A stretch of 64,000 bases of DNA from an uncultured delta proteobacterium (GTDB lineage Bacteria; Desulfobacterota; Binatia; UBA9968). The notes under the pieces were generated by a model. The model had not been told where the DNA came from, ran no database searches, and saw only the letters and a list, made by a program, of their open reading frames with translations. The stretch covers positions 1 through 64,000 of the forward strand of contig CAVSHR010000008.1 in assembly GCA_963727625.1 (NCBI GenBank), read 5' to 3'. Position 1 is the stretch's first letter, and the number at the start of each line of letters is the position of its first letter. Positions 1-64,000 of this stretch are shown piece after piece. Made by a program: the position numbers and the translations under genes.

Positions 1-1521
1 CTTCTAAGTGGAGCGCAGCGACAAGCTCACTGGAGCCGGTGGCTGGCTACCGGCATGGTGTTGGGTCTCTTGGGACTGTCCCGCGAGAATGCCCTGGTGT
101 GGATTGTGGTTCTTGTCGGGTGGATCTGGCTCCGTTTCAGCGACTTTCGATTTCAGGCGCGTCTTCGATGGATTGCTATCCTTCTGACCGGCGTGATCGT
201 CGTTCTCTTGCCCGTGGCAACGCGCAATCTGAGCGTAGGCGGAGAATTTACGTTGACCACTTCGCAAATGGGGCCCAATTTTTTCATTGGCAACAATCCC
301 GTTGCCAGTGGAACTTACGCACCATTACGGCCGGGACATGGCGATCCTAAGTTTGAGCGACAGGACGCCACGGAGCTGGCCGAGCAGGCGCTCGACAGAA
401 GTCTCTCGCCGGGGGAAGTTTCTCGCTATTGGTTTGGACGTGCATGGGATTACATTAGCGCTCATCCCCTTCAATGGCTCAAGCTAATGGGCAAGAAATG
501 GCTGATGGTGTGGAATGTCCGCGAGCTTGAAGACGCAGACGATTTCTATTTGTATCAGCAAGGGTCTTCTTTGCTAAAGGAATTGGGAACCGCTGGTCAT
601 TTTGGCATTCTGGCCCCTCTGGCTGCCATGGGTTGTCTGCTGACCCTGCGAAAGTGGCGCCAGCTTTGGATACTTCACGGGCTTCTGCTGAGTATGGCAA
701 TCAGTGTGGCTTCTTTTTATGTTTTCGCGCGTTACCGCCTTCCTATGATTCCGCTCCTGACGCTTTTGGCGGGAGCGGGCATTATCGAGGGGATCAGGCT
801 GCGTCGAACGAGGTTCGTGGCGTGTAAAATCGGCGCTATAGCGGTGTTGGTATTGGCCGCCGTAATCGTCAATTGGCAGGTCATCGGTAAGCCAGGTCCT
901 TCAGCAGCAGGCTATAATAATCTGGGCAATGCGTTTACCAAGGAAGGCAAAATTAAGCAGGCCATGGACAGCTATTATCAGGCGTTGCGTCTGGAGCCCG
1001 ACTACGGGGTCGCCCATTACAACTTGGGCAACCTATTGGCTCAACAAGGCAGTTTTAAAGACGCAGAATTTCATCTAACAAAGGCGATTAAGATTAATTC
1101 ATCTCATGCGGAGGCCTACAACAGCCTAGGGAACATCCTCGCTCGCCAAGGACGCCTAGAAGGCGCCGTTCGACAGTATCGGACGGCATTAAAACTTGGT
1201 TTGTTGGGGGACGCGGATTTTTTCAATTTGGCGATCACGCTGACCAAGCTAGGCCGCCTTGACGAGGCCAGCGAAATCCTCAAGGAGAGCTTAAAAGTGA
1301 ATCCGGACTTTGCACCCGCCTATCACGCTCTCGGCAAAATTTTGGCTGGTCAGGGCAAAATGGATGAGGCGATTCAGTATTTCCGCCGCGCCGTACTTAT
1401 CCGGCCCGGGTTTGCAGACGCGCATGAGAGTCTAGGTCGCGCGCTTGCACAGCAGGGAAACAAGGATGAGGCAGCCAAGCACTATCAAGAGGCGTTGCGC
1501 ATTCTCAGATCGCAGCGTTAA
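1..1521 (+). CDS. Membrane glycosyltransferase (GT-C/PMT-like) with C-terminal TPR repeats, 5'-partial
   Basis: Frame is open from base 1. Multiple hydrophobic segments and a GPNFFIGNNP loop motif, followed by TPR repeats (YNNLGNA, HYNLGNLL, YNSLGNIL, YHALGKIL). Confidence 0.75.
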   Translation, partial: LLSGAQRQAHWSRWLATGMVLGLLGLSRENALVWIVVLVGWIWLRFSDFRFQARLRWIAILLTGVIVVLLPVATRNLSVGGEFTLTTSQMGPNFFIGNNPVASGTYAPLRPGHGDPKFERQDATELAEQALDRSLSPGEVSRYWFGRAWDYISAHPLQWLKLMGKKWLMVWNVRELEDADDFYLYQQGSSLLKELGTAGHFGILAPLAAMGCLLTLRKWRQLWILHGLLLSMAISVASFYVFARYRLPMIPLLTLLAGAGIIEGIRLRRTRFVACKIGAIAVLVLAAVIVNWQVIGKPGPSAAGYNNLGNAFTKEGKIKQAMDSYYQALRLEPDYGVAHYNLGNLLAQQGSFKDAEFHLTKAIKINSSHAEAYNSLGNILARQGRLEGAVRQYRTALKLGLLGDADFFNLAITLTKLGRLDEASEILKESLKVNPDFAPAYHALGKILAGQGKMDEAIQYFRRAVLIRPGFADAHESLGRALAQQGNKDEAAKHYQEALRILRSQR

Positions 1522-1668
1522 AGACGGGCTCCGAGCGAGGTGAGGCCTCGTTCTCAACTTAAGCGCTGACCCCCAGTTAGGCAAATGCGAATGGCGATTG
1601 GCAAGACCACGGTTGCGGCGGTTTGCGCTGATAAATCTGAACTGGATCTCTGGCGTTTGTAGTCCGGT

Positions 1669-2490
1669 TCAAACCAAGTGCGCGGCTACCGACACGGCCA
1701 TAGACAATCCGGCCGCGATCAAACCTAAACCGATATATTTGACTAGTTTCGTTTCCGAGACCACCCGTGCGCGGCGGTTGCCAAACAGTGCGCCCAACGT
1801 AAACGACCCTACCAGAACAAGACCGATACCCCACTGAATGTGTCCGAGCAGGTAATGCGAGATCGATCCCACTGCGCTGGTGATGACGATCATGAACAAA
1901 GCCGTCGGTGCGGCGATTCGCGCCGGAATGCCGAAGCCGAGGACCATCAAGGGGCCTTTAATAAACCCGCCGCCAATTCCAAACAAACCGGCGATCATTC
2001 CCGCGATGAGACCAAAAAGCGTTACGGTCAATCCGCTCATCCGGTAGGTCCCGGCTGCGGTCTCGCGCTTGAACCGCGGCGGCAGCTCGTTCAGCTTTTT
2101 AAAAAAACCGAGTTGGGAACTGCCGGCTTCGGGCCTTTTCCTTAGCATGGTTATGCCGACACTGATGATCATGACGCTGAAAAGTATTTCGAGCTGACTG
2201 GTTGGAAGCACGTTGGTGAGTTGGGCGCCGATTACGGTGCCAATTGCGGTCGGGATTTCTAACATAAGACCGACTACGAAATCGACCAAGCCAAGGCGCG
2301 CATTGTGGATCGTCGATATCAATGCGGAGGGAAACAGCGCGACGATGACGCAGCCGATGGCCAACTGAATGGGGATTTGAAAAACCAGCGTGAGAATCGG
2401 CACCATGAAAACGCCGCCGCCGAATCCCACGACCGTGCCGAAGGCGCTGATGGCAAAGCCGATTGCAAATATGCCGATATATTCCATCAT
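1669..2490 (-). CDS. Sulfite exporter TauE/SafE family membrane protein
   Basis: Duplicated Gly-rich motifs GTVVGFGGGVFMVP and AGLFGIGGGFIKGP, and about 8 TM segments. Confidence 0.88.
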   Translation of the reverse strand: MMEYIGIFAIGFAISAFGTVVGFGGGVFMVPILTLVFQIPIQLAIGCVIVALFPSALISTIHNARLGLVDFVVGLMLEIPTAIGTVIGAQLTNVLPTSQLEILFSVMIISVGITMLRKRPEAGSSQLGFFKKLNELPPRFKRETAAGTYRMSGLTVTLFGLIAGMIAGLFGIGGGFIKGPLMVLGFGIPARIAAPTALFMIVITSAVGSISHYLLGHIQWGIGLVLVGSFTLGALFGNRRARVVSETKLVKYIGLGLIAAGLSMAVSVAAHLV

Positions 2491-2563
2491 AAAAAGTTGT
2501 TTCGACGGTAGCTGTGTAACCGAGAGCCAGACTGAGCGGCTGGTTTGTGTGCCGAGAGTTTCC

Positions 2564-3478
2564 TTATCGATGCAAGCTGAGGTCGCCGATGATCGTGATG
2601 AAGTAACCGATGCTCACATAGGCGTTGAAATCAAAGAAAGCACGGTTGATTCTGGACAGGTCGTCCGGGCGCACGATGTGGTGTTCCCAGAACAAAATGA
2701 ACGCCACGGCAGCGAATCCAAACCAATAGATGAGACCTGACTCGGAGGTTAGACCAACCAATCCGAGAAACAAAACGGTGCAAAAATGAAAAGCGCTCGA
2801 CAAGCGCAGAGCGCCGGCGACGCCGAATCGTACGGGAATCGAATGGAGTCCGTGCGAATAATCAAATTCACGGTCCTGAAGGGAGTAAATGACGTCGAAC
2901 CCGGCGAGCCAAAAGACCACGGCTAAGCCGAGGTAAACCGGCACCAAAAATTCGCTGAGCTCAAAGGGCGGCTGAGCGACTGCCAACCAGGCGCCGATGG
3001 GCGCGATGGCGAGTGCCAGGCCCAAAAATAGATGCGAAGTCCAGGTGAAGCGCTTGGTGAGCGAGTAAAAAAATACGATGCCCAGGGCGACCGGAGACAG
3101 TAAAAAGCAAATCCAGTTGAGCTGATAGGAAGCGACAACAAAAATTAAAGTCGCGAGGGCCGTGAGGAGCGCAGCTTCCCATACTTTCACAGCGCCGCGG
3201 GCCAACTCCCATCCTCGGGTGCGCGGGTTGAGCGCGTCGAATTTTCTGTCCGCCAGGCGATTGAAGCTCATCGCGGCCGTCCGAGCGCTAACCATGGCAA
3301 CCAGGATCCAGAGCAACATCCGCAGCGTAACAGGATGTCGCGGCCAAGCCAGCGCCACTGAGGACAGCGCGAAGGGAAGAGCGAAAACGGTATGGGAGAA
3401 TCGGACCAGACTGCCATAGTCGGCGATTTTCGATTTGAGCGTGGGGCTTTTCGATTGCGACGCTGTTTGACTGTTCAT
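2564..3478 (-). CDS. UbiA-family polyprenyltransferase (MqnP-like)
   Basis: RFSHTVFALPFA, NRLADRKFDALNPRT and FDVIYSLQDREFD motifs. Overlaps the stop of the UbiD gene. Confidence 0.92.
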   Translation of the reverse strand: MNSQTASQSKSPTLKSKIADYGSLVRFSHTVFALPFALSSVALAWPRHPVTLRMLLWILVAMVSARTAAMSFNRLADRKFDALNPRTRGWELARGAVKVWEAALLTALATLIFVVASYQLNWICFLLSPVALGIVFFYSLTKRFTWTSHLFLGLALAIAPIGAWLAVAQPPFELSEFLVPVYLGLAVVFWLAGFDVIYSLQDREFDYSHGLHSIPVRFGVAGALRLSSAFHFCTVLFLGLVGLTSESGLIYWFGFAAVAFILFWEHHIVRPDDLSRINRAFFDFNAYVSIGYFITIIGDLSLHR

Positions 3479-4917
3479 ATCCCAAGTTTATCCCAAATGG
3501 TGTCGATATGTTTTTTGGTTTCGTCGTCCATGACGATGGCGCCAGGCCACTCGCGCTCAAACCCTTCGCTGCTCCATTTGCGGGTGGCGTCGATGCCGAA
3601 CTTGGAGCCGAAGCCCAAGGTCGGCGCGGCGTGGTCGAGCACGTCGACCGGTCCTTCGACGAACACCGTGTCGCGCTTCGGATCGATATGGTTGCCGACG
3701 ACCCAGGTAACCTCGGATAAGTCGTGGACGTTCACGTCATGATCGACGATGAGCAAGGTCTTGGTAAACATCATTTGTCCCAAGCCCCAGAGCGCGTGCA
3801 TCACTTTGCGCGCGTGCGCGGGGTATTCCTTCTTGATCGCAATAATCGCGAGGTTATGGAAGACCCCATGCACCGGCAGATTCATATCGATGATTTCAGG
3901 CAGGGTTACGCGCAGCAACGGCAGGAACAGTCGCTCGGTCGCTTTACCAAGATAGGCGTCTTCCATCGGCGGCCGGCCTACGATGGTGGTCGGATAGATC
4001 GGGTTTTTTCGATGGGTGATGCAGGTGACGTGAAACGCCGGGTAGTCGTCGGCCAAAGAGTAAAATCCGGTGTGATCGCCGAACGGTCCCTCGCGGCGAA
4101 GCGGCTCGGCCGGATCGACGTATCCTTCGATGACGATGTCGGCATCGGCCGGCACTTCGATGTCGACGGTTATGCCTTTGACCAACGAGACGGCTTTTTT
4201 GCGCAGAAAACCGGTGAAAAGAATCTCATCGATCTGGTCTGGCAACGGCGCGGTAGCAGCGTAGATCAGCGCCGGATCGCCGCCCAGGCAAACCGCCAGT
4301 TCGAGCCTGCCGGTTTTTTCCTTTTGCTGCTGATAATGGCGCGCGCCCACTTTCTGCGGGTGCCAATGCATCCCGGTGGTTTGCCGATCGAATATCTGCA
4401 TTCGATAGAGGCCGACGTTTCTCGTGCCCTTTGCCGGGTCTTTGGAGAACACCATAGGGAGGGTAAGGAACGGGCCGGCGTCGCCCGGCCAGCAGGTCAA
4501 TACCGGCAGCATGTTTAGGTCCGGCTCCCGGTTGACGACTTCCTGGCAAGGGCCGTCTTTTTCGCTCTTCGGCGGAATGCCCGCCAGCTTAATGAGATCG
4601 CCGAGTAGATGAAGCTTGTCTTTAAAGGACTTCGGCGGCTTGGTCTGAATTAGTTTTGCAATTTCGCGGGCAATCTCTTCGATGTCATTCACGCCGAGGG
4701 CCAGCGCCATACGCTTGGTCGAACCAAACGCATTGATCAGCACCGGCATTTGCTTGCCGATGACATTTTCGAAGAGCAGCGCCGGGCCGCCGCGTTTCAT
4801 CACCCGATCGGCGATCTCGGTGATTTGCAACTCTGCTCTAACCGGGTATGAAATGCGCTTGAGCTCGCCTTCTTGCGCTAAAACTTGAACGAACTGTTGC
4901 AGGCTGTGATATGCCAT
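3475..4917 (-). CDS. UbiD-family decarboxylase (menaquinone biosynthesis, MqnL-like)
   Basis: EGPFGDHTGFY, NVGLYRMQ, MHWH and GSKFGIDAT motifs. Paired with a UbiA gene. Confidence 0.93.
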   Translation of the reverse strand: MAYHSLQQFVQVLAQEGELKRISYPVRAELQITEIADRVMKRGGPALLFENVIGKQMPVLINAFGSTKRMALALGVNDIEEIAREIAKLIQTKPPKSFKDKLHLLGDLIKLAGIPPKSEKDGPCQEVVNREPDLNMLPVLTCWPGDAGPFLTLPMVFSKDPAKGTRNVGLYRMQIFDRQTTGMHWHPQKVGARHYQQQKEKTGRLELAVCLGGDPALIYAATAPLPDQIDEILFTGFLRKKAVSLVKGITVDIEVPADADIVIEGYVDPAEPLRREGPFGDHTGFYSLADDYPAFHVTCITHRKNPIYPTTIVGRPPMEDAYLGKATERLFLPLLRVTLPEIIDMNLPVHGVFHNLAIIAIKKEYPAHARKVMHALWGLGQMMFTKTLLIVDHDVNVHDLSEVTWVVGNHIDPKRDTVFVEGPVDVLDHAAPTLGFGSKFGIDATRKWSSEGFEREWPGAIVMDDETKKHIDTIWDKLGI

Positions 4918-4938
4918 CTGCCTCCTGACAGAACCTGA

Positions 4939-5220
4939 ATGAACAGCAATATCCTTAGAAAAATCCAGAAGTCAAGCAACCCTTCCGCGAGGGCGATCAG
5001 CAACGTTCTAATTTTTTGGCTGGTTCCCCTGGCGATGATCTTATCGACTTGGACGGCCTTTCTGCCGATATTGTCGAATGATTTCGTCGAGTGGGACGAT
5101 TACGAGTATTTACTCAGTAATCCCAATTTTCGCGGCTTGGGCTGGAATCATCTTGGATGGATGTTTACGACGATTCGCATGGGATCGTACCAACCGCTCA
5201 GTTGGTTGACCTTCGGCTCG
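4939..5220 (+). pseudogene. Truncated N-terminal fragment of a TMTC-like/GT-C membrane glycosyltransferase
   Basis: A TM segment followed by NDFVEWDDYEYLLSNP...YQPLSWLTFG, typical of the first loop of these proteins. The frame then runs antisense into the DUF362 gene. Confidence 0.6.
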
Positions 5221-5250
5221 GACAGGCGGCGAGTTCACTTCAGCGCTGGG

Positions 5251-6246
5251 TCAAATTTTCAAGTCTTTAAAATCTTCGATGACCTGAAAATCTTGCTGGA
5301 CGGTGTCGAGACGTTCGCCGATTTGTTCAATCCGCTCGGCGGCAAGATTGCCCATGAACTCGCCGGCTTTGGCGAGGTACTTGATCTTTTCCGGGTCGAT
5401 TCTCATCACTCGCGCCGCACTGGCGTCAACGGCGACCAGATCATCACCGAAAATCAACACGCCACTCTGTTTGGATTTGCCCTGCAGCGGTCCGTTGCCT
5501 TCCATACCGACGATACCGTCGACAATGGCGAACTGCGGCAGCGGCAGCGAGCTGTTGATGTCCAAAATGCTCTCGTTGATCCCCTTCCAGTGAAGTATAT
5601 TTTTCGGCCAGCCGTAGACGGTCCCTGGGATCACGCCGAACATGTTTTTCAAAGACAGGGTGACGCCGACCCAATGGTGGGTCTTCAGTTTTGGCATGGA
5701 GACGAGCAGGTCGGCGTTGTACAGAGTTTGTGGCAAATACAATTTGCCAAAGCTGGTAAAGTTGCTGCGCAACGGCGTGGCTCGGACGTCGTCGGAGTTT
5801 AGATCGATGTAGCGAATCCTATGGTCTTTGACGACTTGATATAAGCCCGATGCCGATAAGAGATACTCGTTGTCGCGGCGATGCCCCGGGCCTTCGGCGA
5901 CAATGACTTCAGCGGCCCCCAGGGTGCGGAATGAATCGATGGCCGCCTCGACGACGGCAGGGTTGGTATTGATCACGCCGTTGGGATCGAATTCCACCAG
6001 GTTAGGCTTTAAGACGATTCTCTTGCCCTTAACCTCCAGGCCGACCATGTGAATGCCCCTTACGATGATATCTCGGAGAGGCTGATCATAGCTTTTCGCG
6101 GCCAAAACCGCGACGCGAGAGCGGTTCTTTTTGCGAAAAGCCTGGGGCTGCCAGCGCACCGACTGTTCGCAACCCGCAACAACCGGGCTAAGCGAACCGA
6201 GCGCGGCACATTTTAGAAAATCCCGGCGATAAAGCATGCTCGTCAA
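5251..6246 (-). CDS. DUF362 domain protein with Tat-like (RRDFLK) lipoprotein signal
   Basis: IVLKPNLV, MPKLKTHHWVGVTLSLKNMFG and DGIVGMEGNGP motifs. N-terminus reads RRDFLK...VAGC. Confidence 0.88.
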   Translation of the reverse strand: MTSMLYRRDFLKCAALGSLSPVVAGCEQSVRWQPQAFRKKNRSRVAVLAAKSYDQPLRDIIVRGIHMVGLEVKGKRIVLKPNLVEFDPNGVINTNPAVVEAAIDSFRTLGAAEVIVAEGPGHRRDNEYLLSASGLYQVVKDHRIRYIDLNSDDVRATPLRSNFTSFGKLYLPQTLYNADLLVSMPKLKTHHWVGVTLSLKNMFGVIPGTVYGWPKNILHWKGINESILDINSSLPLPQFAIVDGIVGMEGNGPLQGKSKQSGVLIFGDDLVAVDASAARVMRIDPEKIKYLAKAGEFMGNLAAERIEQIGERLDTVQQDFQVIEDFKDLKI

Positions 6247-7142
6247 ATCCGCAATGGCGCGGCGTTGCCGCTTAGCGCCAATAGCGCCAGCGCCAAAGTT
6301 TTGGTTTCGCCCAAAAAACCGTTTTTGGAAAAACGCTTTTCAATAAGCGGTTTCCAGTCGGTGCTTTCCTGGCCGTAGAGATTAAGACAGATCGTGCCCC
6401 AGCAGAGAGCCAAGCCCGAATTCACTTCCTTGGCCATTTGGCGTAAGCGCTGCAAACTTTGTTGATTCGCCGGCTCCGCAGCGCGATCTTGCAAAGCGAT
6501 CAGCGCCACGGCGGTGATGTCAGGGTAAGGCCAGATCGCATAGTCCATTACTTTGGAATTGCCGTAATTCCAGCCACCTCCCATGCACATGCGATCGTAG
6601 ATCATCTCTTCGCCCTGATGGATTCGCTCCTTTACATTCGTCTCGTCGAGCCCGGCCCCGACCTTTTTGAGCGCGATGAGCGCATAGCTGGTCGGTTCGA
6701 CCCAACTAAACGAGTCAGGCACCCAGGACCAGCCGATGAGGTCTCTGTTTAGATTGCCGTTGGATTTTCCGGTCACCCACAGAATAAGTTCCGCCAAAAT
6801 TCCGGGTTTGCTGCCTTCCTGTCGCAACAGCCAGCGGGCGGCGCGGAGCGCGGCTGAGCGATGCTGCGAAAATTCGCCGAGCGCTAATATCGCCAAGGCA
6901 GTGGACCAGGAGCCCTCTTTGGTGACGTCATTTAGCGGCCAACTACCGTCCTGATTTTGATGCTCGGTGAGCCAACCGGCACCGCGCATAGCGCTTTGGT
7001 TCGCCGCGGGGTCGTCAACCGAGTTGAGCCCGGCAATAGCCAAGGAAGTCGCTTCGGTATTGCTGTGTCTGTCATGGGTTGCGCCCCAGCCGCCGTCGGG
7101 ATTCTGAAGCTTTGTGAGATTTTTTAAGACTTGCTCTATCAT
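6243..7142 (-). CDS. Prenyltransferase/squalene oxidase repeat (alpha-alpha barrel) protein
   Basis: QNPDGGWG, QNQDGSWP and GGGWNYGN repeats. Overlaps the DUF362 start. Confidence 0.8.
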   Translation of the reverse strand: MIEQVLKNLTKLQNPDGGWGATHDRHSNTEATSLAIAGLNSVDDPAANQSAMRGAGWLTEHQNQDGSWPLNDVTKEGSWSTALAILALGEFSQHRSAALRAARWLLRQEGSKPGILAELILWVTGKSNGNLNRDLIGWSWVPDSFSWVEPTSYALIALKKVGAGLDETNVKERIHQGEEMIYDRMCMGGGWNYGNSKVMDYAIWPYPDITAVALIALQDRAAEPANQQSLQRLRQMAKEVNSGLALCWGTICLNLYGQESTDWKPLIEKRFSKNGFLGETKTLALALLALSGNAAPLRI

Positions 7143-7343
7143 GCCGCGCTAACTATCGCTTGTATAATAGTGACAGGAAGCAAATCCCTAGCCAACCGGG
7201 GCCTGCGCAAAAACAGCGTCGGCGCAGGGAAAATTTTTGGGAATTCTGACATTGGTATGGAACTATTATGAACAGCGTAGGACCAAAGTGGACAATATCT
7301 TCCCATTCTCGAGCGGTTAACAAAAATTCTTGCCGCTGCGGAA

Positions 7344-8090
7344 TTATAAATAATGCAGCCGCACCCGGCCGCTGCGCAATTTAAGTTCGGCCTCCCTGAT
7401 CCGTTCCGCAGTGCCGAGATCCTGCCAAAAACCGTCGAAGCAAAAGCCAAAAAGAGCTTCGCCATTGATCAACATCCGCGGGTAAGTGTGTTTCGTCGTA
7501 CTGAATTTTTCCTTCGCGCCTATGCAGTCCATGTATTCGAAAATTTTTGGCTCGAGAATCTGCACTCCGGTAAACATCAACTTGCGCGTCGCGCCGGCCG
7601 GCTCAACGGGCGCCCTGCTGTCGAGAAAGCGGTAGAGCCGGCCGCGCCCGTCGATGTCCATGGAGCCATAGTCGTCGGCGCGCGCGTCGGGGCGTAAAAC
7701 CAGCGTCGCTGCAGCACTCGATTTGCAGTGGAAGTCGATAAGCTCGGCCAGGTTCAAGTCGATGAGGGCATCGGTATTGATGACGACGAACGTGCCGTCT
7801 TGCAAAAATGATTTGGCTTTGAGCAGACCGCCGCCGGTATCCAGCAGTTGGGGCTCCCGGGAATAGGTGATCTTAAGGCCGAAGGTCTCGCCGTCGCCCA
7901 AGCGTTTTTCGATCTGCGCGCCAAAGTGATGTAGGTTGATCATAATTTCGCCGATACCGTAATGGCGCAGCAGCAAAAGCGCGTACTCGATCATCGGTCG
8001 CCCGGCAACCGGCACCAGGGCCTTGGGGATGCTTTCGGTTGTCGGCCGCAGGCGCGTACCCTGGCCCGCGGCGAACACCATGGCTTTCAT
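7344..8090 (-). CDS. murU: Nucleotidyltransferase, MurU-like (MurNAc-1-P uridylyltransferase)
   Basis: KAMVFAAGQGTRLRPTT..PKALVPVAG, LLDTGGGL and FWQDLGT motifs. Coupled to an amgK-like gene. Confidence 0.75.
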   Translation of the reverse strand: MKAMVFAAGQGTRLRPTTESIPKALVPVAGRPMIEYALLLLRHYGIGEIMINLHHFGAQIEKRLGDGETFGLKITYSREPQLLDTGGGLLKAKSFLQDGTFVVINTDALIDLNLAELIDFHCKSSAAATLVLRPDARADDYGSMDIDGRGRLYRFLDSRAPVEPAGATRKLMFTGVQILEPKIFEYMDCIGAKEKFSTTKHTYPRMLINGEALFGFCFDGFWQDLGTAERIREAELKLRSGRVRLHYL

Positions 8091-9163
8091 CGCATCGCCT
8101 CGAAATGCTCGAGCAGCGGCGGCAGAATCGCTTTGGTTTGCGGCAGTTTTGCGAGATTACGTTCGAGGCGTCGTACTGTCGGTGGGACAAATTGCATATA
8201 ACCTGGTCGATTTTTGACCCGATTGAGATAATAAAAGCGGCCGACGACTTTGAAATCCCGCTGAATCGCCGATAGGCGATAGATCTCGAAAAATTTCTCC
8301 TCAGCGATCGCTTGCCCGGTCATCGCGCGTCGCTGGTTCATATAATACCCAACAAGCTCTTCTTCGATCTCCGACCGGATCACGCTATCGGTGATGCGGT
8401 CATTGAGCAGCGAAGCCAAGTCGTATTGCAGCGGCGCCAGCAACGCGTCTTGGAAATCGATGACGCGCACCGCTTCGTTGTGGATCATCAAATTCCAGCT
8501 ATGGTAATCGCGATGACTCAAACAGGAGGTCTGGCGATCCAAAATCGCCGCGATCGCGCCGAAGGTTTCTCTTAAGGTATCGAGAAGCGGCGCGGCGACC
8601 TTAGCGCCCGGGCGCTTTTCCAATCCCCACTCGATAAAATGTTCAAACTCCCAAAGATAAAGCTTTAGATCGAAACGTTGCTGGAAAGCGATGCAGGATG
8701 GGTCGCGCTTCGCCGTGCCGCGGATTTGAAGGTTCAATAGCTCATCGATGGCTTTCTTGTACCAGACGAGGACCTGGTCGTCTGATAATCCCTGGACTTG
8801 GTCCCAAAGCACGGTATCACCGAGATCTTCGAGCAAGAGGAGGCCTTCGCTCTCCCATTGGCCATAGATTTTCGGGACATTGACGCCGACGCCGCTGAGA
8901 AAGCGATGTATGTTCAAAAACGGCAGTTCTTTCGGCGCTCGTTTGAAGATCGCCAGCTCTTCGCTGGAAAGCGACAGGGAGCTGCTGCCTGCGGGCAGCT
9001 CCATGACGATCAAGGACGCTGGAATCCCGCCGCTCAACTGGGCGCGGTAATAACGGCGGCTCGAAGCATCGCCAGCCAGTGCGGTGAGGGTTATCAGTTT
9101 CTGATCAGCGCCGAAAACCAGCCGTATCTTTTCAGCAATTCGCGGTTCTATCGAAAAGGTCAC
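8087..9163 (-). CDS. amgK: APH-family sugar kinase, AmgK-like anomeric MurNAc/GlcNAc kinase
   Basis: LAGDASSRRYYR, LLLEDLGD, HRDYHSWNLM and IDFQDA motifs. Confidence 0.8.
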   Translation of the reverse strand: MTFSIEPRIAEKIRLVFGADQKLITLTALAGDASSRRYYRAQLSGGIPASLIVMELPAGSSSLSLSSEELAIFKRAPKELPFLNIHRFLSGVGVNVPKIYGQWESEGLLLLEDLGDTVLWDQVQGLSDDQVLVWYKKAIDELLNLQIRGTAKRDPSCIAFQQRFDLKLYLWEFEHFIEWGLEKRPGAKVAAPLLDTLRETFGAIAAILDRQTSCLSHRDYHSWNLMIHNEAVRVIDFQDALLAPLQYDLASLLNDRITDSVIRSEIEEELVGYYMNQRRAMTGQAIAEEKFFEIYRLSAIQRDFKVVGRFYYLNRVKNRPGYMQFVPPTVRRLERNLAKLPQTKAILPPLLEHFEAMR

Positions 9164-9211
9164 GGAACAGCCTGAATCTTCGTGTTGGCGGGCATGAATC
9201 GAAATCGGGAG

Positions 9212-9226
9212 GCCGACACCGCCGGC
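9212..9226 (-). promoter_or_regulatory. Candidate SECIS hairpin for second UGA (lies past the stop codon)
   Basis: GCCGGC-GGT-GTCGGC hairpin. The loop begins with G, 18 nt after the UGA. Confidence 0.55.
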
Positions 9227-9229
9227 GCG

Positions 9230-9454
9230 CTACACTTCTCACGAGCCGCCGAAGCCGATGGTGACTTTGCCGGCTTCAACGATGACCGGGACTTGATGGC
9301 GGCCGTTCGAAAACCTGAGCATGCGCGCGAGGCCTTGCTCATCCTCAAGGACATTGATGTACTCATAAGGGATCTTACGGCGAGCGAAAGCCTCACGGGC
9401 GCTCGCGGTGTAGGGTCAGAGGTCTTTGCCAAATATGATAACTTGGTCATCCAT
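9230..9454 (-). CDS. Glutaredoxin-like selenoprotein with two Sec (UXX-star type), 74 aa
   Basis: Hand translation with UGA=Sec: MDDQVIIFGKDLUPYTASAREAFARRKIPYEYINVLEDEQGLARMLRFSNGRHQVPVIVEAGKVTIGFGGSUEV*. TGA at 9418-9416 occupies the Grx CPY position and TGA at 9241-9239 is third from the end. cis-Pro motif VP and a C-terminal GG are present. Confidence 0.85.
9380..9406 (-). promoter_or_regulatory. Candidate SECIS hairpin for first UGA
   Basis: GCGAGCG (9406-9400) pairs perfectly with CGCTCGC (9386-9380), starting 9 nt after the UGA. Confidence 0.5.
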
Positions 9455-9505
9455 GATCGTTTAGCTGCAGCCGAATCTAGCGCTCGTAACATGAGCTAGT
9501 TAGCA

Positions 9506-9558
9506 AAAATAGGCGCGCAGGGATTAAATTGCAAGTCAGCTAACCCCTATGTTACTTT
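9506..9558. promoter_or_regulatory. Putative divergent sigma-70 promoters sharing palindromic TTGCAA
   Basis: TTGCAA at 9529-9534. Minus strand: TTGCAA-17 nt-TATTTT. Plus strand: TTGCAA followed by TGnTACTTT. Confidence 0.35.
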
Positions 9559-9599
9559 CGTAAGAATTTACGGCATCGTTTTGTAACGGAGACTTACGC

Positions 9600-10526
9600 G
9601 TGTCGATCCGCATTGCCATCGCCCAAATTAACCCGAAGCTCGGCGACCTTCGGGCCAATCTCGACCTTTACGAGGAAAACCTCCAACGGGCGGCTACCGA
9701 GGCCGCGGACTTTTTGCTTTTGCCGGAATTGAGTCTTACCGGTTATTTTCTGCGCGACACGGTTCCAAGCGTGGCGCTGACCATGAAATCGGCAGAAATC
9801 ACCAAACTCAAAGCGCTCAGCCGTAAGTTGCCGTTTGTCGCCGGCTTCGTCGAAGAAAGTGCGGATCACCGATTTTTCAATTCGGCAGTCTATTTCGAAG
9901 GCGGCGAAGTTCGTCATATCCATCGCAAAGTCTATCTGCCGACCTATGGCATGTTCGACGAGCAGCGCTATTTTGCCCGCGGCGACCGCGTGCGTGCTTT
10001 TGACTCGAAGTTCGGCCGCTTGGTGCTGCTGATCTGCGAGGATCTCTGGCACCCGTCGACGATTTATCTGGCCGCCCTGGACGGCGCCCTTGCAGTCGTC
10101 TGCCCTTCGGCGAGTCCGCTGCGCGGCATCGTCGACGGTCAAAACCAGGACGACAACGCACGCTATTGGGAGATGATCAACCGGGCCTACGCGGAGACCT
10201 ACAGTCTGTTCATGATTTACGGCAACCGCTGCGGCTTCGAAGACGGCGTCGGTTTTTGGGGTGGCTCGGAGATCGTCGATCCGTTTGGCCAACGTATCGC
10301 CAAGGCCAAGTACTATGACGAGGATTTTGTCGTGGCGGAAATCTCGTTGGAATCGGTACGGCGCAAACGAACCATGTCCCCGCTGCTGCGCGACGAAGAC
10401 ATCGATCTGACGATCAATGAATTGATGCGCATCCGCGAGCGGCCGGCAGCACCGGCAAAAGTCGTCCAAAAGCTCAAAGCTTCAAAAGTTCAAAGGATCA
10501 AAGCACCGAAAAAAGTCAAGCGCTAG
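9600..10526 (+). CDS. Carbon-nitrogen hydrolase (nitrilase family), probable glutaminase subunit of NAD synthetase
   Basis: E-K-C triad motifs [22 protein letters not shown] and ICEDLW. Directly upstream of nadE. Confidence 0.88.
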
Positions 10527-10543
10527 CTTGCCCTTTGCGCGTC

Positions 10544-11365
10544 ATGATTCGAATTCCCACCAACACTGCATTGCTGCGTGAGATCCTCGTCGCGTTTATC
10601 GGTAACGAAGTGCGCAAAACCGGCCTGTCGCGCATCGTCGTTGGTCTATCCGGCGGCGTGGACTCGGCGCTCAGCGCGCTGCTGGCGGCCCAGGCACTTG
10701 GCCCCAAAAACGTGCTGGGTATCCTCATGCCCTACAAGAGCTCCAATACCGACAGCCAGGCCCACGCCGAAATGGTCGTGCAAAGAACCGGCATCGAATC
10801 GCTTTTGATCAGCATCACGGAGCAAATCGACGTCTATTTCGAACGTTTCCCCGACGCCGACCCGCGCCGGCGCGGCAACAAAATGGCGCGGGAGCGCATG
10901 ACGATTCTTTACGATCACTCGGCGCGTTGGAACGCGCTGGTGGTCGGTACCAGCAACAAGACTGAATTGCTGCTCGGCTATGGCACGCTGCATGGGGACA
11001 TGGCTTCGGCGATCAATCCGCTGGGCGATCTCTATAAAACTCAGGTGTGGGCGCTGGCGGAAGCGGTCGGCGTGCCTGCGATAATCGTCGGCAAGGAGCC
11101 GTCGGCGGATCTTTGGGTGGGCCAGACCGACGAAGGCGAGTTGGGTTTTACCTACCGCGAGGTCGATCAGCTGCTCTATCTAATGGTTGATCAGCGTTAC
11201 ACCAAGCCCGAGCTCATCGCCGCCGGTTTCCCCGAGCGGTTCGTCGACGACGTGGCGCAGCGGATTATGAATTCGCAATTCAAGCGGCGACTGCCGGTGA
11301 TCGCCAAAGTCTCACAACGGACCATCGACCGCGACTTCCGCTACTCGCGGGACTGGGGGAAGTGA
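10544..11365 (+). CDS. nadE: NAD+ synthetase
   Basis: [24 protein letters not shown] and PSADLW motifs. Confidence 0.95.
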
Positions 11366-11371
11366 AGCTAA

Positions 11372-11448
11372 AGGACTGAGTAACGAGGACTGAGGACTCA
11401 GGCAGAAAAAACTCGGCTCTCAGCACTCAGTCCTTAGCACTCGGTACT
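11372..11448. repeat. Inverted heptamer tandem repeats (imperfect hairpin)
   Basis: Left arm AGGACTG AGTAACG AGGACTG AGGACTC; right arm CTCGGCT CTCAGCA CTCAGTC CTTAGCA CTCGGTA. Confidence 0.65.
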
Positions 11449-11454
11449 GTCAGG

Positions 11455-12294
11455 ATGGCTGGAACCCTTTACATCGTCGCCACGCCTATCGGCAACCTCG
11501 AAGATATCACGCTGCGCGCGCTGCGGATTTTAAAAGAAGTTGATCTGATCGCCGCCGAAGACACCCGGCACACGCGCCACCTGCTCAGTCACTACGGCAT
11601 TACCACGCCGATCACGAGCTATCACGACCATAACGAGCGTACCAAAGCTCAAGCGCTGGTCGAACGGCTTGGGCGCGGCGAGCGCGTCGCCCTGGTTTCG
11701 GACGCCGGCACGCCGGCAATTTCCGATCCGGGCTATCGCCTGGTGGTCGCTGCGGTGGCTGCGGGAATTCCGGTCACGCCGATTCCCGGCCCGTCGGCGG
11801 TGGCCGCGGTCCTAAGCGCCAGCGGTCTGCCATCGGACCGCTTCGTCTTCGAAGGGTTCTTGCCCGGCGCCAAGCAAGAGCGGCGCAAGCGCTTGCTGGC
11901 GCTGCGCGACGAGCCGCGCACGCTGGTTTTCTATGAGGCGCCGCACAGGCTCACTGAATGTTTGCGCGATATTCTCGGAACTCTCGGCGCGCGCGAAATG
12001 GTGCTGGCGCGAGAAGTGACCAAACTGTATGAAGAGTTTCGCCGCGGGTCGGTTAACGAGCTCCTGGCCGGGCTCGACGTTGATGCGCTGCGCGGCGAAA
12101 TTACTCTTCTCGTCAAGGGATTTTCCGGCGACGTGACGATCACGGAACACCGATTGAAAGAGCAGATCCGCCGGCTAAAGAGCGAAGGCATGCATGTCAA
12201 AGCAATCGCCGAGGTCTTGGGCGAACGCTACGGTTACCCCAAGAAAGCGATCTATCGCCTGACCCTTGAGCTCGACGAGGACGCTAGCTTTTGA
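11455..12294 (+). CDS. rsmI: 16S rRNA (cytidine1402-2'-O)-methyltransferase
   Basis: GTLYIVATPIGNLEDIT, AAEDTR, VSDAGTPAISDPG and YEAPHR motifs. Confidence 0.96.
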   Translation: MAGTLYIVATPIGNLEDITLRALRILKEVDLIAAEDTRHTRHLLSHYGITTPITSYHDHNERTKAQALVERLGRGERVALVSDAGTPAISDPGYRLVVAAVAAGIPVTPIPGPSAVAAVLSASGLPSDRFVFEGFLPGAKQERRKRLLALRDEPRTLVFYEAPHRLTECLRDILGTLGAREMVLAREVTKLYEEFRRGSVNELLAGLDVDALRGEITLLVKGFSGDVTITEHRLKEQIRRLKSEGMHVKAIAEVLGERYGYPKKAIYRLTLELDEDASF

Positions 12295-13672
12295 GCTTAA
12301 ATTCTTCCAGTTTGCGGTACAGCGTGGTGCGGTCGACGCCGAGAATCTTTGCCGCTTCGCTCTTGTTGCCGTTGGTGGTTTCAAGCACTCGCTCGATGTA
12401 TTCCCGCTCCAGGTCGCGGAGGGTGAAGCTGCGTGCGACGGCTTCGGTTAGGGGCAATTTGCGTTGGTCGGCGGCGCGCAACTGAGCCGGCAAATCGTCC
12501 ACGCCGATGGTCGAGTTCTTGCCCAGCAAAACGGCCCGTTCGATGGTATGTTCCAGCTCGCGCACGTTGCCGGGCCACTGATGATGCAAAAGCAGCGCCA
12601 GCGCGTCCGTTTCGATGCCGTTCACTTTGTGCTGGGTTTTTGGGGCAAACTTTTTGATGAAATGGTCGACCAGGTGCGGTATGTCTTCGACCCGCTCACG
12701 CAGCGGCGGCAGATCGATGCGGATCACGTTGAGACGGTAATAAAGATCCTGGCGAAAGCGGCCGTCCTGAACCAGCTCTTCTAGAACCCGATTGCTCGCC
12801 GATACCAGGCGGACATCCACTTTTTCGCTCTTGTTGGCGCCCAGGGGCCGCACCTCGCGGTCTTCGATGACGCGCAGGAGCTTGGCTTGCAGCGTTACCG
12901 GAATCTCGCCTATTTCGTCGAGAAAGAGCATGCCGCCGTCGGCCTCTCGAAAGAGTCCGGGCCGATCTTTACGGGCGTCGGTGAAAGCGCCGCGGACGTA
13001 GCCGAACAGCTCGCTTTCGATCAGCGTGGCGGGAAGCGCGGCGCAATTGACGGCGACGAAGGGGCCCGACCCGCGCGTGCCGTTGGCGTGGAGCGCGCGC
13101 GCGACCATTTCCTTGCCGGTGCCGCTTTCACCGAGGATCAACACATTGGCCGCCAGATCGCGGATATGGGCGATAGTCTCAAAGAGCTTTTGCATGCTTG
13201 CGCTCCGCCCGATCATGTCGCTGAACTGGTAGCGCCGTTGCACCTCGGTGCGCAGCTGGTCGATTTCCTCACGCAGCTGGAGCTGCTCGAAAGCCCGTTG
13301 CACGTGGATCAGCAATTCGTCGGAGCGAAACGGTTTGGTGAGGTAATGAAACGCTCCGGCGTGCATGGCTTCGACCGCGCTTTCGATCGTGCCGAAGGCG
13401 GTGATCAGGAGAATCAGCGCATTGCTATCCGCGGCTTTGAGACGACGGACCAGCTCGGTGCCCTTCATCCGCGGCATCATAAGATCGGTGATGACCAGAT
13501 CAAACGAGCTTTTCTGATAGATCTCCAAGGCTGACGGCCCGTCGTTGGCGACTTTGACGTCGCAGCCTTCTTCGATCAGCAGCTCGCTCAGGAACCGCGA
13601 CATCTCGCGATCATCTTCGACGATCAAGATGCGCCGGTTACGCGCTGCAGCAGAATTTGCAGCTAGGTTCAT
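12284..13672 (-). CDS. Sigma-54-dependent response regulator (NtrC/AtoC family)
   Basis: Receiver domain (ILIVEDD, DLMMP), GESGTGKE, GAFTDA, WPGNVREL and a Fis-type HTH. Start chosen from the ATGA overlap with the kinase stop. Confidence 0.95.
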   Translation of the reverse strand: MNLAANSAAARNRRILIVEDDREMSRFLSELLIEEGCDVKVANDGPSALEIYQKSSFDLVITDLMMPRMKGTELVRRLKAADSNALILLITAFGTIESAVEAMHAGAFHYLTKPFRSDELLIHVQRAFEQLQLREEIDQLRTEVQRRYQFSDMIGRSASMQKLFETIAHIRDLAANVLILGESGTGKEMVARALHANGTRGSGPFVAVNCAALPATLIESELFGYVRGAFTDARKDRPGLFREADGGMLFLDEIGEIPVTLQAKLLRVIEDREVRPLGANKSEKVDVRLVSASNRVLEELVQDGRFRQDLYYRLNVIRIDLPPLRERVEDIPHLVDHFIKKFAPKTQHKVNGIETDALALLLHHQWPGNVRELEHTIERAVLLGKNSTIGVDDLPAQLRAADQRKLPLTEAVARSFTLRDLEREYIERVLETTNGNKSEAAKILGVDRTTLYRKLEEFKLKS

Positions 13673-15210
13673 GATGCGGCAACGGAGGATTCCAGCTTGG
13701 GCTGGGCCGCGGTGCCGGGTAAATCGATGACGAAGCGGCAAAACTTGCCGAACTCGCTTTCAACGCGAATGTCGCCGCCGTGATCTTTAATAATTCCGAA
13801 GACCACCGACAAGCCCAAGCCGCTCCCTTCGCCGATATCTTTTGTGGTGAAAAAAGGGTCGAAGATATGGCCGACATTTTCCGGGGCGATCCCGGCGCCA
13901 TTGTCTTCAAAGTAAATACGCACGCCTTGAACAACGCGTTTCAAAGCCAAGGTGCTTACACCGTTAACGAGGGGTTCGACGCGGATTTTGATCGAACCGC
14001 CGGGCTTCAGCGAGTAGATCGAGTTGGCATACAAATTAAGGAACACTTGTTGGAGCAGCTCGGCATCAGCGCGCAATGGCGGCAGCGATGGCGGGTGGGT
14101 AATTTCCACCTGAATTTTTTTATTCTCGATTTGATGCTCCAAAAGATCTTTGACTCTCGCCAGCAAGGTCGCGACGTCGACCTGGCGGAAAAATGGCTCC
14201 CGGCGTCGCGAGAAGTCGAGCAATTGCCTGACAATAGCCGCGATGCGCTCGCTTTGCGAGCGAATAATCTGCAAGTTATTTTTCATTTCGTCGGCGCTGC
14301 GCGGTCGCCGCACCAGGTGCTCGGCGCGCCCGGAGATGATGTTGAGTGGCGTACCGATCTCATGAGCCAGGCCCGCTGCTAATTGCCCCACAGACGCCAA
14401 ACGTTCAGAGCGGCGCAGCTCTTGCTCCAATTTGAGCTTTTCGCCTTGCTCGGCCATTAGGCGATCATAGCTGATTTGCAGTTCCTCGGACATTGAATTA
14501 AATTCTCGCGCCAAAGTAGCCACTTCGTCGTCGCCGCTAATGTCGATGCGTTGCTGCCAATGGCCGCGCCCAACCTCCCGAACGCGCTCGATCAGTCGAT
14601 TGATGGGCCGAGCAATGCTGCGCTGGACGATGATCCAGACCAGCAGGGATAGTCCCAACACCAAGGCCGCCGTGGTCGTGACAATGCGACTGCGCCTTTC
14701 GGCGATCGATGTCATCAAACCGGCGCCGTGGCGCGCCAAGACAAACGCGCCTACCGCTTGACCCTCGGAGGTATAGATCGGCTCAATGCGATAATAAATA
14801 AAGGCGCCTTTGTCGCGTAGGTATCCTTCCAGCTCTTGCTTGTCGCGCAGTACCGGTCGAGGGTCCAATGTCAAGATGGGCGCGGGGTCCAGCTCCGGAA
14901 AGTCGTCTGGAAAACCCAATGACGACGATATCGCCACCGGCCGCGCCGCCAAGTCATAAACGATCAATCCGTGAATGTTGCCCCGGGGCGCCACCACCCG
15001 GGCGAATTCCCGGGTCGCAGCCAGGTTTTGATTATCGGCATACAGATCCGTAAGTGCCGCACGCACCGCCCGGGCAAAGCCGCGCATGCCCGTGCGTATG
15101 CCTGTCATCACGTTCTCTTCATCCTGATGCACGCTCAGATAACCATGCACGGTCATCATAACTATAACTGTCAGGACGATGAGAAGAATGATCTTAGTTC
15201 CGAGCTTCAT
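13669..15210 (-). CDS. Membrane sensor histidine kinase (periplasmic domain, HAMP, HisKA, HATPase)
   Basis: Two TM segments, HAMP, LAHEIGTPL, and DNGAGI / FDPFFTTK / GSGLGL boxes. Confidence 0.95.
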   Translation of the reverse strand: MKLGTKIILLIVLTVIVMMTVHGYLSVHQDEENVMTGIRTGMRGFARAVRAALTDLYADNQNLAATREFARVVAPRGNIHGLIVYDLAARPVAISSSLGFPDDFPELDPAPILTLDPRPVLRDKQELEGYLRDKGAFIYYRIEPIYTSEGQAVGAFVLARHGAGLMTSIAERRSRIVTTTAALVLGLSLLVWIIVQRSIARPINRLIERVREVGRGHWQQRIDISGDDEVATLAREFNSMSEELQISYDRLMAEQGEKLKLEQELRRSERLASVGQLAAGLAHEIGTPLNIISGRAEHLVRRPRSADEMKNNLQIIRSQSERIAAIVRQLLDFSRRREPFFRQVDVATLLARVKDLLEHQIENKKIQVEITHPPSLPPLRADAELLQQVFLNLYANSIYSLKPGGSIKIRVEPLVNGVSTLALKRVVQGVRIYFEDNGAGIAPENVGHIFDPFFTTKDIGEGSGLGLSVVFGIIKDHGGDIRVESEFGKFCRFVIDLPGTAAQPKLESSVAAS

Positions 15211-15520
15211 GGAATACGCCGTAGCTAGTCAGCAATTTTCGCTCCGAGTTATCGAATGACTAAGAAAACTCGTCAAAGCCGCCTGCTTAGGTTTGTATCC
15301 AAAATTATTTCCAGAATGACGTTGCAACTTACCGCGCCCCTGTAGGAATTTGCCCGAGATAGAATTTATTCAAGCAATTCGGCGCCTTATCTCCTCGCTG
15401 CAAATGAATTGCGGTTTTTCTCTGTGGACATTTGCAACAGCGATTGTAAACCAAAATCGGCGACAATATCCAAGTCACTGTTTTTTATCGCTCTATCTTG
15501 TGACTTTGTTTAATTCCATT

Positions 15521-15537
15521 TTGGCATCCGGCTTGCT
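15521..15537 (+). promoter_or_regulatory. Sigma-54 (-24/-12) promoter
   Basis: TTGGCATCCGGCTTGCT matches TGGCAC-N5-TTGC spacing. Upstream TGT-N11-ACA (15423-15439) and a related copy at 15341-15357 are candidate enhancer sites. Confidence 0.8.
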
Positions 15538-15606
15538 CTATGACAAAGGCATCATCGGATTGGACAAAGAGAAAGAAATCTATCAGTGAGAGGAGGTGAA
15601 CCTAAC

Positions 15607-15747
15607 ATGAAAAAGCTGATGATTACCTTGGCGATGGTTTTTGCCTTCAACCTGGTCGGCTCGATCCTCAATCTGTCCGCGCCCCTTAGCTTTGCGCAGG
15701 AAGAGCCGGCTCCGGAGCCGCAGCCGGAAAAACCTGACAGCGAATAA
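15607..15747 (+). CDS. Small secreted peptide, 46 aa (signal peptide plus acidic Pro/Glu-rich tail)
   Basis: MKKLMITLAMVFAFNLVGSILNLSAPLSFA|QEEPAPEPQPEKPDSE. RBS AGGAGGTG at 15591-15598, sigma-54 promoter upstream and terminator downstream. Confidence 0.75.
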   Translation: MKKLMITLAMVFAFNLVGSILNLSAPLSFAQEEPAPEPQPEKPDSE

Positions 15748-15777
15748 AAATCGTTTTTGCAGCTTTTGGCGCTGCGC

Positions 15778-15818
15778 CACTGGTGAGAGGAAAGTCTTTC
15801 CTCTCACCAGTGTTTTTG
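15778..15818 (+). terminator. Rho-independent terminator
   Basis: Perfect 17-bp inverted repeat CACTGGTGAGAGGAAAG/CTTTCCTCTCACCAGTG followed by TTTTTG. Confidence 0.85.
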
Positions 15819-15841
15819 TGTCTGGCGTGCCGTTCTGCCAC

Positions 15842-16132
15842 TCATCGTTTTATAGTAAAGCCGCGAAAACTGCCTTGAGCCTGGTGCCACTCGGCGTTTA
15901 CGTTAGTTACCCGAGCGCCAGGGGGACCTTGCCAGCACCAGAAGATCAGTTTTTCAAGCCGCTCGCGTGGACCCTCTGCCACGGCCGCTACCGAACCATC
16001 GTCGCAGTTCATCACCCAGCCGGTCAAGCCGAGCGCTTGCGCCTGCTGTATGGTCGAGGCTCTAAAGTAGACGCCTTGAACCCGCCCGCGAATATGCATT
16101 CGCACCTGGGCCTTTTCCGCTAAGTCGTCCAT
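15842..16132 (-). CDS. acyP: Acylphosphatase
   Basis: RGRVQGVYFR, GWVMNCDDGSV and GPPGARV motifs. Start at MDDLAEK. Confidence 0.92.
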   Translation of the reverse strand: MDDLAEKAQVRMHIRGRVQGVYFRASTIQQAQALGLTGWVMNCDDGSVAAVAEGPRERLEKLIFWCWQGPPGARVTNVNAEWHQAQGSFRGFTIKR

Positions 16133-16213
16133 GATCGGCTTTCTCGGTTTATCTAGCTCAGTGGCGCCGGTCCGGCAAGCCGCATTGGCCGCTAGATCGG
16201 CGCCTGAAAAGAT

Positions 16214-16243
16214 TTGACAAGCGCGCTTAGACTTTTGTAGGCT
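16214..16243 (+). promoter_or_regulatory. Putative sigma-70 promoter with long leader for the RRM gene
   Basis: TTGACA at 16214-16219 and TAGGCT at 16238-16243. Confidence 0.45.
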
Positions 16244-16385
16244 GGCGCCGTTTCGAAAGGGTCCGGTTACCGAAGAGCGCGCCACAAGAGTGGTTCCCGT
16301 GAATGAGACCCGTTTGAGGCCCAGCGCTTTGGCTAAGTCGATCCCGGCAGTCTGAGCAATCGTCGATCCAAAAAGGAGGGCCAAG

Positions 16386-18772
<2,387 letters not shown>

Positions 18773-18850
18773 TTAGCATAGTTGTCGAACTGAATGAAGC
18801 TGACTGCGTCGCTTCGTTGACCCCCTATGGCCGTTATGTTAACCCTTCAA

Positions 18851-20599
18851 ATGATGAAAACGCGCTCATTTCGGGCGGCTATTTTTTTTCTGCTTCTCTC
18901 CGGGTGCGCCACGGCGGTACCCGAGCCAAAACTCCCTCCAGACAATTTGAGTTGGACGCCGGATGCGCCTTTTCGCAATCAGCCCAAGGTCGAAATTCCG
19001 GCCGAGGCCGCGGCTTTCAGCCATTTTTTAAAGGCGCAAATGCTGCTGGGCGAGGGCAACTTCGACGCCGCATTGAAAGAATTCGAAGGCGCTGCGCAAG
19101 CCAATCCGGACGACGCTTTTTTGCACTTTCGCCTGGCGTCGCTGTACCTGCGTAAAGGCGATTTAAAAAAAGCCTTGGTGGAAGCCGAGGCGGCGGCGCG
19201 GTTGGAGCCCAAAAGCGTCGACAACCACTTGCTTCTGGCCGGTCTCTACTCTTCGGTAGGCGACCACCCAAAGGGCATCGACGAATACAACGAGGTGCTT
19301 AAACTCGATCCCAAGAACCAAGAGGCTTTGCTTTACCTAGGTGCTCTCTATCTCCAAGTCAATGACATGGCGCGGGCGACGGAGAGGTTGGAGGAGCTGC
19401 TCAAGCTCGACCCCAACTCGGCCTTGGCCTACTACTATCTCGGTCGCGTGCGGGCCAAGAGTAAGCTCTATCTTGCCGCCGAGCAGAGTTATCGCAAGGC
19501 GCTGGAGCTGAATCCCAAGTCGGAAGCGATCTTGTTGGATCTTGCGCTGGTTTACGAGCTTGAAGGCAAGACCGAAGACGCGATTCAATCCTATCAGCGT
19601 CTGCTCCGGGTCAACGCGCAGAACGTTTGGGCGCGCCGGCGTTTGGGCGAACTCTACGTCGGCCAGAACAAGCTGGACGAGGCCCTGCGTCAATTTGAAA
19701 CCCTGCAAGGCTCCGAAGTCGATCCACGCGAGACCCGCATCAAGATCGGCTTGATCTCCTTCGAAAAGGGCGATTTCGAGCGCGCCGCAAACGAATTCAA
19801 TCTGGTTTTGGCCGGCGATCCGGACAACGATCGCGCGCGTTATTATCTCGGTGCGACCTACGTCGAGATGAAAACCGAAGATAAGGCGCTGGAGGCGTTT
19901 GAAAGAGTTTCGGAAAAAAGCGAGCTGTACGTCGACGCACGGATTCAAACCGCTAATCTCTACGACCGCAAAGGGCAAACCCAAAAGGCCATCGAGGCGC
20001 TCCAGCCCACGCTCAAGATGCGCAACGATCGCAAGGAAATCCACGCATTTTTAAGCTCGCTCTATCGCAAGGCCAAGGAATATCCCAAAGCGATCCAAGC
20101 GATGGAGCAGGTTGTGGCCTTGGACCCGAAAAGCGATGAAGCGTACTTTCAACTGGGCGCGCTCTATGATGAGAACAAGAACAAAGAGAAATCCGTCGCC
20201 AGCATGAAGAAGGCGATAGAGCTCAATCCAAAAAATGCCGCGGCGCTCAATTATCTGGGTTATACCTGGGCCGAGATGGGCGTGCGGCTTGACGAAGCGG
20301 AAAATTTGATCCTGCGGGCGCTCAAGGTCCAGCCCAACGACGGTTTTTATCTCGATAGTCTAGGTTGGGTCTATTATCAGAGGGGCGAATACCCCAACGC
20401 CGTTGAACAGCTCGAACGGGCGGTGGAGATCACCGTCGACGATCCGACCATCATCGAACATCTCGCCGACGCCTATGAAAAGGTCGGCAAGCCGGATCGA
20501 GCTCTGACCCGCTATCGAGAGGCGCTAAAGCACTCCAAGGAGGCCGACCAGATCAAACGCGTTCGCGATAAAATGCAGCGCCTGGAGAAAAAGATTTGA
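18851..20599 (+). CDS. TPR-repeat lipoprotein
   Basis: Lipobox LSGC, many TPRs, and C-terminal ALNYLGYT..DSLGWVYY motifs. Start could be 18827. Confidence 0.88.
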   Translation: MMKTRSFRAAIFFLLLSGCATAVPEPKLPPDNLSWTPDAPFRNQPKVEIPAEAAAFSHFLKAQMLLGEGNFDAALKEFEGAAQANPDDAFLHFRLASLYLRKGDLKKALVEAEAAARLEPKSVDNHLLLAGLYSSVGDHPKGIDEYNEVLKLDPKNQEALLYLGALYLQVNDMARATERLEELLKLDPNSALAYYYLGRVRAKSKLYLAAEQSYRKALELNPKSEAILLDLALVYELEGKTEDAIQSYQRLLRVNAQNVWARRRLGELYVGQNKLDEALRQFETLQGSEVDPRETRIKIGLISFEKGDFERAANEFNLVLAGDPDNDRARYYLGATYVEMKTEDKALEAFERVSEKSELYVDARIQTANLYDRKGQTQKAIEALQPTLKMRNDRKEIHAFLSSLYRKAKEYPKAIQAMEQVVALDPKSDEAYFQLGALYDENKNKEKSVASMKKAIELNPKNAAALNYLGYTWAEMGVRLDEAENLILRALKVQPNDGFYLDSLGWVYYQRGEYPNAVEQLERAVEITVDDPTIIEHLADAYEKVGKPDRALTRYREALKHSKEADQIKRVRDKMQRLEKKI

Positions 20600-21414
20600 T
20601 CCTTTGGCTTTCCCGGCGCGCCAATTTTACCAGGTATCGGCGGTCGACTCTTAGCGTTCTTGGAATCCTGGCACTTGGACTCGGCGGTTGTGCCACAGTG
20701 CCGCCGCCGACTCCCAAGCCGCCGCCAGTGTGGCAATCTGGACAACTGATCGAGTCGATCACCGAACGCGCTAAGCAGTTTCGCTCAGTGCGCGCGCTAG
20801 CCCGGGTTGACTACAACGGACCGGAAGGCAAACACGGCTTTCAAGAGGTAGTTATAGTCCAGCGGCCGAACCAGTTGCGCTTGGAGACTCTTTCCATTCT
20901 AGGCGCGATCCTGATTTTCACGGCCAACTCCAGGGAAATCATCGGCTTTCATCCGCGCGAGGGCGTGTTCGCGCGCGGCGATCGCACGAAAGAAAATTTG
21001 CAACGCTACACACAGATTTCCCTTGATCTGGAAGAAGTGACAAAGCTGCTTTTGGGCTTACCCCCAGTGGAACTGTCATCCGCGTCGAAGCAGGATGGTA
21101 ACGCGCTGATATTTTCGCGGAACGGAAGCAAACGAGACACGGTGGCATTCGAGTCGCAACAGCCCGTTCCGACCCGATGGGAACGCTTCAACGGCGACGG
21201 CAAAGTCGAATTGAGCGCCACCTTCGGCGATTACATTTCGACTCCCGCCGGCCTGTTCCCGTCAAAAATTCGATTCGAGGCCCATCCGCAAAAAACGAAG
21301 ATCGAGATTAGCTACGAGAAACCGGAGCTCAACGCCGCACTCCCGGCCGATCTTTTCTCCCAGCAGAAACCGGCCCACGCCCAGGAAGTGCCCATCGAAG
21401 CGCTCGGCGGTTAA
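20596..21414 (+). CDS. LolB/DUF4292-like lipoprotein
   Basis: Lipobox LGGC, RPNQLRLE and a beta-rich pattern. Follows the TPR lipoprotein. Confidence 0.6.
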   Translation: MILWLSRRANFTRYRRSTLSVLGILALGLGGCATVPPPTPKPPPVWQSGQLIESITERAKQFRSVRALARVDYNGPEGKHGFQEVVIVQRPNQLRLETLSILGAILIFTANSREIIGFHPREGVFARGDRTKENLQRYTQISLDLEEVTKLLLGLPPVELSSASKQDGNALIFSRNGSKRDTVAFESQQPVPTRWERFNGDGKVELSATFGDYISTPAGLFPSKIRFEAHPQKTKIEISYEKPELNAALPADLFSQQKPAHAQEVPIEALGG

Positions 21415-21417
21415 ACG

Positions 21418-23187
21418 ATGTTCTCGAGACTATGGATGATTGCGCTGCTCCTGGTGCTCGGCTGCGGCGATAAGACCGAGGTAAAAGTAGCGGACGCGCC
21501 ACCGGCGGCAGAAAATTCAAAAGACCCCGGTAAGCCGGTGACCGGAGACTGGTTGGTGATTCACAGTCTCAGCGATCCGGAGGTGCTCAATCCGTTGACC
21601 AGCAGCGACTCTGCTTCCAGCGAAGTGAATGGATATATTTTCGAAAGCCTCTTGACGCGCGAGCCGCGAACTTTGGCGATTAAGCCTTACATTGCCGTGG
21701 CGCGGCCGGAAATCTCCCAAGACAAGCTCACTTACACATTCAAGATTCGCAAAGATGTGCGCTTTCAAGACGGTCGCCCGTTGACCGGCGAGGACGTGCT
21801 GTTCAGCGTCAAGGCGATCAAGTGTCCGTTCGTCAACGCGCCGTTTTTGCGGGTTTACTTCAATTCGCTCGTCGACGCCGAGCTCGTCGATGCTTATACG
21901 ATTCGATTTGTCACAAAGGAGCCGTACTTTCTAAACGAAAGCGTGCTCGGCGGCATCACCATGCTGCCGCGCCATTACTACGATCCACAGAACCTTTTGC
22001 GCCGAGTCACGGTGCGGCAGCTCGACGGGGATCCGGCGAAATTGCCGTCTGAGGTCAAACAATTCGGCGACCAGTTCAATCGCAGTTACAATCGCGATCC
22101 GTTAGGCTCGGGGCCGTACAAGTTTGGCAGCTGGAAGACCGGCCGGGAAATTGAGCTGCTGCGCGACCGCAATTACTGGGGCTATGGCATAGACGGTATC
22201 GACCAGCCCCATGTCGACCGGCTCAAATTTCGTGTCGTGAACAATTACGATGCCGCGTTGATCCGGCTGAAAAGCGGCAGTCTGGACTACATGGAAGCGC
22301 TTCAGCCGGTGCAGGCGGTGCGCGGCACGAACAGTGAAAGATTCAATCGCGAATTCAAGAAATACGAGTACTTCGCGCCGACCTTTTCGTACATCGGCTG
22401 GAACAACGACCATCCGATCTTTCGCGACAAACGGGTCCGCCAGGCAATGACCTACATGACGAACCGCAAGCAAATCGTCAAAAGCATCCTGTTTGGGCTC
22501 GGCGAAGTCGTCGACAGCCCGATCTATCTGTTCCGGCCCGAATACGACAAAGATTTGAAGATCTACCCCTTCGACCCTCAAAAGGGCTTGGCGTTGCTGC
22601 GCGAGGCGGGTTGGCAGGACACCGACGGCGACGGCATTCTCGACAAAGTGATCGACGGCAAGAAAACTCCGCTCAGTTTTGAAATCAAGATTAACTCCGG
22701 CAACGCGGTGCGCGAGAGCGTGGCGCTGGTCCTCATGGATGAACTCCGCAAGCACGGCATCGCCGCCGGCGTAAGACAGCTCGACTGGACAATTTTTTTA
22801 AACGACGTCAAGAATCATCAATTTGACGCCGTAGTGCTGGGCTGGGCAATGTCGACCACAGAGCCAGATGGCTACCAGATTTGGCATTCCTCTCAAGCCG
22901 CTAACAAGGGTTCCAACGCGATCAGTTACAAGAATCCCCGCGTGGACCGGATTCTGGAAGAGTACCGGCGCGAATTCGACGAGCAAAAGCGCATTCGACT
23001 CTACAAAGAATTCCAGGAGATTCTCAACGACGAGCAGCCCTACACATTTCTCTTCGCGAGCAAGCGGGTCTCCGCGGTGCAACGGCGCTTCGAAGGGGTC
23101 GAGGTTTTTCCCGACGGGCTGCGCCCGATCGACTGGTGGGTGCCGCTGGCGCGGCAAAAATATGTCGACGTGGTGACGTCGCAATAG
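21418..23187 (+). CDS. Peptide ABC transporter substrate-binding lipoprotein (family 5)
   Basis: Lipobox VLGC, and YTFKIRKDVRFQDG, GSGPYKF and DKRVRQA motifs. Confidence 0.93.
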   Translation: MFSRLWMIALLLVLGCGDKTEVKVADAPPAAENSKDPGKPVTGDWLVIHSLSDPEVLNPLTSSDSASSEVNGYIFESLLTREPRTLAIKPYIAVARPEISQDKLTYTFKIRKDVRFQDGRPLTGEDVLFSVKAIKCPFVNAPFLRVYFNSLVDAELVDAYTIRFVTKEPYFLNESVLGGITMLPRHYYDPQNLLRRVTVRQLDGDPAKLPSEVKQFGDQFNRSYNRDPLGSGPYKFGSWKTGREIELLRDRNYWGYGIDGIDQPHVDRLKFRVVNNYDAALIRLKSGSLDYMEALQPVQAVRGTNSERFNREFKKYEYFAPTFSYIGWNNDHPIFRDKRVRQAMTYMTNRKQIVKSILFGLGEVVDSPIYLFRPEYDKDLKIYPFDPQKGLALLREAGWQDTDGDGILDKVIDGKKTPLSFEIKINSGNAVRESVALVLMDELRKHGIAAGVRQLDWTIFLNDVKNHQFDAVVLGWAMSTTEPDGYQIWHSSQAANKGSNAISYKNPRVDRILEEYRREFDEQKRIRLYKEFQEILNDEQPYTFLFASKRVSAVQRRFEGVEVFPDGLRPIDWWVPLARQKYVDVVTSQ

Positions 23188-23197
23188 TGTGACCCCT

Positions 23198-24229
23198 ATG
23201 GCCGGTTACTTAATGCAACGGTTGCTGCTGATGATTCCGACCTTCATCGGCATCACTTTGATCGGGTTTTTTATCATGCGCCTGGCGCCGGGTGATCCGG
23301 CCGAGCTGCGCGCGGCGGGCGGACTCGGGGCCGCGGCGGGCGCCGGGATCTCGGTCGAAAAACGCGGTGTGGTGGATGAGGCGATGGCGCAGTGGCGGGC
23401 TCAGTTCGGTCTCGATAAGCCGCTCCATGTGCAATACGGGGTTTGGCTCAAAAACCTCTTGTCGCTGAGCTTCGGCGAGTCGTTCAAAGACAACCAATCC
23501 GTGTGGGACAAGATCGTCGAGCGCTTACCGGTTACGGTTAAATTGAACCTGTGGTCGATCTTCGTGGTTTATATGGTTGCGATTCCCTTGGGAATTTATT
23601 CGGCAACCCACCCCAATGCCTTCGGCGACCAAGTCACCACGCTGGCCGCGTTTATCTTATTCGCAGTCCCATTGGTTTGGGCCGCGACGATGGCGCTGGT
23701 ATTTATTTGCGGTGGCGATTTCTATTATCTTTTTCCGCCGGGCGGGCTGGAGTCGTTGGATTATTCAGAAAGCTGGCCTTTCTGGCAGAAATTTAAAGAT
23801 CATGCCTGGCACCTGTTTTTGCCCGTTGTTTTGCTCTCCTATGACGGATTTGCCGGTTTGTCGCGTTATATGCGATCGAGCATGCTGGAAGTGCTCGGCC
23901 AAGATTATGTTCAGGTCGCGCGCGCTAAAGGCTTGCCCGAGCGAATCGTTGTGTTCAAGCATGCGCTGCGCAATTCACTGATTCCCCAGGTGACCTTGTT
24001 GGCGTCTATTCTGCCCAGTCTGATCGGTGGCAGCGTCATTATCGAAACGATTTTCTCGATCCCGGGGCTTGGACAGCTCGGTTTTGAGTCCGTCCTGGCG
24101 CGCGATTATCCGACCGTGTTGGCGCTGTTCACGGCGAGCGCCGTGCTCACGCTGGTCGGTATTTTGATTTCCGACCTGCTTCTCGCCGTGGTGGATCCGC
24201 GCATCGTCTTTGGCCGGCGGCAACAATGA
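23198..24229 (+). CDS. Peptide ABC transporter permease (OppB/DppB)
   Basis: LAPGDPA, RSSMLEVLGQDYVQVARAKGL and ETIFSIPGLG motifs. Confidence 0.93.
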   Translation: MAGYLMQRLLLMIPTFIGITLIGFFIMRLAPGDPAELRAAGGLGAAAGAGISVEKRGVVDEAMAQWRAQFGLDKPLHVQYGVWLKNLLSLSFGESFKDNQSVWDKIVERLPVTVKLNLWSIFVVYMVAIPLGIYSATHPNAFGDQVTTLAAFILFAVPLVWAATMALVFICGGDFYYLFPPGGLESLDYSESWPFWQKFKDHAWHLFLPVVLLSYDGFAGLSRYMRSSMLEVLGQDYVQVARAKGLPERIVVFKHALRNSLIPQVTLLASILPSLIGGSVIIETIFSIPGLGQLGFESVLARDYPTVLALFTASAVLTLVGILISDLLLAVVDPRIVFGRRQQ

Positions 24230-25290
24230 GCGCGACGCCATCGAGCAGGGATACTGGGGAAGAAGTAACGGCGGTGGGCGCCGGCGCGTCGGGAGGGCTG
24301 TGGACCGATGTCTGGAAGCGCTTCCGGCGCAATCCGATCGCACTCACCGGTTTCTACGTCGTTTGTCTCCTTGTTTTCATGGCGCTGTTCGCCGATTTTC
24401 TTGCCAATGATAAGCCCTATTATTTGCTGTATGGTGGCAAGACTTATTTCCCGATTCTTCGCAGCTACATTGTCGGCGCCAGACTTGGTCAATGGCCAGC
24501 GGAGCTGCTCAACGTCGACTTTAAAAAGCTTGAGGACGCCAGAGCGGTTTATCCCCCGATTCCGTACCGGCCAAGCAACATCAACCTGCTCGAACCGCTG
24601 GAGCCGCCATCAACCAAGCACTGGTTCGGCACGGACAAGCTTGGGCGCGATGTTATGGCCGGGATGATTCACGGCTCGCGTGTCTCGCTCTCCATCGGTT
24701 TTGTCGCGGTCGGGATCGCCGTCGTCATTGGCGTGGTGCTCGGCGCCATCGCCGGTTATTTCGGTTCCTGGGTGGATCTGGTGATCTCGCGGTTGTTTGA
24801 AATCATGCTTTCGATCCCGACCTTTTTTCTTTTGATCACGGTGGCGGCGCTTTTGCCTCCGAGTATTTTTCTCACCATGTCGATCATCGGCATGACGAGT
24901 TGGGTGGGCATCGCGCGCTTTACGCGCAACGAATTTTTCCGTATCCGCAATCAGGATTACGTCACCTCGGCAATCGCTCTCGGGGTTTCTGATCGCAAAG
25001 TCATGTTCAAGCATATCTTGCCCAACGCGTTAGCGCCCGTCATCGTTTCGGTCGTGCTCGGCATCGCCGGCGCGATCCTGGTCGAGTCGAGCTTGAGCTT
25101 TCTCGGCATCGGCGTGCCCGCCGAGCTGGTCACCTGGGGATCGATCTTGCAGGAAGCGAGCACCACGACTTTTGCCTGGTGGCTCGCCGTGTTTCCCGGC
25201 TTCGCCATCTTTATCACCGTGCTGGCCTATTACCTGGTCGGCGAAGGCTTGCGCGAAGTGCTCGACCCGCGCCTGCGGGGCTTGCGCTAA
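24226..25290 (+). CDS. Peptide ABC transporter permease (OppC/DppC)
   Basis: HWFGTDKLGRD, HILPN and ESSLSFLGIG motifs. Confidence 0.93.
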   Translation: MSATPSSRDTGEEVTAVGAGASGGLWTDVWKRFRRNPIALTGFYVVCLLVFMALFADFLANDKPYYLLYGGKTYFPILRSYIVGARLGQWPAELLNVDFKKLEDARAVYPPIPYRPSNINLLEPLEPPSTKHWFGTDKLGRDVMAGMIHGSRVSLSIGFVAVGIAVVIGVVLGAIAGYFGSWVDLVISRLFEIMLSIPTFFLLITVAALLPPSIFLTMSIIGMTSWVGIARFTRNEFFRIRNQDYVTSAIALGVSDRKVMFKHILPNALAPVIVSVVLGIAGAILVESSLSFLGIGVPAELVTWGSILQEASTTTFAWWLAVFPGFAIFITVLAYYLVGEGLREVLDPRLRGLR

Positions 25291-25396
25291 TCGCGTTCTT
25301 TCTGTTAAGCCCGTCCAAGCTTATGCGATCTCTGCAAGCGATTCAGCGATGAAGAGTTCCACTCGCTTCACGTCATCGTAACCAGGGGCAGTCGAG

Positions 25397-26527
25397 ATGG
25401 CAGAAAAATCTCTCGAAGAAATCAAAGCCGATATTTTACACCGTGCGGGGCGGATCAATCCGTTCGAACGGGTAAAAAGGGAGGATGTCGAACAAGTGGT
25501 GCAGCGTCTCACCGGTCTCGACGCCGAGCTCTGGGGCCGGGAGTGGGGCAAGATCGGAGCAAAATACGAGGCGTTGGCCGATGAGCAGGAAAAATCAGGC
25601 AAGAAGAAGGAAGCCGGTGTGACTTACTCTCTCGCCTACGAATACTACCGCGTCGGGCGCTATCCGGTGCCGAGCAGCCCGGAAAAGATGAACTGCTACA
25701 AAGGCGCGCTGCGCGCTTTTCTCAAAGCGGCGCCGACCATGGAGCCGCCGCTCGAGCGTGTTGAAATTCCCTTCGAAGGCAATAAGGTCGTCGGTTATTT
25801 ACAGATTCCAAACGGCGTCAAACGGTCACCCGTGGTCATGCACTGGGGCGGCGTCGACGGTTGGAAGGAAGACCGCCGAACCAACAACGATACGTTACTC
25901 AGGATGGGTCTCGCTTGTTTCACCATCGACATACCGGGCGCCGGAGAGAATCCTTGCCTCGGCAGCGACTTGCGCGCCGAGCGGACTTTTTCCGCGGCGA
26001 TGGACTACCTTGAAACGCGCCAGGATATTGACGGCAAGCGCATTGCATGCATGGGTGGGAGCTTCGGCGGTTATTGGGCGGCGAAGCTGGCGCATACCGA
26101 GCCCAAGCGGTTGCGCGGCGCGGTCAATTGGGGCGCGGGCGTGCATCGCACCTTTCAAGAAGAATGGCTTAGGCCGGCGTTGACGTTGACAGCATCGCAG
26201 TATCTGATGGGACCGGCGAGCTTGCTTGCCGCGCGCTCTTATATTTTCGGCGCGCGCACCTTGGAAGAGACGCTCAAGATTGCGCCGACCTTATCTCTGG
26301 TCACTCAAGGTTTGATCGATCGGCCCTGCGCGCCGCTTCTGTGCATCAACGGCAGGGACGACGACCAGCATCCGATCAGCGACCTCTATCTGCTCGCCGA
26401 GCACGGCAGTCCGAAGGAACTGCGCATCATGGCCGGCGCGGGTCATATGGGACGCAAAAAGGGCCAGTCGAACGACGAGGTGGTCGGTATCGTCACGAAG
26501 TGGCTGAAAGAGAAACTTGCAGAATAG
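25397..26527 (+). CDS. Alpha/beta hydrolase (FrsA/DUF1100-like)
   Basis: Nucleophile elbow GGSFGG, GGVDGWKE and C-terminal GHMG. Confidence 0.82.
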   Translation: MAEKSLEEIKADILHRAGRINPFERVKREDVEQVVQRLTGLDAELWGREWGKIGAKYEALADEQEKSGKKKEAGVTYSLAYEYYRVGRYPVPSSPEKMNCYKGALRAFLKAAPTMEPPLERVEIPFEGNKVVGYLQIPNGVKRSPVVMHWGGVDGWKEDRRTNNDTLLRMGLACFTIDIPGAGENPCLGSDLRAERTFSAAMDYLETRQDIDGKRIACMGGSFGGYWAAKLAHTEPKRLRGAVNWGAGVHRTFQEEWLRPALTLTASQYLMGPASLLAARSYIFGARTLEETLKIAPTLSLVTQGLIDRPCAPLLCINGRDDDQHPISDLYLLAEHGSPKELRIMAGAGHMGRKKGQSNDEVVGIVTKWLKEKLAE

Positions 26528-26541
26528 AAACGGAGTAGCCC

Positions 26542-27090
26542 ATGGCACGGATCGCAACCATCACTAAAAAAGAAGAACTGGCGCCGGAAAATCAGAATGT
26601 CTTCGACGCCATCGTACAGAGCCGAGGCGTCGTGGGAGGGCCGTGGCTGGCGCTGTTGCACAGCCCTGAACTGGCGCAACGGACCCAGCATCTCGGCGCT
26701 TATGTGCGCTTCGAGTCGACTTTGGATCACAGGGTCGTCGAGCTTACCGCATTGGTGTCGGCCCGGGAGTTGGACAGCAAGCATGAGTGGGCCGCGCATA
26801 TCATTCACGGCCAAAAAGCCGGTCTTCCCATGGAGACTATCCGGGCGGTCTATGAGAAGAAGGGTGCAGAAGGCTTCTCTACCGAAGACGCGCAGATCGT
26901 CAGCTTTGTGCGCGAGATTATCCGAACTCACCGAGTCAGCGAACCGACGTTTCAAGCCATCTATGGGCGTTTTGGCGAGAAGGGAATGGTTGAGCTCACG
27001 GCCACCGTCGGTTACTACGCCATGCTCGCGTGCACGCTCAACACTTTTGACCTCTACACGTTTACGCCGCCGGACGATCTGAAGATCTAA
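26542..27090 (+). CDS. Carboxymuconolactone decarboxylase family protein
   Basis: GPWLALLHSP, HEWAAH and ELTATVGYY motifs. Confidence 0.85.
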   Translation: MARIATITKKEELAPENQNVFDAIVQSRGVVGGPWLALLHSPELAQRTQHLGAYVRFESTLDHRVVELTALVSARELDSKHEWAAHIIHGQKAGLPMETIRAVYEKKGAEGFSTEDAQIVSFVREIIRTHRVSEPTFQAIYGRFGEKGMVELTATVGYYAMLACTLNTFDLYTFTPPDDLKI

Positions 27091-27113
27091 ATCGGCAACG
27101 TCGCTCTGATCCC

Positions 27114-29300
27114 ATGCGGCTCTTCCTGATCATCGGCGTGACGCTGTTTTTGGCTTTGGCGGATCGGCTTTGCGCGGAGCCGCCGAATGACTATCCTGCC
27201 AGCAAGACCGTCGATGCTTTGGATCATTATCACGGCACTTCAGTGGCCGATCCTTACCGCTGGCTGGAGCAGCTTGACTCAGGCGACACGCAGTCGTGGA
27301 TCGAGGCGCAAAACCGGGCCACGGCAAAATATCTCGAAGCCCTACCGCTGCGGCAGGCGTTGCAAAAGCGCATTAGCGAGCTCTGGAATTATCCCAAAGT
27401 GAGCGTACCGGTGCGCGAGGGCGGACGCATTTGGTATCGGAAGAATCGCGGCCTGCAGCGCCAGGCGGTGCTCTATTCCAAGGACTCTCTGGCCGCGCCG
27501 CCGGTGCTGGTCATAGATCCCAATACTCTATCTCCCGACGGCTCGCTCTCGCTGGCGCAAACCGCCCCCTCACCCGGCGGGCGATTTCTCGCCTACGCGT
27601 TAGCCGAAGGCGGGGTTGATTGGGAGACGATTCGCATCCGCGATCTCAAGACCGGCCGCGATCTGTCCGATAAGGTTGCCTGGGTGCGCTATGCGCGGAT
27701 CGCTTGGACCCATGACGCCAAGGGATTTTTCTACAGCCGATATCCCGAGTTGCGGGCTGGATTGGATCGCCAGTCGCCGAGCGGCGTCCATGCGCTCTAC
27801 TACCATCGCCTGGGCGCGGTCCAATCGGCGGATCGTCTCATTTATCGCGACAACGATCGCCCGCATTGGTTCGTGCGCGGCAGAGTCACTCGCGACGGTC
27901 GCTTTCTGATCGTGCGCGTCTCCCAGGGCAGCGGCCGACGCAACCGGCTCTATTACCTGGATCTGCAAAATCCGACAGAGCCGAATCTCGACGGCCAACT
28001 TAAACATTTGGTCGGCAGCGGCGAAGCGATGTATCGCTTTTTCGGCAACGTCGGCGCGAGCTTTTATGTTTTAACCGACAGCGGCGCGCCGCGCCGGAGG
28101 GTGGTTGCCCTTGAGATCAACGCGCAAGATCCGGCCCGCGCTAAAACGGTGGTGGCCGAAGCACCCTATGTGATTCAGAATGCAGTTTTGTCCGGCGGCA
28201 AGATCGTTGTCCAATATTTGGTCGAGGTCCGCAGCCATATCAAATTTTTTGCACTCGGCGGTCGCCAACTGGGTGAATTGTCGCCGCCCGGCATTGGCTC
28301 GATACGAGATTTAACCGGGCGCTATGACGCAGCGGAGCTGTTTTACAGTTTTACCTCGCCGCTTTCTCCATCAACGGTTTTTGCCTGCCAAGGTATTTGC
28401 CGCGCGTCGATCCCCTTTGAAGCGGCTAAGCCGGCCTTCGATTCCAAAGCCTATGAGACCAAGGAGCTCTTTGCGACGAGCAAAGACGGCACCCGGGTTC
28501 CCTATTTTTTGACCGCACGGAAAAACCTGCGGCTCGATGGCGACAATCCGACGCTGCTCTATGGCTACGGCGGTTTTTCCAACAGTCTCACGCCGCGATA
28601 CCGGCCGGATCTTCCGGCCTGGATTGAGCTCGGCGGAATATTTATCACGGCCAATATCCGCGGCGGCGGGGCCTATGGCGAGGCGTGGCACCGCGACGGT
28701 ATGCTCGACAAGAAACAAAACAGCTTCGATGATTTTATCGCGGTAGCCGAGGACCTGATCCGGCGCGGCTACACTTCGCCGAGACGGCTGGCGATTCAAG
28801 GCGGCTCGAACGGTGGTCTACTGGTCGCCGCGGTGAGCAATCAACGCCCGGATCTCTTTGCCGCCGTGATTTTAGCCGCGGGCGTGCTGGACATGCTACG
28901 CTACGACAAGTTTACCAACGGCGGCGCCTGGATCGCCGAATACGGCGCGCCGTCGGACCCCAAGATGTTCGGTTTCCTGCTTCGATATTCGCCGCTGCAT
29001 AACTTGAAACCCGGGGTTTGCCATCCGGCCACGCTGATCATGACCGGCGACCGCGACGACCGTGTCGTGCCCAGTCACTCGTTCAAATACACCGCTGCGC
29101 TCCAGAAGGCGCAAGGCTGCAATCGGCCGGTGCTGTTGCGCGTCGCCCGCGGCATGTCCCATTCCTACCGTCCCACCGATCGGAGAATCAGCGAAATCGC
29201 CGATCGCTGGGCGTTCGTCGCCGCCCAGACGGGCGTTAAGACGAGCCGTGGGCGCCCCGCCCGGGGCGCTACAAACGCCTTGCCGCGGCGCGCCGATTAG
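27114..29300 (+). CDS. Prolyl oligopeptidase (S9A), secreted
   Basis: Signal peptide, and DPYRWLE, YGYGGF, GGSNGGLL and DDRVVPSHS motifs. Confidence 0.95.
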   Translation: MRLFLIIGVTLFLALADRLCAEPPNDYPASKTVDALDHYHGTSVADPYRWLEQLDSGDTQSWIEAQNRATAKYLEALPLRQALQKRISELWNYPKVSVPVREGGRIWYRKNRGLQRQAVLYSKDSLAAPPVLVIDPNTLSPDGSLSLAQTAPSPGGRFLAYALAEGGVDWETIRIRDLKTGRDLSDKVAWVRYARIAWTHDAKGFFYSRYPELRAGLDRQSPSGVHALYYHRLGAVQSADRLIYRDNDRPHWFVRGRVTRDGRFLIVRVSQGSGRRNRLYYLDLQNPTEPNLDGQLKHLVGSGEAMYRFFGNVGASFYVLTDSGAPRRRVVALEINAQDPARAKTVVAEAPYVIQNAVLSGGKIVVQYLVEVRSHIKFFALGGRQLGELSPPGIGSIRDLTGRYDAAELFYSFTSPLSPSTVFACQGICRASIPFEAAKPAFDSKAYETKELFATSKDGTRVPYFLTARKNLRLDGDNPTLLYGYGGFSNSLTPRYRPDLPAWIELGGIFITANIRGGGAYGEAWHRDGMLDKKQNSFDDFIAVAEDLIRRGYTSPRRLAIQGGSNGGLLVAAVSNQRPDLFAAVILAAGVLDMLRYDKFTNGGAWIAEYGAPSDPKMFGFLLRYSPLHNLKPGVCHPATLIMTGDRDDRVVPSHSFKYTAALQKAQGCNRPVLLRVARGMSHSYRPTDRRISEIADRWAFVAAQTGVKTSRGRPARGATNALPRRAD

Positions 29301-29425
29301 CGTTGCATTCGATGGACGCGACCGGGCGTCGATCACTTTGTCTGTCCGATGGCCGAGCTTGACACGACGGCGACGGGCTCGATACTCTCCAACGAAAATT
29401 GTCCGAGCAGAAAGGAATTCGTTCA

Positions 29426-29587
29426 ATGAAACTCAAAGGGCAGGTAGCGATGATCACCGGCGCGGGACGAAACATCGGCAAAGCGATGGCGCTGCTGTTC
29501 GCGTCGGAAGGGGCGAAGATCGTGGTAGCGGAAATGCATGAAGTGCGAGGTCTGGACACATATCTAACCGAGTTCGATCATGATTAG
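29426..29587 (+). pseudogene. Truncated 5' copy of the SDR gene at 31340
   Basis: MKLKGQVAMITGAGRNIGKAMALLFASEGAKIVVAEMH is nearly identical to the downstream SDR N-terminus, then diverges and stops. Confidence 0.8.
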
Positions 29588-29608
29588 TCTCACCAGTGAA
29601 GTTCAGAT

Positions 29609-31237
29609 GTGAGCAAGAAGCAATCCGACAAGAAAAAACCCCGTCAATTCAAGGAATCTCGCGAAATCGCGTCGGCCTCGTCGTGGTCTTTTTTCGAAGC
29701 GGCTACGACAATCGCGCTGTTGTCGATTTACGCGGCCATGTTAGCTCACCCCATCGACCTGACAGTTGGCGATCTGGGGCGTCATCTGAAGAATGGCGAG
29801 CTGGTTGTCCGAAACGGCCTGATTGCGCAGACCAATCTGTTCTCCTATACGGCGCCGGATTATCCGTTTATCAATCATCACTGGGGAAGCGGCGCGGTAT
29901 ATTACATCATCGAATCCATTGCCGGCTTTTCCGGCCTGTCACTTGCCTTCCTCGCCATCAGCGTCGCGACCCTCTGGTTGTTCCTGAATCTAGCCGCTAA
30001 GCTGTCCTCTTTTCCCATCGCGGCGATATTCACCGTTATTGGCATGCCAATCTTGATTACTCGGCATGAAATTCGGCCGGAGATGTTCACGTATCTGCTG
30101 AGCGGCCTCTATCTGCAAATCTTGTGGGGTTATAAAGAGGGCAGGCTCGGCTTTCGCGGGCTTTGTGGTTTACCGCTTCTGCAGATTTTCTGGGTTAACC
30201 TCCATATCTATTTTTTTATGGGGATCGTTCTCGTCGGTTTGTCCCTGTTCGAATCCCTGATGCGAGGATGGCTTCGCAAGTCGGCCGAAGCCGAAATGCG
30301 AAGCCGACACCTTGCGATCATTTTGTTCGGCACGGTTCTGACCAGTTTTTTAAATCCGGCAGGGGCTTCGGGCGTGATGTATCCGCTGTTCATAATGCAG
30401 GGATTCGAATTGCCGGTGATTGAAACCTACTCTCTGCCTCAGATTCTACGCTCCGGGTTTAATTTTCTACCCCTGACGTATTTTCTAATTATCTTCGCTT
30501 GTCTCGCCCTGAGTTGGCTCTATGTTCTTGCCAAGGAACGATCGAATGTTTCCTATGGGAATCTGCTCTTGTCCGGCATGGTTGCTGCCATGGCCTGGTT
30601 GTCGATACGTAATTTCGCGCTGTTCGCCTACTTTGCGTTGCCGCTGACGGCGGCAAATCTGAGGCATTTCCCCGCGAACCGCCGGGCGATTTCATCTTGG
30701 AGCGGAGCCAAAGTCTCTCTCTCGCTGGCCGGGGCGGCTCTGCTTCTATTTTTGATCAATCCGTATTACTTTCTGGGCGGCGGCCGCGGCGCCTTAGGCA
30801 TTGGCCTCAAAGCTGGCAATGAGGCGGCGGCGGCATTGATTCACCGGGAAAAGCTGCAAGGGCCGGTTTTCAATAACTTCGATGTCGGCGGTTATCTGAC
30901 CTATCATCTCTATCCCCAACAGCAGATTTTTGTGGATAATCGGCCGGAAGCTTATCCGCTGCTGTTTTTTCGCAATGAATATTTCCCGCTACAACAGAAT
31001 GAAACCTACTGGGCCCGGCGCCGCCGCGAATACGGTTTTAACTTCATTGTGTTTAACCATCATGACCGCTCCAGAGAAAGCCAGGAGTTTATCGTGAGGC
31101 GTGTGCTTGACCCCGCCTGGGCGCCGGTGTACTTCGACAAGGACATCATCATCTTGGTGAGAAGATACGGACCCAACCAATCCACGGTGGCCAGATACGA
31201 GATTGCCAAGGACCGGATACTCGAGCCAGCAAACTGA
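29609..31237 (+). CDS. Multi-pass membrane protein, probable GT-C-fold glycosyltransferase
   Basis: DLGRHLKNG, RPEMFTY, WVNLH and IFVDNRPEAY motifs, with many TM segments. Confidence 0.6.
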   Translation: MSKKQSDKKKPRQFKESREIASASSWSFFEAATTIALLSIYAAMLAHPIDLTVGDLGRHLKNGELVVRNGLIAQTNLFSYTAPDYPFINHHWGSGAVYYIIESIAGFSGLSLAFLAISVATLWLFLNLAAKLSSFPIAAIFTVIGMPILITRHEIRPEMFTYLLSGLYLQILWGYKEGRLGFRGLCGLPLLQIFWVNLHIYFFMGIVLVGLSLFESLMRGWLRKSAEAEMRSRHLAIILFGTVLTSFLNPAGASGVMYPLFIMQGFELPVIETYSLPQILRSGFNFLPLTYFLIIFACLALSWLYVLAKERSNVSYGNLLLSGMVAAMAWLSIRNFALFAYFALPLTAANLRHFPANRRAISSWSGAKVSLSLAGAALLLFLINPYYFLGGGRGALGIGLKAGNEAAAALIHREKLQGPVFNNFDVGGYLTYHLYPQQQIFVDNRPEAYPLLFFRNEYFPLQQNETYWARRRREYGFNFIVFNHHDRSRESQEFIVRRVLDPAWAPVYFDKDIIILVRRYGPNQSTVARYEIAKDRILEPAN

Positions 31238-31339
31238 ATGGCGGTTCCTGGAGTCGTATCCGGCGCGCAACCGTTGACAGTTTGCCGCTCGGACGGATAG
31301 TCTCTGGTAGATTACGATGCCGTGGAAGGAATTTCAGTC

Positions 31340-32119
31340 ATGAAACTCAAAGGACAGATCGCGTTGATTACCGGCGCGGGGAGAAACATCGGCAAGGCGA
31401 TGGCCAAGCTTTTCGCGTCGGAGGGGGCCAAGGTCGTCGTGGCGGAAGTGCACCAGGAGCGCGGGCAGGCGGTGGTCGATGAGATCAACCGGTCGGGGCA
31501 AGAGGCGATACTGGTGCTTGGCGATGTCTCAAGGTCTAGCGACGTGCAGGCGATGGTGAGGAGCGTGGTCGCCAAGTTCGGCGGCATTGACATTCTCGTC
31601 AACAACGCGGCGCTCACCGACCACGCTACTATTCTCGACAGCAGCGAAGAAGAATTCGATAGAGTCATCGCGGTCAGTCTCAAAGGACCGTATTTAGTAA
31701 CGCAACAGGTCGCCCGGCAGATGGTGAAACAAGAACGCGGCGGCAAGATTTTAAACTTCGGTTCAACATCGGGCATGATCGGCCGCTTCGACGGCATTGC
31801 GTACGCTGCGGCCAAGGCCGGCGTGATCAATATGACCCGCGCCATGGCGGTGCAGCTGGCCGGGTACAAGATTCGCGTCAACTGCGTGGTGCCGAACCGC
31901 TCCGGCTCGCCGGTGGGTTACGACGACGACGTGGCCGGCAGCCGCACGGTTCAGAATCTCGCCGGCCGGCTGGGCACGGCGGAGGATCAGGCCAAAGCGG
32001 CGCTGTTTCTGGTGAGCGATGATGCGGATTTTATCCACGGCCATGCCTTGGTGGTCGACGGGGGCGTGATGGCGACGGCGAACTTTCCTCGGGAACAGTT
32101 TTCAAAGTCAAGATCGTAG
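31340..32119 (+). CDS. Short-chain dehydrogenase/reductase (SDR)
   Basis: TGAGRNIG, NNAA, YAAAK and VVDGG motifs. Confidence 0.93.
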   Translation: MKLKGQIALITGAGRNIGKAMAKLFASEGAKVVVAEVHQERGQAVVDEINRSGQEAILVLGDVSRSSDVQAMVRSVVAKFGGIDILVNNAALTDHATILDSSEEEFDRVIAVSLKGPYLVTQQVARQMVKQERGGKILNFGSTSGMIGRFDGIAYAAAKAGVINMTRAMAVQLAGYKIRVNCVVPNRSGSPVGYDDDVAGSRTVQNLAGRLGTAEDQAKAALFLVSDDADFIHGHALVVDGGVMATANFPREQFSKSRS

Positions 32120-32328
32120 GTGGTCCCCTGGAAACGTTGGAAAAGACACGGGCTCAACGAATCAATACTACCGAGGCGAAAACAACGACAAGATCGTCGC
32201 CATGCTCGAAACCGACACTTTGGATGGCGCTTGGAAGATAAAACTCGCGGCTGCGGCAGTCGAGCGTTAGGCGACGCATCGCGCTGATCGACGCGCGTCC
32301 AGGTCGATTTGCGGAGCGGTATGGGTGA

Positions 32329-33534
32329 TCAGCCGAAAAGATCCCAGATGAAGCGAAACGGCGTAAACAGGTCGGCCAGCTTGAACAGGAGCGAGTTGAG
32401 AAGACTCGTCCACAAGCCATAGGCTAGGAGTATAACGGCAAGGATTCGCACCTGCGAGCCCAGCCGACAGAGGCCGTCGGCGGTCAGAATGGCGAGGGCG
32501 GGAAGCGCCGGAAGAAAGTGTCGCGTTTGGTATCCCTGCCCGGTCAAGCCAAAAACCGTTAGCGGAATCAAATAGCACAGCACCCAGATTGGCTCCAACA
32601 GCGACTCTTTTTTTCTCAAGCGCTCGACAAACGCAAAGCAGCCAAAAAGATAGATCGGTGCCAGCAGCACCAAGTGCGACAAGTAGAAGTGCCAGCTGCG
32701 GTTGACCATCATCCGGATAAATGGAATTTTCAAATTCTCGGCGGCAATCTCGCTGCCGCGAAAAATGGCGCCGGTCACGTTGTAGAAATAGACGTACCAG
32801 GGCGCGGCAATGAGCGTCGCCGCAACTCCGAAAAACCAGCAAGCTGGTCGGAGAACTTTTACTCCAAGCGGCCTTGAAGTAGAGATAAATCAACGCTGGC
32901 AGGATCAAAATCGCGGTCTCCTTGGTGAGCAAGGCGAAGCCAAAGAGTACGCCGGCGAGAACGAAGAACCCGGGCCGTCGCTTGTCGACGGCGACGACGA
33001 AGAGCAGTACCGTCAAGATCACCAGTAGGGTCAATAGGGCGTCGATCAAGATGCGTACCGATGCGAAAAGCAGGACCGGGCAAAAGGCCAGCACGAGCGC
33101 GGTCAGGACTGCGCTATGAGGGCGGGCCATGAGTTTTTTGGCCGCCAAGAAGGTCGCGCCTATTATCCCCAGTCCCGACAAAAGGGGCAGCCAAAGCTCG
33201 GCCCGGAACGCGCCGAAAAAAGCCAGCAGGTAAACAAACAAGGGAGGGTGGAGAAAGAGCGGCTGGTCGTAGGTTTCCTTCGGAAGTTTCGACAGCAGGG
33301 CGGTTCCCTGCAACGTGTAATCAAAAAGTTTTTGGAAATTTTATCGGCAAGCGTGAGGTAAATAAGTTCGTCAGCCTCGCTGTGGTCGAGAAAGAAGGTG
33401 GAGAGTCGCAAAACCAAGGCGAACAGCAAAATCGCGACTATTGAAAGCGAAAAGCTTATCGTGATTGAGTCATCGGCTGTAAGCTTGAGCTCGGCGATTT
33501 TGTGGTGGTTGGATGAGGTTCGGGCTTTGCTCAA
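32329..33534 (-). pseudogene. Frameshifted GT39/ArnT-like membrane glycosyltransferase
   Basis: Three consecutive reading frames (EADELIY / HPPLFVY..LTKETA / YQTRHFLPALP) join via frameshifts near 33325 and about 32830-32880. Confidence 0.75.
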
Positions 33535-33891
33535 ACTTTCACCTCCCCCGTTCCTGTTTCGGCGCCCGGAGATTGCTCTGTCATCACTCCACAGGTGTTG
33601 TTTGCAACCCCCAGGAGCCGGTGATGGAGACTCCCGGAGATTCTCGCCGGCGGGCTTCGGGTATGGGAAATCGAATTCCGATGACTCTCATGATCGAGCG
33701 ATTCCCGCGGAGCAGTCGGGACCATTGGTCTGGCAAACAGATTAGCCAAGGCTGAATGAGCTGAATGAATTGTCCAACAGATTGTCGGCGGACGAGAGGG
33801 TCTCCGGCGAGCGGTTGTTGCCACTGGGGATTTGTGCAAAGTTAAGCCGATCATGAAGCCGAAAATTGCCGGCGCAGCGGGTAGCGAGAAG

Positions 33892-34881
33892 ATGGATCCG
33901 TTGGCCGACGCGGAAGCCGGGCGACCCGCACAAACGAACGCAATCGACGGGTTCTCGGTGGCGGTGATCATTCCCTGCTACAACGAGGAAGCGGCTATTG
34001 GAAGGGTCGTGCGTGATTTTCGTCAGCGTCTGCCTTCGGCCCGAATTTATATCTACGACAACGGCTCCTCGGATAGAACGGCGGAGATTGCCAGCGCGGC
34101 CGGCGCGACCGTGCGCTCGGAACCTATGCGCGGCAAGGGCAATGTGGTCCGGCGCATGTTTTCCGATGTCGATGCCGACATTTACGTGATGACGGACGGT
34201 GACGAGACCTACGACGCCTCCAGTTCGCGGCTGATGATCGAGGCCTTGATCAGCGGCAACCTCGACATGGTTGTCGGCACGCGCCTGGATTCAACGAGCA
34301 ACGGCCTCTTTCCTGCAGGTCATCGGTGGGGCAACGCGGCGCTCACATGGTTTGTCGGCGTTCTCTTCGGCAAACGATTCCGTGACGTGCTTTCAGGTTA
34401 CCGGGTTTTGTCGAAACGATTTGTGAAATCCTTTCCCGGTTTGTCCACCGGGTTTGAGATTGAAACCGAGCTGACGATTCACGCGCTCGAACTGCGGATG
34501 CCGGTGGGGGAGATCGAGACGCCTTACTTCGAACGGCCCGACGGGTCGTCAAGCAAACTCGCGACCCTTCCCGACGGCCTCAAGATCCTGTGGACGATCA
34601 TAAACTTGCTGAGGGAATTGAGGCCGTTGTTTTTCTTCGGGAGCGTCGCCTCGGTCTTGGCTGTATTGGCTATCGTTCTAACCTATCCTCTTCTCGGCAC
34701 CTACTTGGAAACCGGCCTTGTGCCGCGATTCCCAACCGCGATATTGGCGACCGGCGTGATGATTCTATCCTTTGTAAGTTTCACCTGTGGCATCATACTC
34801 GATAATGTTTCTAGCGGCCGGTGGGAAGCCAAGCGGATGCGCTATCTTTCGATCCCTTCGGTTCTCAATTCCCCTTCCTGA
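33892..34881 (+). CDS. Glycosyltransferase family 2 (polyprenol-phosphate glycosyltransferase-like)
   Basis: VIIPCYNEE, YDNGSSD, DGDETY and GFEIETE motifs, with two C-terminal TM segments. Start may be 33853. Confidence 0.9.
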   Translation: MDPLADAEAGRPAQTNAIDGFSVAVIIPCYNEEAAIGRVVRDFRQRLPSARIYIYDNGSSDRTAEIASAAGATVRSEPMRGKGNVVRRMFSDVDADIYVMTDGDETYDASSSRLMIEALISGNLDMVVGTRLDSTSNGLFPAGHRWGNAALTWFVGVLFGKRFRDVLSGYRVLSKRFVKSFPGLSTGFEIETELTIHALELRMPVGEIETPYFERPDGSSSKLATLPDGLKILWTIINLLRELRPLFFFGSVASVLAVLAIVLTYPLLGTYLETGLVPRFPTAILATGVMILSFVSFTCGIILDNVSSGRWEAKRMRYLSIPSVLNSPS

Positions 34882-35455
34882 GGAGTCGGTTTTCGGCCGC
34901 GATCTTATGACCCACCACCTGCGCTACAATCCTTATTTACACACCGCGCAGACTTTTCGCCTGAGGGTCGAGGCGCTGGCATTTCCGCAACTGATTGGAC
35001 GCCTTTCGAGATGATGCCCGCTCCAGCAGACGATCCTCCGCCAATTTTATTGCCGACTCAGTCCGAGGTGCTCGAAGCTCAAGCCATAGTGCGTAAGGGC
35101 CGCGCGAACCGATGCACCGCTACAACTCATTTTGCTAAATCCCAATAGCAGCGATGGGCTGCCCCTTCAGCAGGTCGGCCCATTGCGCGGGGCTCACGCC
35201 GATCGACGTGGTGACTCTTTTCGGGCCTGAAACCCCGCGTCTTTTTCGGGCCCGTACACCGAGGAATCGCCTGTTCCGGCAGGGTTAGCTTGTAGTCCCC
35301 GCGTGAGCGCGTTGAACCAGAAGTCGTCTTCGTGTCAGAACAACGTGTGCAGTGCATCGAAGTCGACGCCGTGTTAGACAAGGTCCGCGAAGTTTTTGAG
35401 GCGAGGCTAAATTCGCAGGCTTCGGGGAACTGCGAGGGCCAAGTTCGCCGTCGGC

Positions 35456-35955
35456 GTGTGGGCGCATAGAGCGTGGCTCTGCGTGTTCCCGGCTTTGTAC
35501 CTTTTTGCGCTCTACCAATTAACGATCACTCTCCCCGGCATCCCGGTACATCGTTTTACCACCGGTTGGAAAGAATTGAGTGCGATCGTCGAGCAGGAAG
35601 CCCGTTCCTTTGAAATCGAAAGCGGTAAACAGGTATCCCTCCTTGGATTGGACAGTCGCTAAGTGGCTTCCGCCCGTTCGTTCTACACCACCGACGAACG
35701 GGAGGTCTTTTCTCGCAACCTCGTGGGCAAACAAGCGTTGGCCTTCGAGTATTGTACGGCAAAACTAAATTCCACGGGTTTCAATGCTCTCGCGGTGGAC
35801 GTAAATTCGCCGAAACTTGAATTCCTTTAGAGGTATTTCACGCGGGTCGATAGTCATGTTCAACGAATTGCTGTCACGAAAGGTAACAGGATTCTGCAGC
35901 ATTTTATTCTGGTGAAGTGCCATGGCTCCTTAGGGAGTCGTAATACATGGCGATG
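35456..35955 (+). pseudogene. Degraded C-terminal remnant of a membrane glycosyltransferase-like gene
   Basis: One frame reads TM..GWKELSAIV..FYT..VFSRNLVGKQALAFEY with internal stops and no start region. Confidence 0.4.
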
Positions 35956-36022
35956 ATTCCGAGCGCTCACGATTGGCTGGCCCCCGACTTTCGACCGATA
36001 ACCTCGCAATGCGGCGTCGGGT

Positions 36023-37117
36023 TTACGACAGTTCACTTTTCAACCAATTGATGATCGTCGGAAAAGTCTCGGGTGTCTGTCCCATGTGGCCGCCAGGAAA
36101 GATGCGCGCGGATTTGGGTGTGCCGTGTTCGAGAAGAATCTGTAGATCAGCGAGCGGCGTTTGCAGGTCATTTTTGCCGTTGACCAGCAGCATGGGACAG
36201 GAAGGTTTTTCCAACCAGCCCTGGTCCTTGAGCGAAAGCGCCGACCAGGGTTGCGCCAGTTCTTCGAGGCCGTCGACACCGAAAAGGCGGCAGCGGGCGA
36301 TGTCGTGGTCCATTAAATAACTCTCCGCGTTGGTCGATTCGCGCAGCCAATCTTCCTGGAAAAAGTAATGCACGCCGCCGCCCCAGACCACCGCGGCGCG
36401 CAGCTGTTTGGCTTCGACGTGGGCCATCTTGGCGGCCCAGTAGCCACCGAAGCTTCGCCCCATGATGGCAATTCTTTTGGCATCGATCTCCGGACGCCGC
36501 GCTACGAAATCGATCACGGCGCTGAAGATCGACTCCGCCGTCGGCGACGCTTTGATCGGACACTCGCCAACGCCCGGCATGTCCACAGCGCACGTCGCCA
36601 TGCCGGCCTTCTGCAAACCTTCGTCATACTCGTAGCTTTCCGCTTTGAAAGAATCGATGCCGCCGAAGTTGATGACGATGGCTTGTCTCTGTCCGTCCTT
36701 CGGAACGCGCAGGTAAACGGGAATTGTCTTTTCGCCGTACGGAATCTTGATTCTTTCCAGCGGCGGGTCAAAATATTTCCCGGCTTTCTCGTAGAGCTCA
36801 AGGCTCTTGCGGAAACAGGCGAGCTTTCCCGGTGTGTGCGGCGTCGGGTAGCGGCCGGTGGCGTAGTACGCGTAGGCCTGGATATAAGCTTGGCGGGCTT
36901 CGGCAAACTTGCCGGCCAGTTCCAGCTCGGCGCCTTTTTCTTCGTAGGGTTTGGCCACCCGCGCCCACTCCCTGGCCCAAAGCTCCGGATCCTTGCTGGT
37001 TAATCGGGCCAGCACGGATTCCACGTCGTTGCGCTTGGCGAGGCGAAAGGTGTTGCGTTTGCCGGTGCGCTCGCGCACCATCGTTTTAATCTCATCGAGA
37101 GTTTTAACTCGGCCCAT
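36023..37117 (-). CDS. Alpha/beta hydrolase (FrsA/DUF1100-like), paralog of 25397-26527
   Basis: GRSFGG elbow, GRYPTP, GGIDSFK and GGHMG motifs. Confidence 0.82.
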   Translation of the reverse strand: MGRVKTLDEIKTMVRERTGKRNTFRLAKRNDVESVLARLTSKDPELWAREWARVAKPYEEKGAELELAGKFAEARQAYIQAYAYYATGRYPTPHTPGKLACFRKSLELYEKAGKYFDPPLERIKIPYGEKTIPVYLRVPKDGQRQAIVINFGGIDSFKAESYEYDEGLQKAGMATCAVDMPGVGECPIKASPTAESIFSAVIDFVARRPEIDAKRIAIMGRSFGGYWAAKMAHVEAKQLRAAVVWGGGVHYFFQEDWLRESTNAESYLMDHDIARCRLFGVDGLEELAQPWSALSLKDQGWLEKPSCPMLLVNGKNDLQTPLADLQILLEHGTPKSARIFPGGHMGQTPETFPTIINWLKSELS

Positions 37118-37475
37118 GGCTGCCTCCGCGGAAAGGGTCCAGTCGTTCCAGCTGTTTAAAGCGCTTGCGTTGATTCAGGTGTTGCTGCACCGTCGTGTAC
37201 TACCCCCGGTCGGCAACATCAAGCCCTATGAGTTGTCGGCATGGGAGCGCAACCGGGGCCTTTTGAGGCGTTCCTTCATTGCGCGGTGTTTCTGACGCCC
37301 GGCTATCACGGCCATGGCGGGGCCGGAAAAATTTCTGCCAAACCCGCATCATATTGGCAGGGGAAGGATTAAATGCTATTGGAGATGCTATCCGTGATAT
37401 ATTCGATCCGTGGATGTTCAAACGAGTACGTGGAAACCGAACCACCGGGATTCATCGCTCGCGATCGTTTCAAAC

Positions 37476-38471
37476 ATGGCTGATCTGCTTCAGGTTAAAA
37501 ATCTTCAGACCTCTTTTTTCACGCCCGAGGGAGAAGTTCACGCCATCGACGGCGTGAGCTTCGAAATCGGCGAAAGTAAAACCATCGGTCTGGTCGGCGA
37601 GTCCGGTTGCGGCAAGAGCGTGACTTCTCTATCGATCATGCGCCTGATCCCGTCTCCGCCGGGGAAGATCGTCGGTGGCGAAATTCTTTACCGCGACCGC
37701 GATCTTTTGAAGCTCAGCAACGAAGAGATGCGCAAGATTCGCGGCAACGAAATCTCGATGATCTTTCAGGAGCCGATGACCTCGCTCAATCCGGTATTTA
37801 CGGTCGGCAATCAGATTGGCGAAGCGATTCGATTGCACCAGGGCTTGGGCAAAAAAGCGACCCGGGAAAAAACCATACAGATGTTGCGATTGGTCAAGAT
37901 CGCCGACCCTGAATCGCGCGTCGACGCCTATCCGCATCAATTGAGCGGCGGCATGCGCCAACGCGTCATGATCGCCATGGCACTGTCGTGCAACCCCTCT
38001 CTGTTGATTGCCGATGAGCCGACGACTGCGCTGGACGTGACCATACAGGCGCAGATTCTCGACCTGATGAAGGAACTGCAGCAAAAGATTGGCATGGCCT
38101 TGCTCTTGATCACCCATGACCTTGGCGTCGTGGCGGAGCAAGCCGACGAGGTGGCGATCATGTACGCCGGTAAGATCGTCGAGCGCGCGAATACTCGGGC
38201 GATCTTCAGCCGTCCATTTCACCCGTACACAGTAGGCCTGCTGAACTCGCTGCCGGGCGCCGGCGTGCTCAAGAAGAAGCGGCTTGATGCGATTCCGGGT
38301 GTGGTGCCGAGTCCTCTCAATCTGCCGAGCGGCTGCCGTTTCCGCGACCGCTGTCCCAAAGCCGCGGAGCTTTGCGCCCAGACCGAGCCGCAGCTGGTGG
38401 AGAAAGAGTCGGGGCATACCGTCGCTTGCCACTTTCCGCACACGGAGATGAGACAAGAGGCGATTGTCTAA
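37476..38471 (+). CDS. Peptide ABC transporter ATP-binding protein (OppD/DppD)
   Basis: [25 protein letters not shown] and C-terminal GCRFRDRC motifs. Confidence 0.95.
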
Positions 38472-38563
38472 ATTGAAAACAGCAGCTGCGTACCGTCAGG
38501 AAATCAGTATCGGCAAGGATATAGGTTGGAATCGCCGCAGGGAAACTGCCATTAGATAAGAAC

Positions 38564-39541
38564 ATGAGTTTGCTCGAAATTCGTAATCTGAAAAAACATT
38601 TCCCGGTCGGCGGCGGCTTTCTCTCACGCAACAAGGATAGCTTAAAAGCCGTCGATGGCGTGACTCTGTCGGTCAATGAAGGCGAGACTCTCGGCTTGGT
38701 CGGTGAATCGGGCTGCGGCAAATCGACCCTGGGGCGGGCGATTTTGCGGCTCATCGAGCCCACCGCTGGTGAAGTCATCTTTGAAGGCAAGAATTTATTA
38801 GCCATGTCGGGACGCGAGCTGCGCGATATGCGCCGGGAAATGCAAATCATCTTTCAGGATCCTTACGCGTCGCTCAATCCGCGCATGCGCGTCGGCGATA
38901 TCGTCGGCGAAGGATTGGAAATCCACAACCTCGCCAAGGGCAAGGCCAAACGGGAACGGGTCATGGAATTACTTCATCAGGTCGGCCTCCGTGACGACCA
39001 TTATGCCCGCTACCCGCATGAGTTTAGCGGCGGCCAGCGCCAGCGCATTGGCATCGCCCGGGCGCTTGCGGTAAGCCCCAAATTTATCGTCTGCGACGAG
39101 CCGGTGTCGTCGCTCGACGTGTCGATTCAAGCGCAGATCATCAATCTCTTGCAGGAGCTGCAAGAGAAGATGCATCTGACCTACCTGTTCATTTCCCATG
39201 ATCTTCGGGTGGTCGAGCATATCAGCCATCGGGTGGCGATCATGTATTTGGGCAAGGTCGTCGAGATCGCCAATGGTGAGACGATCTACCGCGACGCCAA
39301 GCATCCTTACACCCGCGCGCTGCTCTCCGCCGTGCCGATCCCCGACACCGGTCAAAAAAAAGAACGAATCGTGCTCGAGGGCGACGTGCCGAGCCCGGTG
39401 AATCCGCCGCCTGGTTGTGCTTTTCATCCGCGTTGCGCCTACCGCGAGGCGCTGTGCAGTCAAAGCGAACCGAGCTTGGATTTCGACGCCGCTGGCCACG
39501 GCGTGGCCTGCCATGTTTTCGGTCCGGTGAAGCGGGCGTAG
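38564..39541 (+). CDS. Peptide ABC transporter ATP-binding protein (OppF/DppF)
   Basis: [19 protein letters not shown] and GCAFHPRC motifs. Confidence 0.95.
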
Positions 39542-39634
39542 GCGGCGCTTGATATTGATTCGCTAATTTCGACTTCTGCGGCGCTGAGGCCGATTCGCTG
39601 GTTCCTTGCCGCCGTGCTTCGTTAAAAATTTCCC

Positions 39635-40846
39635 ATGAAAGACGAAATGGCACCGGTTGCCGCGCTCTTGGGTGAGGCCGAGCGTTTTCTTCCCGAAGTG
39701 GTGCAGCTGCGGCGGCAACTGCACCGGCGGCCGGAGACGGGGCTCGATTTGCCGAAGACGCAGGCCGCGGTCTGCGCGGCTCTTGACGGTCTCGGTCTGG
39801 AAATTTCTTTAGGTCGGCAACTGTCGTCGGTGGTCGCGGTTTTGGACGGCGCTCAACCGGGCGCGACGGTGCTCCTGCGGGCCGATATGGACGCGCTCAA
39901 ATTGCGCGAAGCGACCGGGCTCAAATTCGCTTCTGAGATCGACGGTGGGATGCATGCCTGCGGTCATGATTTTCATACCGCCATGTTGGCCGGCGCCGCG
40001 CGTTTGCTAGCGGCGCGGCGAGATCGACTTGCCGGCCGGGTGATTTTCGCATTTCAACCCGGAGAGGAAGGCTACGCGGGCGCGCGCCTGATGATCGGGG
40101 AAGGCTTGCTCGAACGCTTCGGCAAACCGGCGGCGGCTTTTGCGCTGCACGTGGCGCCGACCCATCCTTGCGGCGAGATTGCGATCCGAGCGGGTCCGGT
40201 CATGGCGGGCGCCGGCAATTTCTCGATCGTGGTCAATGGCCGCGCCGGCCATCCGGCGCTGCCTTATCAGGCGATCGATCCGATTCCCATCGCCGCCGAA
40301 ATCGTGATTGCCCTTCAGACTTACGTCACCCGGCGGGTCCGGGTTTTCGAGCCGGCCGTCGTTACCGTAACATCATTTCAAGCCGGTTCGAGCGAAGTCG
40401 GCGCGATTCCCGCTTCCGCCGCCTTGAACGGCACGATCCGCGCCGTTGCCGAGGAAACTCGTTTGCAATTGTTTGCCGCGGTGCGCGAGCTCGCCGTCAA
40501 CATCGCCGCGGCGCACGGCGCCGCGGCAGCTGTAGAGATCGAGCCGGGCTACCCGCCGGCACTCAACGATCGCGAAATTGTCGACGCCGTAAGTGATGTT
40601 GCCAAACATCTGCTGGGCCCAGAGCGCTTCCGTTTGCTGTCGGCGCCGATCATGCCAAGCGAGGACTTTGCGTATATCTTGGAGCGCGTCCCCGGCGCCA
40701 TAGCCTTTCTCGGCGCTCGACCGACTGGGCCGGGGCCGTTCGCCCATGTGCACTCGCCGCAGTTGTTGCTCAACGAAGATGCCTTGGCGGTGGGCATCGC
40801 GCTGCATTGCGCCGTCGCCCTGCGCTTCGCAACAATGTCGTTTTAG
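39635..40846 (+). CDS. M20 family amidohydrolase (hippurate hydrolase-like)
   Basis: RADMDAL, MHACGHD, FQPGEEG, SEDF and HSP motifs. Confidence 0.92.
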   Translation: MKDEMAPVAALLGEAERFLPEVVQLRRQLHRRPETGLDLPKTQAAVCAALDGLGLEISLGRQLSSVVAVLDGAQPGATVLLRADMDALKLREATGLKFASEIDGGMHACGHDFHTAMLAGAARLLAARRDRLAGRVIFAFQPGEEGYAGARLMIGEGLLERFGKPAAAFALHVAPTHPCGEIAIRAGPVMAGAGNFSIVVNGRAGHPALPYQAIDPIPIAAEIVIALQTYVTRRVRVFEPAVVTVTSFQAGSSEVGAIPASAALNGTIRAVAEETRLQLFAAVRELAVNIAAAHGAAAAVEIEPGYPPALNDREIVDAVSDVAKHLLGPERFRLLSAPIMPSEDFAYILERVPGAIAFLGARPTGPGPFAHVHSPQLLLNEDALAVGIALHCAVALRFATMSF

Positions 40847-40849
40847 GAG

Positions 40850-40877
40850 TTGAAATAGCCGGTTTCGATGTTAAAAT
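40850..40877 (+). promoter_or_regulatory. Sigma-70 promoter of greA
   Basis: TTGAAA (40850-40855) and extended -10 TGnTAAAAT (40869-40877). Confidence 0.6.
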
Positions 40878-40920
40878 AAACAAAGAGAGTGGCAGTTCTT
40901 ACATACCGAAGTCTTGTGAA

Positions 40921-40956
40921 GGCCTCTCGGGAGTGATTCCGAGGGGTTTTTATTTT
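40921..40956 (+). terminator. Intrinsic terminator within the greA leader (attenuator)
   Basis: GGCCTCTCGGGA-GTGA-TTCCGAGGGGTT followed by TTTATTTT, between the promoter and the RBS. Confidence 0.7.
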
Positions 40957-40973
40957 GTCCAGGAGTTGACGAC

Positions 40974-41456
40974 ATGGCAGACGCAAGCGTGCCGATGACC
41001 AGCAAGGGATACCAATTTTTGATGGAAGAGTTGAAACGGTTGAAGACCGTCGAGCGGCCGAAAAATATTCGCGATATCGAAGAGGCGCGTGGCCACGGCG
41101 ACCTGTCGGAAAACGCCGAATTTCACGCTGCCAAGGAACGCCAATCGCTGCTCGATGTGCAGATCCGTGAAATGGAAGATAAGCTCGCTCGCGCCCAGGT
41201 GATCGACGTGTCCAAGCTTTCCGGCGACAAAGTCGTTTTTGGCGCCACCGTCTCGCTGGCTGATGGTGATACCGGCGACAAGGTGATATACCAGATTGTC
41301 GGCGACCATGAAGCGGAACCGAAGAACGGCAAGATTTCGATCAGTTCCCCGGTGGCTCGCGCCTTGATCGGCAAGAGCGAGGGAGACGAGGTCCAGGTCC
41401 GCACTCCGACGGGCGTTCGTACGTTTGATATTCTCAGCGTGGAATATATCGATTAG
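40974..41456 (+). CDS. greA: Transcription elongation factor GreA
   Basis: HGDLSENAEFHAAKE and SISSPVARALIGK motifs. Confidence 0.97.
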   Translation: MADASVPMTSKGYQFLMEELKRLKTVERPKNIRDIEEARGHGDLSENAEFHAAKERQSLLDVQIREMEDKLARAQVIDVSKLSGDKVVFGATVSLADGDTGDKVIYQIVGDHEAEPKNGKISISSPVARALIGKSEGDEVQVRTPTGVRTFDILSVEYID

Positions 41457-41497
41457 AGCGCCGTCAGCGGCGGGGCCGGCCCATCTGGAAAGGGAGC

Positions 41498-43528
41498 ATG
41501 TCCTTTTCAGTCTTAAAGGCTGTGCTACATTCTTACACACAACGGTGCGTTGTCCTGCCGCGTCCACTCCGTCAATTTATCCCAGTCCCGTCGAAGCGCG
41601 CGGCGCAGCTGCTAGCTGCGGGGATCGCGTCTCTACTTTCTGTCAACGTTTTTAATTCGACCCCGGCCCGCGCCGAGATTCTCATCGAACCGCGCATCGG
41701 TTTCCATGGCGTCTTTCAACTAGGCCATCCGTTTCCGCTGGAAATCGACCTGAATAACACCGGCCGTCCGGTGGAGGGCACGCTTGAAGTCCAGGTATGG
41801 AAGGGCGGCGCGACCAAAGGCGGGGCGCCCTATCGGGCGAATTACCAGCGCGAAATTTTTCTCGGTGGGCAGGCGCGCAAAAAGGTTCTGCTCACCGTCG
41901 ACCCCGACTTTATCAGCCGGCCGCTGACCATCCGCATTACCGGCGCCAACACGACGGCGGCGCGGGAGATCGATTTGCGCCGACATTTCTCGCCGGCACC
42001 GGTGCGTTTGCTGCTGAGCGAGAGCGGCGTGCTCCCGCCGGTTACTTTTACCAGCGCGACAGCACAAAGCCGGCTGGTTTCGCTCGCGCCCACCGAGCTA
42101 TCGGGTGATTCGCGCGCATTGCTCGGCGTTTCCCATGTGATTCTTTACGATCAATCCTTGCGTGATCTGTCGCGGGCGCAGCTCCTCGCGCTCGATACCT
42201 GGCTCACCGCCGGTGGCCGGATGGTGATCGTCGGCAGCCTGAACTACGCGATCTACCAGGAGCCGTCTCTGGCTCGCTTCCTTCCGGTGCGCGTGACCGG
42301 GTCCAAGCAGATCGCCTTTACACCTGATCGCGGCAAAGATGGAAAATCTGTTACATTACCCGGCGTGTGGGCGCAGACGTCGAACTTGATAAATGGCAAA
42401 GCGCTGGCGCAAAGTAACGGCATTCCCTTGCTCGTTGAAGCGAGCCGCGGCCGTGGCCGGATTACCTACCTAGCGCTTGATATCGGTCGTCCACCGCTCT
42501 CCCGCTGGGAGGGCCTGACGAAATTTCTACAAACGCTGATAATCCAGCCGGGTACGGAAGACCCCGCGCCGCGCACCGAGTGGAACGATGCGGTGTTCAA
42601 CCAGCTGATCGCTAGCCCCAAATTTATTTCGACCTATATCCCCTCCGCCGGCCTGCTCCTGGCCATGGTGGTTTACCTGGTCGGCATCGGTACGATCGCT
42701 TGGCTCTGGCAGCGCAAGCGCATGGCGCCGCGACTGTTAATCATCGGGCTGGTTACCTTTGTCACGGTTGGAACGGCGGCGGGTTACGTCCATTTCAGCC
42801 ACGGCGGCAATATCCCCGACGGGGTCCTGTTGGTTTCTACGGTTTTGGAAAATAGCGCCGACGGTTTCGTCGACGCGCAAGCCAATCTGGCATTATTTTC
42901 CACTCAGCTGCGTCAATACGACTTGCAGCTCGATCGCGGTTGGATGGATCTGACGCCGGTGACGAGCCTTGCGCGCGATAGCGCGGAGCCCGCCATAGTC
43001 ACTCAAGATACCCGCGGCGCCAGCCGGTACCGTCTGCCGCTGCGCGAGTGGGACTATCGGCTCTTCCGCCTGCGCCGTGTCGACCACTTCCCGTTCAGCG
43101 CCGAGTTCGAGGCGCAGGGCGACCGACTGCTAATGAAGGTGGATAATCGCAGTGCCAAAGACCTGATCAATTGCTGGCTGGTGGTGCCCGGGCAACGCTT
43201 CGACGTCGGCCTGATTCCACGCGGTGCCAGCTGGCGCAAAGTGTTCCCGCTTGGCAACGGCAACGCGAATCCAGATGCGTCTGGCACCGGGGGGCAAACT
43301 CTCAACTGGCGCGAAGTGACCTTTGCCGATAAGACGCGCGATATTTTGTTTCACTCGTCGATGTTTCCGCGTGACGGCGATATGCGCTGGGCTGCTGGGG
43401 TGGCGGTTTTTTTCGGCTGGGTGAAAGATCCGGGTGCGCGCGTGCACGTCGATGATCCGCGAATTCAAACCCAGGATTACGCGCTCTTTCGCGTTGTTTA
43501 CCCGCTGGGGAGAGGGGACGAAGAATGA
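41498..43528 (+). CDS. Hypothetical membrane-anchored protein with class-I GATase-like domain
   Basis: WLTAGGRMVIVG and GRGRITYL motifs with an internal TM pair. First gene of the MoxR cluster; start uncertain. Confidence 0.6.
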   Translation: MSFSVLKAVLHSYTQRCVVLPRPLRQFIPVPSKRAAQLLAAGIASLLSVNVFNSTPARAEILIEPRIGFHGVFQLGHPFPLEIDLNNTGRPVEGTLEVQVWKGGATKGGAPYRANYQREIFLGGQARKKVLLTVDPDFISRPLTIRITGANTTAAREIDLRRHFSPAPVRLLLSESGVLPPVTFTSATAQSRLVSLAPTELSGDSRALLGVSHVILYDQSLRDLSRAQLLALDTWLTAGGRMVIVGSLNYAIYQEPSLARFLPVRVTGSKQIAFTPDRGKDGKSVTLPGVWAQTSNLINGKALAQSNGIPLLVEASRGRGRITYLALDIGRPPLSRWEGLTKFLQTLIIQPGTEDPAPRTEWNDAVFNQLIASPKFISTYIPSAGLLLAMVVYLVGIGTIAWLWQRKRMAPRLLIIGLVTFVTVGTAAGYVHFSHGGNIPDGVLLVSTVLENSADGFVDAQANLALFSTQLRQYDLQLDRGWMDLTPVTSLARDSAEPAIVTQDTRGASRYRLPLREWDYRLFRLRRVDHFPFSAEFEAQGDRLLMKVDNRSAKDLINCWLVVPGQRFDVGLIPRGASWRKVFPLGNGNANPDASGTGGQTLNWREVTFADKTRDILFHSSMFPRDGDMRWAAGVAVFFGWVKDPGARVHVDDPRIQTQDYALFRVVYPLGRGDEE

Positions 43529-44271
43529 AAGACAACCCCGTCTGGAGCGAAAGCTTGGAAGTCTATTTCAGCGAAGGCCATGGCTTCACGGTCTATTTCT
43601 ATCTGCTGATCATTCTCACCCCCGTGGAATTTTTATCGTTGTATGTGCCGTCCTTGGACAGCCAACAGTGGAGCGGGTCGGCGAGTCTTTTTAAGGTTAC
43701 CGCGATAACCGCGATGCTTCTCCTGGTCTATTTTTCTTTGCGGGTGGCCAATCAGGAATTCGCCCCCTGGCGATTCAAGCCACTCAAGTATTGGCTGCGC
43801 GATCAGGGACAGTCGACGGTCGCGGTGAGCCGGGCGCAACTCTATTTTCTGTTACTTCACATCGGCTTATCGCTGCTCTTGTGTGGGCCGCTGCTGGTTT
43901 GGGCCGGTGCCATCGCGCGCACTCCGGCGGCAAATATCGCCATGATCTTTTTGCTTTTACCCTTTTACGCGTTGTGCTACGGCGTGTGGGGATTGGCGAC
44001 TCTGGCGCTGTGGGAGCGCCGGATCGAAACCCGGCAGGTTTTCATTCGCAGTTTTTTTGTTTGTTTGGTGATTCTCTCGGCGTTATTTTATCTGCCTTTG
44101 AATCCAGTGGCTTACCTGCTGGCTTCTTTAAGCCGTCAGGCGCTGCCGCCGCTTTCATTATTTGGCTGGCAGTGGTCGGGAACGGTCGTCCATCTAACTT
44201 TTCACTGCTTGCTCGGCGGCGTCGGTTTTGCAGTGCACCGCTGGGCGCTCAGGCGGGAGCCGTTGTTTTGA
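43525..44271 (+). CDS. Multi-pass membrane protein (ABC-permease-like)
   Basis: About 6 TM segments, and overlapping start/stop with both neighbours. Confidence 0.55.
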   Translation: MKDNPVWSESLEVYFSEGHGFTVYFYLLIILTPVEFLSLYVPSLDSQQWSGSASLFKVTAITAMLLLVYFSLRVANQEFAPWRFKPLKYWLRDQGQSTVAVSRAQLYFLLLHIGLSLLLCGPLLVWAGAIARTPAANIAMIFLLLPFYALCYGVWGLATLALWERRIETRQVFIRSFFVCLVILSALFYLPLNPVAYLLASLSRQALPPLSLFGWQWSGTVVHLTFHCLLGGVGFAVHRWALRREPLF

Positions 44272-45698
44272 GCCTGGACGAGAAAATTCTCGAAAAAAAG
44301 CTTGCCGAGCTGCTTGCTTGGGAGCGGCGCAAGCACTGGGAGGGGATTTTTGTCTCGACCCTTTGCGTGGCTCTGGCACTCGCCATCGGCATTGCGCCAC
44401 TGCACGCTTTCCTGCCCATCGGCGGGCTGCGCTGGCTGATTCCCGTCGTTTTGCTCGCCGCGCTGGCGCCGATCGCTTGTTATCGGCAGCGCTGGGCGCA
44501 CCAGGACTCCGCGCGCGCGTTGGCGCGCTTAGACAAAAGTCTCAGTCTCCATGAGCGCGCTGTGACCGCATGGGAGTTGTCGGGGCGCCATGAAACCGGC
44601 GGCGCGGCGCAATTGGTGTTCAAACAGGCGCAGGAGCAATTACGTCAAGTTGACATGCGCCGGCTCTTTCCGCGGCGCCGGGGCTGGCCAGCCTATCTTG
44701 CGTTGCCGCTTTTGATTCTCTGGTTTACCCTGCTGTGGCTCGACTTTGATCGCTGGACCTTGGATAACCAGCGTTTCGTGGGGCCGCAAGCGCTCGTTCA
44801 CCGGGCGCGCCAATATTCCCGCGAGCTGCAGGAGAAAGCCAAGAGCGAAGGTTTGCGCGAAACCCTAAAACTGGGCCAGGAGATCGAAAAGGTCGCGGAA
44901 AAAAGCATCGACAAAAAAACTTCCGAGGAGTCGTTCAAGAAGGAACTTGCCGGCGTGACCCAGAAATTCGATGACCAGGCAAAGGCTGGGGCCGGCCAGG
45001 ATTCTTTCACCGTCGCGGCAAGCCAGCAAAGCCTCAAGGATCTGAAAGCCGAATTAGAGGCGGCGCGCGATTTTTCCCAACTTGCAGATTTTCCTAAGGG
45101 ATCTGAAGAGCAGGGCCGACAGTGGATGGAACGGCTGGCGGCGATGCCGCAGCTCAAGCGCCAGTTCGATCAGGCGGAGCGCTCCGAACAAAGGCCCGGG
45201 CAAGGGCAACTCAAATCCTTTCTCGATAAATTGGATCAACAGGTCACTGGTGAGTTGGACCGGCGCGCGCTTATTGATGCTCAACAATATTTGCAGCAGA
45301 TGATGCAGCAGGGGCAAGGCGAACAGGGAAAAAATTACGCGCGCAGTAGCGGTCAAGGTGAAGAAGATTTGCCCACTGATGGCGCCAAAGAAAAAAATAA
45401 CAACAATTTGCCCGGCAAGGAGCCAGGAAAGAAGAGCGATGAAGCGCGCTCTCTGCCCGCGTTTCGCGCCGATGCCTCGACGCAGGTAAAGGGTGCCCTC
45501 GGCGCGGGAGAGAGCAGCGTGTTGTTTTTCAAAGGCAAGCCCACGCCGGGTAAGACAAACGTGCCGCAGGAAGAAATCATTGCCTCGTACCGGCGCCAAG
45601 CTGAGCAGGAGCTCAACTCCGAGCACGTTCCCGAGGCGCTCAAGGAGACGATTAAGAATTATTTCCTGTCGCTGGGCGGGAGCGAAAGCGGTAAATGA
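44268..45698 (+). CDS. Membrane-anchored coiled-coil protein of MoxR cluster
   Basis: TTG start overlaps the upstream stop. TMs, LHERAVTAWEL, a Q/E/K coiled coil and C-terminal VPEALKETIKNYF. Confidence 0.65.
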   Translation: MSLDEKILEKKLAELLAWERRKHWEGIFVSTLCVALALAIGIAPLHAFLPIGGLRWLIPVVLLAALAPIACYRQRWAHQDSARALARLDKSLSLHERAVTAWELSGRHETGGAAQLVFKQAQEQLRQVDMRRLFPRRRGWPAYLALPLLILWFTLLWLDFDRWTLDNQRFVGPQALVHRARQYSRELQEKAKSEGLRETLKLGQEIEKVAEKSIDKKTSEESFKKELAGVTQKFDDQAKAGAGQDSFTVAASQQSLKDLKAELEAARDFSQLADFPKGSEEQGRQWMERLAAMPQLKRQFDQAERSEQRPGQGQLKSFLDKLDQQVTGELDRRALIDAQQYLQQMMQQGQGEQGKNYARSSGQGEEDLPTDGAKEKNNNNLPGKEPGKKSDEARSLPAFRADASTQVKGALGAGESSVLFFKGKPTPGKTNVPQEEIIASYRRQAEQELNSEHVPEALKETIKNYFLSLGGSESGK

Positions 45699-45710
45699 GA
45701 AAAAACAGGT

Positions 45711-45767
45711 TGGGGTGTTGGAGTGATGAAGTGGCGGGCCGGCCCAATGCGCCAACGGTCCATCGCA
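45711..45767. repeat. Degenerate inverted octamer repeats
   Basis: TGGGGTGT TGGAGTGA TGAAGTGG ... CCAATGCG CCAACGGT CCATCGCA. Confidence 0.35.
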
Positions 45768-45794
45768 TTAATCTTTGTAGCTAGGAGTCGTCAT

Positions 45795-46802
45795 ATGCCA
45801 TCCGCAAAAGAAATCGAGCAGCGCATCGAAACCGCGCGCCACTCGTTTGACCAAGTCAAGGCCGAAATGGCGCGGGTCATCGTCGGCCATGACGAGTTGA
45901 TCGAGCAGGCGTTCGTCGCGCTGGTCTGCGGCGGCCATTGCTTGCTCGAAGGCGTGCCGGGCTTGGGTAAGACTTTAATGGTGCGCCGGCTCGGCGAAAT
46001 TTTGAGTCTTAGCTTTTCGCGCATTCAATTCACTCCCGATCTCATGCCCGCCGATATCACCGGCACCAATATGCTCACCGACGATCCTTCCGGGCGCAAA
46101 ATTTTCGATTTTCAGCGCGGCCCGGTTTTCGCGAACATCGTCCTAGCCGATGAAATCAATCGCGCCACGCCGAAGACGCAGTCGGCCCTGCTCGAGGCGA
46201 TGCAAGAGCAAAGCGTAACGGTGGGCGGCAAGCTCCATCGACTGGAGAATCCGTTCATGGTGCTGGCCACGCAAAATCCAATCGAGATGGAAGGCACCTA
46301 TCCGCTGCCCGAAGCCCAGGTGGATCGGTTCTTTTTTAAGTTGCTGCTGCAATATCCCAACCGTGAGGAATTAGGCCGCATCGCCGATCTGACCACAGCG
46401 GCGCCGGCACCGGTGCTGAACGAAGTGCTGGACGGTCCGGCGATTTTGCAGATGCGTCAATGGGTCCGCGAAGTTCCGCTGGCTGAAGTAGTCAAGGATT
46501 ACGCGGTCCGTTTGGTCATGAGCACCCACCCGCAGCAAAAGCAGGGCAACGGATCGGGCGGCTTGGCGCAGCAGTTCGTCATTTACGGCTCCAGCCCGCG
46601 CGGACTGCAGAGCTTGATCTTGGCCGGCAAAGCGCGCGCGCTTTTGGCCGGCCGGCCGAACGTTTCCTTCGACGACATCCGCGCGTTGTTGCTGCCGAGC
46701 CTGTGCCACCGCCTGATTCTCAATTTGGAAGCCGACGCCGAAGGCGTCAATACGGAAAAAATCCTGCGCGAGCTGGTTGAACAGGTCGCCGAGGTGCCTT
46801 AG
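45795..46802 (+). CDS. MoxR-family AAA+ ATPase
   Basis: EGVPGLGKT, RIQFTPDLMPAD, DEINRATPKTQSALLE and ATQNPIEMEGTYPLPEAQ motifs. RBS AGGAG. Confidence 0.95.
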   Translation: MPSAKEIEQRIETARHSFDQVKAEMARVIVGHDELIEQAFVALVCGGHCLLEGVPGLGKTLMVRRLGEILSLSFSRIQFTPDLMPADITGTNMLTDDPSGRKIFDFQRGPVFANIVLADEINRATPKTQSALLEAMQEQSVTVGGKLHRLENPFMVLATQNPIEMEGTYPLPEAQVDRFFFKLLLQYPNREELGRIADLTTAAPAPVLNEVLDGPAILQMRQWVREVPLAEVVKDYAVRLVMSTHPQQKQGNGSGGLAQQFVIYGSSPRGLQSLILAGKARALLAGRPNVSFDDIRALLLPSLCHRLILNLEADAEGVNTEKILRELVEQVAEVP

Positions 46803-46808
46803 CGGATT

Positions 46809-47843
46809 ATGAGCCAAGAGTCTAGAGTATCCAGTTTGACGCAGGGGCCGGCAAAAATCGCCGCAAGCGTGGCGGCTTTCTTGCGCGGCTCTCGGCGTGA
46901 AAAGATCGTTCCGCCGCTCGCGCATCCGGCCGCTGGATCTCAACCCGAGACCCCAGAGGCAAAATCGGAAACCTTCTTCGATACCGAGTTCCTGCGCAAA
47001 ATCGAGCGTCTTCGTCTGGTCGCCAAGCGGCTCAGCTGGGCGGGCGCCAAAGGCGAGCATGCCGCGTCACGCAAGGGTTTTAGCCTGGAGTTCTCCGACT
47101 ACCGGCGCTACCAGCGGGGCGATGACCTGCGCTACGTCGACTGGAATATTTACCGCCGGCTCGATCGCCTGCTCCTCAAAGTCTTCACTTCCGAGGAGGA
47201 GTTAAACATTTATCTGCTGGTCGACACCAGCCGCTCGATGGCCGAAGGCGCCCCGGCGAAGCTCGACTACGCCAAGAAGGTTGCGGCGGCGCTGGGTTAC
47301 ATCGGTCTTAAAAATCTCGATCGGGTCGGCGGCGCCTGTTTCTCGACCCGCATCCACGAGCCGTTGACCCTGGGACGGGGCAGAAAACAGATTCTCAACC
47401 TGTTCCGCTTCCTCGGCAAACTTTCCTGCGGCGGTGAAACCAACCTGCGCGCGGCGGTCCACTCGTTTACCAATCTCTTTCCGCATCCGGGTTTCGTCGT
47501 GATCGTCAGCGATTTGTTCGATCCGGCCGGCTGGCGCGCGGCTCTGGAAGAGCTTCGCGCGAAGCGACACCAACTGCTGGTCATCCATGTCGTCGACGAG
47601 CAGGAGATCCGTCCCGAGCCCCGAGGCGACGTGGCCTTGGTTGACGTCGAGGGCGGCGCCGAGCGCAAGCTGTTTCTCGACGCCCAACTGGTTAAACGCT
47701 TCGAGGAAGAATTGGCGGCTTACTTTAAAGAGATCGAAACCATGTGCACCGGCCGGGGCATCGACTATTTGCGCACGACCACTCGGGTACCCTTCGAAGA
47801 GTTCGTTTTACAGACGCTGCGCCAGGTGAGCAGCGTGGCGTAA
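46809..47843 (+). CDS. DUF58 domain protein
   Basis: EFSDYRRYQRGDDLRYVDWN, DTSRSM and VSD motifs. Confidence 0.92.
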   Translation: MSQESRVSSLTQGPAKIAASVAAFLRGSRREKIVPPLAHPAAGSQPETPEAKSETFFDTEFLRKIERLRLVAKRLSWAGAKGEHAASRKGFSLEFSDYRRYQRGDDLRYVDWNIYRRLDRLLLKVFTSEEELNIYLLVDTSRSMAEGAPAKLDYAKKVAAALGYIGLKNLDRVGGACFSTRIHEPLTLGRGRKQILNLFRFLGKLSCGGETNLRAAVHSFTNLFPHPGFVVIVSDLFDPAGWRAALEELRAKRHQLLVIHVVDEQEIRPEPRGDVALVDVEGGAERKLFLDAQLVKRFEEELAAYFKEIETMCTGRGIDYLRTTTRVPFEEFVLQTLRQVSSVA

Positions 47844-47846
47844 GTT

Positions 47847-50800
47847 ATGGTTTGGCGCCTACCCCTCGCGCTTTTGTTACTTGCCGGGGCGATACCGCTC
47901 ATCCTATTTTTGCACAGCCTTAAGCCGCGCGGGCTGCGGGTGCGGACCACGACCATGTTCCTGTGGGAGCGAGTCTTGCGCGAGCGAACGCTCGGCACCC
48001 GGCTCGGCTGGCTCCTGCGCAAAAACCTCCTGCTCATTCTGCAGCTTCTGGCGGCCGCGGCGCTGGTTGCCGCGCTTGCCGACCCCTGGCTGCGTTACTT
48101 CGGTTCCGCCACCGGCGATATCGTTGCGGTCGTCGATCTAAGCGCCAGCATGAAAGCCAAAAGCAAAATCGGCTCGCGCTTCGATGCGGCGCGGCGCCAA
48201 TTGCTGGCGCTGGTCGACGACCTCGGCGCAGGACAAAAAATGATGATCATCGGCGCCGGCGCGCAACCAAGATTGCTCGTGCCCTTCAGCAGCGACAAGC
48301 GCCGGCTGGCGGATCTAGCGCGCGGTCTGGAAGCCACCGACGCACCGGGACGCGTAAAAGAAGCGATTCTCTTTGCTCACGCCTTTCTCAAGCGCGGCAG
48401 CCCGGACCGCGTCGTGGTCATCAGCGACGGCGCTTTTGCCGGCGCTGATGAGTTTGTCAAGCCGGCGGCGCAGCTGCGCTTCTTCATAGTCGAGGGCGGT
48501 AAGGATAACGTCGGCATCGTCGGCCTCGAGGCGCGGCGCCAGCCTAAGTATCCCTCATCCGCCGAGATTATGGTGCATGTGAAAAATTTCACCGACCATG
48601 CGGTGCGCGCGCCGCTCAACTTGACCCTCGACGGCAAGACGCTGGCGCGCCGAGAGATCGAGCTCGGTGCCCATGACCGACGCGTGCTGATCTTTCCCTA
48701 CGACGGCGGGATGGACGGCCAGTTGCTTGCCCGTTTGGAAATCGACGATGATTTCACCACCGACAATCAGGCTTATCTGGCGCTTGCCGACCGCGCGCCG
48801 CTGCGGGTTCTCTATGTCGGCCCGGGAAATCCTTATCTCACTCGTCTCCTGAGATTGTTCTCCCAGGTTCAGCTCAGCACTGCGCCGCAGTGGGAGCCGG
48901 AACTGGCGCAAGCCCAGCCGGCGTTCGATATGATCATTTTCGACCGCACGGCAGCGCCGGCGCTGAGCCAGGGCAATTTTATTCTCATCGACACGACGGC
49001 GCCGAATTTGCCCATCGAGCTCAAGGGCAAGATGCAAAATCCCCGCGTGCTGTCACCGTTGGCGAAGCATCCGCTCACCGAGGGTTTGAGCTTGGGGGAT
49101 CTCAGGGTGAGGGAAGCCCGGCGAGTCACGATCACCGGCGCGGGGACGGTGTTGGCTCGCGCCGCTGAAGGGCCAATGATGTACGTCCTGGACAAGGGCA
49201 GCCTGCGCGTGTTGTTTCTTGGCTTCGACTTGACGGCGTCCGATTTGCCGCTGCGGGTCGCCTTTCCGGTCTTGTTCAACAACGCGCTGGAGTGGTTTCA
49301 ACCCGGGCGGCTGGAGTTTCCCGGCCAGAGCGCGCAGGCGGGCGCTCCGGTGATCTTGCGCTCGGCGCAGGGCGACGGCGTACTGGAAATCACCGCGCCG
49401 TCTGGCAGGCGCGAGCAGTTGAACGCGCCGGGCGGACCCTTAGCTTTCACCGATACCTTTGAAGCTGGCTTTTACACTCTCAAGGGCGCCGGGAAGGCCG
49501 GCCGCTTCGCGGTCAATTTGTTCGACGAAGAAGAATCCGAGATTGTTCCGCGGGTGAATTTGGCTGCATCGTCGACGTTTAGCGCGGAGCCAAGCAGTGC
49601 GCTCGAAAGCGGTTTTTCGCTATGGCCGCTGCTGCTGGGCGCGGTGCTGTTTTTCCTCGGCTTGGAGCTCGTTCTGGCGATTCGCCAGGGGCTGCCGCTT
49701 TATCCGGTGTTAATCCGCGGCGGAGCGCTGGTGATGTTGGTGCTGGCGCTGGTCAATCCTCGGTTGTTTCGCTCGGCCACCGCTCTCGATGTGGTTCTGG
49801 GTGTCGATCTTTCGCGCAGCGTTGGCCAAGAGGGGCGCGAGAAGGTGCAAGCGTTGCTCGAGGCAGCGCGCCGTTTTAAAAACCCCGACGTGCGCACCGG
49901 GCTGATGGCGTTTGGCCGCGCACCGGAGTGGGAGTCGTTGCCGCGCGAGGAGCCGCCGGCGGGCGACTTCGAGGGGCGCTTGGAGCGCGACGAGACCGAC
50001 ATTGAAGCGGCACTGCAAGCCGCGCTGGCGCAGATCGGCGAAGGCCGACAGGGGAAAATTCTGATGATTTCTGACGGCAACGAAAATCGTGGCGAGACGG
50101 CCCGCGTCATTCCCCTGCTGCGCGCCCAGGAGGTGCAGGTTTGGACCATGCCGGTGAGCCTGTCGCGTGGGCGCAATGAAATTTATTTGAGCGATCTAAC
50201 GCTGCCGCGGCTGGTCGACAGCGCCGAAGGGTTTGAAGTCCACGCCACCATCGAGAGTTTGCGCCAAGTGCCGGCGCGAGTGCGTTTGTTGCGCGATGGC
50301 GTTTTGCATGCCGAACAGGAGATCGAGCTCAAAGCGGGCAGCAACGCGGTGGCTTTTCGTGACAGCCTGACAGAACGGGGCAATCATTCCTACGAGCTGC
50401 TGGTGGAGTCGCCCGACGATACTTTGGCGGAAAATAACTTGCTGCAGGGCGTCGTGGCGGTGAAGGGTCCGCCGCGGGTGCTCCTGTTATCGTCTCGAGA
50501 GGACAGCCAGCGGGTCGTCGCGCGGGTCTTGCGGGTGCAAGGCTATGCGGTGGTAGAGTCCGCGCCGCAGTCTCATTCGCTGTCGCTCGCCGAGCTCTCA
50601 GCTTACGATCTTTTGGTGCTCGATAACGTTCCGGCGTATCAACTTTCTCACGCCAAGATGGAGAACATCGAAAAATATGTGCGCGACTTGGGTGGTGGCG
50701 TGCTGGTGATCGGCGGTTCGCAGAGCTACGGGGCCGGTGGCTATTTTCGCACACCGCTGGAGCGGATCTTGCCGGTCGATATGCGCCCGCCGGCCCGTCT

Positions 50801-52178
50801 GGATATGCCTCATGTGGCGCTGCTGTTTGTTATCGACAAGTCCGGCAGCATGGGCTCGGGCGCGGAGGGTAGCACCAAGCTCGATCTCGCCAAGGCGGCG
50901 GCAATCGCCGCCGCCGATATCATGAACCCGACCGACCAAGTGGGCATTCTCGCCTTCGATGCCGGTTGGGATTGGGCCTTGCCGTTTCGCCAGGTCGGCA
51001 AAGGTGAGTGGATCTCCGAACGGCTCTCGTCTTTGGATTCCGACGGCGGCACGGATCTTTACAAGGCGATGGTCGAAGCGCATCGGGCAATCGCCGGCAA
51101 ACAGGCTGCGATCAAGCATGTGATCGTACTCTCGGACGGGCTCACCGATAAAGCCGACTTTAACACTCTGGTCGGCAAGATGGCGCGCGAGGGCATCACG
51201 GTATCGACGGTTTCCGTAGGCAGTGACGCCGACGTGCAGCTGATGGCCGACATCGCCAAGAACGGCAAGGGACGGGGCTACGTCGCACTCGATCCCCAAA
51301 CCATCCCGCAGATTTTCACCACCGAGACACTGCTGATCTCGCGCGATCTGTTGATCGACAAAACGGTGACGCCGACTATCGTCGCGTCCAGCGGGCCGCT
51401 CAAAGGCATCGCGCCAAGCAATTTGCCGTTGCTGCGCGGCTACGTGCTGACGTATCCAAAGCCCCGCGCGGAGCTGTTAATGCGAGCTGACAAAGATCCG
51501 TTGCTGATCGCCTGGCGTTACGGCCTGGGCCGAGTGATGGCGTTTACCTCGGACTTGAGCGGGCGATGGGGTCGAGATTGGGTGACCTGGCCGGGCTTTT
51601 CTCAATGGGCAAGCCAACTGGCGCGTGACACGATGCGGAAAATACTCGACACCGCAATGCGCACCGAATTTCACGCCGACGGCGACGCGATCAAAGTGGT
51701 CACTGATCTAGTATCGCGCGACGGCAAATTTCTCAATTACCTGACGGTAAGAGCCAATATCACGGCGCCGAATCAGGCGAGCCGACAGCAAATCTTTCAG
51801 CAGACGGCGCCGGGCCGCTACCAAGGCAAATTCGTCCCGGCGGCGCGCGGCATTCACTTCATTTCGCTCTATGCCGAGGGCAATCCAGGAGAAGCGCCGG
51901 TATCGGTGGCGACGGTTCCTTACATCGCGCCCTATCCGAGGGAGTATCGCGATCTCAAACCCAATCTGTCTTTATTAAGCCGGCTCGCCGAAGAAACCGG
52001 TGGTGAAATGCTCGACCCGGAAAAATTTACCGACGGTCTAAAACGCTTGTACACTCCGACACCCGGAAAGGGCAAACAGGGACAAGAGACCTGGTGGCCG
52101 CTCACCGGCGCGGCGCTGATTTTATTTCTCGCGGATTTGGTGTTGCGGCAATGGCGCGGCCGCGCCATTCTCGCCTGA
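47847..52178 (+). CDS. Large BatA / multi-VWA / GATase-like membrane protein (1443 aa)
   Basis: BatA-type N-terminus, three MIDAS DxSxS motifs (DLSAS, DLSRS, DKSGS) and a GGGVLVIGG..SYGAGGY GATase1-like domain. Confidence 0.85.
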   Translation: MVWRLPLALLLLAGAIPLILFLHSLKPRGLRVRTTTMFLWERVLRERTLGTRLGWLLRKNLLLILQLLAAAALVAALADPWLRYFGSATGDIVAVVDLSASMKAKSKIGSRFDAARRQLLALVDDLGAGQKMMIIGAGAQPRLLVPFSSDKRRLADLARGLEATDAPGRVKEAILFAHAFLKRGSPDRVVVISDGAFAGADEFVKPAAQLRFFIVEGGKDNVGIVGLEARRQPKYPSSAEIMVHVKNFTDHAVRAPLNLTLDGKTLARREIELGAHDRRVLIFPYDGGMDGQLLARLEIDDDFTTDNQAYLALADRAPLRVLYVGPGNPYLTRLLRLFSQVQLSTAPQWEPELAQAQPAFDMIIFDRTAAPALSQGNFILIDTTAPNLPIELKGKMQNPRVLSPLAKHPLTEGLSLGDLRVREARRVTITGAGTVLARAAEGPMMYVLDKGSLRVLFLGFDLTASDLPLRVAFPVLFNNALEWFQPGRLEFPGQSAQAGAPVILRSAQGDGVLEITAPSGRREQLNAPGGPLAFTDTFEAGFYTLKGAGKAGRFAVNLFDEEESEIVPRVNLAASSTFSAEPSSALESGFSLWPLLLGAVLFFLGLELVLAIRQGLPLYPVLIRGGALVMLVLALVNPRLFRSATALDVVLGVDLSRSVGQEGREKVQALLEAARRFKNPDVRTGLMAFGRAPEWESLPREEPPAGDFEGRLERDETDIEAALQAALAQIGEGRQGKILMISDGNENRGETARVIPLLRAQEVQVWTMPVSLSRGRNEIYLSDLTLPRLVDSAEGFEVHATIESLRQVPARVRLLRDGVLHAEQEIELKAGSNAVAFRDSLTERGNHSYELLVESPDDTLAENNLLQGVVAVKGPPRVLLLSSREDSQRVVARVLRVQGYAVVESAPQSHSLSLAELSAYDLLVLDNVPAYQLSHAKMENIEKYVRDLGGGVLVIGGSQSYGAGGYFRTPLERILPVDMRPPARLDMPHVALLFVIDKSGSMGSGAEGSTKLDLAKAAAIAAADIMNPTDQVGILAFDAGWDWALPFRQVGKGEWISERLSSLDSDGGTDLYKAMVEAHRAIAGKQAAIKHVIVLSDGLTDKADFNTLVGKMAREGITVSTVSVGSDADVQLMADIAKNGKGRGYVALDPQTIPQIFTTETLLISRDLLIDKTVTPTIVASSGPLKGIAPSNLPLLRGYVLTYPKPRAELLMRADKDPLLIAWRYGLGRVMAFTSDLSGRWGRDWVTWPGFSQWASQLARDTMRKILDTAMRTEFHADGDAIKVVTDLVSRDGKFLNYLTVRANITAPNQASRQQIFQQTAPGRYQGKFVPAARGIHFISLYAEGNPGEAPVSVATVPYIAPYPREYRDLKPNLSLLSRLAEETGGEMLDPEKFTDGLKRLYTPTPGKGKQGQETWWPLTGAALILFLADLVLRQWRGRAILA

Positions 52179-52187
52179 GACCATTGC

Positions 52188-52844
52188 TTGAGCATCCTTC
52201 GGCGCGCCGAGGATCTCAAGGGCAAGAGAATTGGCCCGGCCCGCTTCGACGGCTCTTCGCATATCTCCGCATTGATCGCGCTGCAACACCTGGGTCTCGA
52301 TTTAAAGCGCGATCGAATCATTCTGGTGAAAACCGGTTTAGAGATCCGGACCGCATGGCGGAGCTGGCGGCCAAGGCGATCGATGCCGGCGTGCTCCAAC
52401 GGGTGGCGACCGAAGTGGTGGTCGGTAAAGGAAATTACCCGCTGCTCAATATGCACCAGGCCCAAGCCTTACCAAAACACCGGTCTCACGGTTTAGAAGA
52501 GCTACGCTGCCGCCAACCCGAGCGTGATCGATGGATTTACCCGCGCGACCATCGAAGCCTACGGCTATATTTTCAAGAAGGAGAACAAGCAGGCGGTTAA
52601 ATAAGTTCTCGCGCGCAATCCCCGTCTGGCCAATAGGGATGCCGCCGAAGACTTTGATCTCGAAGCGCAAGACGAGCTCGACCGCAAACCGTATCCATCG
52701 CTCGACGGTTTCAAGACCGTAATCAAATACGTCGCCGAGCAAAATCCCGAGGCCGCCGTAAAAGTCGAGGAGATCGGCGACAACAGCGGGCTCAAGAAAT
52801 TGGAAAGCGAGGGATTTTTCGACAAGGTGTATGGCGGGAGGTAG
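52188..52844 (+). pseudogene. Frameshifted remnant of NMT1/SsuA-like ABC substrate-binding protein
   Basis: Fragments in different frames: EDLKGKRIG..ALQHLGLD..RD and RKPYPSLDGFKTV..KLESEGFFDKVY. No N-terminus. Confidence 0.7.
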
Positions 52845-53926
52845 AGGTACGTACACTTTTCTCCGGCGTCCGAGCCCGTGATCTAGTTGTTCCAGTGATT
52901 TTTCATATCCACACGATCGACCAATCGAGTTTCGCTGCTTCAACGGTCGGCCCCGGAAGATTGCCCATGCGACCGCGTGTGCTCTTGGAAGCGTGTCGCG
53001 CTTCGATGAATCGCTGGACTTCATCCTTGGCTGACTTCTCTGCTCAGCGCGAGGGTAGCGACGCAGCGGTCATTAAATAATGACAGTCGGCTTGCTTCGC
53101 ATTGTTCCATTCACCTGCATTCTGTGCGGCGCAAAGGTTGGTGAGCTTAACGGTAGAAAATGATCGAGCTGTGGCCGGCTCGCCTGTCGGCGTCACTTTC
53201 TGAGAGGCTCGTTGAAGGGCTTGCGGGGAGTTTGTTCGAAGGGTGTGAACGCGGCTAGGCAAAATGGGCTCAACCCAGCCGTAAAAAAATAGCAATCTTT
53301 GTTTTTTTGTGTTAGAGGTAAATCACACCGCGTTTGACCACCGCGTTAGCATTTGCTGACCCGCTTAACCCCTTTGTGCTGAGGCTCTTTCACTGATGGT
53401 TCCTCGATGAACAAATTCTCCATTGGGCTTGGTCGAGTTTTGGGGTATCGCTGTTTGCTGCGAATGAACCTTTGCGCTTGGCCCGGCCATTTACTTTTGA
53501 CGCGACCTTAGCGGCGCAACCTTGACGACAGGGCAGTGTGCATTACCGTACGACAAAATTGACATTCTTCGTTCAGAGTGACCGACCCCCTTTGGACCTG
53601 CCGCCTCATTATTTGGCACCGAATTCTTGAGCGCATACTGAATGGGCAGGTCGCCAACGCGCGGTCCGATTAAGACCGCATGGACCCCTAAGGAATCCTT
53701 TTGATTTTAGAGAGGTTTCAGCCTTTGGGGGGAGAAGTTGGAGGCCTTGACCAGGCTGATTGGGGATTAAGGTGAGCGCAGTTTAAATGGCCTTATGATT
53801 GCATTCATTTATCGGTGTCGTACGTCTAAAAAAGAGTGAGCTGATGAAGTGGCCGAGAAGGAGATGACAGTCAAGCGTTTAATATAGAGTTTGGAACACG
53901 TTGATTCGCACCAGAAAGGAGGGTCA

Positions 53927-54121
53927 ATGGCGCCTGGAGACCTATTAAAAACTGTCAAACCTATTCGATCGCAGAAAACGGGTGTTTTGCTGCCGCGAGA
54001 AGGGACCTTTGTCAGAATCGTCGAGAATATGGGTCGCCAACTGATCCTGGTCAATTTCGGCGCGGCCGGTTACGAGTACATCTTCCCCGAAGAAATCTTG
54101 CCCGAACCTGCTAATTTCTGA
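53927..54121 (+). CDS. Small hypothetical protein, 64 aa
   Basis: Strong RBS AAAGGAGG. Sequence MAPGDLLKTVKPIRS...EYIFPEEI looks like a small beta-barrel. Confidence 0.65.
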   Translation: MAPGDLLKTVKPIRSQKTGVLLPREGTFVRIVENMGRQLILVNFGAAGYEYIFPEEILPEPANF

Positions 54122-54285
54122 CCGTTTGGCCTGTTATAATCAGGTGTATTAGCGCACTGCGGCGGCTCTTGCCAAAAGCGCTCGCAGCCGTCAATGCGTC
54201 CGGGTAGCCGCTTTGCCGTTCGTTTGGCTTCCACCTCTCGTATTTGATAAAAAGATGTTAAAGTCTTTTTCGCGCGAGGTGGAAA

Positions 54286-54630
54286 ATGAGTGAACGGGTC
54301 ATCAAGGGTTATCACGCCCATATCTATTATGATCCGGCGAAGACGAAGGACGCCGCAGCCCTTGTGCGTAGAGGATTGAGCGCCTTTAACGTTCAACTTG
54401 GCGGCTGGCACGACGAGGCGGTCGGGCCGCACCTCGACGCGATGTACCAGGCGATTTTTGCGCCCGAAGAGTTTGGCAAAGTCGTGCCGTGGTTGATGTT
54501 GCACCGTGAAGGTTTGTCCGTGCTGGTACATCCATCCACGGGGGACGGCTACGGCGATCATCTCGAGCGTTCTCTTTGGCTCGGACCGCGGCTGAAGCTC
54601 AACGAAAAGGCATTGCGGCGCGGCGCATAG
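54286..54630 (+). CDS. DOPA 4,5-dioxygenase family protein
   Basis: YHAHIYY, VGPH, WLMLHREGLSVLVHP and DH...WLG motifs. Confidence 0.9.
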   Translation: MSERVIKGYHAHIYYDPAKTKDAAALVRRGLSAFNVQLGGWHDEAVGPHLDAMYQAIFAPEEFGKVVPWLMLHREGLSVLVHPSTGDGYGDHLERSLWLGPRLKLNEKALRRGA

Positions 54631-54648
54631 GTTTCGCGGCGAAGACAA

Positions 54649-55014
54649 ATGAAGCGGCTTTATTGCGCCAAAGATCCACTAATGATCGGCCACTTGAAGA
54701 ATGTTTTGGCCACATTCGGCATCAAGTGCGTTGCCAGGAAGCTCGACCTTAACATCGGCGCGGGAGAGTTGCCGCCGATTGAGTGTTGGCCCGAGCTCTG
54801 GGTGGTCGACGATGAAAATTTGGCCCGAGCCAAGTCGATTCTCAAGAAAGCCCTGGCTCCGTTAGAGTCGGTGAAAAAACCTTGGCACTGTGCCGGCTGC
54901 GGCGAAACGATCGAGGGCCAATTCTCAGAATGTTGGAACTGCGGCCGGGACCGCTCCGGCCGCAAGCTGCTTCGATTGGTGCGACCGATTTCGTCGAGGA
55001 TCCGCAAACCATGA
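54649..55014 (+). CDS. DUF2007-like putative signal-transducing protein with zinc ribbon
   Basis: GELPPIECWPELWV and WHCAGCGE...FSECWNCG motifs. Confidence 0.8.
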   Translation: MKRLYCAKDPLMIGHLKNVLATFGIKCVARKLDLNIGAGELPPIECWPELWVVDDENLARAKSILKKALAPLESVKKPWHCAGCGETIEGQFSECWNCGRDRSGRKLLRLVRPISSRIRKP

Positions 55015-55081
55015 CTCGCTGGGATATGAGGCTTTCGGCTCGGCCGCAAGTCTTTCTCTTTTAATCTCTGTGGGGTTCATT

Positions 55082-55110
55082 CCCCGCAGCTTGCTGCGGG
55101 GTAGTTCATT
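55082..55110. mobile_element. Palindrome resembling an IS200/IS605 end or PATE-like remnant
   Basis: CCCCGCAGC-TT-GCTGCGGGG followed by TAGTTCATT. No transposase nearby. Confidence 0.45.
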
Positions 55111-55301
55111 CCGCTTCGCCGTTGCGCGCGACTTCTCCAGCCGCGCCCGCAAAGTCGATCGCGCCACAAAATTTGACGCGGTGAGACAGGGGTGTTAAAA
55201 CCAACGCCAATCGCCAATCATCCGGCTTAGAATCGGCCCGCCCCGACGGCCGCGTTCATCGAGCCGCTCGCTAGCCAAACGATTACGGTTGAGGAGATTT
55301 C

Positions 55302-56249
55302 ATGGAGTATCGCCAACTGGGTCAATCAGGCGTGCGCGTGTCCGTCGTCGGCCTCGGTGCCAATCGCTTCGGTTCGCCGGATATGCCGCAGGTCGAAGTC
55401 AACAAGGTCGTCGACGCGGCGCTCGACAGCGGCGTCAATTTCATCGATACGGCCAATGTCTACAACGAGGGCGGTTCAGAAGAAACTTTGGGCCATGCGC
55501 TCAAAGGGCGCATGGATAAAGTCGTGTTGGCGACGAAGTTTTCCTTTCCGCGCAAGACCAGCGCGAATAGTTGGGGCGCGTCGCGCTATCAGATGATGCA
55601 GGCGATCGAGCAAAGCTTGCGCCGGCTGCAGACCGATCACATCGCTCTGTACTACTGCCATCGCTGGGACGAAACCACGCCGATCGAGGAAACCCTGCGT
55701 GGTTTGGACGATCTGATCCGCATGGGCAAGATTGGTTACATCGGTGCCTCCGCCTATGCGTCGTGGCAACTCGCACACGCCAACGTGCTGGCGGAGCTCA
55801 AGGGTTGGAGTCGATTTGTGGTCATTCAATCCGAGTACAACATGTTGAAGCGCGAGGTCGAGCGCGAGGTTCTGCCCTATTGCCGCGCCCATCACGTCGG
55901 TTTTGTGCCCTACTATCCGCTGGCGGGCGGCTTTCTCACCGGCAAATACGAGATGGGAAAACCGCCTCCACCGGGTTCACGCGGCGAATCGGCGCGTGCG
56001 GTTCAAGAGCTGATGACCGAGAAAAACTATCATCTCGTCGCCAAGCTTTCCGCTTGGGCCAAAGATCACGGCCGCGGCATCAACGAACTGGCGCAAGCCT
56101 GGTTGTTGGCGCAACCTAGCGTGTGTTCAGTGATCACCGGGGCAAAGCGCGTCGATCATGTCACCAGCAATGTGAAAGCGGCGGACTGGCAGCTGAGCGT
56201 CGATCAGCTCAAGGAATTTAGAGCGATCCTGAAAGAGCGAAACAACTAA
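55302..56249 (+). CDS. Aldo/keto reductase
   Basis: IDTANVY, ATK, SLRRLQTDHI..YYCH and PLAGGFLTGKY motifs. Confidence 0.94.
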   Translation: MEYRQLGQSGVRVSVVGLGANRFGSPDMPQVEVNKVVDAALDSGVNFIDTANVYNEGGSEETLGHALKGRMDKVVLATKFSFPRKTSANSWGASRYQMMQAIEQSLRRLQTDHIALYYCHRWDETTPIEETLRGLDDLIRMGKIGYIGASAYASWQLAHANVLAELKGWSRFVVIQSEYNMLKREVEREVLPYCRAHHVGFVPYYPLAGGFLTGKYEMGKPPPPGSRGESARAVQELMTEKNYHLVAKLSAWAKDHGRGINELAQAWLLAQPSVCSVITGAKRVDHVTSNVKAADWQLSVDQLKEFRAILKERNN

Positions 56250-56332
56250 TGGCAAAGCGACAGCGAGTCCGGAAAAATTTTTCCGCTCAGCAAGCAAAAG
56301 AGCCATCTCTGCGCACTTTGAACATCCGGCAG

Positions 56333-56911
56333 TCAAATCATGAACGGCAGGCTTAGCTGCTCGATTTTTTGGCTGTGCGGCCGCGGTGTTTGGGCGAGCT
56401 TACGGAGCTCATCTTCGAGCCAGCGAATATACTGGCGCTGGGTGAGGCGTTTTGCGATGGCGGTGATGCAGAGCTCGCGCACCGATTCATTATAATCCAT
56501 CCAACGTTCGCGCATAATGCGCGGCATCTTAAGATAGGTCGGCGGATCGTCGCAGAAGAGCGGGTCGCGGGCGAGCGTCCAGATGTCGCATTGAGTTTCG
56601 CCGGACGGAATTCGGTCGGGATCGGCCACGCGCGGAACGGCATGATTGCCGCGGCCCAAGCCTTGGATCAAATGGGTCAGCTCGTGGCCGATGGTTTGAT
56701 AGGTGAGCTTGCGCACTTTGAGCCGAATGATCAGCCGCGAGATTATCCCTTTTCGGTAGATTACCGTGGCGCTGCCCAAATGTTTGCGCGTGTAGCCGAC
56801 GGTGACCGTAATATCTTGCAGTTCCGGAAAATAGCGCAGCGAGCGCTCGATCATTTCATGGGCGCGGCGGGTGAGCCGCTGTTTCATCAGCGGCGTGAGT
56901 CGGATTTGCAT
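56333..56911 (-). CDS. Hypothetical protein with HExxH motif
   Basis: TIGHELTHL motif. The ORF fills the gap between AKR and era. Confidence 0.6.
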   Translation of the reverse strand: MQIRLTPLMKQRLTRRAHEMIERSLRYFPELQDITVTVGYTRKHLGSATVIYRKGIISRLIIRLKVRKLTYQTIGHELTHLIQGLGRGNHAVPRVADPDRIPSGETQCDIWTLARDPLFCDDPPTYLKMPRIMRERWMDYNESVRELCITAIAKRLTQRQYIRWLEDELRKLAQTPRPHSQKIEQLSLPFMI

Positions 56912-56991
56912 CTGAGCGCTTGCTCGTCGAGAGTTGACCTTGAACGGCGAGTCGACAATGTCATAATACGGGTTCGCTCGGTGATTTAGTT

Positions 56992-57915
<924 letters not shown>

Positions 57916-59328
57916 ATGAAGGCCTCTAACTCGTTTGATCCGGCCCCCACGCGCAAGCGCGCAGTGGAACTGCCGATTGTTGCCATCGTCGGCCGGCCCA
58001 ACGTTGGCAAATCGACGCTGTTCAACCGTCTAATCCGCGAACGAAAAGCGATCGTCGACGATTTGCCGGGCGTTACCCGAGATCGGAACTATGCCGAAGC
58101 CGAGTGGGCGGAAAGAAAATACTTGCTCATCGACACCGGCGGCTTGGATTCAGACTCGGCCGATTTCTTGGAGAAGAGCGTGCAGGCCCAGAGCCGTCTA
58201 GCGGTTGCGGAAGCGGACTTCGTGGTTTTTCTCTTCGACGGCAAAGGCGGGTTGAATCCGCTGGACCGAGAAGCCGTCGATCAGCTACGCCGATCGCACA
58301 AGCCGCTGTTTTTTGCGGTCAACAAGCTCGACTCCCAGAGGCGGGAAGAAAATCTCTACGAGTTTTATGCCTTGGGCCTCGACCGTCTCTATTCGATTTC
58401 CGCGGAACATGGCCTCGGCATAGCTGATTTAATGGACGATATCGTCGCCGGTTTTCCACCGGAAGCGCCGAGCAGCGATGCAGCGGAATTGGAGACACCG
58501 GACGAAAATTCCAAACCGCTGCGAGTTGCCATCGTCGGCCGGCCCAACGTCGGTAAATCGACCTTGATCAATCGTTTGCTCGGTTTCGAACGTTCGGTGG
58601 TTGACTCGAAGCCGGGAACGACGCGGGATTCTCTGGATACGCCCTTCGAATTGTTAGGCGAGCCGTGCATTCTCGTCGACACCGCCGGGGTTCGCCGCAA
58701 GGCGCGCGTCGACGAGCGCATCGAACGTTTCAGCGTCAACCGCTCGCTTCGCGCCGTGGATCGCGGCGATCTGATCATTCACGTCATCGACGGCCCGGAA
58801 GGCGTCACCGATCAGGATGCGCAGCTGCTCAGCTATGCGGTGCAGCGCGACAAAGCGTTGTTCTTGGCGGTAAACAAATGGGATATCCTGGCGCAATGCG
58901 ACACCGATGCCGAGAAATATCGCGCGGAAGTCAATTACCGATTGTCATTCCTGGAGTTCGCGCCGATCGCCTTCATTTCCGCGGCGACCGGCTACGGCGT
59001 GCGCAAGATGTTACAGACCGCAGTGCGGGTGCTTAAAGCTTACGGCCGCAAAGTGTCGACTTCGGCCGTCAATCAGGCGCTGCAAAAGATCGTGCGGGCG
59101 CATAGCGCGCCATTGTCGCAGGGCCGCGCGGTCAAGTTTTATTATGGCACTCAGACCGGCACGCGACCGCCGACTTTTACGCTATTTGTCAATCGCCCCG
59201 CAGCGGTGCACGACAGCTATCAAAGGTATTTGATCCATCATCTGCGCGATCACCTGGGCTTTCAAGACACGCCGATTCGTCTCGATTTGCGCGCGCGCCG
59301 GGAAGAAAAACCAGGCACGCGGCGATGA
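57916..59328 (+). CDS. der: Ribosome biogenesis GTPase Der (EngA)
   Basis: Two tandem G domains (GRPNVGKS twice, DTGG/DTAG, NKLD/NKWD). Confidence 0.97.
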   Translation: MKASNSFDPAPTRKRAVELPIVAIVGRPNVGKSTLFNRLIRERKAIVDDLPGVTRDRNYAEAEWAERKYLLIDTGGLDSDSADFLEKSVQAQSRLAVAEADFVVFLFDGKGGLNPLDREAVDQLRRSHKPLFFAVNKLDSQRREENLYEFYALGLDRLYSISAEHGLGIADLMDDIVAGFPPEAPSSDAAELETPDENSKPLRVAIVGRPNVGKSTLINRLLGFERSVVDSKPGTTRDSLDTPFELLGEPCILVDTAGVRRKARVDERIERFSVNRSLRAVDRGDLIIHVIDGPEGVTDQDAQLLSYAVQRDKALFLAVNKWDILAQCDTDAEKYRAEVNYRLSFLEFAPIAFISAATGYGVRKMLQTAVRVLKAYGRKVSTSAVNQALQKIVRAHSAPLSQGRAVKFYYGTQTGTRPPTFTLFVNRPAAVHDSYQRYLIHHLRDHLGFQDTPIRLDLRARREEKPGTRR

Positions 59329-59828
59329 CGCCGCGCTGGCATATCGTCGCCGATGAGCGCGGCGTCATCGCCTTGAGCTTACAAAAAGAGGCTATCGCTA
59401 AACTAACCAAGCGCGGCGAAAATTTACGGGCGGCGCGCCGGCGTGCGGCTGCGGCAAGAGAATTGCGCGCCTACTTCGACGGTCGTCTGCGCTCATTCTC
59501 GGCACGTTACGACATCGGCGCGCTGCCGCCGTTCAGCCGAGCGGTATTAAATCTCACGGCCAAGATTCCTTACGGCGAAACCAGAAGTTATCAGTGGCTC
59601 GCGCGTCGTTTGGGGCGGCCGCGGGCCGCGCGCGCGGTGGGCAACGCGCTGGCGCGCAATCCGCTGCCGATTATAATTCCTTGCCATCGCGTGGTGCGTG
59701 TTGACGGCAGTTTCGCCGCCTTCGTGCTCGGTTCCGGTTGGAAAAAAAGATTACTTTGTTTGGAAAGAAAGTTTTGTAAAAACAAAAACTTTGCAGGAAA
59801 ATTCCACCCTGCTTCCAAGCCTACTTGA
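59325..59828 (+). CDS. ogt: Methylated-DNA-protein-cysteine methyltransferase
   Basis: IPYGETRSY, ARAVGNA and active-site PCHRV. Confidence 0.9.
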   Translation: MTPRWHIVADERGVIALSLQKEAIAKLTKRGENLRAARRRAAAARELRAYFDGRLRSFSARYDIGALPPFSRAVLNLTAKIPYGETRSYQWLARRLGRPRAARAVGNALARNPLPIIIPCHRVVRVDGSFAAFVLGSGWKKRLLCLERKFCKNKNFAGKFHPASKPT

Positions 59829-59938
59829 GCGCTCGTTCTAGCCTTCGGCGGAAAATTGCCTTATCATCTTCTCCTTGTCTTTTCGGCGCCGCGTAAGATC
59901 TTCGATCCGCGCGCCGGTTTGACAAAACCTAAACGAGT

Positions 59939-61096
59939 ATGGTTGAGGGATCGTTACCTTTGGCGAAAGGATTGACGTTGGCCATGCCGGTGCGCGACGG
60001 ATATACGCCCTGGCTCGCCCTGGGGCGGGTGAAAGGGCTGGGTGGCATAGGCTTTAAAAAGCTTACGGCGCATTTTGCCGACCCCAGTGGAGCGTTATTT
60101 GCGTCCGCGGCTGAGCTCGAGCAAGTCGATGGCTTGCATCGCGACGTTATCGACGGGCTAGCCAATTTTGCCGATTGGGACGAAGTCGAGGATGAATTGC
60201 GCCGGACCCGCGATGCCGGCATCGACATCGTGCGGTTCACCGATCCGAGCTACCCGGAGCGCCTGCGCGCGATCCCCGACCCGCCGCCCTGCCTCTATTT
60301 AAAGGGGGTGCTGGCGGCCGAAGACGATAAAAGCGTGGCGATCGTCGGCTCACGCAGCGCCAGCGACTACGGCCGGCGCGTGGCGCGCGATCTTGCACGC
60401 GGTTTGACGTCTCTCGGATTCACTATCGTCAGCGGCATGGCGCGGGGCATCGACGGCGTGGCGCATGAAAGTGCGCTGCAGGCGGGAGGGCGGACCATCG
60501 CGGTGTTGGGATCCGGCGTTGAACGAGCCTATCCGCCGGAGCATGAAGGACTGTATCGCCGCATCTGCGAGCGAGGCGCGGTCATCTCTGAGTTACCGAT
60601 CGGTACGCGTCCGATGGCCTTTAATTTTCCGGCGCGCAATCGTTTGATCAGCGGTTTATCCCTGGGTGTGGTGGTGGTCGAAGCCACGGAAAAGAGCGGT
60701 TCTTTGATCACCGCGGCCTTGGCTGTGGAACAGGGCCGGGAGGTCTTTGCCGTGCCCGGCGAAGTCGGCGCGAGCCGCAGCCGCGGCGCGCACCGGTTGA
60801 TTCGTCAAGGGGCCAAACTGGTCGAGAGCGTTGACGATATCATCGAAGAGGTTGCGCCGCAGTTAGTTCGCCGCACGGGCGGCGTCGCGCAGCCTGTGGC
60901 GCGTGTGTTGCCGGCGAACGCGGCCGAAGGCGCGCGAAAAATATTTGCATTACTGCAAGAAAATTCCTTGCAAGTGGATCAGGTGATCGAGCGAAGCTGT
61001 CTGCCGCCCGCGCAGGTGCTCGAAATTCTTTTAGACCTGGAATTGCAGGGTTTTCTGCGACAGGCGCCGGGAAAAGTGTATTCGGTGGAAAGATAA
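59939..61096 (+). CDS. dprA: DNA-processing protein DprA
   Basis: AIVGSR, VSGMARGID, FPARNRLISG and VFAVPG motifs. Confidence 0.96.
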   Translation: MVEGSLPLAKGLTLAMPVRDGYTPWLALGRVKGLGGIGFKKLTAHFADPSGALFASAAELEQVDGLHRDVIDGLANFADWDEVEDELRRTRDAGIDIVRFTDPSYPERLRAIPDPPPCLYLKGVLAAEDDKSVAIVGSRSASDYGRRVARDLARGLTSLGFTIVSGMARGIDGVAHESALQAGGRTIAVLGSGVERAYPPEHEGLYRRICERGAVISELPIGTRPMAFNFPARNRLISGLSLGVVVVEATEKSGSLITAALAVEQGREVFAVPGEVGASRSRGAHRLIRQGAKLVESVDDIIEEVAPQLVRRTGGVAQPVARVLPANAAEGARKIFALLQENSLQVDQVIERSCLPPAQVLEILLDLELQGFLRQAPGKVYSVER

Positions 61097-61138
61097 GGTT
61101 AGACAACATTCGGAACTTCCAGAAACGAGCTTAAAATT

Positions 61139-63451
61139 ATGGCAGCGAAAAATCTGGTCATCGTTGAGTCACCCGCCAAGGCGAAAACCTTGGAGAAATA
61201 TTTGGGGCGTGACTTCCAAGTCAAAGCTTCGGTTGGGCATGTCGTCGATTTGCCGAAAAGCAAGCTCGGCGTCGACGTCAAAAAAGATTTTGCGCCGGAC
61301 TTTACGGTTATTCAGACGAAGAAAAAGGTCATCGACGATTTAAAAAGAGCGGCAAAGGGCAAGGAAAACATTTATCTCGCTTCGGACCCGGACCGCGAAG
61401 GCGAAGCTATAGCCTGGCACATCGCCGGTCAAGTGGTGAAGAATCACAAGCGCGTGCACCGCGTGCTGTTCAACGAAATCACCAAGAAAGCAGTGCAGGA
61501 CGCGATCGCCAATCCGCTCGAGCTCGATCGCAACAAATTCGATGCGCAGGTGGCGCGCCGGGTGCTCGACCGTTTGGTCGGCTACAAGATCAGCCCCCTG
61601 CTCTGGAACAAGGTCCGGCGCGGTCTCAGCGCCGGGCGGGTGCAGTCCGTGGCGGTTCGCTTGGTCTGCGAGCGGGAAAAGGATATTCGCGCTTTCGAGC
61701 CGGTGGAGTACTGGTCTTTGACCGCGCTCTTGGAAGGGCGCCTGCCGCCGTCGTTCAAAGCCAAGCTGGCGCAGTGGAAAGGCCAGAAGGTCGACAACAA
61801 AAAATTTCGCCTGGAAAACGACGAGACGGTCCAGGGAATCATCAAATCCCTCGACGGCGCGTCTTGGGTCATTGGCGAGGTTGAAAAAAAAGAGCGGCGT
61901 CGCTTTCCGACACCGCCGTTTGTGACCAGCAAACTACAGCAGGAAGCAGCGCGCAAGCTCGGCTTTCAGCCCAGGCGCACCATGCAGTTGGCGCAGCAGC
62001 TCTATGAAGGCATTGAGTTGGGCGACGAGGGCTCGGTGGGCTTGATCACCTATATGCGCACGGATTCGACGCGGATTTCCAACGACGCGCTCGACGCGGT
62101 GCGCAAACATATTCAAACTCAGTACGGAAAAAATTACGTGCCGGGCAAGCCCAATACGTTTCGCTCCAAGAAAGGCGTGCAGGATGCCCACGAGGCGATT
62201 CGCCCGACCTCGCTGGAATATACGCCCCAGCGCGTGCGCCGATATTTGCGGCGTGACATGTTCCAACTTTATGCCCTTATTTGGGATCGGTTTGTGGCCA
62301 GCCAGATGGTTCCGGCGGTGTACGATCAAACCGCCTTCGATATCTTGGTCAAAGAAGCGCTGTTTCGCGCCACCGGCCAGCAAATCAAGTTCGATGGTTT
62401 CATGAAAGTTTATACAGAAGGGCGCGACGAGCGCGCGGCGCAGGCCAACGGCGAGGATGACGACGACGAGGCGCAGGATTTGGACGGCGTGCTGCCGGAT
62501 TTGCACAAGGGCGACGCTTTGAAGCTCCTGTCCATGGAGCCGCGCCAGCATTTCACCCAGCCGCCGCCGCGCTACACTCAGGCTTCGTTAATCAAAGAGC
62601 TCGACGAGAACGGCATCGGCCGGCCATCGACCTACGCGGCGATTATCACCAACATTCTCGACCGCGAATACGTGGCGCAGAACGAAGGCCGCCAGCTGGT
62701 GCCCACCGACTTGGGATTTCTTGTCACCGATCTTTTGGTCGAGAGCTTTCCCGACATTCTCAACGTCGAGTTTACCGCGAGCATGGAAGACGAACTCGAC
62801 AAGATCGAAGACGGCAAGGAAAAGTGGACCAAGGCGATGAAACGGTTCTACACGCCGTTCGAGCGCGATCTCAAGAAAGCTGAGAAAGAGATGCGCGACG
62901 TCAAGCGTCAGGAAGTGCCGACGGACATCGACTGCGACAAGTGCGGTGCCAAGATGGTCATCAAGTGGGGGCGCAACGGCGAGTTTCTCGCCTGCCCACA
63001 ATATCCCGAGTGTAAAAACACCAAAAATTTCATACGCAGCGAGACCGGCGAAATAGAAATTGCCGCGGAAGAAGAGGTCAACGAAGCCTGCGGAGAGTGC
63101 GGTCGGCCGATGCTGTTGCGCTGGGGCAAGTTCGGTAAGTTTCTCGGCTGCAGCGGCTATCCCGAATGCAAGAACATTCAACCCTTGGAAAAGCCGGTGG
63201 ACCTTGGCATCAAATGTCCGGAGTGTACAGTAGGCAACATCAAGGAAAGAAAATCGCGCTGGGGTAAGGTGTTTTACGGCTGCGATAAGTATCCCGAATG
63301 CAAATTCGCGTCCTGGGATAAACCCATGTCGACGCCCTGTCCCGACTGCGACAGCCCGATCCTTGTCGAGAAGGTGACCAAGCGCAACGGTCGCACCCAT
63401 CGCTGCTATAAAAAAGAGTGTGGTTACTCGATCCAAGTCGCCGAGCAGTAA
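61139..63451 (+). CDS. topA: DNA topoisomerase I
   Basis: VIVESPAKAK, DPDREGE, ITYMRTDS and C-terminal zinc ribbons. Confidence 0.98.
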   Translation: MAAKNLVIVESPAKAKTLEKYLGRDFQVKASVGHVVDLPKSKLGVDVKKDFAPDFTVIQTKKKVIDDLKRAAKGKENIYLASDPDREGEAIAWHIAGQVVKNHKRVHRVLFNEITKKAVQDAIANPLELDRNKFDAQVARRVLDRLVGYKISPLLWNKVRRGLSAGRVQSVAVRLVCEREKDIRAFEPVEYWSLTALLEGRLPPSFKAKLAQWKGQKVDNKKFRLENDETVQGIIKSLDGASWVIGEVEKKERRRFPTPPFVTSKLQQEAARKLGFQPRRTMQLAQQLYEGIELGDEGSVGLITYMRTDSTRISNDALDAVRKHIQTQYGKNYVPGKPNTFRSKKGVQDAHEAIRPTSLEYTPQRVRRYLRRDMFQLYALIWDRFVASQMVPAVYDQTAFDILVKEALFRATGQQIKFDGFMKVYTEGRDERAAQANGEDDDDEAQDLDGVLPDLHKGDALKLLSMEPRQHFTQPPPRYTQASLIKELDENGIGRPSTYAAIITNILDREYVAQNEGRQLVPTDLGFLVTDLLVESFPDILNVEFTASMEDELDKIEDGKEKWTKAMKRFYTPFERDLKKAEKEMRDVKRQEVPTDIDCDKCGAKMVIKWGRNGEFLACPQYPECKNTKNFIRSETGEIEIAAEEEVNEACGECGRPMLLRWGKFGKFLGCSGYPECKNIQPLEKPVDLGIKCPECTVGNIKERKSRWGKVFYGCDKYPECKFASWDKPMSTPCPDCDSPILVEKVTKRNGRTHRCYKKECGYSIQVAEQ

Positions 63452-63592
63452 ACACGGTCGCACCGCTTGAGCGGCTATTCCACAGGGGGGCTCTGATCGA
63501 TGGCCGACGTCGAAGCTTAGTCGAGGAATTTCATTCGTGCCGCGGCGAGGCTCGCCGCAGCACGCTGGATTCGGACGATTCGTTCTCATTCC

Positions 63593-64000
63593 ATGAAAAA
63601 TATCGCTCGCGTTATCGGAGGTGGGTTAGCCGGAGCCGAAGCGGCCTGGCAACTCGCCCGCCGCGGGGTTGACGTCGAGTTATTCGAGATGCGCCCGCAG
63701 CAGAAGACCGAAGCTCACGCTACCGCCAATCTCGGAGAGCTGGTGTGTAGCAATTCTCTGCGTTCGGATTCATTGACCGCCCCGGCCGGTTTATTGAAAG
63801 CGGAAATGCGCCAGCTCGATTCCCTAGTCATCCGCTGTGCTGAAGCCCACCGTGTCCCGGCTGGCTCGGCTCTTGCGGTGGATCGTGACGGATTTAGTAC
63901 CGCCTTGACGCATGCGGTGAAAGCGTTGACGGGTGTGCGGCTCATCCGGGCCGAAGTTCAAGAGATTCCTGAGGATGGCATCGTGATTCTCGCCACCGGG
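63593..64000 (+). CDS. trmFO: tRNA (uracil-5)-methyltransferase TrmFO, 3'-partial
   Basis: Hand translation gives VIGGGLAGAEAAWQLA..ELVCSNSL..VPAGSALAVDR. Standard position after topA. Confidence 0.93.
   Translation, partial: MKNIARVIGGGLAGAEAAWQLARRGVDVELFEMRPQQKTEAHATANLGELVCSNSLRSDSLTAPAGLLKAEMRQLDSLVIRCAEAHRVPAGSALAVDRDGFSTALTHAVKALTGVRLIRAEVQEIPEDGIVILATG

Follow-up and report, generated by a model that had tools for sequence, protein, structure and literature searches.

An unannotated UXX-star family 1 gene with two probable selenocysteine codons in a glutaredoxin-like frame of a Binatia genome

A short frame on the minus strand of contig CAVSHR010000008.1, from an uncultured delta proteobacterium (Desulfobacterota, Binatia), is with very little doubt a genuine unannotated gene of the selenoprotein family NF041114. 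Both of its in-frame UGA codons appear to be decoded as selenocysteine (Sec) by the SelA, SelB, SelD and tRNA-Sec of the same genome, each UGA with its own hairpin. Because the family is already curated (NF041114 and its parent NF041212) and published, the gene is a correct catch rather than a discovery. Regarding mechanism, we lean by a small measure towards a self-contained redox carrier, in which Sec72 and residue 13 form a reversible Se-Se couple, or a Se-S couple in relatives with Cys13. Identity and mechanism taken together, we consider this the best explanation and on balance a probable one.

The window, meaning the whole analysed stretch of 64,000 nucleotides, contains the following features of the gene, with hairpin nucleotides counted from the U of the respective UGA:

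9230..9454, minus strand: coding sequence of the predicted glutaredoxin-fold selenoprotein, 74 residues, including the TAG stop at 9232-9230
9416..9418, minus strand: UGA codon 13, predicted Sec at the catalytic position of U-P-Y-T, a Sec/Cys column in homologues
9239..9241, minus strand: UGA codon 72, predicted Sec two codons ahead of the stop (U-E-V-stop), TGA in 83/83 distinct homologues
9380..9406, minus strand: candidate SECIS 1 within the coding sequence, in which nt 13-19 would pair with nt 33-39 (UGA13 numbering) as the lower stem beneath an apical CC-GUGA-GG that holds G23 and U24
9212..9226, minus strand: predicted hairpin of SECIS 2, located in the 3' UTR; the arms 9226-9221 and 9217-9212 include one G-U pair, and GGU forms the loop (nt 22-24, UGA72 numbering)

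The frame opens with ATG at 9454-9452 and runs for 74 codons, and the translation of 9454..9230 (minus strand) reads MDDQVIIFGKDL-U-PYT...GFGGS-U-EV*. The first-pass annotation had proposed a hidden gene skipped by the ORF track, and the frame, both TGAs, the TAG and the translation are all as it claimed. The U-x-x-stop terminus that it described is likewise present, as TGA-GAA-GTG-TAG at 9241-9230, and the same layout is found in all 83 distinct homologues. The table-11 ORF list lacks the frame altogether. Only two listed frames overlap it, 9160-9492 on the minus strand and 9182-9499 on the plus strand, both out of frame, and a Pfam scan of the former returned no match.

Membership in a defined but functionally uncharacterised UXX-star family, as the first-pass annotation had it, is borne out by profile searches. 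Against NCBIfam NF041114 'UXX-star selenoprotein family 1', whose cut-off is 72, the read-through protein reaches 111.9 bits, with residues 5-74 aligned full-length on profile positions 1-70 of 70, and 92.2 bits against the parent model NF041212, 'Uxx-star family glutaredoxin-like (seleno)protein' (cut-off 66). A six-frame search of the window's genome with NF041114 gave 97.3 bits. The protein shares with the family the U-x-x-T active site, the U-x-x-stop end and the two Sec; no difference was found, and it is an ordinary member, 55-93% identical to others. Some database homologues are already named 'UXX-star (seleno)protein family 1' by NCBI. A 2026 review (PMC13188914) lists the family as 'Distant Grx-like protein 1' with motif UxxT and 2 Sec, describes nearly all such predicted selenoproteins as functionally uncharacterised, and names Haft and Tolstoy 2025 as the source of related UXX-star families. 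A full-text literature search for 'UXX-star' returned nothing beyond this review. The main text of Zhang and Gladyshev 2008 contains 'Grx-like' entries and lacks the wording 'distant Grx'.

The fold is glutaredoxin-like, as previously claimed. Pfam Glutaredoxin matches the read-through protein at 44.8 bits, and the AlphaFold model of the window protein, built with 29 homologues, has a mean pLDDT of 93.1 and a beta-alpha-beta-alpha-beta-beta core. Foldseek places the model with small glutaredoxins, BC3987, cGrx1 and NrdH (TM 0.7-0.78, rmsd 1.3-2.3 A, 64-70 columns). The chains 3ic4, BC3987 (3zij/3zit), cGrx1 (7c10) and NrdH (1h75) have this fold in common with the model at TM 0.71-0.78, but they are only 22-26% identical, carry C-x-x-C and have neither Sec nor a U-x-x end. 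By sequence, the solved chain that best matches the window protein is the Grx domain of thioredoxin glutathione reductase (E 1e-05). Translation, family and fold comparisons agree in placing the first Sec at the catalytic Cys position of glutaredoxins, within U-P-Y-T. More specific models score below their cut-offs: the TIGR glutaredoxin models reach 34-37 bits, far under cut-offs of 88-90, and the NrdH-redoxin models TIGR02194 and NF007657 reach 28.6 bits against 85.75 and 15.4 bits against 131, respectively. Alignment and DSSP show that features of classical dithiol glutaredoxins are absent, with Thr16 in place of CysB and no helix past the GG motif.

The genome is equipped for Sec decoding. 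The first-pass annotation had named the Sec machinery as a check, and selA, selB, selD and tRNA-Sec were all found above curated cut-offs on contig C5 of the window's genome (G000). The three sel genes lie head to tail at G000:C5:715112-719466, outside the window, and tRNA-Sec (76.7 bits) lies about 50 kb away on the same contig (G000 C5:768830-768920). TGA is otherwise an ordinary stop: five of seven neighbouring Pfam-supported genes end at TGA, and TGA closes 16 of the window's 37 open frames with 300 codons or more. General reassignment of TGA is therefore excluded. On the sequence evidence, both TGAs of the 74-codon gene are almost certainly Sec codons. The same genome holds further in-frame TGAs. 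Its selD carries one (...AAGUAAKLGP...). Two glutaredoxin-like frames outside the window, both below the Uxx_star cut-off, have one at the active site: a small frame at G000:C5:185674-185862 (minus strand) with U-G-P-C, and one at G000:C6:281940-282107 (minus strand) with U-S-S-C, N-terminal in a longer protein (open frame of 276 aa). These two probably belong to other selenoprotein families.

Homologues are numerous. In six-frame searches with NF041114, 52 of 61 related genomes, counting that of the window, had a match exceeding the cut-off (50 of 59 when the unpublished G005 and G035 are left out); the matched stretch holds two TGAs in 40 of the 52 genomes and one in 12. The scan of species-representative genomes yielded 361 confirmed NF041114 stretches, the best 80 of which were kept. 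MAGs of Candidatus Binatia and 'Deltaproteobacteria' contribute most of these best 80 of 361 loci, and the remainder include Acidobacteriota, Methylomirabilota, Syntrophobacter and an anammox MAG. Pooled with 29 relatives (the unpublished locus L041 dropped), they give 109 loci with 83 distinct DNA sequences. T16, P56, G70 and residue 72 (C/U) are invariant in the alignment of homologues.

TGA at the same two positions across dozens of species, at 55-93% protein identity and with no other disruption, speaks against a decayed glutaredoxin gene with two nonsense mutations or a chance frame, as does the Sec machinery in the genome. Such a reading could point to the two in-frame stops under table 11 and to the 46 nt upstream of the ATG, where no obvious Shine-Dalgarno-like motif was seen by eye. 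We give it next to no credence, and the comparative data effectively refute it.

The two UGA columns behave differently. Codon 13 is TGA in 75 of the 109 loci and Cys (TGC or TGT) in the other 34. A column that switches between Sec and Cys is the classical mark of a Sec site. At codon 72, all 109 loci have TGA. Alternation at both sites had been named as a check in the earlier annotation; it is seen at position 13 and not at position 72. As Sec72 is never replaced by Cys, the usual argument from Cys/Sec pairs is lacking at that site, where Sec is supported instead by conserved downstream codons and by a predicted, covarying SECIS hairpin. Past UGA72, exactly two sense codons precede a stop in 83 of 83 distinct homologues. 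Codon 73 is conserved, mostly as Glu. Codon 74 is GTC in 37 sequences, GTT in 25, GTG in 15 and GTA in five, hence Val in 82 of 83, with a single Ile (ATC). The synonymous variation of this conserved downstream Val codon shows that translation runs on beyond UGA72. In 21 of the 83 distinct homologues (e.g., L034, L055, L076, L083, L086 and L088), the true stop after U-x-V is also TGA, so that two UGAs stand nine bases apart. Among predicted proteins, nine were considered from 366 matches below the E-value threshold (120 listed). Six of the nine stop at ...GFGGS. The remaining three, two of them 74 aa long and one 88 aa, have W at both TGA positions and were therefore called with a code in which TGA is Trp. 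None of the nine is a Cys72 form.

The hairpin behind UGA72 begins 10-19 nt past this codon, beyond the stop codon. Each of the 82 evaluable distinct sequences forms 4 bp or more, and 46 versions of the 5' arm occur among them. The loop starts with GG in 70 of 82, and its first base falls at nt 20-22 in 72 of 82. Under a strict criterion (at least 5 bp, a GG-start loop and loop start at nt 20-22), 62 of 82 sequences qualify compared to 12 of 4100 dinucleotide shuffles. An alignment of 28 sequences has 97.1% of cells paired against 81.6% after shuffling, and none of 500 shuffles reached the observed value. Three of five hairpin pairs show compensatory changes in this alignment, and slid registers drop to 14-74%. 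Folding the window sequence alone after UGA72 gave z +1.25, the MFE picking another structure than the conserved hairpin. The position of the GGU loop presumably coincides with that of G23/U24 in the E. coli fdhF element. Judged by conservation and covariation, a SECIS hairpin clearly lies at the right distance behind UGA72. An Rfam scan of 8500-10200 with E up to 10 gave four weak unrelated matches and no SECIS family for either hairpin.

These observations bear on whether UGA72 might be a plain stop, with a single-Sec protein ending at ...GFGGS and a hairpin serving as transcription terminator. Gene callers do stop Cys13 homologues at UGA72 (71-73 aa proteins), Cys never occurs at position 72, and the hairpin lies immediately past the gene. 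We still regard a plain stop as very improbable. The two sense codons and stop are universal past the TGA, with Val at codon 74 written by four synonymous codons, and the hairpin keeps a GG-start loop at a fixed distance with no U run in the window. The second TGA that acts as the real stop nine bases on in 21 of 83 sequences would be meaningless if the first ended translation, and the curated NF041114 profile, matched over all of its positions, covers the U-x-x end.

The candidate hairpin after UGA13 lies within codons, and its signal is of another kind. The window MFE after UGA13 is -14.8 kcal/mol (z -1.75), which is not significant since 12 of 200 shuffles fold as well. Mean folding-energy z at this site is -0.30 for UGA13 forms versus -0.29 for Cys13 forms. 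RNAalifold on 19 UGA13 forms found only two invariant pairs; invariant pairs are few and covariation uncountable here because the lower stem shifts register between sequences. Wobble positions were compared between distinct UGA13 and Cys13 forms, the counts coming from related sequences and hence not representing independent events:

Wobble nt 21 is C: 59/59 UGA13 forms, 15/24 Cys13 forms
Wobble nt 24 is G or T: 59/59 UGA13 forms, 18/24 Cys13 forms
Wobble nt 27 is G: 59/59 UGA13 forms, 17/24 Cys13 forms
Motif GCCCGKGAGG: 49/59 UGA13 forms, 4/24 Cys13 forms

Wobble nt 12, 18, 30, 36 and 39 are free to vary in UGA13 forms. The pattern is as predicted for a constraint at the RNA level tied to UGA decoding, and comparison of the two forms supports such a constraint.

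The proposed mechanism draws on two AlphaFold models, made for the window protein and for a Cys13 homologue, 61% identical, from another genus. Residue 13 stands at the onset of helix 14-25, the position of the glutaredoxin nucleophile, and Thr16 stands where the second Cys of CPYC would be. No helix follows strand 63-66 in either model. The DSSP strings are identical, including two-residue bridges at 54-55 and at 72-73, and pLDDT of the tail block is 93 in the window protein and 90 in the Cys13 homologue. Since the four regular strands are already paired on their reachable edges, 54-55 and 72-73 most likely pair with each other, and the tail at 72-73 would then bridge to 54-55 beside the presumed cis-proline Pro56. 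The stretch ahead of the cis-proline is where the substrate cysteine is held in enzymes of the thioredoxin fold. The predicted docking is consistent with contact of residues 13 and 72, in models where Cys stood in for Sec at both sites and where AlphaFold may favour disulfide-like geometry.

Under the carrier mechanism that we favour, residue 13 would occupy the N-terminus of helix 1, in the place of the glutaredoxin nucleophilic Cys. The tail G-G-S-U-E-V-COOH, with no classical C-terminal helix, would fold back on the stretch before Pro56 and bring Sec72 beside Sec13. The diselenide between Sec72 and Sec13 (a selenenylsulfide in Cys13 relatives) would open and close, handing two electrons to a substrate, and an external reductase would then re-reduce the pair. 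The first-pass annotation had proposed a diselenide centre in which the C-terminal Sec replaces the missing resolving Cys. On the models, a diselenide of Sec13 and Sec72 is plausible. As about 30% of homologues have Cys13, the redox pair would often be Se-S rather than Se-Se. The common denominator of the family, as far as alignments can tell, is the Sec72-X13 couple, either Se-Se or Se-S. Since Sec72 never varies and residue 13 switches between Sec and Cys, the essential reactive atom is probably that of the tail Sec, which looks indispensable and more than a simple substitute for a resolving Cys. More tentatively, the S-U-E-V-COOH tail may act as a tethered selenium stand-in for glutathione or a substrate Cys, bridged to Gln54-Val55 in the substrate groove, with Sec72 as nucleophile and residue 13 as the resolving partner.

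Possible reductants are encoded in the genome, where thioredoxin reductase, gshB and a plant-type gshA (glutamate-cysteine ligase) all score above cut-offs; E. coli-type gshA was not found in this 98% complete genome. The potential of a diselenide would be very low, so that it is uncertain whether ordinary systems could re-reduce it. A tail that replaces glutathione because the organism lacks it was ruled out by the presence of gshB and plant-type gshA.

Known redox systems provide partial parallels. Thioredoxin reductase carries a mobile C-terminal Sec tail, and in thioredoxin glutathione reductase one subunit provides such a C-terminal tail for a Grx domain. The likeness to the window protein is a Sec in the penultimate region of a short flexible C-terminal tail. 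The tail of thioredoxin glutathione reductase is part of a large flavoenzyme and acts on a domain of its own, whereas the window protein joins tail and Grx fold in one chain of 74 residues. SelL, said to have been described by Shchedrina et al. in 2007, is reportedly a eukaryotic selenoprotein with a UxxU motif and a proposed Sec-Sec diselenide in a thioredoxin-like fold. Both Sec of SelL lie in that one motif, whereas 59 residues separate those of the window protein, which only folding would bring together. Closer to the glutaredoxins proper, PMC3866529 reports that yeast Grx5 and Chlamydomonas Grx3 form a CysA-CysC disulfide that GSH reduces poorly, with CysC just past GG as a recycling residue. 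The equivalent Cys of poplar GrxS12 is given as 9.6 A off, with no such bond. Yeast Grx5 and Chlamydomonas Grx3 resemble the window protein in having a single active-site nucleophile, no second Cys of C-x-x-C and a further redox residue past GG (PMC3866529). Judging from the model, the window protein differs in that this residue is Sec and stands two positions past GG instead of one and three residues from the C-terminus, and in that it lacks the C-terminal helix.

The tail could alternatively work between molecules, with Sec72 attacking a partner protein or a second subunit in the manner of thioredoxin reductase and residue 13 acting separately. The closest solved chain by sequence, the Grx domain of thioredoxin glutathione reductase, fits such a role, and so do poplar GrxC1 and GrxC2, which according to PMC3866529 form covalent dimers through an extra C-terminal Cys. 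We find an intermolecular role quite improbable, since the four residues past GG give little reach and both models dock the tail with high confidence on the surface of its own chain.

The genomic neighbourhood was compared across loci. Downstream of the gene on the same strand, at window positions 7344-9163 (minus strand), lie two Pfam-assigned genes that overlap by 4 nt, one for a 358-aa kinase of the APH family and one for a 248-aa nucleotidyl transferase. We presume that this pair resembles the AmgK/MurU pair of cell-wall sugar recycling. Locus L090 carries the kinase and nucleotidyl transferase domains in one 477-aa frame. Divergently, at 9600-12294 (plus strand), a CN_hydrolase ORF (308 aa) is followed after an 8 nt gap by an NAD synthase ORF (276 aa) and then by a TP_methylase-family gene (279 aa). 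The first two look like a glutamine-dependent NAD synthetase split in two genes, and the layout of all three is kept in many relatives. Further downstream, at 5251-7142 (minus strand), lie genes for a 331-aa DUF362 protein and for a protein of 299 aa that has weak matches to squalene-hopene-cyclase repeats; a SQHop-like ORF is near the gene in 8 of the best 80 of 361 loci.

Counts over these best 80 of 361 loci show an APH-type kinase and nucleotidyl transferase downstream in 56, with the gene divergent from TP_methylase in 51 and from NAD synthase in 37; a ZIP transporter (17) and a Cu/Zn superoxide dismutase (13) are nearby in a minority. In Acidobacteriota, Methylomirabilota and a second Binatia genus, the synteny with APH-type kinase, nucleotidyl transferase, TP_methylase and NAD synthase is gone, and isochorismatase-Dabb, LolA-like, Thy1, Memo-like and aspartate-semialdehyde dehydrogenase genes lie beside the gene. 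Among the loci compared, no partner gene recurs across lineages and synteny is kept within one lineage only. The neighbours are housekeeping genes, with no mer or ars genes among them. Housekeeping neighbours that vary by lineage, with no mer or ars, fit a general carrier.

The neighbourhood also weighs on a metal-binding role, in which the selenolates of Sec13 and Sec72 would be the ligands of an Fe-S cluster or of a soft metal or metalloid (Hg, As, Cu, Cd), making the protein a carrier or chaperone and not an oxidoreductase. Some glutaredoxins bind [2Fe-2S], such as the Foldseek matches poplar GrxC1 holo and human Grx2 dimer, and the predicted docking of the tail at the active site would also suit a chelate with two ligands. 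The idea that the UXX-star Sec may bind metals is credited to Haft and co-workers in PMC13188914. Genes for metal resistance or transport, though, do not recur beside the gene, and we consider such a metal-binding role unlikely.

UXX-star family 1 is widespread, with 361 matching stretches in a single scan of species-representative genomes. Standard gene callers skip or shorten its genes, and naming this one correctly adds one selenoprotein to the genome. Homologues ending in U-x-V-UGA, in which the first UGA would be Sec and the second a stop, offer a natural test of how strict hairpin distance is in SelB-dependent decoding. The comparison adds three points: the invariance of Sec72 against a residue 13 that is Sec or Cys, the predicted docking of the tail beside Pro56, and the absence of any functional neighbour conserved from lineage to lineage. 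These points sharpen the hypothesis of an intramolecular Se-Se or Se-S couple without making the finding new. If Sec72 is indeed the nucleophile, the protein would be the smallest known self-contained two-selenium redox module, and its gene would provide a natural case of a bacterial SECIS acting wholly from the 3' UTR.
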